58,759 nucleotides of DNA. Origin: Opitutales bacterium (GTDB taxonomy: Bacteria; Verrucomicrobiota; Verrucomicrobiia; Opitutales; UBA953). Positions 1 to 58,759 of the stretch are shown piece by piece. The notes beneath the pieces are model-generated. The model ran no database searches and had not been told where the DNA came from. It saw only the letters and a list, made by a program, of their open reading frames with translations. How positions within the stretch are numbered: position 1 is the first letter of the stretch; each line of letters starts with the position of its first letter. The stretch covers positions 104,631-163,389 of the forward strand of contig JBBAUX010000001.1 of NCBI GenBank assembly GCA_040398005.1, in the 5' to 3' direction. The position numbers were made by a program, and so were the translations under genes.

Positions 1-76
1 GGGCAAGGTGACACGGTGACAAGGGGAACAAGTTCAGGGGACAAGCTGGTACGTGGGCACGTTGGCAAGGGGAGAT
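1..76. repeat. Degenerate G-rich octamer tandem repeat (GGTGACAA/GGGGACAA/GGTGACAC/TGGCAAGG-type)
   Basis: gggcaagg-tgacacgg-tgacaagg...gggacaag-ctggtacg-tgggcacg-ttggcaag; approximately 8-bp periodicity; the same motif recurs at 873-908 and 1738-1800. Confidence 0.8.
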
Positions 77-92
77 GCGAAAGGCACTTGAT
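37..92 (+). repeat. 56-bp non-coding direct repeat, copy 1 (upstream of pilin-like gene 1)
   Basis: 52/56 identical to 873-928 by manual alignment. Confidence 0.92.
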
Positions 93-145
93 TAAAATTT
101 TGCTATTTTGAGATGTTTCTTCGATATACATAAGTAATCCCGCTA

Positions 146-862
146 ATGAAATCGACCTCATCCATAAAGCGCCGTGGCTTTACTCTTATTGAGTTGCTCA
201 CGGTGATTGCGATTATTGGTGTCCTTGCCGCGGTACTTTTCCCAGGTGTGCAGGGTGTGATGAAGATGGCCAAGAAGTCCACCGCTTCGACCAAACTTCG
301 TAATATTGTTCAAGCAGTGATTTCATTTTCTGATGGTAAGAAATATATAAAGACTGGCACATGGAGTATCACTAATAATTCAAGCGCTAGTTCGATTGGC
401 GAATACGCTGCGGTTCTCGCTTATAATTCCAATTTAAATTCGGCTGAAATTTGGTATGTTGATGCGGACAAGAGTAACGAAAATGCTTCATACCCAAAAC
501 AAGTTCTAACGGGTGCAGTAGGTGCACAACAGATCGATACGAACTTCGCGATTCCATCTGACGCTTACGGTTACCACGCTTGGACGGCTTATACGCCCAC
601 ACTTAAGAATCTAAACAGCAACATTCCACTTCTCTGGACTCGCGGACTTTCTTCTGCGGGTACTTGGGATGCAGCTGATGGTGTTTGGGGTGCTGACGGA
701 GGCCATATCGGCTTCGGTGACTCTCACGTTATTTGGACGGAAAATACGGACAACGACGGTAACGGCGTCGCACTTTTCCTCGATAGGTCGCTCGGTACTC
801 CAACGCCGGATTGGAAGAAAGCAGTATCCGAAGGTACTGTGATTGAATGGTCGTCGAAGTAA
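146..862 (+). CDS. Type IV pilin-like / prepilin N-terminal cleavage-methylation domain protein (paralog 1)
   Basis: Basic leader followed by G|FTLIELLTVIAIIGVLAAVLFP; C-terminal GGHIGFGDSHV resembles the PVC prepilin-associated motif. Confidence 0.9.
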   Translation: MKSTSSIKRRGFTLIELLTVIAIIGVLAAVLFPGVQGVMKMAKKSTASTKLRNIVQAVISFSDGKKYIKTGTWSITNNSSASSIGEYAAVLAYNSNLNSAEIWYVDADKSNENASYPKQVLTGAVGAQQIDTNFAIPSDAYGYHAWTAYTPTLKNLNSNIPLLWTRGLSSAGTWDAADGVWGADGGHIGFGDSHVIWTENTDNDGNGVALFLDRSLGTPTPDWKKAVSEGTVIEWSSK

Positions 863-872
863 TCGATACATC

Positions 873-928
873 GGGGACAAGCTGGCAAGGGGGCACGTTG
901 GCAAGGGGAGATGCGAAAGACACTTGAT
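873..928 (+). repeat. 56-bp non-coding direct repeat, copy 2 (upstream of pilin-like gene 2)
   Basis: 52/56 identical to 37-92; both copies are followed shortly by ttttgctatttt. Confidence 0.92.
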
Positions 929-988
929 CTCACTTTTGCTATTTTTGGTTTTTCTTGTCCAATAAGCGCTAATACTGGCAATCCATTA

Positions 989-1717
989 ATGAAACTTACC
1001 TCATCATTTAATCGCAGTGGGTTTACCCTAATTGAGTTGCTCACGGTAATTGCGATTATTGGTATCTTAGCCGCTGTCCTTTTCCCAGGTGTGCAAGGTG
1101 TGATGAAGAAGGCCAAGCAGTCCACCGCTTCGATTAAACTACGCAATATAGTGCAGGCGGTGGTTACTTTATCTGAGGGTAAGAAATATATTAAGCCTGG
1201 ATCATGGAGTGTTACCGATAATGCCAGTGCGAGTACGATTGCTGAATACGCCGCCGTCCTCGCTTATAATTCCAGTTTAAACTCGGGAGAAATTTGGTAT
1301 GTCGATGGTGATAAGAGTAACGATAATGCTTCATACCCCAAACAAGTTTTAATCGGTGCAATAGGTTCACAGCAAATTGATCCCAATTTCCAAAACCCAT
1401 CCCAAAATTACGGATACCATTCTTGGACAGCCTATGCGCCAACCGCGAAGAACATAGACGGTATGCCTTGCTGTAATATTCCGCTAGTGTGGTCTCGTGG
1501 ACTTTCAACTGCTGGAGATTGGTCAGCGACGGATGGAGTTTGGGGTGCGGACGGAGGTCATATCGGATTTGGAGACTATCATATCACCTGGGCTGCTAAT
1601 ACCAGTAATGACGGTAGTGGTGTTCCTGTATTTATTGATAAAGTAACCGGTGAAGGCACTGGTAATTGGAGAAAAGCAATTTCAGCTAGTGATGCTAAAG
1701 AGTTGTCGGCGAAGTGA
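989..1717 (+). CDS. Type IV pilin-like protein (paralog 2)
   Basis: Start moved to ATG 989 (MKLTSSFNRSG|FTLIELL) by alignment with the paralogs; colinear with 146-862. Confidence 0.9.
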   Translation: MKLTSSFNRSGFTLIELLTVIAIIGILAAVLFPGVQGVMKKAKQSTASIKLRNIVQAVVTLSEGKKYIKPGSWSVTDNASASTIAEYAAVLAYNSSLNSGEIWYVDGDKSNDNASYPKQVLIGAIGSQQIDPNFQNPSQNYGYHSWTAYAPTAKNIDGMPCCNIPLVWSRGLSTAGDWSATDGVWGADGGHIGFGDYHITWAANTSNDGSGVPVFIDKVTGEGTGNWRKAISASDAKELSAK

Positions 1718-1719
1718 CG

Positions 1720-1736
1720 CGCGAGCGAAGCTCGCG
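1720..1736. other. Perfect 7-bp-stem hairpin with GAA triloop (cgcgagc-gaa-gctcgcg)
   Basis: Read directly 3 nt after the paralog 2 stop; contains the GCGAAGC mini-hairpin core. Confidence 0.75.
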
Positions 1737-1737
1737 A

Positions 1738-1800
1738 GGGGACATGGTGACACGGGGACAAGGTGACAAGGGGTTTACACTACCTCGTGTCACCTTGCCC
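1738..1800. repeat. Octamer repeat cluster plus inverted copy; can form an imperfect hairpin between convergent genes
   Basis: gggacatggtgacacggggacaaggtgacaagggg...cgtgtcaccttgccc; 1786-1800 is the exact reverse complement of 1-15. Confidence 0.8.
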
Positions 1801-1820
1801 ACTAAACCCTGCAGAAGAAA

Positions 1821-3227
1821 CTATTTAGTTTCTTCTGCATCATTCTCCGCTTCTTCCTTGGCTTTGGCCTGAGAGCTGAGAACGGGTTGGGCGAAGAGGC
1901 GACCGTCGTGCAGTTTCGCGACATAGCCTTCGCTGATCAAGAAATTCAGATCGACGAGCACTTTGCTCTTGGCTTCATCATCCGCATTTTCTCCGGCGAT
2001 TGCGAGAACGACGTCTTTGGTTTGTTGTCCGATATTTTTATCGAGACTATCAAAAATCTTTTGCATCGAATCACTGAAGGTGGCTTGAGGGTCGCGACAT
2101 TTGCGACGTACACCACAAGCGTAGGTGATTCCCTTCGAGCCCTTCTTATAAAGGTGGAAGCCTTCCTTGCGGAGTCGTCCACGAATGCCATTAGCGGTAT
2201 CGAGAGGGAAGTGACGTTGCAGCTCGAGCGCGTAGCGGACGTTATCACGCAATACACCCGGAGGCATTTCGGCGAGGAGACGGCCGGGGAAGCGGATTTG
2301 ATTGCGGGAAATGACAGTGGCTTCGCGGCGGAAGGCTAACAAGAAGCCACGGGCGGCATCGAGTGATTCGAGGCGTTCGGGCTCACCTTCTTTGCGGTCT
2401 TTGGGCGCGTATTCTTTGCGTTTCGACATTGTAGCGACCCATTGGTCGATGACTTCTTTTTCACGGATCATTTCAACGCCCGCTTTGAATCGATCAAAAG
2501 CGCCATTCGGGAAGTTGCGTGAGTGATGTTCGCGCAGAGCTTTTAAATAATTATGATGAGTCGGTGAACCGAGGATGACGCTGGTCTGTGGACATTTTGC
2601 GACCATCAGGAAATTACCTTTGGGTGGTTCGACATCGACTTCCACCACATCGAAGAATTTATCCAGGTGACGTGACATCACGTGGCTGACGGCTTCGGCT
2701 TCCGTTAAGAAAGGAACGCTATCAGGAACGGAAACAGAAAGTGTGGCTTGAGGATTTTTTTCCGCGTCCGCTGGTCTAATCACGATAGAGAGGCGGTCTT
2801 CTTTGTCTAAAATGAGGAGGGCAACGCTGAAAAGCTCGTAGGTGATGAGACTCTTCTTCATCGCTTCGCCGAGCGCTTCGAATTTTGCGTCATCGGGAAA
2901 AAAACCAGTACTCACTACTTTAACTGGAATCGCAGGTTCTTCTTGGCGTTGGAAAAATCGATCATCGCGCTGTGGGCCGCGACGATCATCGCGTTGAGAA
3001 TTCTGAGGACCGCGAGAAGGACCACGAGAAGGTCCGCGGGAATCATCGCGACGTGGGGGACGGCTACCGTCTCTGTCTCTATTATCACGGCGACCGCCCT
3101 CGCGACCGGAGCTCACTTTTTCAGCGGGACCGCTCACCCAGGACGGGCCTAAGCCTAGTGCGGAGAGGTCTATGGGAATCATAGATTCATTTTGCTCAGG
3201 GTTCTGATTGGCCGTATCGGGAGACAT
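1821..3227 (-). CDS. Hypothetical protein with R/D/G-rich low-complexity N-terminus
   Basis: 468-aa ORF; repeats such as RGPSRGPSRGP and RDDRRGPQRDDR followed by an apparently globular region. Confidence 0.75.
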   Translation of the reverse strand: MSPDTANQNPEQNESMIPIDLSALGLGPSWVSGPAEKVSSGREGGRRDNRDRDGSRPPRRDDSRGPSRGPSRGPQNSQRDDRRGPQRDDRFFQRQEEPAIPVKVVSTGFFPDDAKFEALGEAMKKSLITYELFSVALLILDKEDRLSIVIRPADAEKNPQATLSVSVPDSVPFLTEAEAVSHVMSRHLDKFFDVVEVDVEPPKGNFLMVAKCPQTSVILGSPTHHNYLKALREHHSRNFPNGAFDRFKAGVEMIREKEVIDQWVATMSKRKEYAPKDRKEGEPERLESLDAARGFLLAFRREATVISRNQIRFPGRLLAEMPPGVLRDNVRYALELQRHFPLDTANGIRGRLRKEGFHLYKKGSKGITYACGVRRKCRDPQATFSDSMQKIFDSLDKNIGQQTKDVVLAIAGENADDEAKSKVLVDLNFLISEGYVAKLHDGRLFAQPVLSSQAKAKEEAENDAEETK

Positions 3228-3332
3228 TACCGGGTGAGAGTTGGGAAACTAATGTGATTTGGCAAGCGTTGGCATCAACGCTTTTTTCTTGCACCATGCG
3301 TAAGGAGTTCCAGCGTGAACTTTCCTTCGAAA

Positions 3333-3416
3333 GCTCAGGTGGTGGAATGGCAGACACGCATGATTGAGGTTCATGTGCCGTAAGGTGTCCGGGTTCAAGT
3401 CCCGGCCTGAGCACCA
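3333..3416 (+). tRNA. tRNA-Leu (GAG)
   Basis: Acceptor gctcagg/cctgagc + A + CCA; anticodon loop ttGAGgt; long variable arm; T-loop ggttcaagtcc. Confidence 0.96.
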
Positions 3417-3423
3417 ATTTACA

Positions 3424-3460
3424 AAAACAGGTTTAGTTCGACAAGAACTAGACCTGTTTT
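3424..3460 (+). terminator. Hairpin terminator after tRNA-Leu
   Basis: aaaacaggtttagttc / gaactagacctgtttt inverted repeat followed by T-rich sequence. Confidence 0.7.
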
Positions 3461-3499
3461 GTGTTTTCATTCAGGGAATGTCTGCCACAACAGATGGAG

Positions 3500-4798
3500 A
3501 TGGCGAACCTAGGTAAATTAAAAGTTTTAATATTAGGATCGGGCGGACGCGAACATGCGTTGCTCAAGGCCTGTCTCAAGAGTCCGAAGGTCAGCGAAGT
3601 CATCGTCGCCCCAGGTAACGGCGGAATGGCTTTGGAGGCTCGTTGCTTGAATGTAGATTTAACAAAGCCTGCGGACATTTTAAATTTAGTGCGCGAGCAG
3701 GGAATTGAGTTTGTCATCGTCGGACCAGAAATTCCTTTAGCGCATGGTGTCGTCGATGTCTTAGAGGCCGCAGGCATTTTAACATACGGACCACTTCTGG
3801 CAGGTGCGCGTTTGGAGGCGAGCAAGGCATTCAGTAAAGATTTTCTTTTCCGACATAAAATTCCAACCGCGGCCGCGCAGACTTTTCAAAAGCTCGATGC
3901 GGCCCTAGAGTATATTCGCCAACAATCCTTACCGATAGTGATTAAAGCCTCTGGGTTAGCGGCTGGAAAGGGTGTGGTCATTGCCACCACGCTGGCCGAA
4001 GCAGAACAGGCATTGCGCGATATGATGCAGACTAAAATTTTCGGAAGTTCGGGTGATGAAGTGGTCATCGAAGAATTTATGCAAGGGGAGGAGGCTTCGA
4101 TTATGTTGATGGTGTGTGGTGAAGAATATTTAATGCTTCCGCCGAGCCAGGATCACAAACGCGTGGGCGAAGGAGATACTGGATTAAATACCGGAGGCAT
4201 GGGAGCGTATGCGCCGACCACGGTGGTCACGCCGGAGGTGGAACGTCGACTGCGCGAAGAAATTATTGTGCCGACGCTGAAAGGATTGAAGGCCGATGGC
4301 ATTGATTATCGCGGCACGCTTTATGTTGGAATCATGGTGACCTCGACGGGCCCCCGCGTAGTTGAATTCAATGTCCGTTTCGGCGATCCCGAATGCCAGG
4401 TTCTACTTCCTTTATTAGAAACCGATCCTGTTGAAATCATGTTGGCCATCGCGGCGGGAACCTTTCGTTCGTCGAACGCTCAGTTGCGTTCCGGTTCTAC
4501 TTTAATTGTCGTGTTGGCGGCGGGTGGATATCCGGGTGACATTCGTAAGGGAGATGAAGTTAAACTTCCTGCGAACTGTCCGGCCGATGTTCATATTATA
4601 CATAGTGGTACTCAACGATTGGCGGATGGCAGAGTCGTCACGGCGGGCGGGCGTGTTTTGGGTGTGGTGGCGCATGCAGCCACGCTGAGTGAGGCGGCCC
4701 AAAAAGCTTACCGAGTTATACCCACCATACAGTTTGAGGGTATGCATTATCGAAGAGATATCGCGTATCGGCAGTTAAAACGCGATGCGGGTAAGTGA
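3500..4798 (+). CDS. purD: Phosphoribosylamine--glycine ligase
   Basis: KVLILGSGGREHAL, IKASGLAAGKGV, NTGGMGAY, EFNVRFGDPE motifs; start could also be ATG 3494. Confidence 0.97.
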   Translation: MANLGKLKVLILGSGGREHALLKACLKSPKVSEVIVAPGNGGMALEARCLNVDLTKPADILNLVREQGIEFVIVGPEIPLAHGVVDVLEAAGILTYGPLLAGARLEASKAFSKDFLFRHKIPTAAAQTFQKLDAALEYIRQQSLPIVIKASGLAAGKGVVIATTLAEAEQALRDMMQTKIFGSSGDEVVIEEFMQGEEASIMLMVCGEEYLMLPPSQDHKRVGEGDTGLNTGGMGAYAPTTVVTPEVERRLREEIIVPTLKGLKADGIDYRGTLYVGIMVTSTGPRVVEFNVRFGDPECQVLLPLLETDPVEIMLAIAAGTFRSSNAQLRSGSTLIVVLAAGGYPGDIRKGDEVKLPANCPADVHIIHSGTQRLADGRVVTAGGRVLGVVAHAATLSEAAQKAYRVIPTIQFEGMHYRRDIAYRQLKRDAGK

Positions 4799-4839
4799 TT
4801 ACAGGTTGAACCTTTTCATGAATCGAGTTACTTTAAGTC

Positions 4840-5325
4840 ATGCCCATGGAGCGTGATACAGTGATGATTGTTTGCACGGGAAACACCTGTCGCAGTCCGA
4901 TGGCTGAGGCTTTACTTAAAGCGGCGTTTAAGAAGAAGGCCGGTGGATTAGAAAAATTTAAAGTCGTTTCCGGTGGTTTATCGACGACGGCTGGTTCGCC
5001 CGCCTCGACTAACTCGGTGAAAGCCATGGAGCGCATTGGTTTAGATATTAAAGCGCATAAAAGCCGTCCATTGAGTCAGTCCGACATCGAACAAGCCGCT
5101 ATTATTTTTTGTATGACCGATTCTCACTTAGCCGGATTAGAGGATCGTTTCAAAGGCTTACCCGAGCATGTTTTACTATTTAGGGACTTATTGCCCAATG
5201 GTGAGTCGCGCGAAATCTCCGATCCGTTTGGGGGAAACTATCGAGAATATGAGGAGTGTCGTGATTCCATGGTTGAAGCCGTGCCCTCCATCCTTGATTT
5301 CTTAAGAAAGAACTTTCTGACATGA
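4840..5325 (+). CDS. Low-molecular-weight protein tyrosine/arginine phosphatase
   Basis: P-loop VCTGNTCRSPMAE and DPFGG; phosphatase-rpiB-glyA synteny. Confidence 0.93.
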   Translation: MPMERDTVMIVCTGNTCRSPMAEALLKAAFKKKAGGLEKFKVVSGGLSTTAGSPASTNSVKAMERIGLDIKAHKSRPLSQSDIEQAAIIFCMTDSHLAGLEDRFKGLPEHVLLFRDLLPNGESREISDPFGGNYREYEECRDSMVEAVPSILDFLRKNFLT

Positions 5326-5771
5326 GTACCACGTTTACTATTTCGTTTGGCAGTGATCACGGAGGGTTGTCCCTGCGTGGCGATTTAATCGCTGCGTTGA
5401 AAGCGAAAGGTCACACGGTGATTGACCGCGGTACGGATACGCCGGCCTCGTGTGATTATCCGGATTATGCTCAAGCCGTGGGAGCCGATGTGACTAGCGG
5501 TAAGGCCCAGTTCGGTATCTTGATTTGCAGGACGGGCATCGGGATTTCGATAGCAGCGAATAAGATTGCTGGTATTCGGGCAGCCTTGGTGCAGTCGGTC
5601 GACGCCGCTGAGCTCAGCCGCCAGCATAACGACGCTAATATTCTTTGTTTTGGAGCTAAATATGTAGATTTGCCCTTAGCCCTAGCGTGTTCTGAGGCTT
5701 TTCTGCGTTCCCAATTTGAAGGCGGGCGACATGTTGTTAGAGTGGATAAAATTGAGTCTAAAAACTCTTAA
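5322..5771 (+). CDS. rpiB: Ribose-5-phosphate isomerase B
   Basis: GSDHGG, DYPD, CRTGIGISIAANK, RQHNDANIL, FEGGRH. Confidence 0.96.
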   Translation: MSTTFTISFGSDHGGLSLRGDLIAALKAKGHTVIDRGTDTPASCDYPDYAQAVGADVTSGKAQFGILICRTGIGISIAANKIAGIRAALVQSVDAAELSRQHNDANILCFGAKYVDLPLALACSEAFLRSQFEGGRHVVRVDKIESKNS

Positions 5772-5819
5772 TTTTTCCATTGCCTCACGCCGTCCCTTTC
5801 TTGCCCATATTAACAGAAC

Positions 5820-7073
5820 ATGAGTGCCATTAAACGTATTTCCTTAGCTCAACTGGATCCTGCGATTGATACGATTATCAAAGCAGAATTAAACCGTCAA
5901 CAAACCCACATCGAGTTAATCGCTTCGGAGAATTTTACTTTGCCTGCCATCATGGAAGCGCAAGGCAGTGTGCTCACAAACAAATACGCGGAAGGTTATC
6001 CTGGTAAGCGTTGGTATGGTGGTTGCGAAGAGGTCGATAAAATCGAACAACTTGCGATTGATCGTGCAAAAGCTTTATTTGGTGCAGACCACGCGAATGT
6101 TCAACCCCACTCGGGCAGCCAAGCGAATGCTGCGGTTTATTTAGCTTCGATTAAGCCTGGAGATAAAATTCTCACTATGAATTTATCGCATGGTGGTCAC
6201 TTAACTCACGGTAACGCGGCCAATTTCTCTGGAAAATTTTATACGGCCGTCCATTACGGTGTCGGTACTGATGGCCGAATTAATTATGAAGAAGTAGCGG
6301 AGATGGCGGCGCGGGAAAAACCGAAGATGATTACGGTCGGTGCGTCGGCCTATGCGCGCACGATTGATTTCGAGCGTTTCGGAAAAATCGCCCGCGAGAA
6401 TGGGGCACTCCTTTTAGCGGATATTGCGCACATTGCTGGGTTGGTGGCGGCGGGGGTTCATCCTTCACCCATTCCGCATGCGGATTTTGTAACCACCACG
6501 ACGCACAAAACTTTGCGCGGTCCACGTGGTGGATTAATTTTATGTAAGGCCGAATTTGCGAAGGCGATCGACTCAGGTGTTTTTCCTGGAACGCAGGGTG
6601 GACCTCTGGAGCATGTGATTGCGGCTAAGGCTGTTTGTTTTGCTCAGTGTGCTACGCCCGAGTTTAAAGAGTATGCGAAACAAGTCGTCGCTAATTCGAA
6701 AGCTTTAGCGGAAGCTTTGGTTGCACACGGATTCCACTTGATCAGCGGTGGAACGGATAATCATTTAAGTTTGTTGGATTTAAGAAAGAGCCACCCGAAT
6801 GTGACGGGTAAGGATGCGCAATTGGCGCTCGATGCAGCTCACATTACGGCTAACAAAAACACGGTTCCAGATGAGACACGCAGTCCCTTCCAGGCCAGTG
6901 GTATCCGTGTGGGTACACCGGCGGTCACCTCAAGGGGTATGAAAGAGGCGGAAATGAAGGAAATTGCTCGGGCCATCGCGATTGTGCTGTCCGACCCTCA
7001 AAATCCTCAGAAAATCGAGGAAGGGAAGGCCATTGCGACCACTTTATGCAGTCGTTTCCTCTTGCCTTACTAA
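5820..7073 (+). CDS. glyA: Serine hydroxymethyltransferase
   Basis: [37 protein letters not shown]. Confidence 0.98.
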
Positions 7074-7138
7074 GTTTAATAAAATTATTTCATCTATCGA
7101 GTTGTCCCCTCAACTCACCCCTTTTACTTACACCTAAT

Positions 7139-7858
7139 ATGAAATCCTCCTCCTCAACCAAACGCAGTGGTTTTACTCTCATCGAGTTGCTCACCGTTAT
7201 TGCGATTATCGGTATCCTTGCCGCCGTCCTTTTCCCCGGTGTTCAAGGTGTGATGAAGAAGGCCAAGCAGTCCACTGCTTCGACCAAGCTTCGGAACATC
7301 GTTCAAGCGATGATTTCTTTCTCTGATGGCAAGAAGTATATTAAGTATGTCGCGTGGAATAACACCACCAACAGCAGTTGCGCAAATAGCATCTCAGATT
7401 ATGCTGCAGTTCTCGCTTTTAATGCTAGTTTAAACGCTGGCGAAATTTGGTATGTTGATGCTGATAAGCTTAATGAAACTGCCTCATTTCCTAAACAAGT
7501 TTTAACGGGTGCCGTCGGTAATCAAAGCATCGATACGAACTTTAAGAATGGGTCTGACGCTTATGGTTGGCACTCTTGGACTGCTTATTCTCCTACCTCT
7601 AAAAATTTAGACGGAAACATTCCTCTTCTCTGGTCCCGCGGGCTTTCTGATGCTGGCGCTTGGGATGCAACTAATGGTGTTTGGGGTGCAGACGGAGGCC
7701 ATATCGGCTACGGTGACTCCCACGTCATTTGGACTGCTAACACCACTGATGACGGTAATGGTCAACCAATCTTCCTTGATAAAGCACTGGGTACTGCCAC
7801 TGCAAGTTGGAAGAAAGCTGTATCAGCAGGTACTGTTAACGAATTAAAATCCAAATAA
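7139..7858 (+). CDS. Type IV pilin-like protein (paralog 3, stand-alone)
   Basis: ATG 7139 MKSSSSTKRSG|FTLIELL; colinear with paralogs 1 and 2; own terminator. Confidence 0.9.
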   Translation: MKSSSSTKRSGFTLIELLTVIAIIGILAAVLFPGVQGVMKKAKQSTASTKLRNIVQAMISFSDGKKYIKYVAWNNTTNSSCANSISDYAAVLAFNASLNAGEIWYVDADKLNETASFPKQVLTGAVGNQSIDTNFKNGSDAYGWHSWTAYSPTSKNLDGNIPLLWSRGLSDAGAWDATNGVWGADGGHIGYGDSHVIWTANTTDDGNGQPIFLDKALGTATASWKKAVSAGTVNELKSK

Positions 7859-7875
7859 TTCTAGTTTAGCTTCCG

Positions 7876-7902
7876 AAAAGGCCCCTACAAGGGGCCTTTT
7901 TT
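7876..7902 (+). terminator. Rho-independent terminator
   Basis: aaaaggcccc-tacaa-ggggcctttttt. Confidence 0.88.
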
Positions 7903-7925
7903 ATGCTCATTAATTTATAATAAAA

Positions 7926-8843
7926 ATGATAAGAATGTGGATCGATGCCTGCCGGCCAAAAACTTTGGTGGCCGCTTTGGTTCCAGTGGTGATGGGCACA
8001 TTGGTCTTTTGGATTTACGGCGACAAGTTTCACCTCGGTGCGCAGCAGGATTATGTATTTACGTTTTTCTCATGTCTCGGCTTTGCGTTGGCTGCACAAA
8101 TTTTGAGCAACTTCTCGAACGATCTTGGAGACTCACAGCGCGGGGCAGATAATCAAAATCGTGTGGGCCCCAGGCGTGCGGTCGCCAATGGTTTGATTAG
8201 TGTGCGCGCGATGAAAATCGCGATGGGAGTGGTCATCGCTTTGGCCTGTTTGGCGGGCTGGAAATTAGGAATTCGCCACCCGATTTTATTTATCTCGGCA
8301 ACGCTGGCGCTGATTTTGGCGATGGGCTATACACTGGGACCACTACCACTTGCTTATCATGGGCTGGGTGACGTCTTTGTCGTGGCCTGCTTTGGTCTAC
8401 AAGCCACCGCACTCACCGTCTATGCGCTCTACTTGGAGGTAGGTCAGACCGTTACCTGTGAAATGCCTTGGACGCCTGCGATCATCACCGGATTGGGCGT
8501 GGGCTTGATGGCGAATAATATTTTAATTGCGAATAATACTCGCGATAGGGAAACCGACGCGGCGTCGGCCAAAAAAACACTCGTGGTGCGCTGGGGTCGA
8601 ACCTTCGCCAAATTCCACTTCTCGTTTAATTTGTTCGTGGGAATTCTTTGTCTGAACTTCGTATTTGGTCCACTCCCACTGGTAATCATGCCCTTGGCAT
8701 TTTGGCAGATGGCGGGATTTTGGAAGGCACAAGCGGCTGCTGAATTTATCCCTTTTTTAGCCAGAGCGGCTGTTTTAATGCTTTTGATGGCACTTTTGTG
8801 TGTAACTGCGACTTGCCTCGGTTGGATACCGGTGAAATTTTAA
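7926..8843 (+). CDS. menA: 1,4-dihydroxy-2-naphthoate prenyltransferase
   Basis: W..ACRPKTL, NFSNDLGD..RGAD..RVGP.R, NNTRDRETD....KKTLVVRWG; multiple TM helices. Confidence 0.9.
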   Translation: MIRMWIDACRPKTLVAALVPVVMGTLVFWIYGDKFHLGAQQDYVFTFFSCLGFALAAQILSNFSNDLGDSQRGADNQNRVGPRRAVANGLISVRAMKIAMGVVIALACLAGWKLGIRHPILFISATLALILAMGYTLGPLPLAYHGLGDVFVVACFGLQATALTVYALYLEVGQTVTCEMPWTPAIITGLGVGLMANNILIANNTRDRETDAASAKKTLVVRWGRTFAKFHFSFNLFVGILCLNFVFGPLPLVIMPLAFWQMAGFWKAQAAAEFIPFLARAAVLMLLMALLCVTATCLGWIPVKF

Positions 8844-8858
8844 GATACTTAATTTGTG

Positions 8859-9335
8859 ATGGAGAAACCTATTTCATTAGTCTCTCAACTAGAACACTTG
8901 GTGGCCGATGCTCAGCGTCCCTCCTGGAACGAGTATTTTATGGCCACAGCTTTTCTCGTAAGCACGCGCTCCAGTTGTGATCGCTTGCACGTGGGTTGCG
9001 TGGTGGTCTCGACGGGTAAGCATCCTAATCGATTAGTCGCAGCCGGTTATAATGGATTTCTTCCTGGCGCACCGCACGACTCACACATCCGCGATGGACA
9101 TGAATTAGCGACCGTCCATGCCGAACAGAATGCGGTGGCTGATGCGGCGAAGCGCGGAATTTCTTTACAGGGTACCATTTGTTTTGTGACGCACTATCCT
9201 TGTGTGAATTGTGCGAAAATTTTAGCCGCGGCTGGTATTACCGAAGTGCGTTACCGTCAGGATTACCGCAACGAGCCGTTAGTCGCAGAACTTTTCCAGC
9301 AAGCGGGTGTGGTGGTGACGAAGTTAGAGATCTAA
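8859..9335 (+). CDS. dCMP deaminase (ComEB-like) family protein
   Basis: RPSWNEYFM, HAEQNA, PCVNC zinc-binding motifs. Confidence 0.92.
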   Translation: MEKPISLVSQLEHLVADAQRPSWNEYFMATAFLVSTRSSCDRLHVGCVVVSTGKHPNRLVAAGYNGFLPGAPHDSHIRDGHELATVHAEQNAVADAAKRGISLQGTICFVTHYPCVNCAKILAAAGITEVRYRQDYRNEPLVAELFQQAGVVVTKLEI

Positions 9336-9880
9336 TGCCTAAGAAAGCCCCATCATTAGCGGGGAAACTGCTGGTTTCGCATCCGCTACAACGCGACGAA
9401 AGCTTTTGTGAGTCAGTGGTCATGATTCATGACTATTCCGAAAAAGACGGGGCCATGGGCTTTATTATTAATCGTCCGTGCGACAAAAAACTCGGCGAAA
9501 CGCAGTCGGAATTTTCTAATAGTCCGTTGGCGCCGATATCGATTCAGTGGGGCGGGCCTGTTGCGATTGATCGAATGGCTTTGGGCGGTTGGAAATTCGC
9601 TTCACGGGGTCCCGCTTTAATTCGCTACGGAATGAGCAAAGAAGACGCATCGAAATTTATTACGGAAACCGGTTTTCAGGTTTTTGCTTTTGTGGGTTAT
9701 GCCGGATGGTCGCCTGGCCAGTTAGAAAATGAAATAAAACTCAATGCGTGGGTAGTGTGTCCCTTTGAACGTGAGTTTGCGCAACTGCAAGGAAAGGAAC
9801 TTTGGAAAGCATTGCTGACCAAGCATCGTCCGGATTTACGTTTAACTTTAGACTCTCCGCCGAATCCGAGTCTGAATTAA
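9335..9880 (+). CDS. YqgE/AlgH (DUF179) family protein
   Basis: Start ATG 9335; GKLLVSHP, GAMGFIINRP, GGPV, GYAGWSPGQLENE, terminal PSLN. Confidence 0.9.
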   Translation: MPKKAPSLAGKLLVSHPLQRDESFCESVVMIHDYSEKDGAMGFIINRPCDKKLGETQSEFSNSPLAPISIQWGGPVAIDRMALGGWKFASRGPALIRYGMSKEDASKFITETGFQVFAFVGYAGWSPGQLENEIKLNAWVVCPFEREFAQLQGKELWKALLTKHRPDLRLTLDSPPNPSLN

Positions 9881-10870
9881 TCAGCGCGAATTCGAGAGGA
9901 GAATTTCTAAATTCTGCAAAAGATTCTCGCCCGCATTAAGTCCGTTGGAGGTAAGCATTTTACGGGCAATCAGTCGGCTCTTATAATGTTGGTCGATACC
10001 GATAATTTCGAAGGTTTTATTGGGTATTTGTGGGTTTCCAGCGGGTAGGGCGACCCAGCGTTTGGGTAGGCCGTGCCAGGTGAATTCGACATACCAACCT
10101 TCAGCAGTTTTGGGATCTCCTTGCACGAGTCCAGGATGGCGCGTAACGAAGTCGGGCGCTAACGGAGTACGAATGGTGACGGCGAGAGCGGCGGGTAAAC
10201 TTTTAATAATATCGAGAGTATTGACGCTGCGTTTTCCGAGAAGGTAGGTGGGATCAAAGCCCGTTAAGTTTTGTCCATTCCACAGACCGTGAAGATTCGG
10301 ATCACGCTGGTAGTTGAAACGACTCTTATACCATGAATTAAAAGAATCGGCTAAGCGTAGTCCCACTTCGAAATGTAAATGAGCTCGTTTCATGGGGATG
10401 GGGCTGCTGGGCGAAGAAGTATGGCCCATGATGGCAATGGCCTTGCCGCGAGCGACGTTATCACCGACGCGTAAGGTGGAATCAATTTTTGCGAGGTGGG
10501 CGTAGAGACTGTACAATCCGATTTCGGCATTATCGTGAACGAGAATAACATAACGTCCGTAAGGGCCATTGGTCTCGTTGTTAATGTAGGCGACTTTGCC
10601 TGAAATCGCAGCGAAAACGTAGTCTGCGGGCTCGCCATTACTCTGTACTTGGTAGGCTCGGATATCGATGCCTTCGTGGAAGCGACGGCCATCTTCGCGT
10701 ACCATGCCGAAGCAACCCGACTCAATTTTTCCTGTGCCTACCGGTTGAACATAGTCTTCTAAACCTTGAATGATACTCGTGTCCATCGAGGTCGGCCATT
10801 GAACTTCAATCGCTGACGCTCCACCGACTAGTCCGAAAAATAAGAGGAGAGTGCTCGCGAGATATCTCAC
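9881..10870 (-). CDS. M23 family metallopeptidase, secreted
   Basis: Signal peptide; HEGID, YAHL, HLHFE motifs. Confidence 0.9.
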   Translation of the reverse strand: MRYLASTLLLFFGLVGGASAIEVQWPTSMDTSIIQGLEDYVQPVGTGKIESGCFGMVREDGRRFHEGIDIRAYQVQSNGEPADYVFAAISGKVAYINNETNGPYGRYVILVHDNAEIGLYSLYAHLAKIDSTLRVGDNVARGKAIAIMGHTSSPSSPIPMKRAHLHFEVGLRLADSFNSWYKSRFNYQRDPNLHGLWNGQNLTGFDPTYLLGKRSVNTLDIIKSLPAALAVTIRTPLAPDFVTRHPGLVQGDPKTAEGWYVEFTWHGLPKRWVALPAGNPQIPNKTFEIIGIDQHYKSRLIARKMLTSNGLNAGENLLQNLEILLSNSR

Positions 10871-11376
10871 TTTTTATCTTCCAGCTGGCGAATGAGTAAA
10901 ATCGACTGGTTGAGCTCGCGACTGATTTCGAGGGCGGCTTCTTTACCATTTTTTCCTTTGCGTTCGACGAAGAAAAATAAATTTCCATCAACCACGCGAT
11001 CTTCAATGGGCATAATACCAACGGCTTCATCATTGATTACTAAAACTAAATGTTTTCCGCGCGCTTGACGGGTGACGTCCATGATCATCGCTGCCGCGGT
11101 GCGGTTTAATTGTACGAGCAACGAAACGACTCGTAAATCTTGCTCACCCGTTTCGACAACCTCGGTATTGAGTAGATCTTCGGCGAGAGTTAATTCTTTA
11201 CCGAGAATAGGGATAGTGATTCCGCTGACGGGCAGGGTGACATTTTTCCGCATAATGCGGCTGGAGGACTCGGGTGCCTCGACATAAATAGAGGCGAAAT
11301 GCGAAGGAGGCGTGGTTTGGCAGCCCGTAACGAATAGGAGGCTGAAGAAAACGATAAGAGTATAGTGGATTTTCAT
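10867..11376 (-). CDS. Lipoprotein of unknown function
   Basis: Lipobox VTGC after a hydrophobic signal; 4-bp overlap with the M23 gene. Confidence 0.7.
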   Translation of the reverse strand: MKIHYTLIVFFSLLFVTGCQTTPPSHFASIYVEAPESSSRIMRKNVTLPVSGITIPILGKELTLAEDLLNTEVVETGEQDLRVVSLLVQLNRTAAAMIMDVTRQARGKHLVLVINDEAVGIMPIEDRVVDGNLFFFVERKGKNGKEAALEISRELNQSILLIRQLEDKK

Positions 11377-11384
11377 GTTGTTGA

Positions 11385-11876
11385 TTAGCCGACTAATAAT
11401 TCGAGTGAGGCACTCACTTGCAGGAGATGCTCGGGTTGTAAATCGAGTGCGGGGACCATTAAAATTTGTTTAGTGGATTGGTGTTGGTAGGGGATGAGTC
11501 CCTGTTCGGAGGGTCCGGTCGCTTTAACAATCCGTTTTCTTTCCAACAACAGGGCGAGAATGTGTTTTAATACGGCTTTATCTCCACTGGGGTCAGCAGC
11601 GTCGTCGAAGAGTGAAAGAAAAAATTCTTCGCGGGAGGCGAGGAGTTGGGCGCGCAGGGCTTGTTCTTCTTCGCCGCGTTCTTTGACTTGGCGTGACCAG
11701 CGGCCGAGCAATAAACCGTCAGGTTTAAATTCGGTCGCGTATTCTTTGAGAACATCGCGACGTTCGATAGCTCCGCCGAGAGGTTTGAACACGATGCAGA
11801 CAACGGAGTCGCCGACGTGAAGGTCTTTACCTGAACTAGCACAGGCGTGTGAGAGTGATTTTACCTGCCATTCCAT
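11385..11876 (-). CDS. Hypothetical protein
   Basis: ORF in the tsaD operon; likely start MEWQVKSL (upstream start at 11912 possible). Confidence 0.7.
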   Translation of the reverse strand: MEWQVKSLSHACASSGKDLHVGDSVVCIVFKPLGGAIERRDVLKEYATEFKPDGLLLGRWSRQVKERGEEEQALRAQLLASREEFFLSLFDDAADPSGDKAVLKHILALLLERKRIVKATGPSEQGLIPYQHQSTKQILMVPALDLQPEHLLQVSASLELLVG

Positions 11877-11917
11877 CTCATCAACATGAGCCAAGGGGGG
11901 CAGGTCGGGCAACCCGA

Positions 11918-12940
11918 TTATGCGAGGTCGATGCTTAATTGTGGAGCGGGTTCCACGATACCTGCTTTTCCGCCATGGGGGTCGGCCCAGGCCGCGAAAG
12001 CAATCATTCCAGCATTATCTCCACAGTACTTCGGCTCGGCGATGAGCAGAGGAAGTTTTTGTTTCTCGAGCGATTGGGCGAGTAGCCTACGCAGGGCGCG
12101 ATTGTTGGCGACACCGCCAGAAAGTCCGACCGATTTATAAGATCCGGAGTTGAGAGCGGATAGCATCTTGGCGTTGAGCTGGCCAAGGATCGCGTCTTGA
12201 TAACTTGCACAGATTGATGGCAGTTGAGATTTTACTTCTTCGTCGGACATTTTTTCGAGTTGATAGCGCAGGGCGGTTTTTAGGCCCGAGAAACTAAATC
12301 GAAGATCCGACTTTTCGGGAAGTCCGCGCGGAAAGGAGAAACTTTGGGTATTACCTTTTTGCGCATATTGTTCGATGAGGGCACCGCCGGGATAAGGGAG
12401 GCCTAGTAATTTTGCACCTTTATCAAACGCTTCGCCCGCCGCGTCGTCCACCGTGCGTGCGATAAGAGATATTTTTAAATCAGTATCTAATTTTACCAAT
12501 AAAGTGTTACCTCCAGAAACGACTAAACCTAAATGGGGTAATAATTCGGTGCGAGCTTCGGAAAATTGTGAAGGATTGGTTGCATGCAGATTGATAAAGA
12601 CCGAATGAACGTGAGCGCGGAGATGGTTAACCGTTTGGATCGGGCAATCCAATGCCACAGATAAGGCACGCGTCATGCTGATTCCCATCGAGAGGCAGGG
12701 GAGTAGTCCGGGGCCACGGGTGACGGCCAAGGTAGTTATATTTGGAATATCAGCACGAAATTCTTCGAGGAGTAAGGGTAGAGCGGAGAGGTGCATGCGG
12801 CTGGCGAGGTCGGGCACGACTCCACCGAATTTCTCGTGGGCGGCGGCTTGAGAACTAATGATTTCGTGAGCGATTCCTTTGGTGGGATCGAACAGGGCGA
12901 GTGCGGACTCATCGCAGGAACTTTCGATGGCTAAAATCAT
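11918..12940 (-). CDS. tsaD: tRNA N6-adenosine threonylcarbamoyltransferase
   Basis: ILAIESSCDE, GGVVPDLASRMH, VSGGNT, DDAAGEAFDK, FSFSGLKT, DNAGMIA. Confidence 0.96.
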   Translation of the reverse strand: MILAIESSCDESALALFDPTKGIAHEIISSQAAAHEKFGGVVPDLASRMHLSALPLLLEEFRADIPNITTLAVTRGPGLLPCLSMGISMTRALSVALDCPIQTVNHLRAHVHSVFINLHATNPSQFSEARTELLPHLGLVVSGGNTLLVKLDTDLKISLIARTVDDAAGEAFDKGAKLLGLPYPGGALIEQYAQKGNTQSFSFPRGLPEKSDLRFSFSGLKTALRYQLEKMSDEEVKSQLPSICASYQDAILGQLNAKMLSALNSGSYKSVGLSGGVANNRALRRLLAQSLEKQKLPLLIAEPKYCGDNAGMIAFAAWADPHGGKAGIVEPAPQLSIDLA

Positions 12941-13025
12941 CTTTGCTTAATACAGCCGAAAAAGTCTTTCGGCTCAACCCTGTTTCGTCTGGCGGAAGTC
13001 AAAACACTGGTTAACGATTAAATAG

Positions 13026-14000
13026 ATGGAAAATCAGGAACGACATCGGGCCATAGTCGAGCTCTTGCGTGCCGAGGCACAGCAAGGTTTGGTGCCCTTT
13101 GTCCGTTGCGTGGAGTTGGCGCTTTATCATCCTAAACTAGGCTATTACCAGGCAAATCGTGAACGTGTGGGCAAGAGTGCGGGGACGGATTTTACTACGG
13201 CGGCAGCACTGGGTAGTATGTTCGGTGAACTGATAGCCTCAGCCGCGGAAACGCTCGTTGGAAATACTCAAGATTATACCTTGGTTGAGATGGGGGCTGA
13301 GCCAGGACAGAAACATTTTGAGACGGTGCGTAATCGATTTTCGGAAATTAAAACTTTTCGTTTGGGTGATAAAATCACTTTACCTTCAAAAAGTATTTTA
13401 GTGGCGAACGAGTTGCTCGATGCACAGCCCTTTAATCGCTTTATTTTTACAAACGGAAACTGGCGAGAATTAGGAGTGCGCGTTGATGGTGCAGAATTAA
13501 CCGTGGAGCCACTTCCTGGATTTTCATCTGAACGCGCAAAGGAATTTGCGAGTACGTTGCGTGAGTCGACTGAAGGCTGGATTATCGATGCGCCGTTGGC
13601 GGCGGAGACGCTTTGTCGGGAGATTTTAAAACAAAAGTGGGCGGTGGCGGTGATCTTTTTAGATTACGGTAAGACCGTGGCTCAATGTTTAGAGTCATCA
13701 CCCGCGGGTACGGCTCGTTCTTATTATCGCCACCAGATGTCGGGCGATATTTTGACGCAACTTGGGTCGCAGGATTTGACCTGCCATGTGTTGTGGGATC
13801 GGATTACTTCAGTGTTGAATGAGTTTGGTTTGCGGAATGTGCAACTCGACCGCCAGGAGGCCTTTTTGGTGAAGTATGCGGGAAGGGAAATGGAGCGCAT
13901 TGCGTTATCCGGGTCGACCGACCTCACCTCGCGTCTGCGGGCGTTGACGCATCCGGCACACTTTGGTGCGAAGTTCCAAGTTTTGCACGGTATTCGCTAA
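13026..14000 (+). CDS. SAM-dependent methyltransferase, MidA/NDUFAF7 family
   Basis: ALYHPKLGYY, DFTTA, ANELLDAQP, LDYG, QDLTCHV, FGAKFQVL. Confidence 0.88.
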   Translation: MENQERHRAIVELLRAEAQQGLVPFVRCVELALYHPKLGYYQANRERVGKSAGTDFTTAAALGSMFGELIASAAETLVGNTQDYTLVEMGAEPGQKHFETVRNRFSEIKTFRLGDKITLPSKSILVANELLDAQPFNRFIFTNGNWRELGVRVDGAELTVEPLPGFSSERAKEFASTLRESTEGWIIDAPLAAETLCREILKQKWAVAVIFLDYGKTVAQCLESSPAGTARSYYRHQMSGDILTQLGSQDLTCHVLWDRITSVLNEFGLRNVQLDRQEAFLVKYAGREMERIALSGSTDLTSRLRALTHPAHFGAKFQVLHGIR

Positions 14001-14072
14001 AATAAATTAACATTTCTGAAGCTCTCACTCGACCTTAGCGGAACAAACGTTTGAGTTAGTTGTAATTCTCCT

Positions 14073-17000
14073 GTGCGCATGCGGTCCTGCTATCTTTATA
14101 TTATCGTTCTCATTTTCGGTGCCTCACTTTGTCAGGCGAAGAATGAGTTGATTCAGGATTTTGAAGGAGATGGCTTTGACAGTTGGCAGACTACAGGTAC
14201 CGCTTTCGGTTTATCGCCCGTGGCTGGAAAAATGGATGGATTAGATGGAGAGCTTCGTGGGTATTCCGGCAACGCCTTAGTCTGCTCTGCTAATGGTGGC
14301 TATGCTGCAACGGGAACACTGACTTCACCTGAGTTCACGATTAGTTATCCCTACATTGCCTTCTTGGTGGGTGGTGGAAGTAAAATCAATACGTTGGCTG
14401 TCCAGTTGGTCGTTGATAATAAAGTAGTCCGTGTGGCTACGGGACATAACGGACTCACCTTAAGAACAAATGTTTGGAACGTCGCTGAGTTTAAGGAGAA
14501 AAAAGCAGTCATCCGAATTATTGACGAGGAGAAGGGAAGTTGGGGTTTCATTGCTGCCGATCGCTTTGTTTTTTCGGCGATTGATAATCCAGTTCTGCCG
14601 AACAGTGGAAGGCCGAAGGCTAAGCTCGATGGAAATTTAATTCCAGTGCCCAATGAGGCGAGTGCTGCTATTTTACGTGGTCTCAAGATGTCGGTGGTGG
14701 CCAGTCACGCTGCGACAGGCGTCAGTTCGCCTACATCATTTTCAATTGCCCCGGATGGACGTCTTTTCGTTGCGGAGACTCATCGTTACCACCGAGGTAT
14801 TGAAGATGATCGAGCCAATCTTTATTGGTATCATGAAGATTTAGCTAACAGTACAAACGCGGATCGCCGTAAGATGTTAGAGAAGTGGTCCAGTAAAAAA
14901 CCGGCAGATTGGTATTCAAAAGAATCAGAAAAAATTAGAATTTTAAGTCAGCCCAAGGCGGATGGTTCGTTTGCGAAATCATCGATTTACGCCGAAGGGT
15001 TTAACGAGATGCTCGATGGTACGGGCAGCGGAATTTTAGTTTATGGCGATACCGTTTATTTTGAGTGCATTCCTAATATCTGGGTTCTGCGCGACTCACC
15101 TGCTGAAACTAAATCTCAAGAAAAGAAAGTTTTACAGGATGGCTTTGGGGTTAGGGTTTCGCTCTCGGGTCACGACTTGAGTGGTAGTGTTATTGGATAT
15201 GATGGACGAATCTGGGGTTCGGTGGGCGATCGCGGATTTAATTTAACGAACCGTGAAGGAAAAAATTATAATTATAAAAATAAGGGTGCCGTTTTTCGTT
15301 TCGATCCTGATGGATCACACTTCGAGGTTATTCATTCGGGACTGAGAAATCCGAAGGAAATCGCTTTTGATGAATGGGGTAATTTAGTGACCGTGGATAA
15401 TAACTCCGACCAAGGCGACGAAGCCCGTATTGTGACTATTATCGAAGGAGCAGACTCCGGATGGGAGATGGAGCACCAGGCGATGCATACCTTTCACCGT
15501 GAGATTGGTTTAGACGTTCGTCCGCCTTCACGCTGGATGACCGAGCGAATGTGGGAATTACAAAACTCTCTACAACCCGCGTATATGATTCCTCCCTCGG
15601 GTTATATTTGTGCTGGTCCTTCGGGGTTAACTTATCATCCAGGGGTGGGCTTCCTAGATTCCGAAAAAGGTTTTTTCCATGTGTGCGACTATCGTGGAGC
15701 CACTCCTGCTTCCGGCGTTTGGTCATTCAGACTCGAGCCTCAGGGTGCGGGCATGAAGTTGGTCGAATCGCATCAACTCATCTGGGGAATTGCCGCGACG
15801 GATGTGGATTACGACTGGCAGGGTCGGGTTTTAGTTTCCGATTTCATCGGTGGTTATGAATCCCACGAAGACGGTCGTATTATCGCGTTGGAAGTAACTC
15901 AGCCCAAAAACACTGAAGCAGTTGCGGACGTTGAGAAAACCATCAATGCAGATTTCGACAAAAAATCATCGAAAGAATTAGGAAAATTAATGGCTCATGC
16001 CGATAAGCGTGTGCGTCTGTTTGCTCAGCTCGAATTAAGCCGTCGGAGTGATGCCTTGGATTTATTTACTAAAGCCACACAGTCCTCAAATTCGCTGGAG
16101 CGACTCCATGGCGTCTGGGGCTTAGGGATTATCGCACGACGCGGTTCGGCGATGTCGCCCTCCGAGAATTGGAAAAAATCTGAACAACCTGCGGCCACAA
16201 TCGAATATCGCACTAACGCTTCGAAGGTTTTAATTTCTTTATTAAGTCATAATGATTTAGAAGTACGGGCGAATGCCATCCGTGCACTCAGTGAAGCATC
16301 CGTGGTTGGAAATGATTTACCACTCGCTCAACTCATTCTAGATCCCTCGCCTAAAGTACGGGCGTTGGCTTCGATTGCAGCGGGCAGATTAGGTGCTGAT
16401 AAGTTCCTGCCCGAAGTTTGCCAAATGATTAAGGAGAATGCGGACAAAGATCCTGTCTTACGCCATGCCGGCGTTATGGCGATTGATGGAATGTGTCGAT
16501 CGTCTGAAGCTTTAAGGGCTTTAGGTAAAAATGAAAATAACTCAATCCGTTTGGCTGTGGTCATCACTCAGCGCCGCAGAACGGATGCCCAAGTAGTAGA
16601 ATTTATTAAGGACAAATCTCCAGTCGTTGCTGATGAAGCTATCCGTGCGATTTACGATAGGTCACTGGATGGTGCCCGTCCGGCGGTCGCTGCATTATTA
16701 GATAATGTTCACGAGCGTGAATGGACCTCGTTCATGCTTCGTCGACTGGTTCACAATGCTTATCGTGTGGGAGGTATCGAAAACGCAAAACGGGTTACGG
16801 CGGTGGCCTTGGACAAAAAAATTCCTAGTGAAGTTCGGGTGGAGGCTTTACGACTCATGTCGATTTGGACGAATCCGTATCCGGTCGATCAGTTAATGGG
16901 TCACTGGAATCCGCTCGCCCCACGTCCTACGTCCGAAGTGGTCGATATTTTAAACCAAGCCCTGCCTGGGCTCCTGGAGGGTGATTCTGATATCATCAAA

Positions 17001-18032
17001 ATTTCCTTAGATCTGGTAACGACTTATCATTTGCAGACGGAGTTATTATCGAATGAATTATTACAGAAAATTGTGGCTGATTTAACGCTCTCGGGTTTAA
17101 CCCGAGCCAAGGCTCTGGAAATGTTATTAGCCCGTGACCCTGCTGATAGTATTCAGATTATTAGTCGTTATACTCATGACATTAAAGACGAGGTGGCGGT
17201 GCGGGCTTTAAGTGAATTAACTCGTCGGGATCGCAACGCCGGTTTTGCCGCAATTAAGGTAGTGGTTAACCGAGGTTCAGTCTTACAACGTCAAGGCGCT
17301 TGGAAAATTTTAACCCAACTGCAAATGGAGGGCGTAGATGATTTATTCGTTGAGTATTTAAAACTTCTTCAAGCCACCCAAGGTGTTTCTCCCGCTGCTT
17401 TAGAAATTCTCGACGCGGCGGCTCAACGTAAAGAGGATACGGTAAAAGCTGCATTGAGTAATTTCCAAGATTCTCAAAATCAGTCTCCCGCAAAATTAAC
17501 CCGTTGGTTACCAGCGCTCGAAGGTGGCGATGTGGCTAATGGTTTCGCTCTCTATCAAGCCTTGCCTGCGGGGCAGTGCATGCGTTGTCACAAGGCCACA
17601 ACCAAAGCGAGTCAGGGTGCACATATTGTGGAAGGAGAAGCTGGGCCTAATTTAGCGGGCGTGGCTAAACGTGGAGATCGACGCTACCTTCTGGAGTCCG
17701 TGGTCTATTCTAACGCTGTTGTCGTATCAGGCTATGGTGTTGTGAGTCTCGACTTAACCAACGGGGTTAATTTGGTTGGCACGCTGATTCAGGAAAAGCC
17801 TGAGTTCGTTGATGTAAATGCTTCGGGCAACTCATGGCGCATCAACCGAAAGGATATTAAGTCCATGACTCCACCCGTTTCGGCAATGCCTCCCTATGAC
17901 GCAGTATTAAAACCAGTGGAAGTGCGCGACTTGGTCGCTTGGTTAGCCACGCTTGATAATAGTCCACCCACACCCAAGGCTAAAGAGCCTAAAGTTTTAG
18001 ACATCAGTACATTAAAACCTACTGCTCGATAA
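14073..18032 (+). CDS. Large PVC-type membrane-bound dehydrogenase-like protein (beta-propeller, HEAT repeats, C-terminal c-type heme)
   Basis: Signal peptide; GLRNPKEIAFDEWGN propeller motif; HEAT-like repeats; CMRCH...GPNLAG...SAMP. Confidence 0.85.
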   Translation: MRMRSCYLYIIVLIFGASLCQAKNELIQDFEGDGFDSWQTTGTAFGLSPVAGKMDGLDGELRGYSGNALVCSANGGYAATGTLTSPEFTISYPYIAFLVGGGSKINTLAVQLVVDNKVVRVATGHNGLTLRTNVWNVAEFKEKKAVIRIIDEEKGSWGFIAADRFVFSAIDNPVLPNSGRPKAKLDGNLIPVPNEASAAILRGLKMSVVASHAATGVSSPTSFSIAPDGRLFVAETHRYHRGIEDDRANLYWYHEDLANSTNADRRKMLEKWSSKKPADWYSKESEKIRILSQPKADGSFAKSSIYAEGFNEMLDGTGSGILVYGDTVYFECIPNIWVLRDSPAETKSQEKKVLQDGFGVRVSLSGHDLSGSVIGYDGRIWGSVGDRGFNLTNREGKNYNYKNKGAVFRFDPDGSHFEVIHSGLRNPKEIAFDEWGNLVTVDNNSDQGDEARIVTIIEGADSGWEMEHQAMHTFHREIGLDVRPPSRWMTERMWELQNSLQPAYMIPPSGYICAGPSGLTYHPGVGFLDSEKGFFHVCDYRGATPASGVWSFRLEPQGAGMKLVESHQLIWGIAATDVDYDWQGRVLVSDFIGGYESHEDGRIIALEVTQPKNTEAVADVEKTINADFDKKSSKELGKLMAHADKRVRLFAQLELSRRSDALDLFTKATQSSNSLERLHGVWGLGIIARRGSAMSPSENWKKSEQPAATIEYRTNASKVLISLLSHNDLEVRANAIRALSEASVVGNDLPLAQLILDPSPKVRALASIAAGRLGADKFLPEVCQMIKENADKDPVLRHAGVMAIDGMCRSSEALRALGKNENNSIRLAVVITQRRRTDAQVVEFIKDKSPVVADEAIRAIYDRSLDGARPAVAALLDNVHEREWTSFMLRRLVHNAYRVGGIENAKRVTAVALDKKIPSEVRVEALRLMSIWTNPYPVDQLMGHWNPLAPRPTSEVVDILNQALPGLLEGDSDIIKISLDLVTTYHLQTELLSNELLQKIVADLTLSGLTRAKALEMLLARDPADSIQIISRYTHDIKDEVAVRALSELTRRDRNAGFAAIKVVVNRGSVLQRQGAWKILTQLQMEGVDDLFVEYLKLLQATQGVSPAALEILDAAAQRKEDTVKAALSNFQDSQNQSPAKLTRWLPALEGGDVANGFALYQALPAGQCMRCHKATTKASQGAHIVEGEAGPNLAGVAKRGDRRYLLESVVYSNAVVVSGYGVVSLDLTNGVNLVGTLIQEKPEFVDVNASGNSWRINRKDIKSMTPPVSAMPPYDAVLKPVEVRDLVAWLATLDNSPPTPKAKEPKVLDISTLKPTAR

Positions 18033-18056
18033 ATTTTAGTTAAAGTGACCGCCAAT

Positions 18057-18085
18057 AAAAAAGCCCCGGGTGTCCGGGGCTTTTT
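18057..18085. terminator. Bidirectional terminator
   Basis: aaaaaagccccgg-gtgt-ccggggcttttt between convergent genes. Confidence 0.88.
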
Positions 18086-18102
18086 GTTTAAGCACTTCGT
18101 GC

Positions 18103-19173
18103 TTACGCGATGGTAACTTCTTTGCTGAGGTAAACGTCCTGAATGGTGTGCAGGAGTTTAGCGCCTTCGCTGATGTCGCGTTGGAAAGCTTTGCGACCCG
18201 AGATGAGACCTTGGCCACCGGCACGTTTGTTGATGACGGCCGTTTTAACGGCTTCAGCGAAGTCGTTGCTACCGGAAGGACCGCCGGAGTTAATGAGACC
18301 GATGCGACCCATGTAGCAATTAGCGACTTGGTAGCGGGTGAGGTCGATTGGGTGATCGGAGCACAAGTCAGTGTACATACGCTTGTCGATTTTACCGTAC
18401 GAAGATTCGGTCTGTTGGATGGCGAGGTAGCCACCGTTGTTTTCAGGAAGCTTTTGCTTGATGATGTCGGCACAGATGGTGACGCCGAGGTGATTGGCTT
18501 GGCCAGAAAGGTCAGCCGATACGTGGTAGTCTTTATCTTTCTTAAAGGCGCTATTGCGAGTGTAGCACCAGAGAACGGTGGCCATTCCTTGTTCGTGAGC
18601 CATTTGGAAAGCTTGCGATACTTCGATGATTTGGCGGTTGGTTTCAGGTGAACCGAAATAGATGGTCGCACCGACAGCGGCGCAGCCCATGTCCGCGGCT
18701 TGCTTGATGGTTCCGTACATCACTTGGTCGCCGATGTTAGGGTAGGTGAGTAATTGATTATGGTTAATCTTAACCATGAAAGGAATTTTGTGAGCGTAGC
18801 GACGAGAGACGCTGCTGAGTACACCGAAAGTCGAACAGACGGCGTTACAGCCACCTTCGATGGCGAGCTTCACGATATTTTCACCGTCGAAGTAAATAGG
18901 GTTCTTCGCGAAGGAAGCACCGGCGGAGTGTTCGATGCCTTGGTCAACCGGGAGAATGGAAACGTAACCCGTGTTAGCGAGGCGACCAGAACCGTAGAGG
19001 CGTTGGAGGTTGGCGAGAACACGGTTGCTGCGATCGGAGGCGCTGAACGCGTGCTCAACCCAATCAGCACGAGGCAGGTGGATTTGCTCTTTTTTAATTT
19101 TCGGTGAATTGAAGCCCAGGAGGGACTCCGAATCGGTACCGAGAAGTTTTTGGATTTCGCTGTATTGGCTCAT
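18103..19173 (-). CDS. fbaB: Class I fructose-bisphosphate aldolase (DhnA/FbaB type)
   Basis: [39 protein letters not shown]. Confidence 0.95.
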
Positions 19174-19311
19174 GGTAAAAAGTGTGCTTAAAGTTTGGGC
19201 AGACCCTCTACAAAAGGGCGATTCATGCCGTAGTCTTCAAGCCATAATTTAAAAACCCTCATAAAATGTCACCAGGCAGCACCTCGGTGAACCTTTTTAA
19301 GCGTTTCTTGA

Positions 19312-21171
19312 CTAAATTTGCCAATCTTCGCCGGACGCGGAAGCGGGTCGGGCCAATCCAGGATGTGGAGCTATGACAATACGGAGAACGGCTTCAGATT
19401 CACCGGTAAGAGCTCGTGCGCGTTTGACGGCCTTGGCTAAAGCTGCGGTCGGATTCGATTCATCCCAAGGAATAAAATTATCTGCACCCACCGAGGTAAT
19501 TAAATCGGCGTTCACGAAAATCTGTAAGGTGTCGGGTTTTAATTCACACAGAATCAAATGTCGATTTCCGGATTTAAGCGTTTCGGCTAAATCACGAAGT
19601 AATAAAACGCCATTGGCATCGAGGTGGTGGGCTTCGCGGAATTTTAGAATAAGGACTTTAAGATTCGGATCAGCGGAAGCCCGGCGGAGGTGTTCGTGAA
19701 AAGCCTGCGTGGCGCCGAAATGCAAACTGCCTTCAACGTGCAGAATAGAAATACCGGTGGATGATTTACCGGGGGCGCGCTTTTTGATTTCACCGGTTTC
19801 CGAAAAATCGTATTCCACGATATCGGGCTGAGAGGTCTGACGAAGATAAAAGGCAATGGCCACGGCCGTGCCGAAGAAGATGGCGACATCGAGTGGCGCC
19901 AGCAAGGCGGTTAAAAAGGTGACGATAAAGACGACCCGATCTTGCGTACCTGATTTTAATATTAATTTTATTGCGGAAAAATTAACTAATTCAATTTCTA
20001 CTAAAATGACTAACATCGACAAACAGGCGAGCGGTACGAGGGCCACCCACTTACTCATAAAATAGGCGAAGGCTAAAATAATAGTGCCACAAAATAAAGA
20101 TGCGTAGGCAGTTTTGGCGCCACTCGATACATTGAGTGCGGAGCGACTGATGGAACCTGACGCCGCCATGCCACCCGAAAAGGCGCAGGCAAGATTGGCC
20201 ATGCTGAGGCCGAATATTTCTTGATGTAAATCGGAGGGGCGACCGGTTTTTAAGGCTGAAGCTCGGGCATTTGCGGTACCTTCAATGATGATTAAAATAG
20301 CGAGTGCGAGAGCGGGTGAAAAGAGTGCGGAAAGTTTTGCCGCTGAGAAATCGGGCAAGTAAATGGCCTTATCAGAATGAGCGGCATCGCCCACGTAACG
20401 GGTAATTTCGCGGCTACTTCCTTGGGCCAGAGTGACGTTTTGCACAATGATGGCACCAAAGGTTGCTACTGTAACGGCACCGAGAATCGCTTTACCCGTC
20501 CCAAAAGGCTTTTTCAAAATGTAGAAGGTAATACCAGTGACGACGGCTAAACCGAGTCCAGGATTTAAGAGGACTTTGCCGGATTTTAAGATCTGCCAAA
20601 TGACTTCAACGAGGTTGAGTCCGGCTAGTTCATCAGGCAGGCCGACGGTGTAAGGTAGTTGTAATGCGATTACGCGAAGCGCGGCGGCTGCGATGTAGGC
20701 AAAAATAACCGTTCGCGGAACGAAGTCAGCAAACCCACTTAAACGTAACCAAGAAGCGAGGAGTAAGAAAACACCGGTCATTAAAACCAGTGTCGGCAAA
20801 ACTTCGGCGCGTAAATCGGGGGAGATGGCTCCGAGGCTGGCAAAGGTACCTAAGAGTAAAGCAGCGGAAGCATTCGTTGGTCCCGCCGATAAATTAGAAG
20901 ATCCCGTAAAGATTGGGACGACGAAGGCAGCCACGCCACAGCCGACTAATCCGCACCAGACGGGTAGGCCTGCTTTCATCGCAAAGGCCATCGACATTGG
21001 AAAGGCGAGGATGGCGACGTTAATGCCTGCTAGAAAATCTGCTTTTAGATTAGATTGAGTGACGCTGCGGGCCACATTACGAATCGCAAAAAATTCTGGG
21101 CGTGGGTGTGCTTTAATTTGTCGCCATAGATTTGCTACAAAAGCAGAGAACTGGTTGAGAGCAGAGAGCAC
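19312..21171 (-). CDS. SulP/SLC26 family anion transporter with STAS domain
   Basis: ADFLAGINVAILAFPMSMAFA, GPTNA, SGSISRSALN, C-terminal STAS (VEGSLHFGA...DANG). Confidence 0.92.
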   Translation of the reverse strand: MLSALNQFSAFVANLWRQIKAHPRPEFFAIRNVARSVTQSNLKADFLAGINVAILAFPMSMAFAMKAGLPVWCGLVGCGVAAFVVPIFTGSSNLSAGPTNASAALLLGTFASLGAISPDLRAEVLPTLVLMTGVFLLLASWLRLSGFADFVPRTVIFAYIAAAALRVIALQLPYTVGLPDELAGLNLVEVIWQILKSGKVLLNPGLGLAVVTGITFYILKKPFGTGKAILGAVTVATFGAIIVQNVTLAQGSSREITRYVGDAAHSDKAIYLPDFSAAKLSALFSPALALAILIIIEGTANARASALKTGRPSDLHQEIFGLSMANLACAFSGGMAASGSISRSALNVSSGAKTAYASLFCGTIILAFAYFMSKWVALVPLACLSMLVILVEIELVNFSAIKLILKSGTQDRVVFIVTFLTALLAPLDVAIFFGTAVAIAFYLRQTSQPDIVEYDFSETGEIKKRAPGKSSTGISILHVEGSLHFGATQAFHEHLRRASADPNLKVLILKFREAHHLDANGVLLLRDLAETLKSGNRHLILCELKPDTLQIFVNADLITSVGADNFIPWDESNPTAALAKAVKRARALTGESEAVLRIVIAPHPGLARPASASGEDWQI

Positions 21172-21223
21172 GACATAGGTTTTGACCTTCTAAGGTGAAG
21201 CCTTCAATCGCTTTCTCGAAAAA

Positions 21224-21688
21224 TTACTCGAAAGACTCGTTATCAATCTGATCGATGAGCGAGGACTGCAAAAGGCCAAAACAACTATAGCAGGCGAGAG
21301 CATGCCTTTTTTCGCTGGGCAGGCTTTCGTCGTCCAAATCTTCTAATTCCTCTAACTGGCTATTCGGAATATCGGAAAGTACTAAATCCTTTAAGGCAAA
21401 ACGAACGGCTGAAAGGGCACGAAGGAAGGCGAGGGCCTGCGCTTTATTACGAAGGACGATGATCGCGGGTTCGCCCTTGGCGGAGGCGAAGGCGGTCGCG
21501 AGGAGACGAGCTTCCTCACCGGCTTGGGCAGATAAAGTTTCAGCCCAGTAGGTGGCAATTTCGGGATCGAGGTTAGGTATCTGGGCACGATTAACGGACA
21601 CGCGTGCCGCCGCCGGGGCGATGAGTCTTAGTAAGTCAGAAAGCACATTACGTGCTTCAGCCGTCATCGAGAGGCGGAGTTCAGGCAT
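21224..21688 (-). CDS. Hypothetical protein downstream of clpS (DUF2017-like position and size)
   Basis: ATG 21688 overlaps the clpS stop; LRALSAVRFAL motif; helical. Confidence 0.6.
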   Translation of the reverse strand: MPELRLSMTAEARNVLSDLLRLIAPAAARVSVNRAQIPNLDPEIATYWAETLSAQAGEEARLLATAFASAKGEPAIIVLRNKAQALAFLRALSAVRFALKDLVLSDIPNSQLEELEDLDDESLPSEKRHALACYSCFGLLQSSLIDQIDNESFE

Positions 21689-21968
21689 CTTTTTCGAGTT
21701 GGGCTTGGAGGTGCCACTGTTGTAATTCAAGGGCCACCATTTCAGCTGGCTCGCGATCACCGCTCCAAACAATGGCGCGCCCGTCGTTGTGCACAGCCAT
21801 CATTAATTTTTGGGCGACGGTGCGGTCGACCCGCAAGACGGTCATAAAAGCAAGAATGACGTACTGTTGATAGTTGATGGGGTCATTAATCACTAAAACG
21901 TTCCAACGCGTATCTAATTTCGGAACCGTTTCGGTTTTAATGTTGGGCTGAATTTTTGTCTTGGCCAT
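21681..21968 (-). CDS. clpS: ATP-dependent Clp protease adaptor
   Basis: WNVLVINDPIN...AQKLMMAVHNDGRAIVWSGDREPAE. Confidence 0.9.
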   Translation of the reverse strand: MAKTKIQPNIKTETVPKLDTRWNVLVINDPINYQQYVILAFMTVLRVDRTVAQKLMMAVHNDGRAIVWSGDREPAEMVALELQQWHLQAQLEKDA

Positions 21969-24144
21969 GTGGTACGAGCACTCTGGAGAGGTTAAGCGAA
22001 TGTTCGAGTCGGCGCAAGCCGTCGCTGAGTTTTTTGCCGTAATCTTTTGCCCGTGGCCCGTGCGGACTTTGTTCTAATTCCCCTGCAAAATGAGCGAGGG
22101 TGGGGCAGGACATGAGGGCTAACATTCCCTTTAAATTATGGCATTCTTTGCTAATATATTCGGGGTCAGCCCCTTGCATTACCTGCTCAAATTGACAGAT
22201 CAGGGATTGGCTATGACGAAGAAAGATACGCCCGGCACACTTCAAGTCTTCGATTTCTTCTTCATCGGAGTCAAGCAGTGCCGTATGGAATTCATCGAGA
22301 GGAATTTGAGAATCGGTTCCGATAAATAGTTGATTAATCTTCGTGATTAGATCGGCACCGCGAATGGGTTTTTGAAAATAATCGTCTAAGCCGATCTCCT
22401 TAAGTTCACGGCTATTCTGGTCCGAGTAATTCATACCGGTGAGCGCGACTAATTTAGTGGGGCGACGCTGAAATTGAATTTCTTCCCGGCGAATACTTTT
22501 TACTAAACTCATTCCATCTAAAACGGGCATTTGTAAATCAATCAGGACAAGATCAAAATTTTTGCTCTGCCATAATTCCAGTGCGGCTTGCCCATCCACG
22601 GTCGCCGTGACTTCGTGACCAGCGCTTTTAAGTCGTCGACACGTCACTTCCCGATTCACTTCATTGTCCTCCGCTAAGAGTATTTTTAAGACACGTTTTA
22701 AAGTGTTTTCCTGGTTGTTGGAATTAAAGGCATGGGTCTGATGAGAGGGCAGACCGAAGTAATTATTTAAGGCCGTTAACGTTAATGGTTTGGGTATTTG
22801 TTTGATGCCGCGGAGGTGTAAATCGCGGTCCGCAATCAGGATGATTTTATCTAAGGGAATGAGGCTGAGGTTGGGGGCGGTGTCTTGAGGTAAATCAACA
22901 ATCACATGCGTGAAGGGTTCGGGTTGGTTGACGCATTGATCCCAAAGTTCTTCGGCTTCTTGATTGCTCGAAGCTAGTATAACTTTGGCCTTACACGTGG
23001 TTAAATAATCGATGAGCCAATTTTGAACGTCGGCATGTCCACCGAGCAGAAGAATTTTACTACCCGTTAAATCGCTTCGATAATCGAATTCGCACTGCGG
23101 ATTAGCATCGAGTTTAATCGTCGCGATAAACTGACTGCCTTGATCAATTGCGCTGTTCACTTCGATAGATCCGTCCATCGCTTTGGCTAAATCCCTCACG
23201 ATACTGAGGCCTAGTCCGTGTCCGCCAAATCGTCTCGCCGTCGAATCTTCAGCCTGGGTGAAGGGTTCGAAAATCTTGCGGCACTGTTCGGGCGATATTC
23301 CTATACCGGAGTCCTGGACGGTGATACTTACTAAATAATGAGAATCCTGCGCTTTAAAATCGAGGGTGCAGTGAACAAAGCCTTTCTCGGTAAACTTAAT
23401 CGCATTGCTGAGTAGGTTAATAATGAGGCGTCGAAATTTCATCGAATCGCCCATGACGCTGCGGGGAGAATGGGGGCAGGCGAGGGCCACCAGTTCGATA
23501 TTTTTACGCTGGGTGGAGGGGTAATTGAGCGTGACGATTTCTTCGAATACTTCGACGGGGTCGAAAGGGATTTTTTCTAAAACCACTCCACCTATTTCGT
23601 AACTGGAAAAATCGAGAACGTCTTGGACTAAGTTTTTTAATTCGTAGGTGTAATGAAAAACTTTTTGCAGAGTGTGATTTTTTTCTTCGGTTTTAGATTC
23701 TAAATTTATTTCACAAAGCCCATGAATCATGCTCAGCGAATTACGAATCTCATGACAGATATTGGCGATAAAAAGTGATTTTTGTTTAAGGCCTAGTTGT
23801 GCTTTTTTTAACGACTCACCGAGGGCGTTGGATGAGGATGATTCGCCATCAGTTTTGACGAATAACCAAAGTTGTTTGGGGTAGGTTTCATCGTGCTTAA
23901 TCACTATATCCAGAAAACATTGATGTGCTTTAAGTATTCCACTTTGGGTTTCAATCATGCCCGACCAGTGCGGGGTGAGTTCAGGACTGAATTGCAGGAA
24001 AATAGTTTTTAAAGATTCACCTTCGGCTGGTGGCTTAATGAAGAGGTTTTTGAACGAGTGACTGGCGTATAAAATCAACCCCGCCCTACTGAAGATCATG
24101 AACGGCCAGGGTAGCAGTTGCGGGAGTGAGTTTAATACTGCCAT
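21937..24144 (-). CDS. Soluble hybrid sensor histidine kinase (PAS-like, HisKA, HATPase, degenerate REC, REC, Hpt)
   Basis: HEIRN H-box, NLLSNAIKFT, DSGIGI, GGHGLGLSI, AEDN..DLQMP..KP, CHNLKG; start ATG 24144 chosen to avoid overlap with the divergent gene. Confidence 0.9.
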   Translation of the reverse strand: MAVLNSLPQLLPWPFMIFSRAGLILYASHSFKNLFIKPPAEGESLKTIFLQFSPELTPHWSGMIETQSGILKAHQCFLDIVIKHDETYPKQLWLFVKTDGESSSSNALGESLKKAQLGLKQKSLFIANICHEIRNSLSMIHGLCEINLESKTEEKNHTLQKVFHYTYELKNLVQDVLDFSSYEIGGVVLEKIPFDPVEVFEEIVTLNYPSTQRKNIELVALACPHSPRSVMGDSMKFRRLIINLLSNAIKFTEKGFVHCTLDFKAQDSHYLVSITVQDSGIGISPEQCRKIFEPFTQAEDSTARRFGGHGLGLSIVRDLAKAMDGSIEVNSAIDQGSQFIATIKLDANPQCEFDYRSDLTGSKILLLGGHADVQNWLIDYLTTCKAKVILASSNQEAEELWDQCVNQPEPFTHVIVDLPQDTAPNLSLIPLDKIILIADRDLHLRGIKQIPKPLTLTALNNYFGLPSHQTHAFNSNNQENTLKRVLKILLAEDNEVNREVTCRRLKSAGHEVTATVDGQAALELWQSKNFDLVLIDLQMPVLDGMSLVKSIRREEIQFQRRPTKLVALTGMNYSDQNSRELKEIGLDDYFQKPIRGADLITKINQLFIGTDSQIPLDEFHTALLDSDEEEIEDLKCAGRIFLRHSQSLICQFEQVMQGADPEYISKECHNLKGMLALMSCPTLAHFAGELEQSPHGPRAKDYGKKLSDGLRRLEHSLNLSRVLVPHGQDKNSAQH

Positions 24145-24270
24145 AGCTTTAACCCTAAACTCTAATGCGGTTTTAGTATAAATAAAATCTACTAGGGTCT
24201 TTTCTCTAGTGAAAACCTTCGCCGGAACATTGAGATGGATTACCCAGACAAATCTGTCTAAAAATAGGCT

Positions 24271-24621
24271 ATGAAATTCGAGCATCACCATCAGCCCATA
24301 GCTCCTCGTCATGTGTTTCTTCGGCGCTTAGTAGGTTTTATCGGTTATGCGCTCATTTTCCTTAGCGTATCGCTTTCACTCGGAGTCTTGGGTTATCATT
24401 ACATCTGTGGTCTCTCCTGGGTGGATGCCTTATTAGATGCCAGTATGATTTTAGCGGGGATGGGTCCAGTTTCTGCTATTTCTAATGATGCTGGAAAATA
24501 TTTTGCATCCGCCTATGCTATTTTTAGCGGCGTCGCTTTTCTTACAACTTTCTCGATCATCATCGCGCCTGTTTTACACCGCATCATGCACCGCCTGCAT
24601 TTGAACGAAGGTAAAAACTAA
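24271..24621 (+). CDS. Small two-TM protein resembling an isolated ion-channel pore domain
   Basis: TM - WVDALLDASMILAGMGP - TM layout. Confidence 0.65.
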   Translation: MKFEHHHQPIAPRHVFLRRLVGFIGYALIFLSVSLSLGVLGYHYICGLSWVDALLDASMILAGMGPVSAISNDAGKYFASAYAIFSGVAFLTTFSIIIAPVLHRIMHRLHLNEGKN

Positions 24622-24983
24622 GGACGCTTCTGTTGGCTTAATTTTACTTTCGCCTTAAGCAGTCGCTTTAAGTGTTCAGTTGGAATCTTCTGATCGAATT
24701 GAATCTGAAAAGTACCTTTGCCGGTGGGATAGCCTGCTGCCTCTAATTTCTCACGTTCCGTTTCGGTCATGACATCGGCGCCGACACCTACCGATACATG
24801 TTTCTTAAGAACGGATAAGCCGACGACTTCGCCATCTAAATGATAGAAGGGAACGTTATACCAAATCTTCTCTTCACACTTGGGTAGAGTTTCTTTGATT
24901 AACTGACGCAACTTTTGAAGGATCGGCTGAGCCTCTTTAACTGCGTTAGCGATGTACGCGTCTACGTTCTCAAATTTTTTCAC
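24618..24983 (-). CDS. DUF1801 (YdhG-like) protein
   Basis: VDAYIA...LQKLRQLIKETLPKCEEKIWYNVPFY...GKGTFQ. Confidence 0.85.
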   Translation of the reverse strand: MKKFENVDAYIANAVKEAQPILQKLRQLIKETLPKCEEKIWYNVPFYHLDGEVVGLSVLKKHVSVGVGADVMTETEREKLEAAGYPTGKGTFQIQFDQKIPTEHLKRLLKAKVKLSQQKRP

Positions 24984-25684
24984 AGCTCTGACCTTGGTAA
25001 GAAATTAATATCCATATAATATTTCTTATAATTCTTTGAATCTACTAGTACATCTATGGTTTTATTAGAAACAAACCTTTCTGGATTATACCAAATATTT
25101 TCACTTTTAAAGATATGCATTGTTTGAGTTTCTGTGTCATGCAACTGGCTTACGATAATGTATGGATGACTTCCGTTAACCGAGTAACTTGTATTTATTT
25201 CTATTTTTTGAAATTCGGAAGAAATCCTTTTTCCGTTCTGTAATAACCATTTTTTCTTCCTATCAAATCTGATTTTAATGACTGGGAATATTACACCCAT
25301 AAAGCTGAATAGGGTGCCCATCATACCAAGGATTAAAACCGTTAACCAATTCGACATAAAATCATTTATTTTCGCGGAAGTTGGATTTGTCGGATTGTAA
25401 TTAACTTCTACCGTCTCTCAGACTTGATAAGAGGCAGGATTACTACCAGCTGATGATGTAAAATTAATTACCTGATTTTCAAGTGTGCGGAATTGTACCA
25501 CCGGGTAGTAAGAACTGGAATCGCTAGATTGCTTAAGATCTAAACGGGTAACGGTTCCAGTACTTTTCAGGGACGATTGAAGGAATTGCTGATTACTCCT
25601 GTACACAAAAATCCCTCCGATAAGCATAGCGATACCAACCAAAAAGAAAATGGCACTGACCAGCGGACTAGGATTACCTTTCAT
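24980..25684 (-). pseudogene. DUF3592-like membrane protein interrupted by one in-frame TGA (25418-25420)
   Basis: ORFs 25418-25684 and 24980-25357 share a frame; the read-through is SNPASYQV*ETVEVNYNPTNPTSAKINDFMSNW, matching the family pattern Y.vG..V.V.Y.P..P. Confidence 0.8.
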
Positions 25685-25743
25685 TGTCTTATCGCTTTTG
25701 TTTTTTGGGGGTTACGAAATCGCTTTAACTTTGTCCTCACCAG

Positions 25744-25826
25744 TGCTCAGGAAGGGACTTGAACCCTTAAGCCCGTGAGGGCACTAGAACCTGAATCTAG
25801 CGTGTCTGCCATTCCACCACCTGAGC
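25744..25826 (-). tRNA. tRNA-Leu (CAG), CCA not encoded
   Basis: Minus strand reads gctcaggtggtggaatggcagacacgctagattCAGgttctagtgccctcacgggcttaagggttcaagtcccttcctgagca. Confidence 0.95.
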
Positions 25827-25873
25827 AATCGTTTGGGTATTTGAGCAAAGAATATGGGCGAGGGGTGTCAAGG

Positions 25874-26374
25874 TTAGGGCTTACGCAATGACTTTAACAT
25901 ATAGACGCAGTCGAGTTCTTGGGAAAATTTTTTGCCCACGCCTTGGAGCAGTCCGACCTGTTTAAATCCGACCGACTCATGTAATTGAATACTGGCGCCC
26001 TGTTCTCCAGAAATCCGTGCAATGACCGATTGGTGGCCGAGCTCTTCCGCGAGTTTTAACAATGCCAGTAAGAGCTTTTTACCAATGCCTTGGCGGTGGA
26101 AGTCAGGATCCACAAAAACCGAGTCTTCGACAGTAGCTGCCCAGCCTTGTCGGCTATTGTAGGCAGAGAGTGAGCCCCAGCCGACGACTTTATCTGCGAT
26201 TTCGGCTACAACAACTGGGTGGGCAGGGGATCGTGATTTGATCCAATTCTTACGATTTTCTGAGGTTTCTTCGGTTAAATGCCAGGTGCAGGTGCTATTC
26301 CGGACGTAATAATTATAAATTCGGTTAATTTCGGGGCAATCGGCCAACTTGGCTGGGCGAATTTGGGCAGTCAT
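25874..26374 (-). CDS. GNAT N-acetyltransferase (phosphinothricin/YncA-like)
   Basis: IYNYYVRNST, TVEDSVFVDPDFHRQGIGKKLL, SIQLHESVGF. Confidence 0.9.
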   Translation of the reverse strand: MTAQIRPAKLADCPEINRIYNYYVRNSTCTWHLTEETSENRKNWIKSRSPAHPVVVAEIADKVVGWGSLSAYNSRQGWAATVEDSVFVDPDFHRQGIGKKLLLALLKLAEELGHQSVIARISGEQGASIQLHESVGFKQVGLLQGVGKKFSQELDCVYMLKSLRKP

Positions 26375-26498
26375 GGATGATTAACTTAGCCAAAATGCGA
26401 CCTGCTACAAGTCTAGGAAATCCCGTTGACAGATGGGAGGGGTAAGCGTTTGTTGACCGACCTGCCGTATCACACGACCCTCTTACATATAGAAGACT

Positions 26499-26624
26499 AT
26501 GAAAGTTTCATCCTCACTTAAATCGCTCAAAAAGCGTCACCCCAATTGCCAAGTTGTGCGTCGTAAAGGCCGCATCTACGTGATCAACAAGACCCATCCT
26601 CGCTACAAAGCGCGCCAAGGATAA
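26499..26624 (+). CDS. rpmJ: 50S ribosomal protein L36, type B (Zn-independent); absent from the ORF track
   Basis: Manual translation [41 protein letters not shown]. Confidence 0.96.
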
Positions 26625-26646
26625 ACTCACCAAACACCTGATTTAT

Positions 26647-26895
26647 ATGAAGAAAGAAGGCCATCCTGAATACAATCCTGTCGTCTTTATCGACGTTTCA
26701 ACCAATCGCGAATTTCCTACACGTTCGACGATTAAGTCGAAAGAAACCAAAGTAATCGATGGCGTTGAACACTTCGTGATTCGTCGCGAAGTTACCATGG
26801 ATTCACACCCCGCTTACACGGGTGAGAAGCGCTTCGTGGATTCCGCTGGTCGCGTTGAGAAGTTTAATACTAAGTTCAAACGCGCTACTAAGTAA
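26647..26895 (+). CDS. rpmE: 50S ribosomal protein L31, type B
   Basis: MKKEGHPEYNPVVFID...SHPAYTGEKRFVDSAGRVEKFNTKF; no Cys. Confidence 0.95.
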   Translation: MKKEGHPEYNPVVFIDVSTNREFPTRSTIKSKETKVIDGVEHFVIRREVTMDSHPAYTGEKRFVDSAGRVEKFNTKFKRATK

Positions 26896-26915
26896 TTAGA
26901 ATCTTGGATACAAAT

Positions 26916-26951
26916 AAAAGGCCGCCCCGGTATAACTAAGGCGGCCTTTTT
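26916..26951 (+). terminator. Rho-independent terminator
   Basis: aaaaggccgcc...ggcggccttttt. Confidence 0.85.
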
Positions 26952-27201
26952 GTTTTAATATTACTTCAGAGAGTTTGGGTTAAATAAGATTAGCAGATCC
27001 CGTAAAAATCAGAAATTAGGGGAAACAGGGGATTTATTATGATAAATTTTGATAAACCTATAAATCGCATAAAACTAGTGTTTTTATTGCCTAGAATTGT
27101 GAATAACATGGTTAATAAATGTGAGCAAAGTGTGAGTTTGATAGAAATTCAGCAATTTGTGCTTGATTTAAGACTCCGACTGTTAGAAATATATACCCGC
27201 T

Positions 27202-27729
27202 ATGAAGAATATCCTCCCTATCCTCACCCTCACGACCCTCACTGCTGCAGCTTTCGCTGACGCAGGTGCCGCTGCTCCTGCAGCTGCTGCATCCGGTCTC
27301 TCCTACAACCGCGTTGGCGTAACTTACGTCACCAATGGCAATGATCATCCTTATGGTCTCCAAGCCTCCGCGTTCATTGGTTCATCCAATGTACTCGTAA
27401 GCGCTAGTGCTGATCTCACCGCTGCTGGCGATGACTCCGTATCTATTGGTTACGTTTTCAAAAATGTTTTCGCAGGTGCTGACGTAACTGTTGCTGCTGC
27501 TACTGATGACACTTACGGCATCAATGTCCGTCGTGCTCTCGGTGAAGTTCTCGCAGGTCTCGAAGTTGCTGTTGGTTACCAACGCAGCATGGGATCAGAC
27601 AAGAATGACGGTTTCCTCTACGAAGTTTCTTACAACGTAAACAAACAGTACTCCGTTGCTTACGGAATCACAGACCCTCAAGGTTCTGGTTCTAGCGCCA
27701 ACACCGTATCTGTTCGTTATAACTTCTAA
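27202..27729 (+). CDS. Small outer-membrane beta-barrel protein
   Basis: Signal peptide, Ala-rich linker, amphipathic strands, C-terminal VSVRYNF; codon usage like highly expressed genes. Confidence 0.8.
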   Translation: MKNILPILTLTTLTAAAFADAGAAAPAAAASGLSYNRVGVTYVTNGNDHPYGLQASAFIGSSNVLVSASADLTAAGDDSVSIGYVFKNVFAGADVTVAAATDDTYGINVRRALGEVLAGLEVAVGYQRSMGSDKNDGFLYEVSYNVNKQYSVAYGITDPQGSGSSANTVSVRYNF

Positions 27730-27754
27730 TCTTCGGATTAGAAATTAAACACTT

Positions 27755-27781
27755 AAGGGCTCCGGAAACGGAGCCCTTTTT
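27755..27781. terminator. Terminator, preceded by a cUUCGg hairpin at 27724-27743
   Basis: aagggctccg-gaaa-cggagcccttttt; ttctaatc-ttcg-gattagaa. Confidence 0.88.
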
Positions 27782-27792
27782 GTTTGGGGAAT

Positions 27793-28749
27793 TTACTTAT
27801 TGGCCAGACTTTGCGTTACGGCAGCACTGAGCTGATCAAACAAGGTATAGCGACGAGCATAGAGCGCCCGCTTGTTTGTCTTAATCTCTTCACGACTACG
27901 ACGAATCTCACGCAGTGGTAATTCAAACCAACCTTCTTCAACGGCTTTACCATCGGCCTCTTGCCACATTTGATCGTAGTTGAAAGATATTTTATTCCAA
28001 GGCACAGAAATCATATGCTTCCCGGAACTCATTTGAATGGAATTGCCGGCTCCCAGGAGTCGACTGACGCCCAGAGCGCTCACCACTTCTTGCAGAGCAA
28101 AGATGGCCATGGCCTTGGCGCGAACCCCATGCATGGCCTTCCAGGACGCTTTAATCGTATCCTCGTTGGCTCCTGCACCTCCTTGAATCGCCCCCGCATA
28201 GGCAGTCCATTGCCCGTTTACCTCCTCAACGGAAAAAGCAATGGAACATAACTCATCGCCAATCTTATCGCAGTGAACGCTTAACGTCCATTGTCCTTCG
28301 CGGCGGAAGCGATAGCTATTAGAAATCTTAAATTGAATATTACCGAGATCTTCGCCCAGAGGGACATCGGCGACGGTCAGTTTTTCCTCCATCTTAATTA
28401 CTAACGACTGAAGTAGTAGACCCTTCTTTAAATGGGCAAATCGCAGTGAATCCCTAAGCACTTTAAGTTTTTTGTCATTTCCCCACTGAGTTGAAACATA
28501 GCCACGTAGTGTTCGAAAACAAAGAAATGGGTTGGCTCCTAGAATAGCCCGATTTTGGGACTCCTGTAAAAAGCTCACCCAATCAACAAGGACATCCTTT
28601 TGTGCAAAAGCGCTCAAGGATGCACCGAGACTTTTCACCAACCGTGACCGCCAATTCCTCCCCTTATGTAACTCTTGAGTGAGTTTCCAAACATACGCAC
28701 CAGCACCCAACCGGGTTTGGGGAAGAGTTGGGAATGAGGGGTGCAACAT
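27793..28749 (-). CDS. VirK/YbjX (DUF535) family protein
   Basis: FRREGQWTL, GAIQGG, KAMHGVRAK, FNYDQMWQE, IKTNKRALYARRY; start uncertain (28749 or 28764). Confidence 0.85.
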   Translation of the reverse strand: MLHPSFPTLPQTRLGAGAYVWKLTQELHKGRNWRSRLVKSLGASLSAFAQKDVLVDWVSFLQESQNRAILGANPFLCFRTLRGYVSTQWGNDKKLKVLRDSLRFAHLKKGLLLQSLVIKMEEKLTVADVPLGEDLGNIQFKISNSYRFRREGQWTLSVHCDKIGDELCSIAFSVEEVNGQWTAYAGAIQGGAGANEDTIKASWKAMHGVRAKAMAIFALQEVVSALGVSRLLGAGNSIQMSSGKHMISVPWNKISFNYDQMWQEADGKAVEEGWFELPLREIRRSREEIKTNKRALYARRYTLFDQLSAAVTQSLANK

Positions 28750-28814
28750 AGCTAACTTGGACAAGTTGTAGCCAAGTTAACCTAAGGGCGATTAAAGAAT
28801 TAAACTACTTAGCT

Positions 28815-29885
28815 TCAAAGACCAGGCCGGCTATTCTGATCAGGCTTAATACCCTTGGCCTTGAAGAACTCGCTTAAAACTTCGGCGCGGGCATCGGCTA
28901 ACTGATTTTTTCTTACATCTTCCGTAGTCAGCATTTTTTGTCGCTCCGTCATGATGCGACGAAGCTGCATGAGTGCCCCTTGTTGTAGTTGTCGTACGCG
29001 TTCGCGTGTGAGTTTAAACTTTTCGCCGATTTCTTCCAGCGTGAGTGGGCTTTCGCCATTTAAACCGAAGCGAAGAGTGATGACTTCTGCCTCACGTGCT
29101 TCGAGTCTAGTCAGCATTTCATTAATCTCAGCGACGTCAGATTTACTACGAAGATTTTCAAAAGGAGAACTCGCATTTTCGTCTTTTACTAAATCACCTA
29201 AAGTTGAATCACCTTCTTCGCCCACTTCTTGGTCGAGCGATGCCGCCCGATTGGCGACGGACTTCATATGCACTACTTTGGAAATAGGTATCTCCATCGA
29301 TTGAGCGATTTCATCATCCGAAGGTTCGCGTTCTAATTCTTTAGCGAGTTGCGCAATCATACGACGCATCTGCGCAATGCGATCAACCATGTGGACGGGC
29401 AGTCGAATGGTTTTACCGTTGGAGGCGAGAGCACGCTTTATAGCCTGCTTAATCCACCATGAAGCGTAGGTGCTGAGCTTGCCTCCTTTATCGGGGTCGA
29501 AACGTTCAACGGCTTTGATGAGTCCGAAATTTCCTTCACTAATTAAATCCATTAAGGGCAGGCCAAAATCATCGTAATCACGGGCGATTCTTACCACTAA
29601 GCGTAAGTTCGACTGGATCATTTTTTGGCGCGCTGCTTCGTCTCCTTTGAGAACTTTTCGAGCCAGCGCCGTTTCTTCTTCTAAAGTGAGTAGCGGGGTT
29701 TTTCCGATTTGATCCAAGTAAGATCTAATCGGTGAGCGTTCATCGGGCGAAAGCTTTTCCCAGGCTTGTCCCGGCTCCGTGGGGTCATCATTAACCACAG
29801 CCGGAGGTAGTGACTGCACGATTTTTTTGGGCAGGTCATCTTTGGTCTCGGGAGCTTTCTTTTTATTAGACTTGGGTTTGGGCAT
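28815..29885 (-). CDS. Sigma-70 factor, RpoD/RpoS-like, lacking region 1.1
   Basis: YLDQIGKTPLLT, SNLRLVV, DLISEGNFGLIKAVERFDP, STYASWWIKQAI, TLEEIG...TRERVRQ. Confidence 0.93.
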   Translation of the reverse strand: MPKPKSNKKKAPETKDDLPKKIVQSLPPAVVNDDPTEPGQAWEKLSPDERSPIRSYLDQIGKTPLLTLEEETALARKVLKGDEAARQKMIQSNLRLVVRIARDYDDFGLPLMDLISEGNFGLIKAVERFDPDKGGKLSTYASWWIKQAIKRALASNGKTIRLPVHMVDRIAQMRRMIAQLAKELEREPSDDEIAQSMEIPISKVVHMKSVANRAASLDQEVGEEGDSTLGDLVKDENASSPFENLRSKSDVAEINEMLTRLEAREAEVITLRFGLNGESPLTLEEIGEKFKLTRERVRQLQQGALMQLRRIMTERQKMLTTEDVRKNQLADARAEVLSEFFKAKGIKPDQNSRPGL

Positions 29886-29891
29886 GATGCC

Positions 29892-31388
29892 TTAGGATTT
29901 TATTCCAGTGGCTAAACTGAGTGCACGAAGAACACCTTTAGACTTACTGATGGTTTCTTGATATTCGGAGGTCGCTACGGAGTCAGCAACAATACCTGCA
30001 CCGGCTTGAATACTTGCCGTGCCATTGCGTAATGAAGCGGTGCGAATGACGATACAGGAGTCGTGTCCGCCATCGAAACCGAAGTAGCCGACGGCTCCGC
30101 CGTAAACTCCGCGACGTTCACCTTCGAGTTCAGAAATAATCTGCATAGCTCGAATTTTGGGTGCACCCGAAAGTGTGCCAGCAGGGAAAGTGGCTTTAAA
30201 GAGATCGAACGCATCAAACTGAGGGGCCAAATCGCCTTCGACCTGCGAGACGATGTGCATGACGTGAGAGTAGCGTTCGATAATCGCGTAGTGGGGGACG
30301 GTGACACTTCCTGGAACACAAACGCGTCCTAGGTCATTGCGTGCTAAATCGACTAACATTAAGTGTTCGGATCGCTCTTTAGGGTCGGCCAGTAAATCAG
30401 CTTCGAGTTTACGATCGGCTGCTTCGTCGATACCGCGTGGACGAGTACCCGCAATGGGGCGAATTTCACAACGACGCTGGGTGAGGCGAACATTGACCTC
30501 AGGTGAGGCACCTACGACGTCGAAACCTAATCCTGTTTCGATCACAAACATGTAAGGTGAAGGATTTACATGTCTGAGTACGCGGTAGAGGTCTAGAGGT
30601 TCACCTTTGTATTCAATATCGGTTCTGCGTGATAGTACGACCTGTACGCAATCGCCGGCTTTGATGTATTCTTGGGCACGTTGGACGGCTTTTTCGAAGT
30701 CGGGTTGGCTGACATTGGATTTGCCGGTCGCAAAATCGTTGGAAGTCGGAAGTTCGGCTGCGGCAGCTGCGGAAGGTCCGGTGACGACTGACTTCAAAAC
30801 TTCCAACTCTTTTTTAGCCGCCGCATAAGCTTCATCCGCTTTGTCGGGTGAACTAATGCGTGCGTTGACGATTAAGCGAAGGGTTTGTCGGGCGTTGTCA
30901 AAAGCGATTAAGCGATCCACGAGCATAAAGTGGATTAAGGGCGTGCCAGCGGGATCTTTCTTAGCGCAGGGCACACTCGGCTCGATGCGATGAATGTATT
31001 CGTAACTCACCATTCCCACCATACCGCCGACGAAGGGAGGGAGGCCGGGAACTTTGGCGATACGAAGGTTGGCTACTTCTTTCTTAACTAAATCGAGCGG
31101 ATCTTTCGGAGTGGGGACAGTTTCTTTTTTACCTGCGCGGGTGACGATTTCAGTGCGGTCTTCAAAAGCCGTAATGGTGAGGGCTGGGTTGGCGCCACAA
31201 AAACTGTATCGACCGATGTGTTCGCCGCCGGTGACAGACTCAAAAAGAAAACTCGAACCCAGTTTTCTGAGGCGGGCGTAAACCGAAACGGGCGTTTCGA
31301 GGTCAGCCATTAAATCCAGACAGACGGGTATGATGTCAGCCGATTTTGCTAACTCACGAAAAGTGTTCTGGTCAGGCGTGATGCTCAC
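29892..31388 (-). CDS. trpE: Anthranilate synthase component I
   Basis: DLETPVS, NPSPYM, GASPE, PIAGTRPRG, EHLMLVDLARND, FPAGTLSGAPKIRAM. Confidence 0.95.
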   Translation of the reverse strand: MSITPDQNTFRELAKSADIIPVCLDLMADLETPVSVYARLRKLGSSFLFESVTGGEHIGRYSFCGANPALTITAFEDRTEIVTRAGKKETVPTPKDPLDLVKKEVANLRIAKVPGLPPFVGGMVGMVSYEYIHRIEPSVPCAKKDPAGTPLIHFMLVDRLIAFDNARQTLRLIVNARISSPDKADEAYAAAKKELEVLKSVVTGPSAAAAAELPTSNDFATGKSNVSQPDFEKAVQRAQEYIKAGDCVQVVLSRRTDIEYKGEPLDLYRVLRHVNPSPYMFVIETGLGFDVVGASPEVNVRLTQRRCEIRPIAGTRPRGIDEAADRKLEADLLADPKERSEHLMLVDLARNDLGRVCVPGSVTVPHYAIIERYSHVMHIVSQVEGDLAPQFDAFDLFKATFPAGTLSGAPKIRAMQIISELEGERRGVYGGAVGYFGFDGGHDSCIVIRTASLRNGTASIQAGAGIVADSVATSEYQETISKSKGVLRALSLATGIKS

Positions 31389-31476
31389 GATTTATCCTTC
31401 ATAGAGCAAAAGATACTCTTTGAAAACATTATACCGCCCCCCAGGATTGATAATCTAACTATAAGTAGATTTATAA

Positions 31477-32352
31477 TCAGGGATTAGACTGCCAGCGACC
31501 CCAAAGCGATAGAGGCAACAATCGCCCATTACCTTCTTGTTTGAGGACAAGTTCGCCAATATCGATTTTTCCGCCTAATCCCTGTGTGCATTCCTCGATG
31601 AGATTATGACACAAAATAGAGGAAGCATCGATGGTGTAAACGGTCAGAATAATAAATTTCGCCTGCGGAGATAAAAGTTCACGACACGAGCGAAGGAGGG
31701 GAGCTAAATCGCGTTCAACTTTCCAAAACTCTCCGGTGGGTCCGCGTCCAAAGGCAGGGGGATCCATTAAAATCGCTTCGTATTGATTACCGCGTTTGAT
31801 TTCACGTTTCACGAACGTCGGAGCGTCTTCAATAATCCAACGAATCGGTTCTTCGTTCATATTCGAAGCCTCTTGATTTCTTCGCCCCCACGCTACGGCA
31901 GGTTTCGAAGCATCGACATGGGTTACGCTCCAACCCGCCTGCGCGGCGATTAAGGAAGCTGCTCCCGTGTAACCAAATAAATTCAACAAACGTGGACGTG
32001 AATTACTGGTGGATTTTTGTTCGGCCAACCATTCCCAGTGGGGAGACTGTTCCGCAAAAACTCCGAACTGCTTGGAGTTATCCATGAATCGCAGTTGCAG
32101 TTTTATTTTACCAAATTGGGTTTCCCAATCGCGCGGACAGTTACCATTTAATTTCCAATGTCCTTCGCGGCCACCTTCTTCGTGAATCGCGACGGCTTTA
32201 GACCACTCAGCTTTAGGCAATGACTGTTTCCACCACGCTTTGGGCTCGCTGCGGATCATCCGGACACCGCCGATTTCCTCGAGTTTCAAGCCATCGCCTG
32301 AATCGAGTAGTCGGTGACCTTCCCATTGGCTGGTGAGAACATTGATATCCAC
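31477..32352 (-). CDS. Class I SAM-dependent methyltransferase (RlmI/RlmK-like)
   Basis: LLDSGDGLKLE, LLNLFGYTG, HVDAS, DPPAFGRGP; GTG 32352 taken as start. Confidence 0.88.
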   Translation of the reverse strand: MDINVLTSQWEGHRLLDSGDGLKLEEIGGVRMIRSEPKAWWKQSLPKAEWSKAVAIHEEGGREGHWKLNGNCPRDWETQFGKIKLQLRFMDNSKQFGVFAEQSPHWEWLAEQKSTSNSRPRLLNLFGYTGAASLIAAQAGWSVTHVDASKPAVAWGRRNQEASNMNEEPIRWIIEDAPTFVKREIKRGNQYEAILMDPPAFGRGPTGEFWKVERDLAPLLRSCRELLSPQAKFIILTVYTIDASSILCHNLIEECTQGLGGKIDIGELVLKQEGNGRLLPLSLWGRWQSNP

Positions 32353-32435
32353 GGCGTTACTGTGAGCAAAACTCCGCACGGTGGAAAGCCCGCTTTTGCT
32401 CGCCAACGAAATCTTTTTTTGACATCAGTTTGGTA

Positions 32436-34811
32436 ATGTATCGTCTGTTAGCCAGCGCGCGATGGGAGACAAAGGCCTCGGGCTTGATTGCCTTATCGCA
32501 CGATTGGGTGGAGTCGGCTTTACCTAAATTAGAACTCAATCCCCCCGCTAAAATAAGTCTGCTGGAGCGTGCCGATGCCCAAACTTGGGCCACCCGTTCG
32601 GGGCACTGGATCGAGAATGGCCGCGTTCATTTCTTCGTGTGGAAACTCTTATGTCCTGACGTACGAGAGAACTCACTCTTAGTTTGCGGACCATTCAACG
32701 AGTGGGGTGCACTCAAAGATATGAGTGCTTGGTCTCTCCACGCAGTCTGTCTCTTAGGGGTCGAAGGTTATGAATTAAGCGTGCCGATTAAAGAGGTGAT
32801 GGGGGATGAAACAATCATGCCCTTTAAATTTTATCGCGGCGACGGACATTGGTTGGAGCCCCCGCACGACGCTGATAATATTGAGAGAGATCAATACGGT
32901 AATCGCAATTTACAGCTGAGCTTAGACCGAACGAATTTACACGTCTTTCGTTTTCGCGCCGTCGATGCCGATCCGACCACTCGACCCCTTCGTGTGCTCT
33001 ATGAATTCAACGATCGGGTTGAATTTTGCGAAATCTTAGCTTCGGATCCACTCGATGTTTTAGAACCGCCCGGTCCCTTTGGTGCAACGATTTCAGGTGG
33101 AAAAACCACTTTCCGGGTTTTTGCGCCACGCGCTCACGCGGTCTCTGTTGGCTATACGATTTCCTCGTCTCAATTAAAATCCCCACAAACCGCTCGCTGT
33201 GAATTAAAGCCTGAAGGGCAGGGTGCTTGGGTGGGTGAAGTGGATGCTGATCTTTCCAACTGTGCTTATTTATTAAACGTTGATGGACGGACGATGGCGG
33301 ATCCGTGGGCTCGAAAAATGGCCCATGTTCATCCTTCACCTCCCGTTTCTTTGGTCACACCGAGAGATGAACTCGTAGCTCTGAATGATGGATTTAAAAC
33401 ACCTGCCGTTGAAGATTGCGTGATTTTGGAAGTTCACTTGAAGGATTTATTTGGACTGATTGGATCTTCTAAAAAACCTAATTTTAAAAACGCTGCGGAA
33501 TGGATTAGGCAAAATGGTGATTATTTTAAATCGCTCGGGGTCAACGCCGTCGAACTCTTGCCCTGTACCGAGTATGAGCGCGGAGAGGTAACGGAGTACC
33601 AATGGGGCTACATGCCGATTTCAGCTTTTGCCCCAGCGACTGCTTATTCCTCTGACGACACCGGAATTAATACGATTACCGAGTTCCAAGATTTAGTTCG
33701 TGCCTTTCACGAGGCGGGTATCGCGGTGATTATGGATTTGGTCCTTAACCATTTTGGTAGTCCGAATAGTTTACTACAAATCGATCAATCGTATTATTTC
33801 CGCACAGACGCTCATGGAAAGCTCTCTAACTGGAGTGGATGTGGTAATGATGTCCGTGCCGAAGCACCGATGTTTGGACGATTAGTTTTAAGCAGTCTCC
33901 AACATTGGACGGCTGTGTTGGGCGTCGACGGAGTGCGTTTAGATTTAGCCGAATTATTAGGCACTCCGCTCTTACAGGAGATTGAAGACGAATTTAGAAT
34001 TAATCATCCGGAGAAAATTTTAATCGCCGAGCCCTGGAGTTTTCGGGGTCACCTTGCTCGAGATTTAGACCATACGACATGGACCTGTTGGGATGATGCG
34101 TTTCGCGAGTTTTTACCGGGGTATGTCCGAGGCCACGCCCAGTCCTCAGATTTATTGCATCAAATCGCTGCTTGTGATTTTCGTCCGTCCGCCCGTTTGC
34201 GTTACGCGCAGTCGCACGATGACATGGCGTGGATTGATCGCATTACCGAATGTCCTAAATCGGATGCGCTTAATCCCTTGCCGGCGGATATCTTGCGTAC
34301 CCGCATGATGCACTTGATTTTACTGACTTCCGCGGGCGTGCCGATGCTTTCGGCGGGCCAAGATTTTTTATTATCCAAACGGGGCGTCTCCAACACCTGG
34401 CAGCGTGCTGACTTAAATTCTCTCGATGCACGAAGACTAAAACGTTTTCACTCCGAGCATGAATGGGTTGCCCAATTGATAAAATTTAGACTCTCATCCG
34501 CGGGCGCGGTACTGCGTCCGCGTGAAGCCGTGTCGCCGGGCTGGATGAAGGTGACCCAGCTCGACAGCGAAGAAAGTTTTGTCGCTGTGTTGAATGCGGA
34601 TGGTTTATTGGGTCCCGTGAAGGTAATGATCGCGTGTAACCCGCATCCATTTGAAGTTCAGCTCGCCCTGCCGATGGAATTTCACTGGTGGCCTGTTGTC
34701 GTTTCGCCCCATCTTGATTGCAAATTAGCCCCTGGCCCGATGCCAAAAATTGACCACGGGGTGCTGACATTACCTCCTTTGGGCTGTGGGCTTTGGGTTG
34801 TAGGGGCTTAA
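32436..34811 (+). CDS. GH13 pullulanase/glycogen-debranching-like alpha-amylase family protein
   Basis: FRVFAPRA, VELLP, YQWGYMP, MDLVLNH, GVRLDLAEL, IAEPW, SHDD. Confidence 0.85.
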   Translation: MYRLLASARWETKASGLIALSHDWVESALPKLELNPPAKISLLERADAQTWATRSGHWIENGRVHFFVWKLLCPDVRENSLLVCGPFNEWGALKDMSAWSLHAVCLLGVEGYELSVPIKEVMGDETIMPFKFYRGDGHWLEPPHDADNIERDQYGNRNLQLSLDRTNLHVFRFRAVDADPTTRPLRVLYEFNDRVEFCEILASDPLDVLEPPGPFGATISGGKTTFRVFAPRAHAVSVGYTISSSQLKSPQTARCELKPEGQGAWVGEVDADLSNCAYLLNVDGRTMADPWARKMAHVHPSPPVSLVTPRDELVALNDGFKTPAVEDCVILEVHLKDLFGLIGSSKKPNFKNAAEWIRQNGDYFKSLGVNAVELLPCTEYERGEVTEYQWGYMPISAFAPATAYSSDDTGINTITEFQDLVRAFHEAGIAVIMDLVLNHFGSPNSLLQIDQSYYFRTDAHGKLSNWSGCGNDVRAEAPMFGRLVLSSLQHWTAVLGVDGVRLDLAELLGTPLLQEIEDEFRINHPEKILIAEPWSFRGHLARDLDHTTWTCWDDAFREFLPGYVRGHAQSSDLLHQIAACDFRPSARLRYAQSHDDMAWIDRITECPKSDALNPLPADILRTRMMHLILLTSAGVPMLSAGQDFLLSKRGVSNTWQRADLNSLDARRLKRFHSEHEWVAQLIKFRLSSAGAVLRPREAVSPGWMKVTQLDSEESFVAVLNADGLLGPVKVMIACNPHPFEVQLALPMEFHWWPVVVSPHLDCKLAPGPMPKIDHGVLTLPPLGCGLWVVGA

Positions 34812-34833
34812 TGTGTGTTCTCGCTTGCCATAA

Positions 34834-35922
<1,089 letters not shown>

Positions 35923-35944
35923 GTTTTAAGTCGAAACTGACTAC

Positions 35945-35980
35945 GACAGGCGATCCGAGTGGGTCGCCTGTCTTGTTTTT
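35945..35980 (+). terminator. Intra-operon hairpin/terminator after gap
   Basis: gacaggcgatcc-gagt-gggtcgcctgtc followed by ttgttttt. Confidence 0.7.
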
Positions 35981-36075
35981 GGCTTAAAACAGGTCCCGCG
36001 ACGATACTTTGGCATTCGTGGTGCTTTAATCTTCCCACCGCTCCAAGAAATCTTTTCTCTCCTCCCTTTACCACC

Positions 36076-37320
36076 ATGTCCGCACCCTCCCTTAAATCAC
36101 TTGGTTCTATCTCAGGTCTTCGCGCCCTCGTCCGCGTCGACTTCAATGTCCCTCAAGACAAGAAGACCGGAGTCATTACCAATACCCAACGTATTGCGGC
36201 CGCACTTCCTACCATCCGTTTCTTACTCGAAGGCGGTGCCTCTTGCGTGTTGATGTCACACCTCGGCCGTCCCGATGGTAAAGTGGTCGAGAAATTTTCT
36301 CTACGTCCCATCGCTGTGGAATTAGAAAAACTTTTAGGTAAACCGGTTAAATTTATTTCGAGCTGTGTCGGTGCGGAAGCTGAAGCCGCTGCAAAATCTT
36401 TAAAGCCTGGTGAAGTTTTACTTTTAGAAAACTTACGCTTCCACATCGAAGAAGAAGGAAAAGTGAAACTCGAAGATGGTACGAGCATGAAGGCCGACCC
36501 AGCTAAAGTAGCCGATTTTAGGGCCTCATTATCACGTTTAGGTGATATCTATGTAAACGATGCTTTCGGTACCGCCCACCGCGCTCACTCCTCGATGGTC
36601 GGTGTCAACTTACCACGCAAAGCCGCCGGCTTCCTCCTCGAAGCAGAGCTCAAAGCTTTCGATACCGTACTGAATAATCCTAAGCGTCCGTTGTTGGCGA
36701 TTTTAGGCGGTGCCAAAATTGCTGATAAGATTCCTCTTATCCGTAACCTCATCGAGAAGGCTGACGAAATTATTATCGGTGGTGGTATGGCTTTTACCTT
36801 CCGCAAGGTTTGCGACGGTATGGAAATTGGTAAATCGCTCTTCGATCCTGAAGGTGCCAAAATCGTCGCTGAACTTTTAGAAAAAGCGAAAGCACGTGGC
36901 GTCAAAGTTACCTTGCCGGTCGACTTCACTTGCGGCGATAAATTCTCACCCGATGCTAATAGGCAACATGCTACCATGGCTGGCGGTATCGCTGCCGAGT
37001 GGGAGGGTATGGATGGAGGCCCCGAATCTATTAAGCTTTATGAGGCTGCGATTGGCCGTGCGGGTACTATTATTTGGAACGGTCCTTGTGGCGTTTTCGA
37101 ATTCGAAAAATTCGCCGTCGGCACCAAGGCCATGGCTCATGCGGTTGCCAAAGCGACTGAACGCGGTGCGATCACGATTGTCGGCGGTGGCGATACGGCT
37201 ACAGCTGCTAAGAAATTTGGTGTCGATACCAAGGTGTCGCACTGTTCAACCGGTGGTGGCGCTTCCTTAGAATATCTGGAAGGTAAAGTTCTTCCCGGTG
37301 TCGCTGCACTCTCTGCTTAA
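36076..37320 (+). CDS. pgk: Phosphoglycerate kinase
   Basis: [49 protein letters not shown] 36076. Confidence 0.98.
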
Positions 37321-37331
37321 TTTTTAATCTC

Positions 37332-38111
37332 ATGTCTAAACGTACTCCTCTCATTGCTGGTAACTGGAAAATGAACAAGACCGCCACCGAAGGCGTGGAA
37401 CTTGTGAAAGAAATTTCTGCCGCTTCGGTTGGCTCACAAGCCTCCGTTAACGTTGTGCTCTGTCCGCCCTTCACCGCACTCTCTGCGGTGGGTCATGCAA
37501 TCGAAGGATCGTTGATTGCTCTCGGTGCTCAAAATATTCATGATAAAGTAAACGGTGCTTTCACCGGAGAAATTTCTGCCTCCATGCTTCGCGACCTGCA
37601 CGTTACCCATGTGATTATTGGTCATAGTGAGCGTCGTAGTATTTTTGGTGAAGATGATGCATTTGCTAATCGCAAGGTCTTGGCTGCTTTGTCTGCGACT
37701 TTAAAACCTATTTTATGCGTCGGGGAATTACTCGCGGAACGTGAAGCGAATCAAACCATGGAAGTGGTACGTCGTCAGCTCGAAGCGGGCTTAGCCGGAG
37801 TTCCTGCCGCGAAAGCGGAGAGCGTGATTATCGCTTACGAACCCGTGTGGGCCATTGGAACTGGCAAGACTGCTACTCCGGCGATGGCTCAAGAAGTTCA
37901 CGCGTTCATTCGCAAACTTCTCGCTCAACAATTTGGAGCCGACACCGCTGCGCGTATTTTAATTCTCTACGGCGGATCAATGAAGCCCGATAACGCAGAC
38001 GCTTTATTGGCCGAACAAGATATTGATGGCGGATTAATCGGTGGCGCGGCCCTCGATGCTAAAAGCTTTACCGAGCTGGTGCGCATCGCAGCCAAGTCTT
38101 TAAGCCGATAA
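37332..38111 (+). CDS. tpiA: Triosephosphate isomerase
   Basis: IAGNWKMN, GHSERR, AYEPVWAIGTG, YGGS, GGLIGGA. Confidence 0.98.
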   Translation: MSKRTPLIAGNWKMNKTATEGVELVKEISAASVGSQASVNVVLCPPFTALSAVGHAIEGSLIALGAQNIHDKVNGAFTGEISASMLRDLHVTHVIIGHSERRSIFGEDDAFANRKVLAALSATLKPILCVGELLAEREANQTMEVVRRQLEAGLAGVPAAKAESVIIAYEPVWAIGTGKTATPAMAQEVHAFIRKLLAQQFGADTAARILILYGGSMKPDNADALLAEQDIDGGLIGGAALDAKSFTELVRIAAKSLSR

Positions 38112-38129
38112 ATCATCAATTTTAGACCT

Positions 38130-38169
38130 AGAGACGATTAGCCCGACAAGGGGTTAATCGTCTCTTTTT
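38130..38169 (+). terminator. Rho-independent terminator
   Basis: agagacgattagccc...gggttaatcgtctcttttt. Confidence 0.85.
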
Positions 38170-38210
38170 CTAATACTATTTATGGACCAACCCGGCCCTT
38201 GTTTGGAATT

Positions 38211-38243
38211 TTTTACGAAAATTTTACAAAACATTTACCACAA
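38211..38243. promoter_or_regulatory. Three 11-bp-period TTTAC direct repeats upstream of the act operon
   Basis: ttttacgaaaa / ttttacaaaac / atttaccacaa. Confidence 0.4.
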
Positions 38244-38397
38244 ACTGCTGAACATGAACATCTTACCAACTTATTCTTGGTCAATTTACAGGTTATCAAC
38301 AGGGTACTGACAGCTGTTTGACTAAAATTACCCTCGAAATCACTGAAAATTTCGGTTGCGAAGGGGGGTAGGTTTTGTGGCTCTATAGAACTTATTC

Positions 38398-38592
38398 ATG
38401 AGTAAGCAAAGCACCTCCAGGCAAAGTTTCCTGATCAAAGCTGGCACGACCGTCGCCTCTGTTTTGTCTCTCGGTTTTTTGTCTAAAGCAACGAGCTCAA
38501 ATTCTGTCTCTGCTCAGAAAACCGTCACCCTGTCTTCTGCTTTTTCTGCCCAACCCGAAGCCCGCGCGATAGCGCGAAATACTTCACGTTAA
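38398..38592 (+). CDS. Small protein with a Tat-like N-terminus leading the act operon
   Basis: 64 aa; SRQSFL followed by a hydrophobic stretch; 18 bp before actA. Confidence 0.6.
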   Translation: MSKQSTSRQSFLIKAGTTVASVLSLGFLSKATSSNSVSAQKTVTLSSAFSAQPEARAIARNTSR

Positions 38593-38610
38593 TTTTATCT
38601 TTCGCTCCCG

Positions 38611-39312
38611 ATGCGTAAACTTCTTGAATTTCTTAATCGACCCTCCACCCGCGGTAATTTCTTCCGCCGTTCGATTAACAATTTACCCTTTCAAATCCTA
38701 GTCTGTTTATTGGCAACGGGTGCCGTGGTCGTTGCGGCAATCAATGAATACGCCACGAATAAGTATTTGAATGTCGGTTACACGCCTGATCAACCGGTAG
38801 CTTTCAATCACTCCTTCCACGCCGGGCCTGATTCCGTTCTCGGTCTCGACTGTCGTTACTGCCACAATTTTGTTGATCGTTCGAGTCACTCCAACGTGCC
38901 TACCTCCAATACCTGTTGGAACTGCCACAGCCAAGTTAAGTCGGACAGTCCTGCCTTAGCGTTAATTCGTCGCAGCGTCGAAACGGGTGAAGCTGTTCGC
39001 TGGGTTAAAGTTCACAAGGCTCCCGATTACGTTTATTTCAATCACGCGGTGCACATTAATCGCGGCGTCAGTTGCGTGGAATGTCACGGTCGCGTTGATC
39101 AACAAGTCGTGGTCGGTCAGCAAAAATCTTTGAACATGAGTTTCTGTTTAGATTGTCACCGCAATCCCGAAAAATACCTCCGTCCGCTCGATAAAGTTAC
39201 CGATTTATCCTGGAAAGCTGAATCGCCTGAAGCGCAAGCCGCTCAGGGAACCAAGTTCGTTCACGACTGGAAGGTTAACCCACCCCAAAGCTGTTCTGGC
39301 TGCCACCGCTAA
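38611..39312 (+). CDS. actA: Alternative complex III pentaheme cytochrome c
   Basis: TM anchor; five CxxCH (CRYCH, CWNCH, CVECH, CLDCH, CSGCH); PDYVYFNH. Confidence 0.93.
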   Translation: MRKLLEFLNRPSTRGNFFRRSINNLPFQILVCLLATGAVVVAAINEYATNKYLNVGYTPDQPVAFNHSFHAGPDSVLGLDCRYCHNFVDRSSHSNVPTSNTCWNCHSQVKSDSPALALIRRSVETGEAVRWVKVHKAPDYVYFNHAVHINRGVSCVECHGRVDQQVVVGQQKSLNMSFCLDCHRNPEKYLRPLDKVTDLSWKAESPEAQAAQGTKFVHDWKVNPPQSCSGCHR

Positions 39313-39326
39313 AATAAAATTTCTCA

Positions 39327-42300
39327 ATGAGTAAGAAAGTTTTTCAACATCCAATTGCCCAAGAGGGCGAAACTACTGGACCCACCTACTGGCGTAGTCT
39401 CGATGAACGTAACAAGTCGCCCGAGTTCCGGACGCGCGCTGAACGCGAATTCTTGGACGACGCTGCGAACATCTCGAAAGTTGAACGTCGCGAATTTTTA
39501 ATGTTGATGGGTGCATCCTTTGGCTTAGCTGGCTTGGGCCTCGCTGGATGTCGCGAACCACGTAACCATACTTTACCTTACAGCAAACAACCAGAAAACA
39601 CGATTCCTGGTGTCGCCACATATTATGCGAGTTCATTCCCTGGTGAATTAGCCAATCAGCCTCTCATCGTTGAAACTCATCAACATCGTCCGACCAAAGT
39701 TGAGGGAAATCCCAGCCACCGTGCCAGCGGTTCAGCTTCATCAAAATTTGCTCAAGCAAGTGTGCTCGACCTCTATGATCCTGAACGTGCGCAAGTTTCT
39801 ACGGGTGCCAATGGTTCAGTTATTTCAGTTTCCGAAGTGCGTGATTTAATCCGCCAACTCGCCGCTTCTGAAAAAGCGAACGGTGGTGCCGGCTTAGCAT
39901 TCTTAGCTCGTCCGTCTTCATCGCCCACCCGTGCAGCTTTAGTGGCCGCGATTAAAGAAATTTTACCACAGTCTCGTTTTGTTGAGTATACTCCTGTTGC
40001 GCAAAATCGCGCCGAAGTCGCCCTCGGTGCACGCATTTTACCCGACTACGCGCAAGCGCGTCGCATCTTAAGCCTCGATGCTGATTTCTTGAACACGGGT
40101 GACGGTGCTGTTGAAAATACTCGTGCCTACTCCATCGGTCGTCGCGCGGATAATGCGGTCGAAGCCGATAAGATGACTCGTCTCTACGTGGTTGAGTCGA
40201 CTTTTACTATTACGGGTGCCGCTGCTGATCACCGTCTTCGTGCGTCGTCATCACATATTTCTGGTTTAGCGATTTTATTTGCCGCTGAAGTGCTCGCCCA
40301 AACCGGAAATAAATCGGACGCTGCTATTTTAACATCCAGAGTTTCGGGTATTTCTGTTCCCGAAGTTTGGATTAAGGAATGTGTAGTTGATTTGGTAGGT
40401 GCTAAGGAAAAAGCACTCATCGTTGCGGGTGATCATCTTTCGGTTGATGCGCATCGCGCTGTTTATTTAGCGAACCAAGCACTCAATGCTGCGATTCGCG
40501 TTGTTGAGTCCAATGCATCCGCCTCGAATTCGATTGCCGAATTAGTCGTACAACCTGCTAACACTTTAATTATTTTAGGCGGTAATCCTGCTTATGATGC
40601 TCCGGGTGATGTCGATTTTGCGAAAGCAGTGAAGTCGGCTAAAAATGTTGTTCGTCTCGGTTATCATGGTCCAGCCTTTGACGAAACTTCGGCCTTAGTG
40701 AAATCATTCGGTGGCACCGTCATTGCTGCCTCACACTATTTAGAAAGTTGGTCCGATGGTCGCACGCTCGATGGTACTTATGTGCCCGTGCAGCCCATGA
40801 TTGAGCCACTCTTTCCGACGCTCTCGGAGCTCGATGTCCTAGCTCCGTTTGCCGGAAAAAATCAAGAGCCCTACGCTTTGGTTCGCGAAACCTTTAATCG
40901 TCTCGCCAAAAATAATTCCGACTCCGCCTTTGCTGCGTGGTTGGCCGAAGGTGTTCTCGCGGAAACTTCAAGTGCCACGAAGAAAATTAAATTAGATGTC
41001 GATAGCGTCGGAAAATTTACCGCTCCACCATTATCGTTCAGCTCACTCGAAGCACGTATTTTACCGAGCGTCCATACGGGTGACGGATTATACGCGAACA
41101 ACGGTTGGTTAGCAGAAGCACCCGATCCCATGTCGAAGACTTCATGGGAAAACGTCATTCTCATCAGTCCTAAACTTGCGGCTAAACTTGATATCGAACC
41201 CAGTATTGGCGTTATCCAAAAAATCGGTGCGCTCAATCGGAACATTAATCAGATAATCGACGGTAAACTCATCGCACACTACGCTAAATTAACCCTCAGC
41301 GGTACCAGCATCAAAGGACCTCTCTTTATCATGCCTGGTATGGCTGATTTCACTGTGGGTCTGCAATTAGGTTTTGGCCGTACGGTTGCTGGCCGCGTCG
41401 CCACTCGGGTGGCTGAAAGATTACAAGGTAAAGTGGTGGGTAACGGTTTCAACGTTTACCCATTTGTTACTTCGCAATCCGCCGCTGTTCGCACGGGCGT
41501 AACTTTAGAACTCACCGGCGAAAGTCTTCCGGTTTGTAATACGCAAGATCACTGGTCGATGGAAGGTCGCGACGTGGTGCGCGAAGGAAACGCTGAAGAT
41601 TTACATCATAACGAGAACTTTGCGAAACTCGGAATCGATGGACACGCTCCAGCGGTTTACGGAAAAGACGAAAAACTTTCGGCGGCCGAAAAAGCTGTGC
41701 TCACGCCACGTGGAAATTCTGCGTATGAGCATCCTGATCACTCCGTGGCTCCCAACGTCGCCGTTTGGCAAGGTCACGAGAGTGAATTCCCGGTGCAACA
41801 GCAGTGGGGAATGTCGATCGATTTAAATACCTGTACGGGTTGCAATGCTTGTGTGACTGCCTGTCAGGCGGAAAATAATATTCCAGTCGTGGGACGCGAC
41901 CAAGTGTTGAAGGGTCGTAACATGCATTGGATTCGTCTCGATCGTTACTTCTTTGACGGTCGCGCTCAAGCAGGCACCGCGATTCCTGAAGATCCCCAAG
42001 TGACTTTCATGGGTGTCGCTTGTCAGCACTGTGAAACCGCTCCTTGCGAAACAGTTTGTCCGGCTAACGCCACGGTGCACGACGACCAAGGCCTCAACAC
42101 GATGGCTTACAATCGTTGTATCGGTACTCGTTACTGCGCTAATAACTGTCCGTACAAAGTTCGTCGCTTTAATTTCCTCGATTATAATAAACGCGAAGCG
42201 GGTCACTATTACGAAGGACCTCTCGGACCTGCTAAATTACCGAAAGACCCCGCTGACCTTCCGCAGATGCAAAAGAATCCTGACGTTTCAGTACGTATGC

Positions 42301-42704
42301 GCGGCGTGATGGAAAAATGCACTTATTGCGTACAACGTATTCAAGAAGCGAAAATCCAAGCGAAAGTTCGGGCCAAAGATTCTGCCAATCACCGCGTTGC
42401 TGATGGTACGATTCAAGTCGCTTGCCAACAAGCCTGCCCAGCGGAGGCGATTGAGTTTGGTGATATCACTGATCCGAACTCACGTGTGGCTAAAGCGAAG
42501 GCTTCTACCCGTACCTATGGAGCTCTCACTTATTTAAATACTCGTCCACGTACCACCTACCAAGCGAAGTTACGTAACATCAATGCACGCATGCCAGGTG
42601 CAAATCGTGTTCCGCTCTCGCGTAAGGAAATGGCTGGAAGAGAAGGGCAGAGTAGTCCGGAGCATGGTGCACCGGCTTATAAATCTGAAACACACTCCAA
42701 GTAA
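39327..42704 (+). CDS. actB: Alternative complex III molybdopterin-oxidoreductase-like / Fe-S subunit
   Basis: YWRSLDE, Tat RREFL then LAGC, RPTKVEGNP; CTGCNACVTAC, CQHCETAPCETVCP, CIGTRYCANNCP, CTYC. Confidence 0.95.
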   Translation: MSKKVFQHPIAQEGETTGPTYWRSLDERNKSPEFRTRAEREFLDDAANISKVERREFLMLMGASFGLAGLGLAGCREPRNHTLPYSKQPENTIPGVATYYASSFPGELANQPLIVETHQHRPTKVEGNPSHRASGSASSKFAQASVLDLYDPERAQVSTGANGSVISVSEVRDLIRQLAASEKANGGAGLAFLARPSSSPTRAALVAAIKEILPQSRFVEYTPVAQNRAEVALGARILPDYAQARRILSLDADFLNTGDGAVENTRAYSIGRRADNAVEADKMTRLYVVESTFTITGAAADHRLRASSSHISGLAILFAAEVLAQTGNKSDAAILTSRVSGISVPEVWIKECVVDLVGAKEKALIVAGDHLSVDAHRAVYLANQALNAAIRVVESNASASNSIAELVVQPANTLIILGGNPAYDAPGDVDFAKAVKSAKNVVRLGYHGPAFDETSALVKSFGGTVIAASHYLESWSDGRTLDGTYVPVQPMIEPLFPTLSELDVLAPFAGKNQEPYALVRETFNRLAKNNSDSAFAAWLAEGVLAETSSATKKIKLDVDSVGKFTAPPLSFSSLEARILPSVHTGDGLYANNGWLAEAPDPMSKTSWENVILISPKLAAKLDIEPSIGVIQKIGALNRNINQIIDGKLIAHYAKLTLSGTSIKGPLFIMPGMADFTVGLQLGFGRTVAGRVATRVAERLQGKVVGNGFNVYPFVTSQSAAVRTGVTLELTGESLPVCNTQDHWSMEGRDVVREGNAEDLHHNENFAKLGIDGHAPAVYGKDEKLSAAEKAVLTPRGNSAYEHPDHSVAPNVAVWQGHESEFPVQQQWGMSIDLNTCTGCNACVTACQAENNIPVVGRDQVLKGRNMHWIRLDRYFFDGRAQAGTAIPEDPQVTFMGVACQHCETAPCETVCPANATVHDDQGLNTMAYNRCIGTRYCANNCPYKVRRFNFLDYNKREAGHYYEGPLGPAKLPKDPADLPQMQKNPDVSVRMRGVMEKCTYCVQRIQEAKIQAKVRAKDSANHRVADGTIQVACQQACPAEAIEFGDITDPNSRVAKAKASTRTYGALTYLNTRPRTTYQAKLRNINARMPGANRVPLSRKEMAGREGQSSPEHGAPAYKSETHSK

Positions 42705-42725
42705 TTCTCACTGAATTTTTAATCC

Positions 42726-44135
42726 ATGGCTCACGCCCCTGATCATTCTTCTGAACGTCCTGCAATACTCGATAAGGTAAATCCTGCCGAGTTGCCCCGT
42801 GCTAAACTCATTCTCAATGACCGCGGCTTTCATTGGATCACCGATAAAGTTTGTGGCATTGTCGAAGAGCCCACGCCTCTCTGGTGGAAAGTTCTTTTTA
42901 CGGTAGCACTTTTCGTCGCATCTTTCACGGGTGTTGGATTATTTTACCTCGTTTCAACGGGAACAGGTGTTTGGGGTTTACGTGCCCCGATTGGTTGGGG
43001 TTGGGCGATTGTTAACTTCGTTTTCTGGGTCGGTATCGGTCACGCGGGAACTTTGATTTCTGCGATTCTCTGTTTGCTTCGCCAAAAATGGCGTACCTCG
43101 ATTAATCGTGCAGCTGAGGCGATGACGATTTTCGCCGTGATGTGTGCCGGTATTTTCCCGCTCTTCCACGTCGGTCGTGTTTGGTTTGCTTGGTGGCTCT
43201 TCCCCATACCTAATCAAAATGCAATTTGGCCACAGTTCCGTTCTCCTTTAGAGTGGGACGTTTTTGCAGTTTCGACTTACTTCACGGTTTCCTCTTTATT
43301 CTGGTACATGGGCATGGTGCCTGACTTTGGTACGATTCGTGATCGCGCAACTACATGGTGGAGAAAAGCTTTCTACGGCGTCTTGGCGATGGGCTGGCGC
43401 GGCGGCAATCGTCAGTGGTCCAACATGGAAATGGCGTATCTCTTGCTCGCTGGTTTATCCACGCCGCTCGTTCTTTCCGTGCACACCATCGTTTCGTTCG
43501 ACTTCGCAGTCTCGAACGTTCCCGGCTGGCACACGACTATCTTCCCACCTTACTTCGTGGCGGGTGCCATCTTCTCGGGCTTCGCGATGGTGTTAACGTT
43601 GATGCTGCCACTGCGTGCGATTTATCGCCTGCATGATGTAATCAATCAGTACCACATCGATAACATGTGTAAGATTATTTTAGCGACTGGTACGATGGTT
43701 GGTTACGCTTATGCCACGGAGTTCTTTATTGCTGCTTATTCTGGTAACGTTTACGAAAAGTTTGCCTTCGTGAATCGTGCCTTCGGTCAATACGCGTGGG
43801 CTTACTGGATCATGGTTTCTTGTAACGTGATTACGCCTCAACTTTTCTGGTTTAAGAAGATTCGCGAAAATCACTCTCTCGTTTGGATTATTTGCCTATT
43901 CGTGAACGTCGGTATGTGGTTCGAACGTTTCGTTATTACCGTGACCTCGCTGGCGAACGACTATCTGCCATCGAGCTGGGGATATTACAGCCCGACCATC
44001 GTGGATATCTTCACCTTCTTCGGCACCTTTGGTTTCTTCTCGGTGCTCTTCCTGCTCTTCGTGAGATTCTTCCCGCTTCTGCCGATGGCCGAGCTGAAGA
44101 TGGTCTCACCTCACTCCGATATTCATCAACATTAA
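42726..44135 (+). CDS. actC: Alternative complex III NrfD/PsrC-type quinol-binding subunit
   Basis: [45 protein letters not shown]. Confidence 0.95.
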
Positions 44136-44151
44136 TTTGACGTCACGAACC

Positions 44152-44694
44152 ATGAATGAACGCAATGAAAGTATCCACGGTGTCGCTTGCACCTTCCGCA
44201 AGCCGGCTGACGTCTATCACGCTGCGGAAAAAGTACGTGATGCCGGTTGGAAATATTGGGACGTACATTCGGCCTATCCGATTCACGGCTTGGACAAAGC
44301 GATGGGCCTGCCACGATCGAAAATACCTCGTCTGACTTTATTAGGTGGGGTTACTGGTTTCATCACCGGTTGTTTACTTACCTGGTATATGAATTCCTAC
44401 GACTACCCACTGATTGTCGGTGGTAAGCCATTATGGAGCCCCATCTTCCCATTCCCCATCATGTACGAGTGCACGATTCTCTTCGCGGCCTTCGGTACAT
44501 TCTTCGGTCAATTCATTTTAAATCGTCTCCCTCAACATCATCACCCTTTATTCGATCTTCCGCAGTTTGCGCGCACGTCGGATGACTCGTTCATGATTGT
44601 TTTAGAAGCTCGTGATTCCAATTTCCATTTAGATGAATCTCGTAACTTCTTACTCTCCTTAGGGGGTCAAGAAATCACCGTTATTCGCGACTAA
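44152..44694 (+). CDS. actD: Alternative complex III subunit D (DUF3341)
   Basis: DVHSAYPIHGLDKAMG, YPLIVGGKP, YECTILFAA. Confidence 0.93.
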   Translation: MNERNESIHGVACTFRKPADVYHAAEKVRDAGWKYWDVHSAYPIHGLDKAMGLPRSKIPRLTLLGGVTGFITGCLLTWYMNSYDYPLIVGGKPLWSPIFPFPIMYECTILFAAFGTFFGQFILNRLPQHHHPLFDLPQFARTSDDSFMIVLEARDSNFHLDESRNFLLSLGGQEITVIRD

Positions 44695-44700
44695 TCCACC

Positions 44701-45417
44701 ATGAGCCGCTACCTTACATTTCTTGCTATCGTTGTTGTTGCTGTGATTGGCTTCCTGGGTTTCCAAGGAAAGACCTCTAAGCAAACTCCGATTTATGTTT
44801 TCGATGATATGGACTATCAGTCGAAATATAAAGCTCAGGGCGAAAACACTTTCTTCGCCGATGGACGTGATGCGCGTCCGCCTGTGGCTGGATCCGTTGC
44901 TCGTGGTACCGGTCTCGAGCCGACCAAAATTTTTTCCGCGGAATACCGTCGTGCTGAATCACTCAATGCGTCGTTCGTTACTGGAAAAGATGAGAAGGGT
45001 AATTTCCTCTTAGATTTCCCAGCAAAGAGTCTTACCTTTTTATCGTCGGGCGAATTACAACCCTACACGATTGACAGTAAAGTTCTGGAATTAGGTCGGG
45101 CCAAATACCAAATTTATTGTGCCGTGTGCCACGGACAAGCCGCCGATGGTAATGGCATTATGAAAGTGCGTTCAGCCATCGAAGGGGACATCGCGATCAA
45201 CACGATTGCTAATTTACAAACGGCTACCTATCGCGCTTATCCCCAGGGCCAAATTTACGACGTCATCAACAACGGTAAAAACACGATGATGCCTTATGGC
45301 GATAAACTTTCACCTGAAGAACGCTGGGCCGTCGTCGCTTACTTACGCGCCTTGCAACTTTCTCAGTTCAGCCCACCAGAAATCACTCCTGCCTCCATCA
45401 AGGCCACCGCCAAATAA
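44701..45417 (+). CDS. actE: Alternative complex III monoheme cytochrome c
   Basis: DMDYQSKYKAQ, FFADGR, CAVCHG, MMPYG, ERWAVVAY. Confidence 0.92.
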   Translation: MSRYLTFLAIVVVAVIGFLGFQGKTSKQTPIYVFDDMDYQSKYKAQGENTFFADGRDARPPVAGSVARGTGLEPTKIFSAEYRRAESLNASFVTGKDEKGNFLLDFPAKSLTFLSSGELQPYTIDSKVLELGRAKYQIYCAVCHGQAADGNGIMKVRSAIEGDIAINTIANLQTATYRAYPQGQIYDVINNGKNTMMPYGDKLSPEERWAVVAYLRALQLSQFSPPEITPASIKATAK

Positions 45418-45423
45418 TTCGCC

Positions 45424-46692
45424 ATGAGCGCTTCTCCTTCCCGTTTATCTTCACATTGGACAACCTTCGTTGCCCTCGGCTTTGTCGCCTTGGTTGCCGT
45501 GTGGTCATTTGCCTTCCTGGGTTTGGGCGAACACCATCATCGTCCCGCACTCTCGGTTTTGGTCGGTTCCTTGTTTTGGATCTCTACTTTAATCGGTATG
45601 CTCATGTTGATCATGATTACGCGCGTGTTCGACGCGGGTTGGGCTCCGATTATTCGCCGCTCTTGGGAGTTTATGATCAGCGCTTTACCGGTAGTGCTTC
45701 TATTAGGGGTCGCTCCTTTAGCATTCATTCCTGAGTTTCGTCACATTCTTTGGGACTGGACGGACGCTTCACATATTTTGCCCAGCGGACACGAAGTCGG
45801 GCACGATCCTATCCTTCGGGCAAAAAGTTGGTTCCTTAATGAAAACTTCTTCCTCATCCGTATCGTTGCTTACACCCTCTTTTTCGGAGTGATCACTTGG
45901 GCTCTTCGTCACTGGTCTTTTAAACAGGACAAAGAACGCACCGCACAACATACGCATACCTTGCACGCTGTTTCTGCCGTGGGCATTCCTGCGAGTGCCG
46001 TTATGCTGACCTTGCTCGCGTTCGACTGTTTAATGGCCCTTTCTTATCACTGGTTCTCGACGATGTATGGTGTGTGGTTTTTCTCCCTCTCGATTCGCTT
46101 GGCCTTAGCTGCTACCGTGATTTTCACCTATCGATTATCCAACGGCGGTTGGCTCGATGGACTTCTTAATCAAGCCCACCGGCACGTACTCGGTTGTCTC
46201 ATGCTCGCCTTCACCGTTTTCTGGGCGTACATCAGTTTTTCTCAGTACTTCATCATTTATAACGCCAATATTCCTGAAGAAACTTTCTGGTATAACCTGC
46301 GTGAATTTAACCCCGTCACGGGTTTGAAAAGCGATTGGTGGGGTGTATCGATGTATCTTATTTTCGGATTCTTTTTCCTGCCCTTTCTTTTACTTTTATT
46401 CTATCGCGCAAAAATTGTTGCCCGTCGATTACTCACCATCGCCTGGATTATTTTTGCGGGTGGCATTGTAGATCTCTGGTTCAACGCCGTACCCCGTCAA
46501 ATCGTCGATAAGACTGCGCCTGAAGGTTTTACGGTATCACCCTTCATCAGTGGCTATCTCGCCCTAGACCTGCTCGCGATTGCTGGTTTCGGCTGCTTAG
46601 TCATCGGATTATTTTTACGTGCCTCCACCCAGGCAGAAACTATCCCCGTCCACGACCCTCGTATTCTCGAGTCTATCAATTACCATGAGTGA
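45424..46692 (+). CDS. actF: Alternative complex III membrane subunit F
   Basis: WFSTMYG, FTVFWAYISFSQYFIIYNANIPEET; polytopic. Confidence 0.92.
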   Translation: MSASPSRLSSHWTTFVALGFVALVAVWSFAFLGLGEHHHRPALSVLVGSLFWISTLIGMLMLIMITRVFDAGWAPIIRRSWEFMISALPVVLLLGVAPLAFIPEFRHILWDWTDASHILPSGHEVGHDPILRAKSWFLNENFFLIRIVAYTLFFGVITWALRHWSFKQDKERTAQHTHTLHAVSAVGIPASAVMLTLLAFDCLMALSYHWFSTMYGVWFFSLSIRLALAATVIFTYRLSNGGWLDGLLNQAHRHVLGCLMLAFTVFWAYISFSQYFIIYNANIPEETFWYNLREFNPVTGLKSDWWGVSMYLIFGFFFLPFLLLLFYRAKIVARRLLTIAWIIFAGGIVDLWFNAVPRQIVDKTAPEGFTVSPFISGYLALDLLAIAGFGCLVIGLFLRASTQAETIPVHDPRILESINYHE

Positions 46693-47443
46693 TAATTCTT
46701 CTAATGGAGATCGCCCTTTAATTCCTGGCCAAGTTGCTTCTTGGTTAGGTATTTTAGCCTTCGTTTTCGTCGCCATCTTCGTCATCGCCTACGCGTATGT
46801 TGCCTTCAGTCCTAAAACCAATTCTGACACTGAGCGCCGTATTGCCGAAAAAGCACTGCGCGCTGATACGGAATCAAAAGCGAAAGGCTTAATTTCTGCC
46901 ACCGGTTTTAATAGTGACGGAACTTATCGTGTGCCGGTCGAAGTAGCGATGTCGCTCATGGCGGCTGATCCAGACTTAGTAAATAAAATGCGCAGTTACT
47001 CTGCACCCGGTCCATCGGCACCTTCGCCCGTAACCCTAAAATCTGAAGCACCTAAAGTGGCTGATGAAGAAGTGCTCAAGCGCGGCTTAGCTGTGTATTC
47101 TCGAACCTGTATTGCTTGTCACCAACCCACGGGTAAAGGACTCCCCCCCGTTTTTCCTCCTCTAGCTGAATCGCCCATTGTGAATGGTGACGCCACCCTA
47201 TCTGTTAAGTTCATTCTTCATGGATTAATGGGACCTGTTACCGTCGCAGGAACAACTTACAATAGCATGATGCCTGCTGTTGCCGGTGTGAGTGACCAAG
47301 ATATTTCTGACGTTCTCACTTATGTACGCGCCAGTTTTGGTAACAATTCAGGTCCCGTGAATGTTGAACAAGTTAAAGCCGTTCGTGATGCCAACGCCTC
47401 ACGCAACACACCTTGGACCACTGCCGAATTAGGCCTTAAATAA
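46685..47443 (+). CDS. Membrane-anchored monoheme cytochrome c
   Basis: ATG 46685 overlaps the actF end; one TM; CIACHQ...FPPL...MMPA. Confidence 0.88.
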   Translation: MSDNSSNGDRPLIPGQVASWLGILAFVFVAIFVIAYAYVAFSPKTNSDTERRIAEKALRADTESKAKGLISATGFNSDGTYRVPVEVAMSLMAADPDLVNKMRSYSAPGPSAPSPVTLKSEAPKVADEEVLKRGLAVYSRTCIACHQPTGKGLPPVFPPLAESPIVNGDATLSVKFILHGLMGPVTVAGTTYNSMMPAVAGVSDQDISDVLTYVRASFGNNSGPVNVEQVKAVRDANASRNTPWTTAELGLK

Positions 47444-47457
47444 TTTTATAATCTTCG

Positions 47458-48831
47458 ATGAGCCAGGACTATCACCGCCAAGCACATTCTTCCCCAAGCG
47501 ATACAGGAAGCAGCCTGCCTGTTCGTTTATTTTTTGCCTCCGCTTTGGGTTGGTTAATTATTTCATCCGTTCTCGGACTCATCGTAAGTTTAAAATTACA
47601 AACTCCTACTTTCATGGCCGGTTGTGAGTGGTTCACTTATGGTCGCTTAGAAGTTCTTCAGCGTAATGCTTTCACTTACGGTTGGATTGCGAATGCCATT
47701 TTCGGTGTGAACTTATGGATCATGTCCGCACTAGCTCGCTTCGAATTTAAAGACAGTTGGTTGGCGGTCTGTGGTTGGTTGGGCTGGAATTTGGCTCTGA
47801 CTTTAGGACTCGGGGCAATTTTTCTCGGACACCTCAATGGCTACGCACTTTTAGAAATGCCCAAGGAGGTAGCTCCGGCCTTATTCATTAGTTTTCTCTT
47901 GGCTGCTCTCTGGCCTGCGGTTGCCTTTGTGCGTCGTCCTACCGGACACGTCTTCGTGTCACAGTGGTACATTATCGGTGCGTCCTTTGTCTTCCCCGTA
48001 GCCTTTGGTATCACCCAGTTGCTGGTTCTTTGGTATCCGACATCCGGAGTGCTTCAGGCGCTCATCCATAGTTGGTTCATCCAAAATATCCAATTACTCT
48101 GGATCGGGGCTTCGGCGATTGCTGCGACTTATTATTTCATCTCCAAGGAGTCGGGTCGCACGATCTCGGCTTACTATTTGGCCACTGTCGGATTCTGGAC
48201 CTACTTCCTTTTTGCGGGTTGGACGGCTCCTGCTTCATTACTCGGCGGTCCCATTCCTGTTTGGATTCAATCCGTCGGCGTGACTACTGCACTCATGATG
48301 TTAGTTCCGGTAATTATCCTGGGGATTAATTTCTTTGGGACACTTTCTTACAGTCGCGGATTTGCTTACGCTTGGAATAACACGACCCTCCGCTTCGTCT
48401 TAGTCGGTATGGTCAGCTTCGTGGTTTCTTCCGCATTAAATATTCTTTTCTCTACCCGCTCGCTGAATGCGGTTGTTCGTTTCACCGATTTCACCGTCGG
48501 ACAGCAGCAGCTCGTCAATTACGGTTTCGTATCGATGGTCTTCTTTGGCGCCGCTTATTATATTCTGCCACGCGTCACGGGTTCATTCTGGCCGTCGGCA
48601 AAACTAGTTCACCTCCACTTCTGGTCCTGTGTTATCGGAGGTCTCGGATTGGCTCTCCATCTTTTAATCTGTGGTTACCCCACGGTTAATAGCGGAGTCA
48701 TGAGCTATTATTACATCCCCGTTATCTTCTTCGTACTTTTAGAATTGGTGGGACACCTCGCCTTCGCGATTAATTCACTCGTCATGCTCTTCGCTTCTGC
48801 GCGAAATACAAACGACAACACTCACGCTTAA
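47458..48831 (+). CDS. cbb3-type oxidase subunit I (CcoN)-like protein lacking all metal-ligand histidines
   Basis: CcoN scaffold (SLKL..P, TYGRL, LEMP, GGPIPVW, FTDFTVG, YYILPR, LHFW) but the His motifs read VLQRN, FIQN, APAS and GQQQ. Confidence 0.85.
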   Translation: MSQDYHRQAHSSPSDTGSSLPVRLFFASALGWLIISSVLGLIVSLKLQTPTFMAGCEWFTYGRLEVLQRNAFTYGWIANAIFGVNLWIMSALARFEFKDSWLAVCGWLGWNLALTLGLGAIFLGHLNGYALLEMPKEVAPALFISFLLAALWPAVAFVRRPTGHVFVSQWYIIGASFVFPVAFGITQLLVLWYPTSGVLQALIHSWFIQNIQLLWIGASAIAATYYFISKESGRTISAYYLATVGFWTYFLFAGWTAPASLLGGPIPVWIQSVGVTTALMMLVPVIILGINFFGTLSYSRGFAYAWNNTTLRFVLVGMVSFVVSSALNILFSTRSLNAVVRFTDFTVGQQQLVNYGFVSMVFFGAAYYILPRVTGSFWPSAKLVHLHFWSCVIGGLGLALHLLICGYPTVNSGVMSYYYIPVIFFVLLELVGHLAFAINSLVMLFASARNTNDNTHA

Positions 48832-48843
48832 ATTCCCCTGAAC

Positions 48844-49395
48844 ATGAAGGACTTTAATCTCATTCTCTCCGGTATTTTCTTCACCTTAGCAGCTTCCTTC
48901 GGTGGTTTGCTGATTAGCAGTGAAGTCCAATTGGGATCTTTAGGCCGTGCACCCGCTGAAGAGGGTGGTCCGCTTTTTCCTGCAATTGAAACAGGTTTAG
49001 CGATTCAAGGTCGCCAAGTTTATCTCGAATTAGGCTGCGTCACCTGCCACACGCAACAGGTGCGTCCGGCCGGACAAGGAAACGATATTGCGAAGGGCTA
49101 TGCTCCTCGCCCGACTGTCGCCCGCGACTACGTTCTCCAGACTGAATTACTCTTAGGTAACCATCGTAACGGGCCCGACCTCGCGAACTACGGTGCTCGT
49201 GCTAAGTCCGATGACGAAATTCATGGCCACCTTCGCTCACCTGCCGCAGGTAGCACGATGCCTGCCTACAATTTCCTATACACAGTCGACAAAAATGGCG
49301 TCACTCAACCCACCGAGCGCGCGCAAGCCTTGGTCGCGTATTTAAAATCTCTCCATATCGACTACAATTCGCCTGAAGCGAAATTGAAACAGTAA
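48844..49395 (+). CDS. cbb3-type subunit II (CcoO)-like monoheme cytochrome c
   Basis: GRQVYLELGCVTCHTQQVRP, RNGPDLAN, STMPAYNFL. Confidence 0.9.
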   Translation: MKDFNLILSGIFFTLAASFGGLLISSEVQLGSLGRAPAEEGGPLFPAIETGLAIQGRQVYLELGCVTCHTQQVRPAGQGNDIAKGYAPRPTVARDYVLQTELLLGNHRNGPDLANYGARAKSDDEIHGHLRSPAAGSTMPAYNFLYTVDKNGVTQPTERAQALVAYLKSLHIDYNSPEAKLKQ

Positions 49396-49399
49396 TCCC

Positions 49400-50077
49400 A
49401 TGTCACAACATTCTCAAAATAACGATAAGCCCAACCGCTCCTTTGGTGAGCAGGGTAATCTTTCCGATAGTCGCCTCGTCGAGATTCACTCGCACCTCGC
49501 CCGCGATAAAGAGGAACCTGCTGAGGGTTTTTCCATGCTGCCTATCGTAATCGTATTTATCTTTTGTGGATTTGGTTTCTGGGCCGGTGTTTATCTGACC
49601 CGTAATTCGGGTGAATTTTCGGCGAGCACATTCGATCTCGATGCACCTAAATTAGTCGCCAACATGGGTCCTGTGGTTTTTGAGCCTGATCTCGTTAAGG
49701 GTGAAAAACTTTACATTCAAAATTGTGCCGCTTGTCACCAAGCCACCGGCTTAGGCGTCGCTGGTGCCTTTCCACCCATCGCTGGTTCTCCTTGGCCTGT
49801 GGGCAAGGAAGAGCGCGTGATCAAAATCGTCCTCGCTGGCTTAGCGGGTGAAATCGAAGTGAAGGGTCAAAAGTACGTCGGCAATATGTCCAACATCGGC
49901 GCCGGCCTCAAAGACGCTCAAGTTGCTAATATCATCTCTTATGTTCGTTCGGCTTGGGGTAACCAAGGTGGCCCTGTCATGGACACTAAGGTGGCTGAAG
50001 TGCGTAAAGCTATCGGCGCCCGTGGTCAGTACAGCGGTAAAGAAATTCTCGATCAGCACCCGTTAGAATCTAAATAA
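49400..50077 (+). CDS. Membrane-anchored monoheme cytochrome c
   Basis: One TM; CAACHQATG, FPPIAGS, YVRSAWGN. Confidence 0.9.
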   Translation: MSQHSQNNDKPNRSFGEQGNLSDSRLVEIHSHLARDKEEPAEGFSMLPIVIVFIFCGFGFWAGVYLTRNSGEFSASTFDLDAPKLVANMGPVVFEPDLVKGEKLYIQNCAACHQATGLGVAGAFPPIAGSPWPVGKEERVIKIVLAGLAGEIEVKGQKYVGNMSNIGAGLKDAQVANIISYVRSAWGNQGGPVMDTKVAEVRKAIGARGQYSGKEILDQHPLESK

Positions 50078-50098
50078 GAGATAATAAGATTTATAAAC

Positions 50099-50128
50099 AA
50101 AGAAGCCCGAGAAATCTCGGGCTTCTTT
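50099..50128. terminator. Bidirectional terminator closing the act/cco-like operon
   Basis: aaagaagcccgag-aaat-ctcgggcttcttt. Confidence 0.88.
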
Positions 50129-50147
50129 ATGTTTACTTAAAACAGGC

Positions 50148-50477
50148 TTAGGAGTGCTTCTTGATGAAGGCAGCGATGTCGCTTTTCGGACGTGCCCCGA
50201 CGATTTTATCAACCACTTGTCCGTTCTTAAAAAGGAACAGCGCAGGGATGGAGGTGACGCCGAGTTGGGCCGCTAAAGGCTGGTTAGTGTCTACGTCTAC
50301 TTTGCAGATTTTGACTGAGCCTGACATCTCAGTGGCCAGTTGGTCTAAGACGGGACCTAATTGCTTGCAGGGTCCACACCAGGTGGCCCAGAAGTCTACC
50401 AGCACCGGTACGGTTGCTGATTTGATGGTAGACTCAAACGTGGTAGCGTCGAGGTTGTCGATGAGATCGGAAGCCAT
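50148..50477 (-). CDS. trxA: Thioredoxin
   Basis: VDFWATWCGPCK. Confidence 0.97.
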   Translation of the reverse strand: MASDLIDNLDATTFESTIKSATVPVLVDFWATWCGPCKQLGPVLDQLATEMSGSVKICKVDVDTNQPLAAQLGVTSIPALFLFKNGQVVDKIVGARPKSDIAAFIKKHS

Positions 50478-50482
50478 AAAAA

Positions 50483-50821
50483 TTATCCCTTAGTTTTAAC
50501 GAAGAGTTCTAATAATAAAAATGCAAAAGCCGCGATGGAAGCGACCAAGCCAAGAACGTCAAACGAAGCTTCTAAAGTTGAAACGCTGCCACTGGGTTCT
50601 GATGAAATGGTGGGTGCGATTCGTGGTGCGGAGGCTCCAACTACTGGTGGGCGAGGAATCGCAGCGGCAGGCGGTGGAGGAGGAATCGAACCAGCACTCG
50701 GAGGAGGTGGGGGGACGAATGCACCAGCAGGCTTATTGAGCTTCAACTTAGGAGCCGAATTAGCATCACCCTCAGAAGATGGGGGCGGAGGAGGTGGTGG
50801 AGGAGGGGTCTCTAGGCTCAT
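50483..50821 (-). CDS. Proline-rich small protein with C-terminal TM helix
   Basis: Poly-Pro tracts and hydrophobic tail; 5 bp from trxA. Confidence 0.65.
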   Translation of the reverse strand: MSLETPPPPPPPPPSSEGDANSAPKLKLNKPAGAFVPPPPPSAGSIPPPPPAAAIPRPPVVGASAPRIAPTISSEPSGSVSTLEASFDVLGLVASIAAFAFLLLELFVKTKG

Positions 50822-50888
50822 CGTTGAAGTCAGTTATCAAGTGCTGGAATGGGGGTGAGTCAATCAGTCAGTAAGAGATTTTGTCGTC

Positions 50889-51134
50889 TTAATCGGCCCG
50901 TTCATGTTTACGCAAAAGGTCAGCGATTTCCTGGGGATCGGCGGTGGGAATTGTCCGACCCTTCCGTTGCAGGTCTTCGACGGTTTTAATCACGGTTTCG
51001 GTCATTCTCTCGTGGGTTTCATTGGATCCACCCACTAACGAGAAGCCTTCACCCTTGGTAATGCGCTTATGGTCGTCGGCATGATCCAACCCAAGACCGA
51101 GTAGGTGATGCTGATTCTTTTGTTTGCCCGCCAT
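50889..51134 (-). CDS. Small hypothetical protein
   Basis: LLGLGLD...HKRIT.G..F.LVGGS.ETHERM pattern; fits the operon. Confidence 0.7.
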   Translation of the reverse strand: MAGKQKNQHHLLGLGLDHADDHKRITKGEGFSLVGGSNETHERMTETVIKTVEDLQRKGRTIPTADPQEIADLLRKHERAD

Positions 51135-51177
51135 AGAGAATACCTAAAGAGGAAAATGTAAAATTTCAAACCGTTAC

Positions 51178-52038
51178 CTAATTTGGCTCTCCCGTGGGCT
51201 CATCAAATTCGGATGGTGTCGCCAAAGGTTGCGAAGAACTGTCGGCCGGGTTTTTTAAAGGCTTGGTACAAAAGATATCTTGGAAATTTATTTCCTGTTC
51301 CAATTCGAGTGAACCTAGGCGTGCCAGTTCCAAGCAGGCGAGAAAAGTAGCTACTAAATAAGCAATCGTGGGACGTTCGGGTAAGAGACTCGTAAAATTA
51401 AATTTGGATTCAGCATTTAATCGATTTAAAATATATTCCATGCGATCGGATACGGTCACGATTTCAACAGAGAGATTGCCCGGTTGAATTTTTTCAGCGA
51501 GTCGTCGAAGGACTAAATTAAAAGTATTCCACAGTTCGATGCGGTCAGCCGGGGCCACGGGACGAATCACGGCATCTTCGCCCTGAGGCTGTAATACATA
51601 GCGGCTAAGGAGCCCTTGGCGTTCATCGGCTAGTTGGCGAATGATAGCGGCCGTTTCCTTGACCCGTTTATATTGAATGAGCTGTTGGACCAGGGCCCAG
51701 CGTGGGTCGTTGCCTTGGTCGTGCGTCGTGTCTAATTCGTCGGGCCGACTTTCCACCGGGAGCAACATGCGACTTTTAATATACATCAACGTCGCGGCCA
51801 TCACGAAAAACTCACCGGCTAACTCGAGATTATCTTTTTCTTGATTACGCAGGATGTCGAGGAACTGAAGGGTGACTTTCTCAATCGGTATATCATAAAT
51901 ATCGATTTCGTTTTTTCTGATTAGGAAAAGTAAGAGATCGAGCGGACCTTCAAAATTATCGAGACGAATCGATAAATCTGCCGGTGGTAAGAGACCATCC
52001 GTGGGCAGGGTGGAGGAAGTTTCGGTAGGGTCCGCCAC
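51178..52038 (-). CDS. scpA: Segregation and condensation protein A
   Basis: FEGPLDLLLFLIRKNEIDIYDIPI, MAATLMYIKSRMLLP, TFLACLEL. Confidence 0.95.
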   Translation of the reverse strand: MADPTETSSTLPTDGLLPPADLSIRLDNFEGPLDLLLFLIRKNEIDIYDIPIEKVTLQFLDILRNQEKDNLELAGEFFVMAATLMYIKSRMLLPVESRPDELDTTHDQGNDPRWALVQQLIQYKRVKETAAIIRQLADERQGLLSRYVLQPQGEDAVIRPVAPADRIELWNTFNLVLRRLAEKIQPGNLSVEIVTVSDRMEYILNRLNAESKFNFTSLLPERPTIAYLVATFLACLELARLGSLELEQEINFQDIFCTKPLKNPADSSSQPLATPSEFDEPTGEPN

Positions 52039-52040
52039 GT

Positions 52041-54206
52041 TTAGAATTTGAAGAGGCGCACTCTTACTTGGGCGCCGAGTGAACCATCATTGAAAGCAGA
52101 AACGCGCTTTTGGAAACTGTATTCAATTTCCCAAGAGTTACCGATGCGCTGAATCAAGCCAATCGACTGGTAAGTATAAGCTTTAGCGATGGCGTCATAA
52201 TTAACGGTCATTAAAGCGGAGAAGGTAGAATTTAATTTAACTTCACCCGCGACCCAGAGCTGTTTGGCGGGATCGGCTCCTTGTTTTAATTCGAACCAAC
52301 CCACGGAAGCTTTCCAGAAATCGCCCGAATTAAAAGCGATGGATTGGAGTGACTCAACATTGCCTCCGCCGTTTTTGGCGAAACGGGAGTAGGAATCAAT
52401 CGTGACCCAGTTAGCCGGTGTTAAGCGGAGATGAGTTTGAATATCTGAATCTGTCTTGCCGAGTGATTTATCCGCATTGGACCAGTCTTTGGTAATATCA
52501 AAACGGGCTAATTCACGTGTGCCCATTTCGGTATCACGTGTGGCTAAGGTATTTCTAAATCCGACTCGTCCGACTTGGGTGGCAGTGTTTGCCCCGGCAT
52601 CCGGACGATCGGCGAGGTCTAGTTCGCGGAAGGCGGAAAAGGCTACATCGCGTTCGGAAAGTGGAATTTTACCGGTGACGTGATCAGCACCAGGGAGATA
52701 GCGGTATTGGATAAATGGACGTAACGCGTGACGCATTCCATTGATCGACCAGTGGTCAGCTTTTAAATTCCATGAACCCGTGGCGAGACCTTCCACATCG
52801 AAGCCCACCTGTCCGACGGCTTTGGAAACGCTGCCCGTATTAGTTAAATTGGATGACCATGCAGTGGCGCGGGCGCCGACTACGGGCTTGAATGTTATGT
52901 AATTACGAACCGTTAAAGGATATGTAATACCGTAGTAAGCATCGTAACGTGCGGTCGACCAAGCCTCGGTGGCGCCCGTTTCGGTAGTGAAATTGGGTAA
53001 GGGTAGGGCCGCCGAGGGACGTTCGGTTAGATAAGAAGCTGAGACAAAAGCACGGTGATTGAAAGGAGTTCCCTCAATCGCTCTCTCTGTTAAATCATAA
53101 CGCAGCTCAGGTAATTTTTGAGCAACGTCTTGATAGTTGTCGGCCTTAGCAATCACCGTTGCGGAGAGATAGCCTTGTGCGAGTGGCTTGGTTACTTCGA
53201 AGCTAGCTTGCGGGAGACCAATTCCGATAATTTCTCGCGGACGGAAAGAGCGGATAAAATTAGGATCCGAGGTGAGATAAAATTGACCTGCGAAATCGAA
53301 ATCGTTGGTGGTGTGACCATTAATATTTCCGATAAGAAATCCCCGATTCGCATCAGGCGTGCGGCCATAAATATCGTTCTCTAAAACATTACGATCATTG
53401 ATGTACCCCGATTTTAAGTCCCCCCGCCAAACGGCTCCGTCCTTCGTTGTTTTGCTGTTATCGTAACGAAGGGCTGGACCAATCAGAAAGCCCGATTTGC
53501 TGTAATAATCTAACAATGCACCGACCCACAGGGATTTGCTTTGTCGAACTAAAGTAGTGGTGCGGAGGTAACGTCCTTGGGGTTCCTGCGAGCCCGTATT
53601 GAGCTCAATACCGTATGGAATATCGTGATAACCGTCTTGTCCGTAATAAGGTAAATAAAAGAAAGGAATGCCGGCGAGATGGGGCACGACACCTTTGAAG
53701 GTTAACCAATCCTCTTTATCAGAATAATGAGCTTCATTAATTTTTAAATTCATGCCATAGGCATGTGGTTCATTATTCCACATGCGTACACCTTTCATAG
53801 TGCGATCTCCGTTTTGTATCCGAATTTCTTCGGCCGTAAAATAAATCGGGTTGCGGCCCAGTTTTACATTATAGGCGACGACTAAATCGATTTTGGGATT
53901 CATGGTCACCCGTTCGCCCATGATACGTAAATTTTTTGTGGTATAAACCACATCGCCTTGCGCATCGATAATTCCCGTCTCCGAATTGAAAGAGATTTTT
54001 TTGGCAGCAAGGTGCGCGCCATTCGCCTCCACGCTGGCATCCACGGCGACGAGAACTTTTCCATTCTCTTCATAAGTGAAACTTTCTCCTTGGACGTTTG
54101 AGTTCTTGGCGATCTCGGGTGTGACATTTGTTGTCGAGTCCGCCGCCATGACTGCGATGCCGCAGAAAAGGAAGGTTAGGAGTGTGCTGAGGGTTCGACC
54201 AGGCAT
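52041..54206 (-). CDS. lptD: LPS-assembly outer-membrane protein LptD-like
   Basis: Signal peptide, OstA-like N-domain, IPFFYLPY, QKLPE, beta-barrel ending in F. Confidence 0.75.
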   Translation of the reverse strand: MPGRTLSTLLTFLFCGIAVMAADSTTNVTPEIAKNSNVQGESFTYEENGKVLVAVDASVEANGAHLAAKKISFNSETGIIDAQGDVVYTTKNLRIMGERVTMNPKIDLVVAYNVKLGRNPIYFTAEEIRIQNGDRTMKGVRMWNNEPHAYGMNLKINEAHYSDKEDWLTFKGVVPHLAGIPFFYLPYYGQDGYHDIPYGIELNTGSQEPQGRYLRTTTLVRQSKSLWVGALLDYYSKSGFLIGPALRYDNSKTTKDGAVWRGDLKSGYINDRNVLENDIYGRTPDANRGFLIGNINGHTTNDFDFAGQFYLTSDPNFIRSFRPREIIGIGLPQASFEVTKPLAQGYLSATVIAKADNYQDVAQKLPELRYDLTERAIEGTPFNHRAFVSASYLTERPSAALPLPNFTTETGATEAWSTARYDAYYGITYPLTVRNYITFKPVVGARATAWSSNLTNTGSVSKAVGQVGFDVEGLATGSWNLKADHWSINGMRHALRPFIQYRYLPGADHVTGKIPLSERDVAFSAFRELDLADRPDAGANTATQVGRVGFRNTLATRDTEMGTRELARFDITKDWSNADKSLGKTDSDIQTHLRLTPANWVTIDSYSRFAKNGGGNVESLQSIAFNSGDFWKASVGWFELKQGADPAKQLWVAGEVKLNSTFSALMTVNYDAIAKAYTYQSIGLIQRIGNSWEIEYSFQKRVSAFNDGSLGAQVRVRLFKF

Positions 54207-54296
54207 TTGCTCCAGACTTGGCGATTAGGGCATTCTCTCAAGTATTTTCGGGCAATGAGCGCTTGCGGGCATACGATTGTCGTGGATTATCGGCCT

Positions 54297-56489
54297 ATGC
54301 ACCTAAACCAAGCTGAGCTGACTCGCCTCGTTGAGGGCAAGGAAAGCTCACCTCACCGCTTTTTAGGGCTCCATTTGCTTTCCCAAGGGGTGTACGTGGT
54401 TAGGGCATTATTACCCGGAGCAACCTCTTGTGAACTGATCAAAGAAGGTGAAAGCAAAAGCATCCCGATAAAAAAAATTCATTCCCTCGGGATCTTTGAG
54501 GAAGAAATTAAATCGAAAGCCTCTTTCCGGTATCAATTCAAAGTTACTTATCCGGAAAAAAACACTCACCTCCTCGAAGACCCTTACCGTTTTCTGCCGA
54601 CGCTATCAGAGTCGGATTTATTTTTAATAGGCAAGGGTGATGATCATAAAGTTTATCATAAGCTAGGTTCGCACCTGGCGACGATTGATGGAGTCAAAGG
54701 CGTTCGCTTCGCCGTCTGGGCTCCCTCGGCGCGCTGTGTTTCCTTAGTGGGTAATCATAATTTCTGGAATGGTCGCGCCCACCCGATGCGACTTTTGGGT
54801 GCTTCGGGGATTTGGGAGATTTTTATTCCAGGTCTCATCGCGGGTGCTTGCTATAAATATGAAATTCTCGGCCCGGCTGACGAAACTCCGTTTTTAAAAA
54901 CGGATCCCTGCGCCTTAAGTTTTGAACCTCCACCGCATCACGCCGCCGTGGTTTGTGATCTATCGACGTTTAACTGGCAGGACTCGGAGTGGATGAAAAA
55001 AAGATGCCTGCAGCCTTCTCGCCAACAGCCTGTATCGATTTACGAAGTTCACTTGGGTTCATGGCGTCGAGTGCCCGAAGATAATAATCGCCCATTAAAT
55101 TACCGAGAATTGGGTCAACAGCTGGCCGAATACTGTAATCGACTTGGTTTTACGCATGTCGAATTAATGCCTCCCACCGAGCATCCGTTTGACGGCTCGT
55201 GGGGCTATCAAGTAACTGGATTTTACGCACCGACACATCGATTTGGCTCACCGCTAGATTTCATGACGCTCGTCGATACCTTACACCGAGCAAACATCGG
55301 TGTGATTATGGACTGGGTTCCCGCGCACTTCCCAAAAGACACTTTTGCCCTTGCGCAGTTTGATGGTACTCACTTGTACGAACACGCCGATCCGCGCCTT
55401 GGCGAACATCAAGACTGGGGCACCTTGATTTTTAATTACGCTCGTCACGAAGTTCGTGGATTTTTGGTGGGCTCAGCGCTTTCGTGGTTGGACCTCTTTC
55501 ACATCGATGGCCTGCGCGTGGATGCAGTCGCTTCGATGTTGTACCTGGACTACTCAAGAAAACAGGATGAGTGGATTCCTAATCAACACGGCGGACGAGA
55601 AAATTTAGCAGCGATTGAGTTTTTAAAACAAACGAATGCCCTCGTGCATCTTTATCATCCTGGCGCCATCACCATCGCCGAAGAATCCACTTCATATCCT
55701 GGCGTGACTAAACCGATTGCCGAGGGAGGTTTAAATTTTGATTACAAATGGAACATGGGCTGGATGCACGATAGCTTGAACTACTTTAAAGAGGATCCAC
55801 TTTACCGGAAATATCATCATAACAAACTCACATTTGGGATGCTCTACCATTGGTCAGAAGCGTTTATCCAATCGTTTTCCCACGATGAAGTAGTCCACGG
55901 AAAAGGTTCACTCATGGGCAAAATGGGCGGGGGTGACTTTCATCATAAAGCCGCTAATCTTCGATGCTTATTAGCCTTACAGTGGGCTTGGCCTGGTAAG
56001 AAATCATTATTTATGGGATGTGAGTTCGGACAGGTAGCAGAGTGGAGTCACTCGCGTTCCCTCGACTGGCATCTCTTACAATATCCACTACACGAAGGTA
56101 TCCAAAAGTTAGTCACGGATTTAAATGCGCTTTATAAAAAAGATAAGACCATCGCGGAGCGAGATTTTGACTCCCAAGGTTTTAACTGGGTGCATGCCGA
56201 CGATGGTGATCAGAGTGTCCTTATTTTTGAACGTCATGGTTATGATTGTTCTTGGGTGGTCGTGGGTAATTTCACACCCGTTGAACGCACCTACCGATTT
56301 GGCGTGCCTTGTTTGGGTAAATGGGAAGAAGCCATTAATACCGACTCCAGTTATTATGCTGGCAAGGGTAGTGGAAATTTAGGCGGCGTGGTTTCAGAAA
56401 AAATCCCCGCCCATGGCCGCTCACAGTCCATTGAAGTTTGCCTACCCGGACTTTCCGTCGTCATTTTTAGACAGAAAACAAAGGGTTAA
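54297..56489 (+). CDS. glgB: 1,4-alpha-glucan branching enzyme
   Basis: FAVWAP, IYEVHLGSW, SWGYQ, DWVPAHF, DGLRVDAVASM, AEEST, SHDEVVHGK. Confidence 0.97.
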   Translation: MHLNQAELTRLVEGKESSPHRFLGLHLLSQGVYVVRALLPGATSCELIKEGESKSIPIKKIHSLGIFEEEIKSKASFRYQFKVTYPEKNTHLLEDPYRFLPTLSESDLFLIGKGDDHKVYHKLGSHLATIDGVKGVRFAVWAPSARCVSLVGNHNFWNGRAHPMRLLGASGIWEIFIPGLIAGACYKYEILGPADETPFLKTDPCALSFEPPPHHAAVVCDLSTFNWQDSEWMKKRCLQPSRQQPVSIYEVHLGSWRRVPEDNNRPLNYRELGQQLAEYCNRLGFTHVELMPPTEHPFDGSWGYQVTGFYAPTHRFGSPLDFMTLVDTLHRANIGVIMDWVPAHFPKDTFALAQFDGTHLYEHADPRLGEHQDWGTLIFNYARHEVRGFLVGSALSWLDLFHIDGLRVDAVASMLYLDYSRKQDEWIPNQHGGRENLAAIEFLKQTNALVHLYHPGAITIAEESTSYPGVTKPIAEGGLNFDYKWNMGWMHDSLNYFKEDPLYRKYHHNKLTFGMLYHWSEAFIQSFSHDEVVHGKGSLMGKMGGGDFHHKAANLRCLLALQWAWPGKKSLFMGCEFGQVAEWSHSRSLDWHLLQYPLHEGIQKLVTDLNALYKKDKTIAERDFDSQGFNWVHADDGDQSVLIFERHGYDCSWVVVGNFTPVERTYRFGVPCLGKWEEAINTDSSYYAGKGSGNLGGVVSEKIPAHGRSQSIEVCLPGLSVVIFRQKTKG

Positions 56490-56491
56490 AC

Positions 56492-56800
56492 ATGATACCA
56501 CGTTCCGAAACATTTCGTGCACTGGTCGAGTCTGACCCGAGTAATCCACTCTTCCGTTTTTCACTAGGCCAAGCCTTCTTTCAGGAAAGTAATTTTCCAG
56601 CCGCGGTGGAACATTTACACAAAGCGGCGGAGGGTAAAGCCGATTGGATGATGCCGCGTATTCTTCTCGGAAAAACTTATTTGCATTTAGGGCAAAAAAA
56701 CTTAGCCAAAGTTGCCTTTCAAGAAGCACTTAAGCTCGCCGTGACTCAAGGTCACGAGGATCCCGAAGCCGAACTTCGCCAACTACTTTCTACTCTTTAA
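56492..56800 (+). CDS. Small TPR protein
   Basis: LFRFSLGQAF...ILLGKTYLHLG TPR-like helices. Confidence 0.75.
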   Translation: MIPRSETFRALVESDPSNPLFRFSLGQAFFQESNFPAAVEHLHKAAEGKADWMMPRILLGKTYLHLGQKNLAKVAFQEALKLAVTQGHEDPEAELRQLLSTL

Positions 56801-56805
56801 TCCAC

Positions 56806-57219
56806 ATGCCAATTTCTTTACTCTTTAAATTATTACCATCTATCGACTTGGCCATGGCCGCGGTCGCTTGGTTAATTTATTTTTGTACGTACCCTGATTT
56901 TGCTCGCTGGCGCAGTGAGAACTTTCGCGAACATCACCAAAGTTACACCAGTCGCGTCGGCTGGGTAGTCGGCCCATTACTCCTTTTACAGATCGTCGGA
57001 CATTTTCTGGTGTGGCGAAGTGGCGCCCCGGTGACGGGCTTTGCCTTGGTCGTCCTCACTTGGGTTTTTACGGCGATCTGGTCCATTCCCGCACACCGTC
57101 GATTACAGCAAGAAGGCTATAATCTAGAGGTGATTAATTACCTAACACGTACTCATATTGTCCGCACATTAATCTGGTCTGGCTTGGCGATTTACTCATT
57201 AAAAAATGCCGTAGGTTGA
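56806..57219 (+). CDS. Small integral membrane protein
   Basis: About four hydrophobic segments; YPDF, HQSYT, IPAHRRL. Confidence 0.7.
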   Translation: MPISLLFKLLPSIDLAMAAVAWLIYFCTYPDFARWRSENFREHHQSYTSRVGWVVGPLLLLQIVGHFLVWRSGAPVTGFALVVLTWVFTAIWSIPAHRRLQQEGYNLEVINYLTRTHIVRTLIWSGLAIYSLKNAVG

Positions 57220-57250
57220 CACTCGGTAGCGAATAAAAGATTTTTCACTC

Positions 57251-58528
57251 GTGTCCAGCACGTCCGCCCCAGTCAATAAATCAGCGTCTCGTATTGCTGC
57301 ACTGCGTCGTTTTTTCGGATTCGTCGGCCCAGGATTTTTAGTCGCCGTGGGTTACATGGATCCCGGTAATTGGGCGACAGACTTAGCCGGTGGTTCGGAA
57401 TTTGGCTACGCGTTATTATGGGTAATTTTATTAGCTAACTTGATGGCGATATTATTCCAGCATCTCTGCGTACGCTTACAAGTCGCCACCGGACAAGACC
57501 TCGCTCAGGCCTGTCGTGCTCGCTATTCTCCCGCGGTATCCACTTTCCTTTGGATCTCAGCGCAAATCGCAATCGTCGCCTGCGATCTAGCCGAGCTGCT
57601 GGGTTCTGCCATCGCCTTACAATTACTTTTTGGAATTCCTCTTTTCATCGGTTCACTGATTACCGCATTAGATGTGCTTGTCTTGCTCGCCTTGACCCGA
57701 CTCGGCTACCGTTGGTTGGAGTCGATTGTCCTCGTCCTAGTATTGACTATTGCCCTGTGTATTGGGGCTGAAGTGCTCATTGCTCAACCAGCGATTCACT
57801 CTGTTTTACAGGGGTTTATTCCCACCGGAGCAGTTTTCAAAAATCCCGGAATGCTTTTCATCGCCTTGGGAATTCTCGGTGCGACGGTCATGCCGCATAA
57901 TCTCTATTTGCACTCTTCTTTAGTCGGCTCACGCGATTTAGGAAAAACAGTCGAAGAGCGTAAACAAGCGATTCGATTTGCAACTTACGACTCCAGCTTT
58001 GCACTCGTCTTCGCTTTCTTTGTTAACGCAGGATTATTAATTCTAAGTGCAGCGGCCTTCCACCACGCGGGGCAAACTCCCATCACCGATATTCGCGAGG
58101 CCCATCAATTGCTCAACGGCGCCTTAGGTTCTACCATAGCAGCGACACTTTTCGCCGTAGCACTTTTGGCCTCAGGTCAGAACGCTACGATTACCGGAAC
58201 ACTTGCCGGACAAATTGTGCTCGAAGGGTTTTTGAAAATTAAAGGCAAGGCTTGGATGGTTCGGACATTCACCCGACTCGCCGCACTCGTTCCCGCACTA
58301 TTCGTGATCGCTTATGCAGGAGAAGGGAAGGCCGTTGAACTTTTACTCTGGAGCCAAGTCATCCTCAGTCTGCAACTCGGCTTCGCGTGCTGGCCTCTGG
58401 TGCGCATCACCACTGATAAAAAGCTGATGGGCACATACGTTGCCCCTGGATGGGTAAAATATTTAGGTATTATGGGGACAATTATCGTTATTTCTGCGAG
58501 TGTTTGGTTCGTTTTTTCGGTAATTTGA
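57251..58528 (+). CDS. mntH: Nramp divalent metal (Mn2+/Fe2+) transporter
   Basis: VGYMDPGNWATD, GATVMPHNLYLHS, GTLAGQ. Confidence 0.96.
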   Translation: MSSTSAPVNKSASRIAALRRFFGFVGPGFLVAVGYMDPGNWATDLAGGSEFGYALLWVILLANLMAILFQHLCVRLQVATGQDLAQACRARYSPAVSTFLWISAQIAIVACDLAELLGSAIALQLLFGIPLFIGSLITALDVLVLLALTRLGYRWLESIVLVLVLTIALCIGAEVLIAQPAIHSVLQGFIPTGAVFKNPGMLFIALGILGATVMPHNLYLHSSLVGSRDLGKTVEERKQAIRFATYDSSFALVFAFFVNAGLLILSAAAFHHAGQTPITDIREAHQLLNGALGSTIAATLFAVALLASGQNATITGTLAGQIVLEGFLKIKGKAWMVRTFTRLAALVPALFVIAYAGEGKAVELLLWSQVILSLQLGFACWPLVRITTDKKLMGTYVAPGWVKYLGIMGTIIVISASVWFVFSVI

Positions 58529-58628
58529 ATTTTATAAATAATTGATAGTTAGGATAATATGAAAATTGACTTATTTGATTGTATTCTAATCATTATAATA
58601 TAACTAAAGAAGTAATCTTTAACAAATT

Positions 58629-58759
58629 ATGCGCCAGTTAGCCGTCATCACCTTGCTCATTTTCGCCTCCATTTTGGATGCGGCCGAGGATCCTGTTACT
58701 GTGCGGGTTGGTTTCTTTCCTAACCTAACGCATTCGCCAGCGATTGCTGCACGTCAACT
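58629..58759 (+). CDS. 5' fragment of an ABC substrate-binding protein (SsuA/aliphatic-sulfonate-like), truncated by the window end
   Basis: Manual translation MRQLAVITLLIFASILDAAEDPVTVRVGFFPNLTHSPAIAARQ. Confidence 0.7.
   Translation, partial: MRQLAVITLLIFASILDAAEDPVTVRVGFFPNLTHSPAIAARQ

Follow-up and report, generated by a model that had tools for sequence, protein, structure and literature searches.

A ligand-less CcoN at the ACIII locus of Verrucomicrobiota is a conserved pseudoenzyme

The six metal ligands are regarded as near-universal in heme-copper oxidases. A 2024 survey, in its available text, names gNOR as the first member of the family in which even a single active-site His is replaced (PMC11214002). 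Adjacency of ACIII and a C-type oxidase has been noted for methanotrophs and Opitutaceae (accessible part of PMC8498564, citing Refojo 2010), and methanotroph papers, in the portions available, describe a cbb3 oxidase adjoining ACIII and tie it to high O2 affinity (PMC6688271, PMC8498564, bioRxiv 10.1101/2024.01.15.574570). ACIII of F. johnsoniae and R. marinus passes electrons to an A-type oxidase via its own ActA or ActE hemes (excerpts of PMC8552683). A full-text literature search, with most subscription papers outside its reach, returned no description of a ligand-less CcoN.

Fold and ligand sites of the window protein

The window is the whole 58,759-nt stretch of DNA that was analyzed, from an Opitutales bacterium (GCA_040398005.1, contig JBBAUX010000001.1, positions 104,631-163,389, forward strand; genome G000). 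Its genes run actA-B-C-D-E-F, actG-position/cytochrome c fusion, pseudo-ccoN, ccoO and monoheme cytochrome c, with these features:

38611..39312, + strand: actA, pentaheme cytochrome c
39327..42704, + strand: actB, TAT-type oxidoreductase/Fe-S fusion
42726..44135, + strand: actC (NrfD family)
44137..44694, + strand: actD (PF11821)
44701..45417, + strand: actE, monoheme cytochrome c, named by position
45424..46692, + strand: actF, named by position; relatives weakly similar to ActC
46682..47443, + strand: small membrane protein at the actG position carrying a fused monoheme cytochrome c domain; ActG label from position only
47458..48831, + strand: ligand-less CcoN (pseudo-subunit I, C-family heme-copper oxidase), 457 aa, from ORF, PF00115, alignment and model
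47659..47661, + strand: Q68 at the position of heme b ligand H60 (GRLRPLH60 reads GRLEVLQ68; 3mk7_A alignment, as for the next three)
48082..48084, + strand: Q209 at the position of CuB ligand H207 (WWYGH207N reads SWFIQ209N)
48214..48237, + strand: A253 at the position of cross-link Y251 (codon 48214), and A259 and S260 at those of CuB ligands H257 and H258 (codons 48232 and 48235)
48502..48510, + strand: Q349 for heme b3 ligand H345 (codon 48502) and Q351 for heme b ligand H347 (codon 48508); GH345VH347 reads GQ349QQ351
48844..49395, + strand: CcoO, with CxxCH and axial Met139 kept and N106 at the S102 position (PF02433, 8smr_F alignment)
49400..50077, + strand: membrane-anchored monoheme cytochrome c (CcoP-like), with CxxCH and Met163 kept
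50099..50128, + strand: 13-bp terminator-like hairpin 3' of the last gene (hairpin scan overall 17 versus 16.4 in shuffles)

We found that the pseudo-CcoN gene is a single uninterrupted frame of 457 aa (47458-48831, +), which matches PF00115 with 119.9 bits (cut-off 34.8); both PF00115 and Foldseek assign it the 12-helix COX1 scaffold of the heme-copper oxidase subunit I superfamily. Its AlphaFold2 model (61-sequence alignment) has a pLDDT of 85.6 and a pTM of 0.89, and the best Foldseek match of this model is P. stutzeri CcoN (3mk7_A, TMq 0.88), with NorB structures ranking below CcoN. Five solved-structure sequences were matched, all cbb3 subunit I chains, and the alignment to 3mk7_A covers residues 18-398 (E 2.2e-27). 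With TIGR00780 the protein scores 108.5 bits against a cut-off of 583, and an intact ACIII-linked copy is also below the cut-off at 258 bits. Hence, the uninterrupted 457-aa frame and CcoN scaffold of the original prediction are borne out by the ORF and the model. The subclade of the window protein is ~25 residues short before the last helix (window ~48690-48720; 457 versus ~480 aa).

P. stutzeri numbering is taken from the 3mk7_A alignment and CcoO numbering from the 8smr_F alignment; the P. stutzeri residues discussed here serve as His ligands, in the K-channel or at the calcium site, and S102 of CcoO is a calcium ligand. At the ligand sites, the two low-spin heme b His of the C-family (H60, H347) are replaced by Q68 and Q351, the heme b3 His (H345) by Q349, the three CuB His (H207, H257, H258) by Q209, A259 and S260, and the helix VII cross-linked Tyr (Y251) by A253. 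The alignment thus places the loss of all six His and the Tyr at exactly the codons that had been predicted, and the predicted count of four His-to-Gln changes (Q68, Q209, Q349, Q351) is right; His to Gln is a single-base change. The adjoining ccoO with a heme c motif, also characteristic of the C-family, is present (PF02433, CxxCH, Met139). The NO reductases and NOD are characterized by heme ligands plus three FeB His and a Glu, and pseudo-CcoN has no His at any of the six sites. Since none of the known heme- and copper-binding residues remains, pseudo-CcoN is predicted to be unable to reduce O2; the ligands for O2 and NO reduction are both absent, so the earlier view that neither reaction is feasible probably holds.

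The same operon order was found in the closest loci listed, wherever their contigs reach, and these loci are mostly from freshwater Opitutales MAGs. RNA-library contigs of a ~92%-identical relative (runs X1 and X2) cover actF to the last cytochrome, with one spanning 45714-49728; these runs are contigs that carry no expression level or strand. In a control stretch, coverage was very uneven, and run X10 gave scattered short pieces only. The RNA contigs fit transcription, in the relative rather than in the window strain. A promoter scan gave nothing above shuffles.

The N-terminal 129 aa of the actG-position protein had no Pfam match or significant PDB match. In most close relatives this gene is also fused to a monoheme cytochrome c; the domain is absent in L063-L066, and a similar extra cytochrome is found in the dead-copy family f23 (G124, G369, G389). 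Elsewhere in the window, a DUF535 gene (27793-28764, -) is skipped by related-strain contigs of runs X2 and X6 (joint 27795-28817) and is a variable gene, and three similar prepilin-type N-methylation proteins are encoded at 146-862, 911-1717 and 7046-7858, two in tandem and one 5 kb off. In the same genome, G000:C8:6952-7602 (L035) holds a proteorhodopsin-type gene, followed by carotenoid synthesis genes.

Homologues, selection and the two states of the locus

Hereafter, intact copies have all six His and the cross-link Tyr, and dead copies are ligand-less ccoN. The 120 homologues listed (query included) each have at most one of the six His, and in 16 a His is present at the H347 site alone. 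Since His is absent from the other five sites throughout these 120, the ligand loss is not due to chance or sequencing error. We found the same pattern in a profile search of 1.84 billion cluster representatives: among the best 150, six His occur in 4, five in 1 fragment and at most four in 145 (125 of which have none or one), in a scoring where divergent rows may be shifted by one position at the H257/H258 columns. The named taxa among these representatives are Opitutales for one dead copy and Burkholderiales for one intact copy, and the ESM Atlas matches were COX1 clusters only. As predicted, relatives are mislabelled as oxidases, with homologues carrying the database label 'cbb3-type subunit I'.

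Gln had been proposed to preserve the shape of the ligand sites. This idea was rejected: two of these sites are occupied by Ala, Ser or Leu in close homologues, the replacement sites vary freely across the best 150 cluster representatives, and they vary among the dead loci as well. Hence, with replacement residues varying so widely, Gln is not required.

For selection, we found a pseudo-CcoN dN/dS of 0.057-0.076 in 7/7 pairs (Nei-Gojobori, 7 close loci), similar to the values for the neighboring ccoO (0.050-0.068) and actF (0.044-0.069). Of 79 related loci, 74 had a single ORF that covered at least 400 aa, contig ends cut 4, 1 was a distant match and none was split. Simple decay of a redundant oxidase gene would agree with the longer branches of dead than of intact copies and with the residues missing before the last helix in the window subclade; it is at odds with a dN/dS of about 0.06, with the unsplit frames and with the absence of the full ligand set in 145 of the best 150 50%-identity cluster representatives. 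We consider decay extremely improbable, and it is already largely refuted by dN/dS and frame integrity. Hence, as originally proposed, the gene is selected rather than decaying: with its catalytic residues lost and its fold and frame kept under purifying selection, pseudo-CcoN is outside the catalytic C-family and is a real, conserved pseudoenzyme.

We then compared 150 positions that are at least 95% conserved in intact copies with the same positions in dead lineages. Lost were all ligands, the Tyr and the equivalents of R57, W203, E122, T215, S240, Y317 and H337; kept were mostly Gly, Pro, Trp and aromatic scaffold residues. Dead lineages share a single His, H387, which is present in intact copies too, and they share no newly gained polar or charged residue. 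These data bear on the idea that the emptied protein conducts ions (as the original prediction had suggested) or protons, or that it senses membrane or redox state. The 12-helix fold is retained and equivalents of Y223 and N293 persist in 0.85 and 0.90 of dead lineages, respectively, which would suit such a role; however, of the polar K-channel (T215, Y223, S240, Y317) pseudo-CcoN has G217, Y225 (kept), A242 and F321. With A253 for Y251, small or apolar residues thus replace T215, S240, Y317 and Y251, these four are lost across dead lineages, and no shared polar or charged residue has taken their place. A conduit or sensor is therefore quite improbable, and the suggestion of an ion conduit did not stand up.

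Next to the dead copies is a state that the original prediction missed: a fully intact oxidase at the same locus in about half of the loci examined. From 401 genomes drawn from the phylum, with an intact homologue matched in 124, we scored ACIII-type matches and further relatives, leaving out canonical fused ccoNO, other stand-alone copies and G038 (cut by a contig end). The resulting 108 Verrucomicrobiota act-ccoN-ccoO-cytochrome c loci comprise 52 intact and 56 dead, with 7/56 dead loci from the window's own genus. The cross-linked Tyr is kept in 0/56 dead loci and H257 likewise in none, and 50/56 keep at most one His. The window protein is 36-40% identical to the intact L143-L148 proteins and is their direct orthologue. 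A spare paralogue of a working ccoN was considered and rejected, as the dead copy replaces the intact gene at the same locus. One genome, G407, carries two versions: its ACIII-linked ccoN is dead, and a second, separate ccoN-ccoO-cytochrome c of this type is intact (L204, L207).

The loss extends to ccoS. With a profile seeded on eight intact loci, ccoS was found just upstream of ccoN in 51/52 intact loci versus 1/56 dead loci, the single intact miss lying at a contig end and the single dead match being G036. By Pfam genome search, ccoS was present in 11/16 intact versus 0/15 dead genomes, and in G000 (94% complete) neither Pfam nor the custom profile gave a match. CcoS is essential for active cbb3 (accessible part of PMC7558416), and in ccoS mutants the cbb3 complex is fully assembled but inactive (accessible part of PMC5742617). 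Hence, loss of the catalytic site went along with loss of its maturation factor and of the proton path, while the scaffold and the c-heme motifs were retained.

The pattern of loss also weighs on the idea that pseudo-CcoN assists heme or copper assembly in another oxidase, or holds a new cofactor with new ligands and new chemistry. Such a role could draw on H204, which is at least 90% conserved in the close clade, and on G092 and G342, where both heme b His are kept; however, H204 is unconserved outside the clade, the replacement residues differ by lineage, ccoS is lost, and known variant heme-copper oxidase families, in the accessible text of PMC11214002, keep a metal site. We judge this role improbable. 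The G092 and G342 copies (L202, L203), with both low-spin heme b His kept and the binuclear-centre ligands gone, are a possible intermediate stage and, judging by these residues, may still bind heme b.

The ligands were lost more than once. In a 47-row CcoN tree built without the ligand columns, dead copies from G193, G241 and G351 are nested inside the intact family f18 (100/99), and a single origin, with all 23 dead rows in one clade, is rejected (p-AU 8e-6). Hence, more than one origin of ligand loss is firm. The ActB/C/D/F tree (102 of 108 loci) requires at least 12 state changes, or 16 losses if regain is barred, and the CcoO+cytochrome tree a minimum of 6 state changes. Two in-place pairings suggested by the Act tree, G407b with G223 and G300 with G068 and G312, are rejected on the CcoN tree (p 0.006 and p 0.009), and placing the G000 group with its intact sisters is borderline (p 0.058). 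The rejected pairings count against a high loss number and may reflect long-branch attraction or gene exchange. The dead locus of G407 holds a weak ccoS-like remnant (E 0.0014) that resembles the ccoS of the intact G223, which argues for in-place loss at that locus.

Partner oxidases and a proposed role for the scaffold

Genomes with an A-type subunit I number 50/50 among the dead-copy genomes tested and 41/52 among the intact-copy genomes; the naive Fisher p of 5.5e-4 ignores kinship, and phylogenetically independent pairs lack the power for significance. Within the fetched stretch, an A-type subunit I occurs at 12 dead versus 3 intact loci. In L209 (G395), L211 (G410) and L214 (G383), actE-actF-ccoN(dead)-ccoO-cytochrome c-coxA-coxC-coxB lie together, with actC on another contig. 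In nine genomes (G053, G065, G115, G169, G315, G386, G226, G034 and G032), the ACIII-linked C-type oxidase is intact and neither an A-type nor a bd match was obtained; some of them have a canonical ccoN-like match.

In the G000 assembly itself, searches for another COX1, for bd and for bc1 cytochrome b gave no match; ctaA and a ctaB-like gene lie at C10:28110-29875. That pseudo-CcoN is the sole oxidase of G000 was rejected, since the caa3 operon falls into a gap between contigs. In G041, G042 and G045 (L167, L168, L169), the cox genes begin ~1.3 kb past the point matching the end of G000 contig C10 (71710), and all 5 nearest genomes tested have cox genes. Hence, the caa3 operon is missing from the G000 assembly because contig C10 ends ~1.3 kb before it. 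The assemblies of G006 (87% complete) and G010 (64%) also gave no A-type match, the gap having been located for G000 only.

Four genomes of the genus g61 carry pmo genes, and their ACIII-linked ccoN is the dead copy only, in the operon act-ccoN(dead)-ccoO-cytochrome c-coxA-coxC-coxB; in G175, ~7 kb lie between actF and ccoN, and the stretch ended before actAB. Besides the dead ccoN, these g61 genomes encode two A-type heme-copper oxidases, one or two that are B-type-like, and a NorB, and TIGR00780 reaches a best E of only 4.5e-7 there (258 bits for an intact ACIII-linked copy). These four genomes run contrary to the published claims of a cbb3 oxidase, and the ACIII-adjacent methanotroph cbb3 of those papers is putatively the dead protein.

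Loss of a whole ligand set with continued selection implies a second, non-catalytic job for the scaffold. On balance we favor, with modest confidence, a cofactor-free membrane scaffold on which CcoO and the CcoP-like cytochrome c would form a relay between ACIII and the A-type oxidase. In the ancestor, the ACIII-ccoNO-cytochrome c unit would have been a working C-type oxidase; once an A-type oxidase was present, the catalytic centre would have become dispensable and the scaffold not. Pseudo-CcoN, its heme b, heme b3 and CuB ligands gone and purifying selection kept, would then fold metal-free and bind CcoO and the CcoP-like cytochrome c. This complex would contact ACIII, and its c-hemes would pass electrons from ACIII to the A-type (caa3) oxidase. 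The assembled but inactive cbb3 of ccoS mutants, as far as the accessible part of PMC5742617 describes it, offers a precedent by analogy.

The c-hemes of the dead loci speak on both sides. CcoO keeps CxxCH in 56/56 dead loci and in 78/78 close-relative loci, and Thr at the S102 position is kept in 5/56. Against a relay, only 41/56 dead loci retain the axial Met of CcoO, which is swapped in about two thirds of close relatives: the 78 loci (L056-L133) comprise 25 with Met at the axial position, 26 with His-P-x-Y, 19 with a shortened His-bearing loop, 6 with Lys or Gln and 2 others. Hence, a tuned redox step at the CcoO heme is not a necessity. Also against a relay, three intact loci have coxA nearby as well, and ACIII-to-A-type transfer through ActA or ActE hemes elsewhere makes a relay not obligatory.

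The main rival to the relay scaffold is structural support of ACIII, with pseudo-CcoN and CcoO needed for assembly or stability of ACIII or a supercomplex and the CcoO heme a vestige or a dead-end electron sink. It would account for the variable CcoO axial ligand and for the fixed position of pseudo-ccoN, which is always at the end of the act genes and stays with actEF where actABCD moved (G383, G395, G410). However, the downstream cytochrome of dead loci keeps CxxCH in 56/56 and its Met in 55/56, and in some dead lineages the actG position has gained another heme c domain, which speaks for continued electron transfer. Hence, we hold purely structural support to be unlikely. Taking the relay scaffold further, it is possible, and we propose it tentatively, that Verrucomicrobiota repeatedly (up to ~16 losses if vertical) made a terminal oxidase into a cofactor-free obligate adaptor that wires ACIII, via CcoO and the CcoP-like cytochrome, into an A-type supercomplex. 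In that case, verrucomicrobial methanotrophs would be without any cbb3 oxidase.

A ccoN annotation is commonly read as high-affinity O2 respiration, which would be wrong for 56/108 of the ACIII-linked loci examined. With intact/dead pairs inside one family and ccoS as a marker, cultured strains lend themselves to a direct test of the question.

Relation to known systems

Pseudo-CcoN shares with cbb3 CcoN (P. stutzeri 3mk7/5djq, P. aeruginosa 8smr and R. capsulatus 6xkw) a common fold (TMq 0.85-0.88), PF00115, the ccoN-ccoO-cytochrome c order and the scaffold Gly, Pro and Trp. Unlike cbb3 CcoN, it has the equivalents of the six His, the Tyr, R57, W203, E122, H337, T215, S240 and Y317 replaced, and ccoS was not found. 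The intact ACIII-linked C-type oxidase of Verrucomicrobiota (e.g. L143-L148, L172-L201) has the same locus and gene order, and differs in its six His, its Tyr and its upstream ccoS.

The ACIII-aa3/caa3 supercomplexes of F. johnsoniae and R. marinus link ACIII and an A-type oxidase by c-type hemes, as proposed here; in the accessible text of PMC8552683, the link is ActE or an extra heme domain of ActA, and no adaptor with the heme-copper oxidase fold is described. The variant families (cNOR, qNOR, eNOR, gNOR, nNOR, NOD) have, like pseudo-CcoN, the heme-copper oxidase scaffold without the active-site Tyr; according to the available part of PMC11214002, they keep a metal site, whereas pseudo-CcoN replaces all six His. 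Hence, what sets this protein apart is a large family without the whole ligand set, lost more than once and still selected, and pseudo-CcoN would, if this reading is right, be a natural metal-free member of the heme-copper oxidase superfamily.
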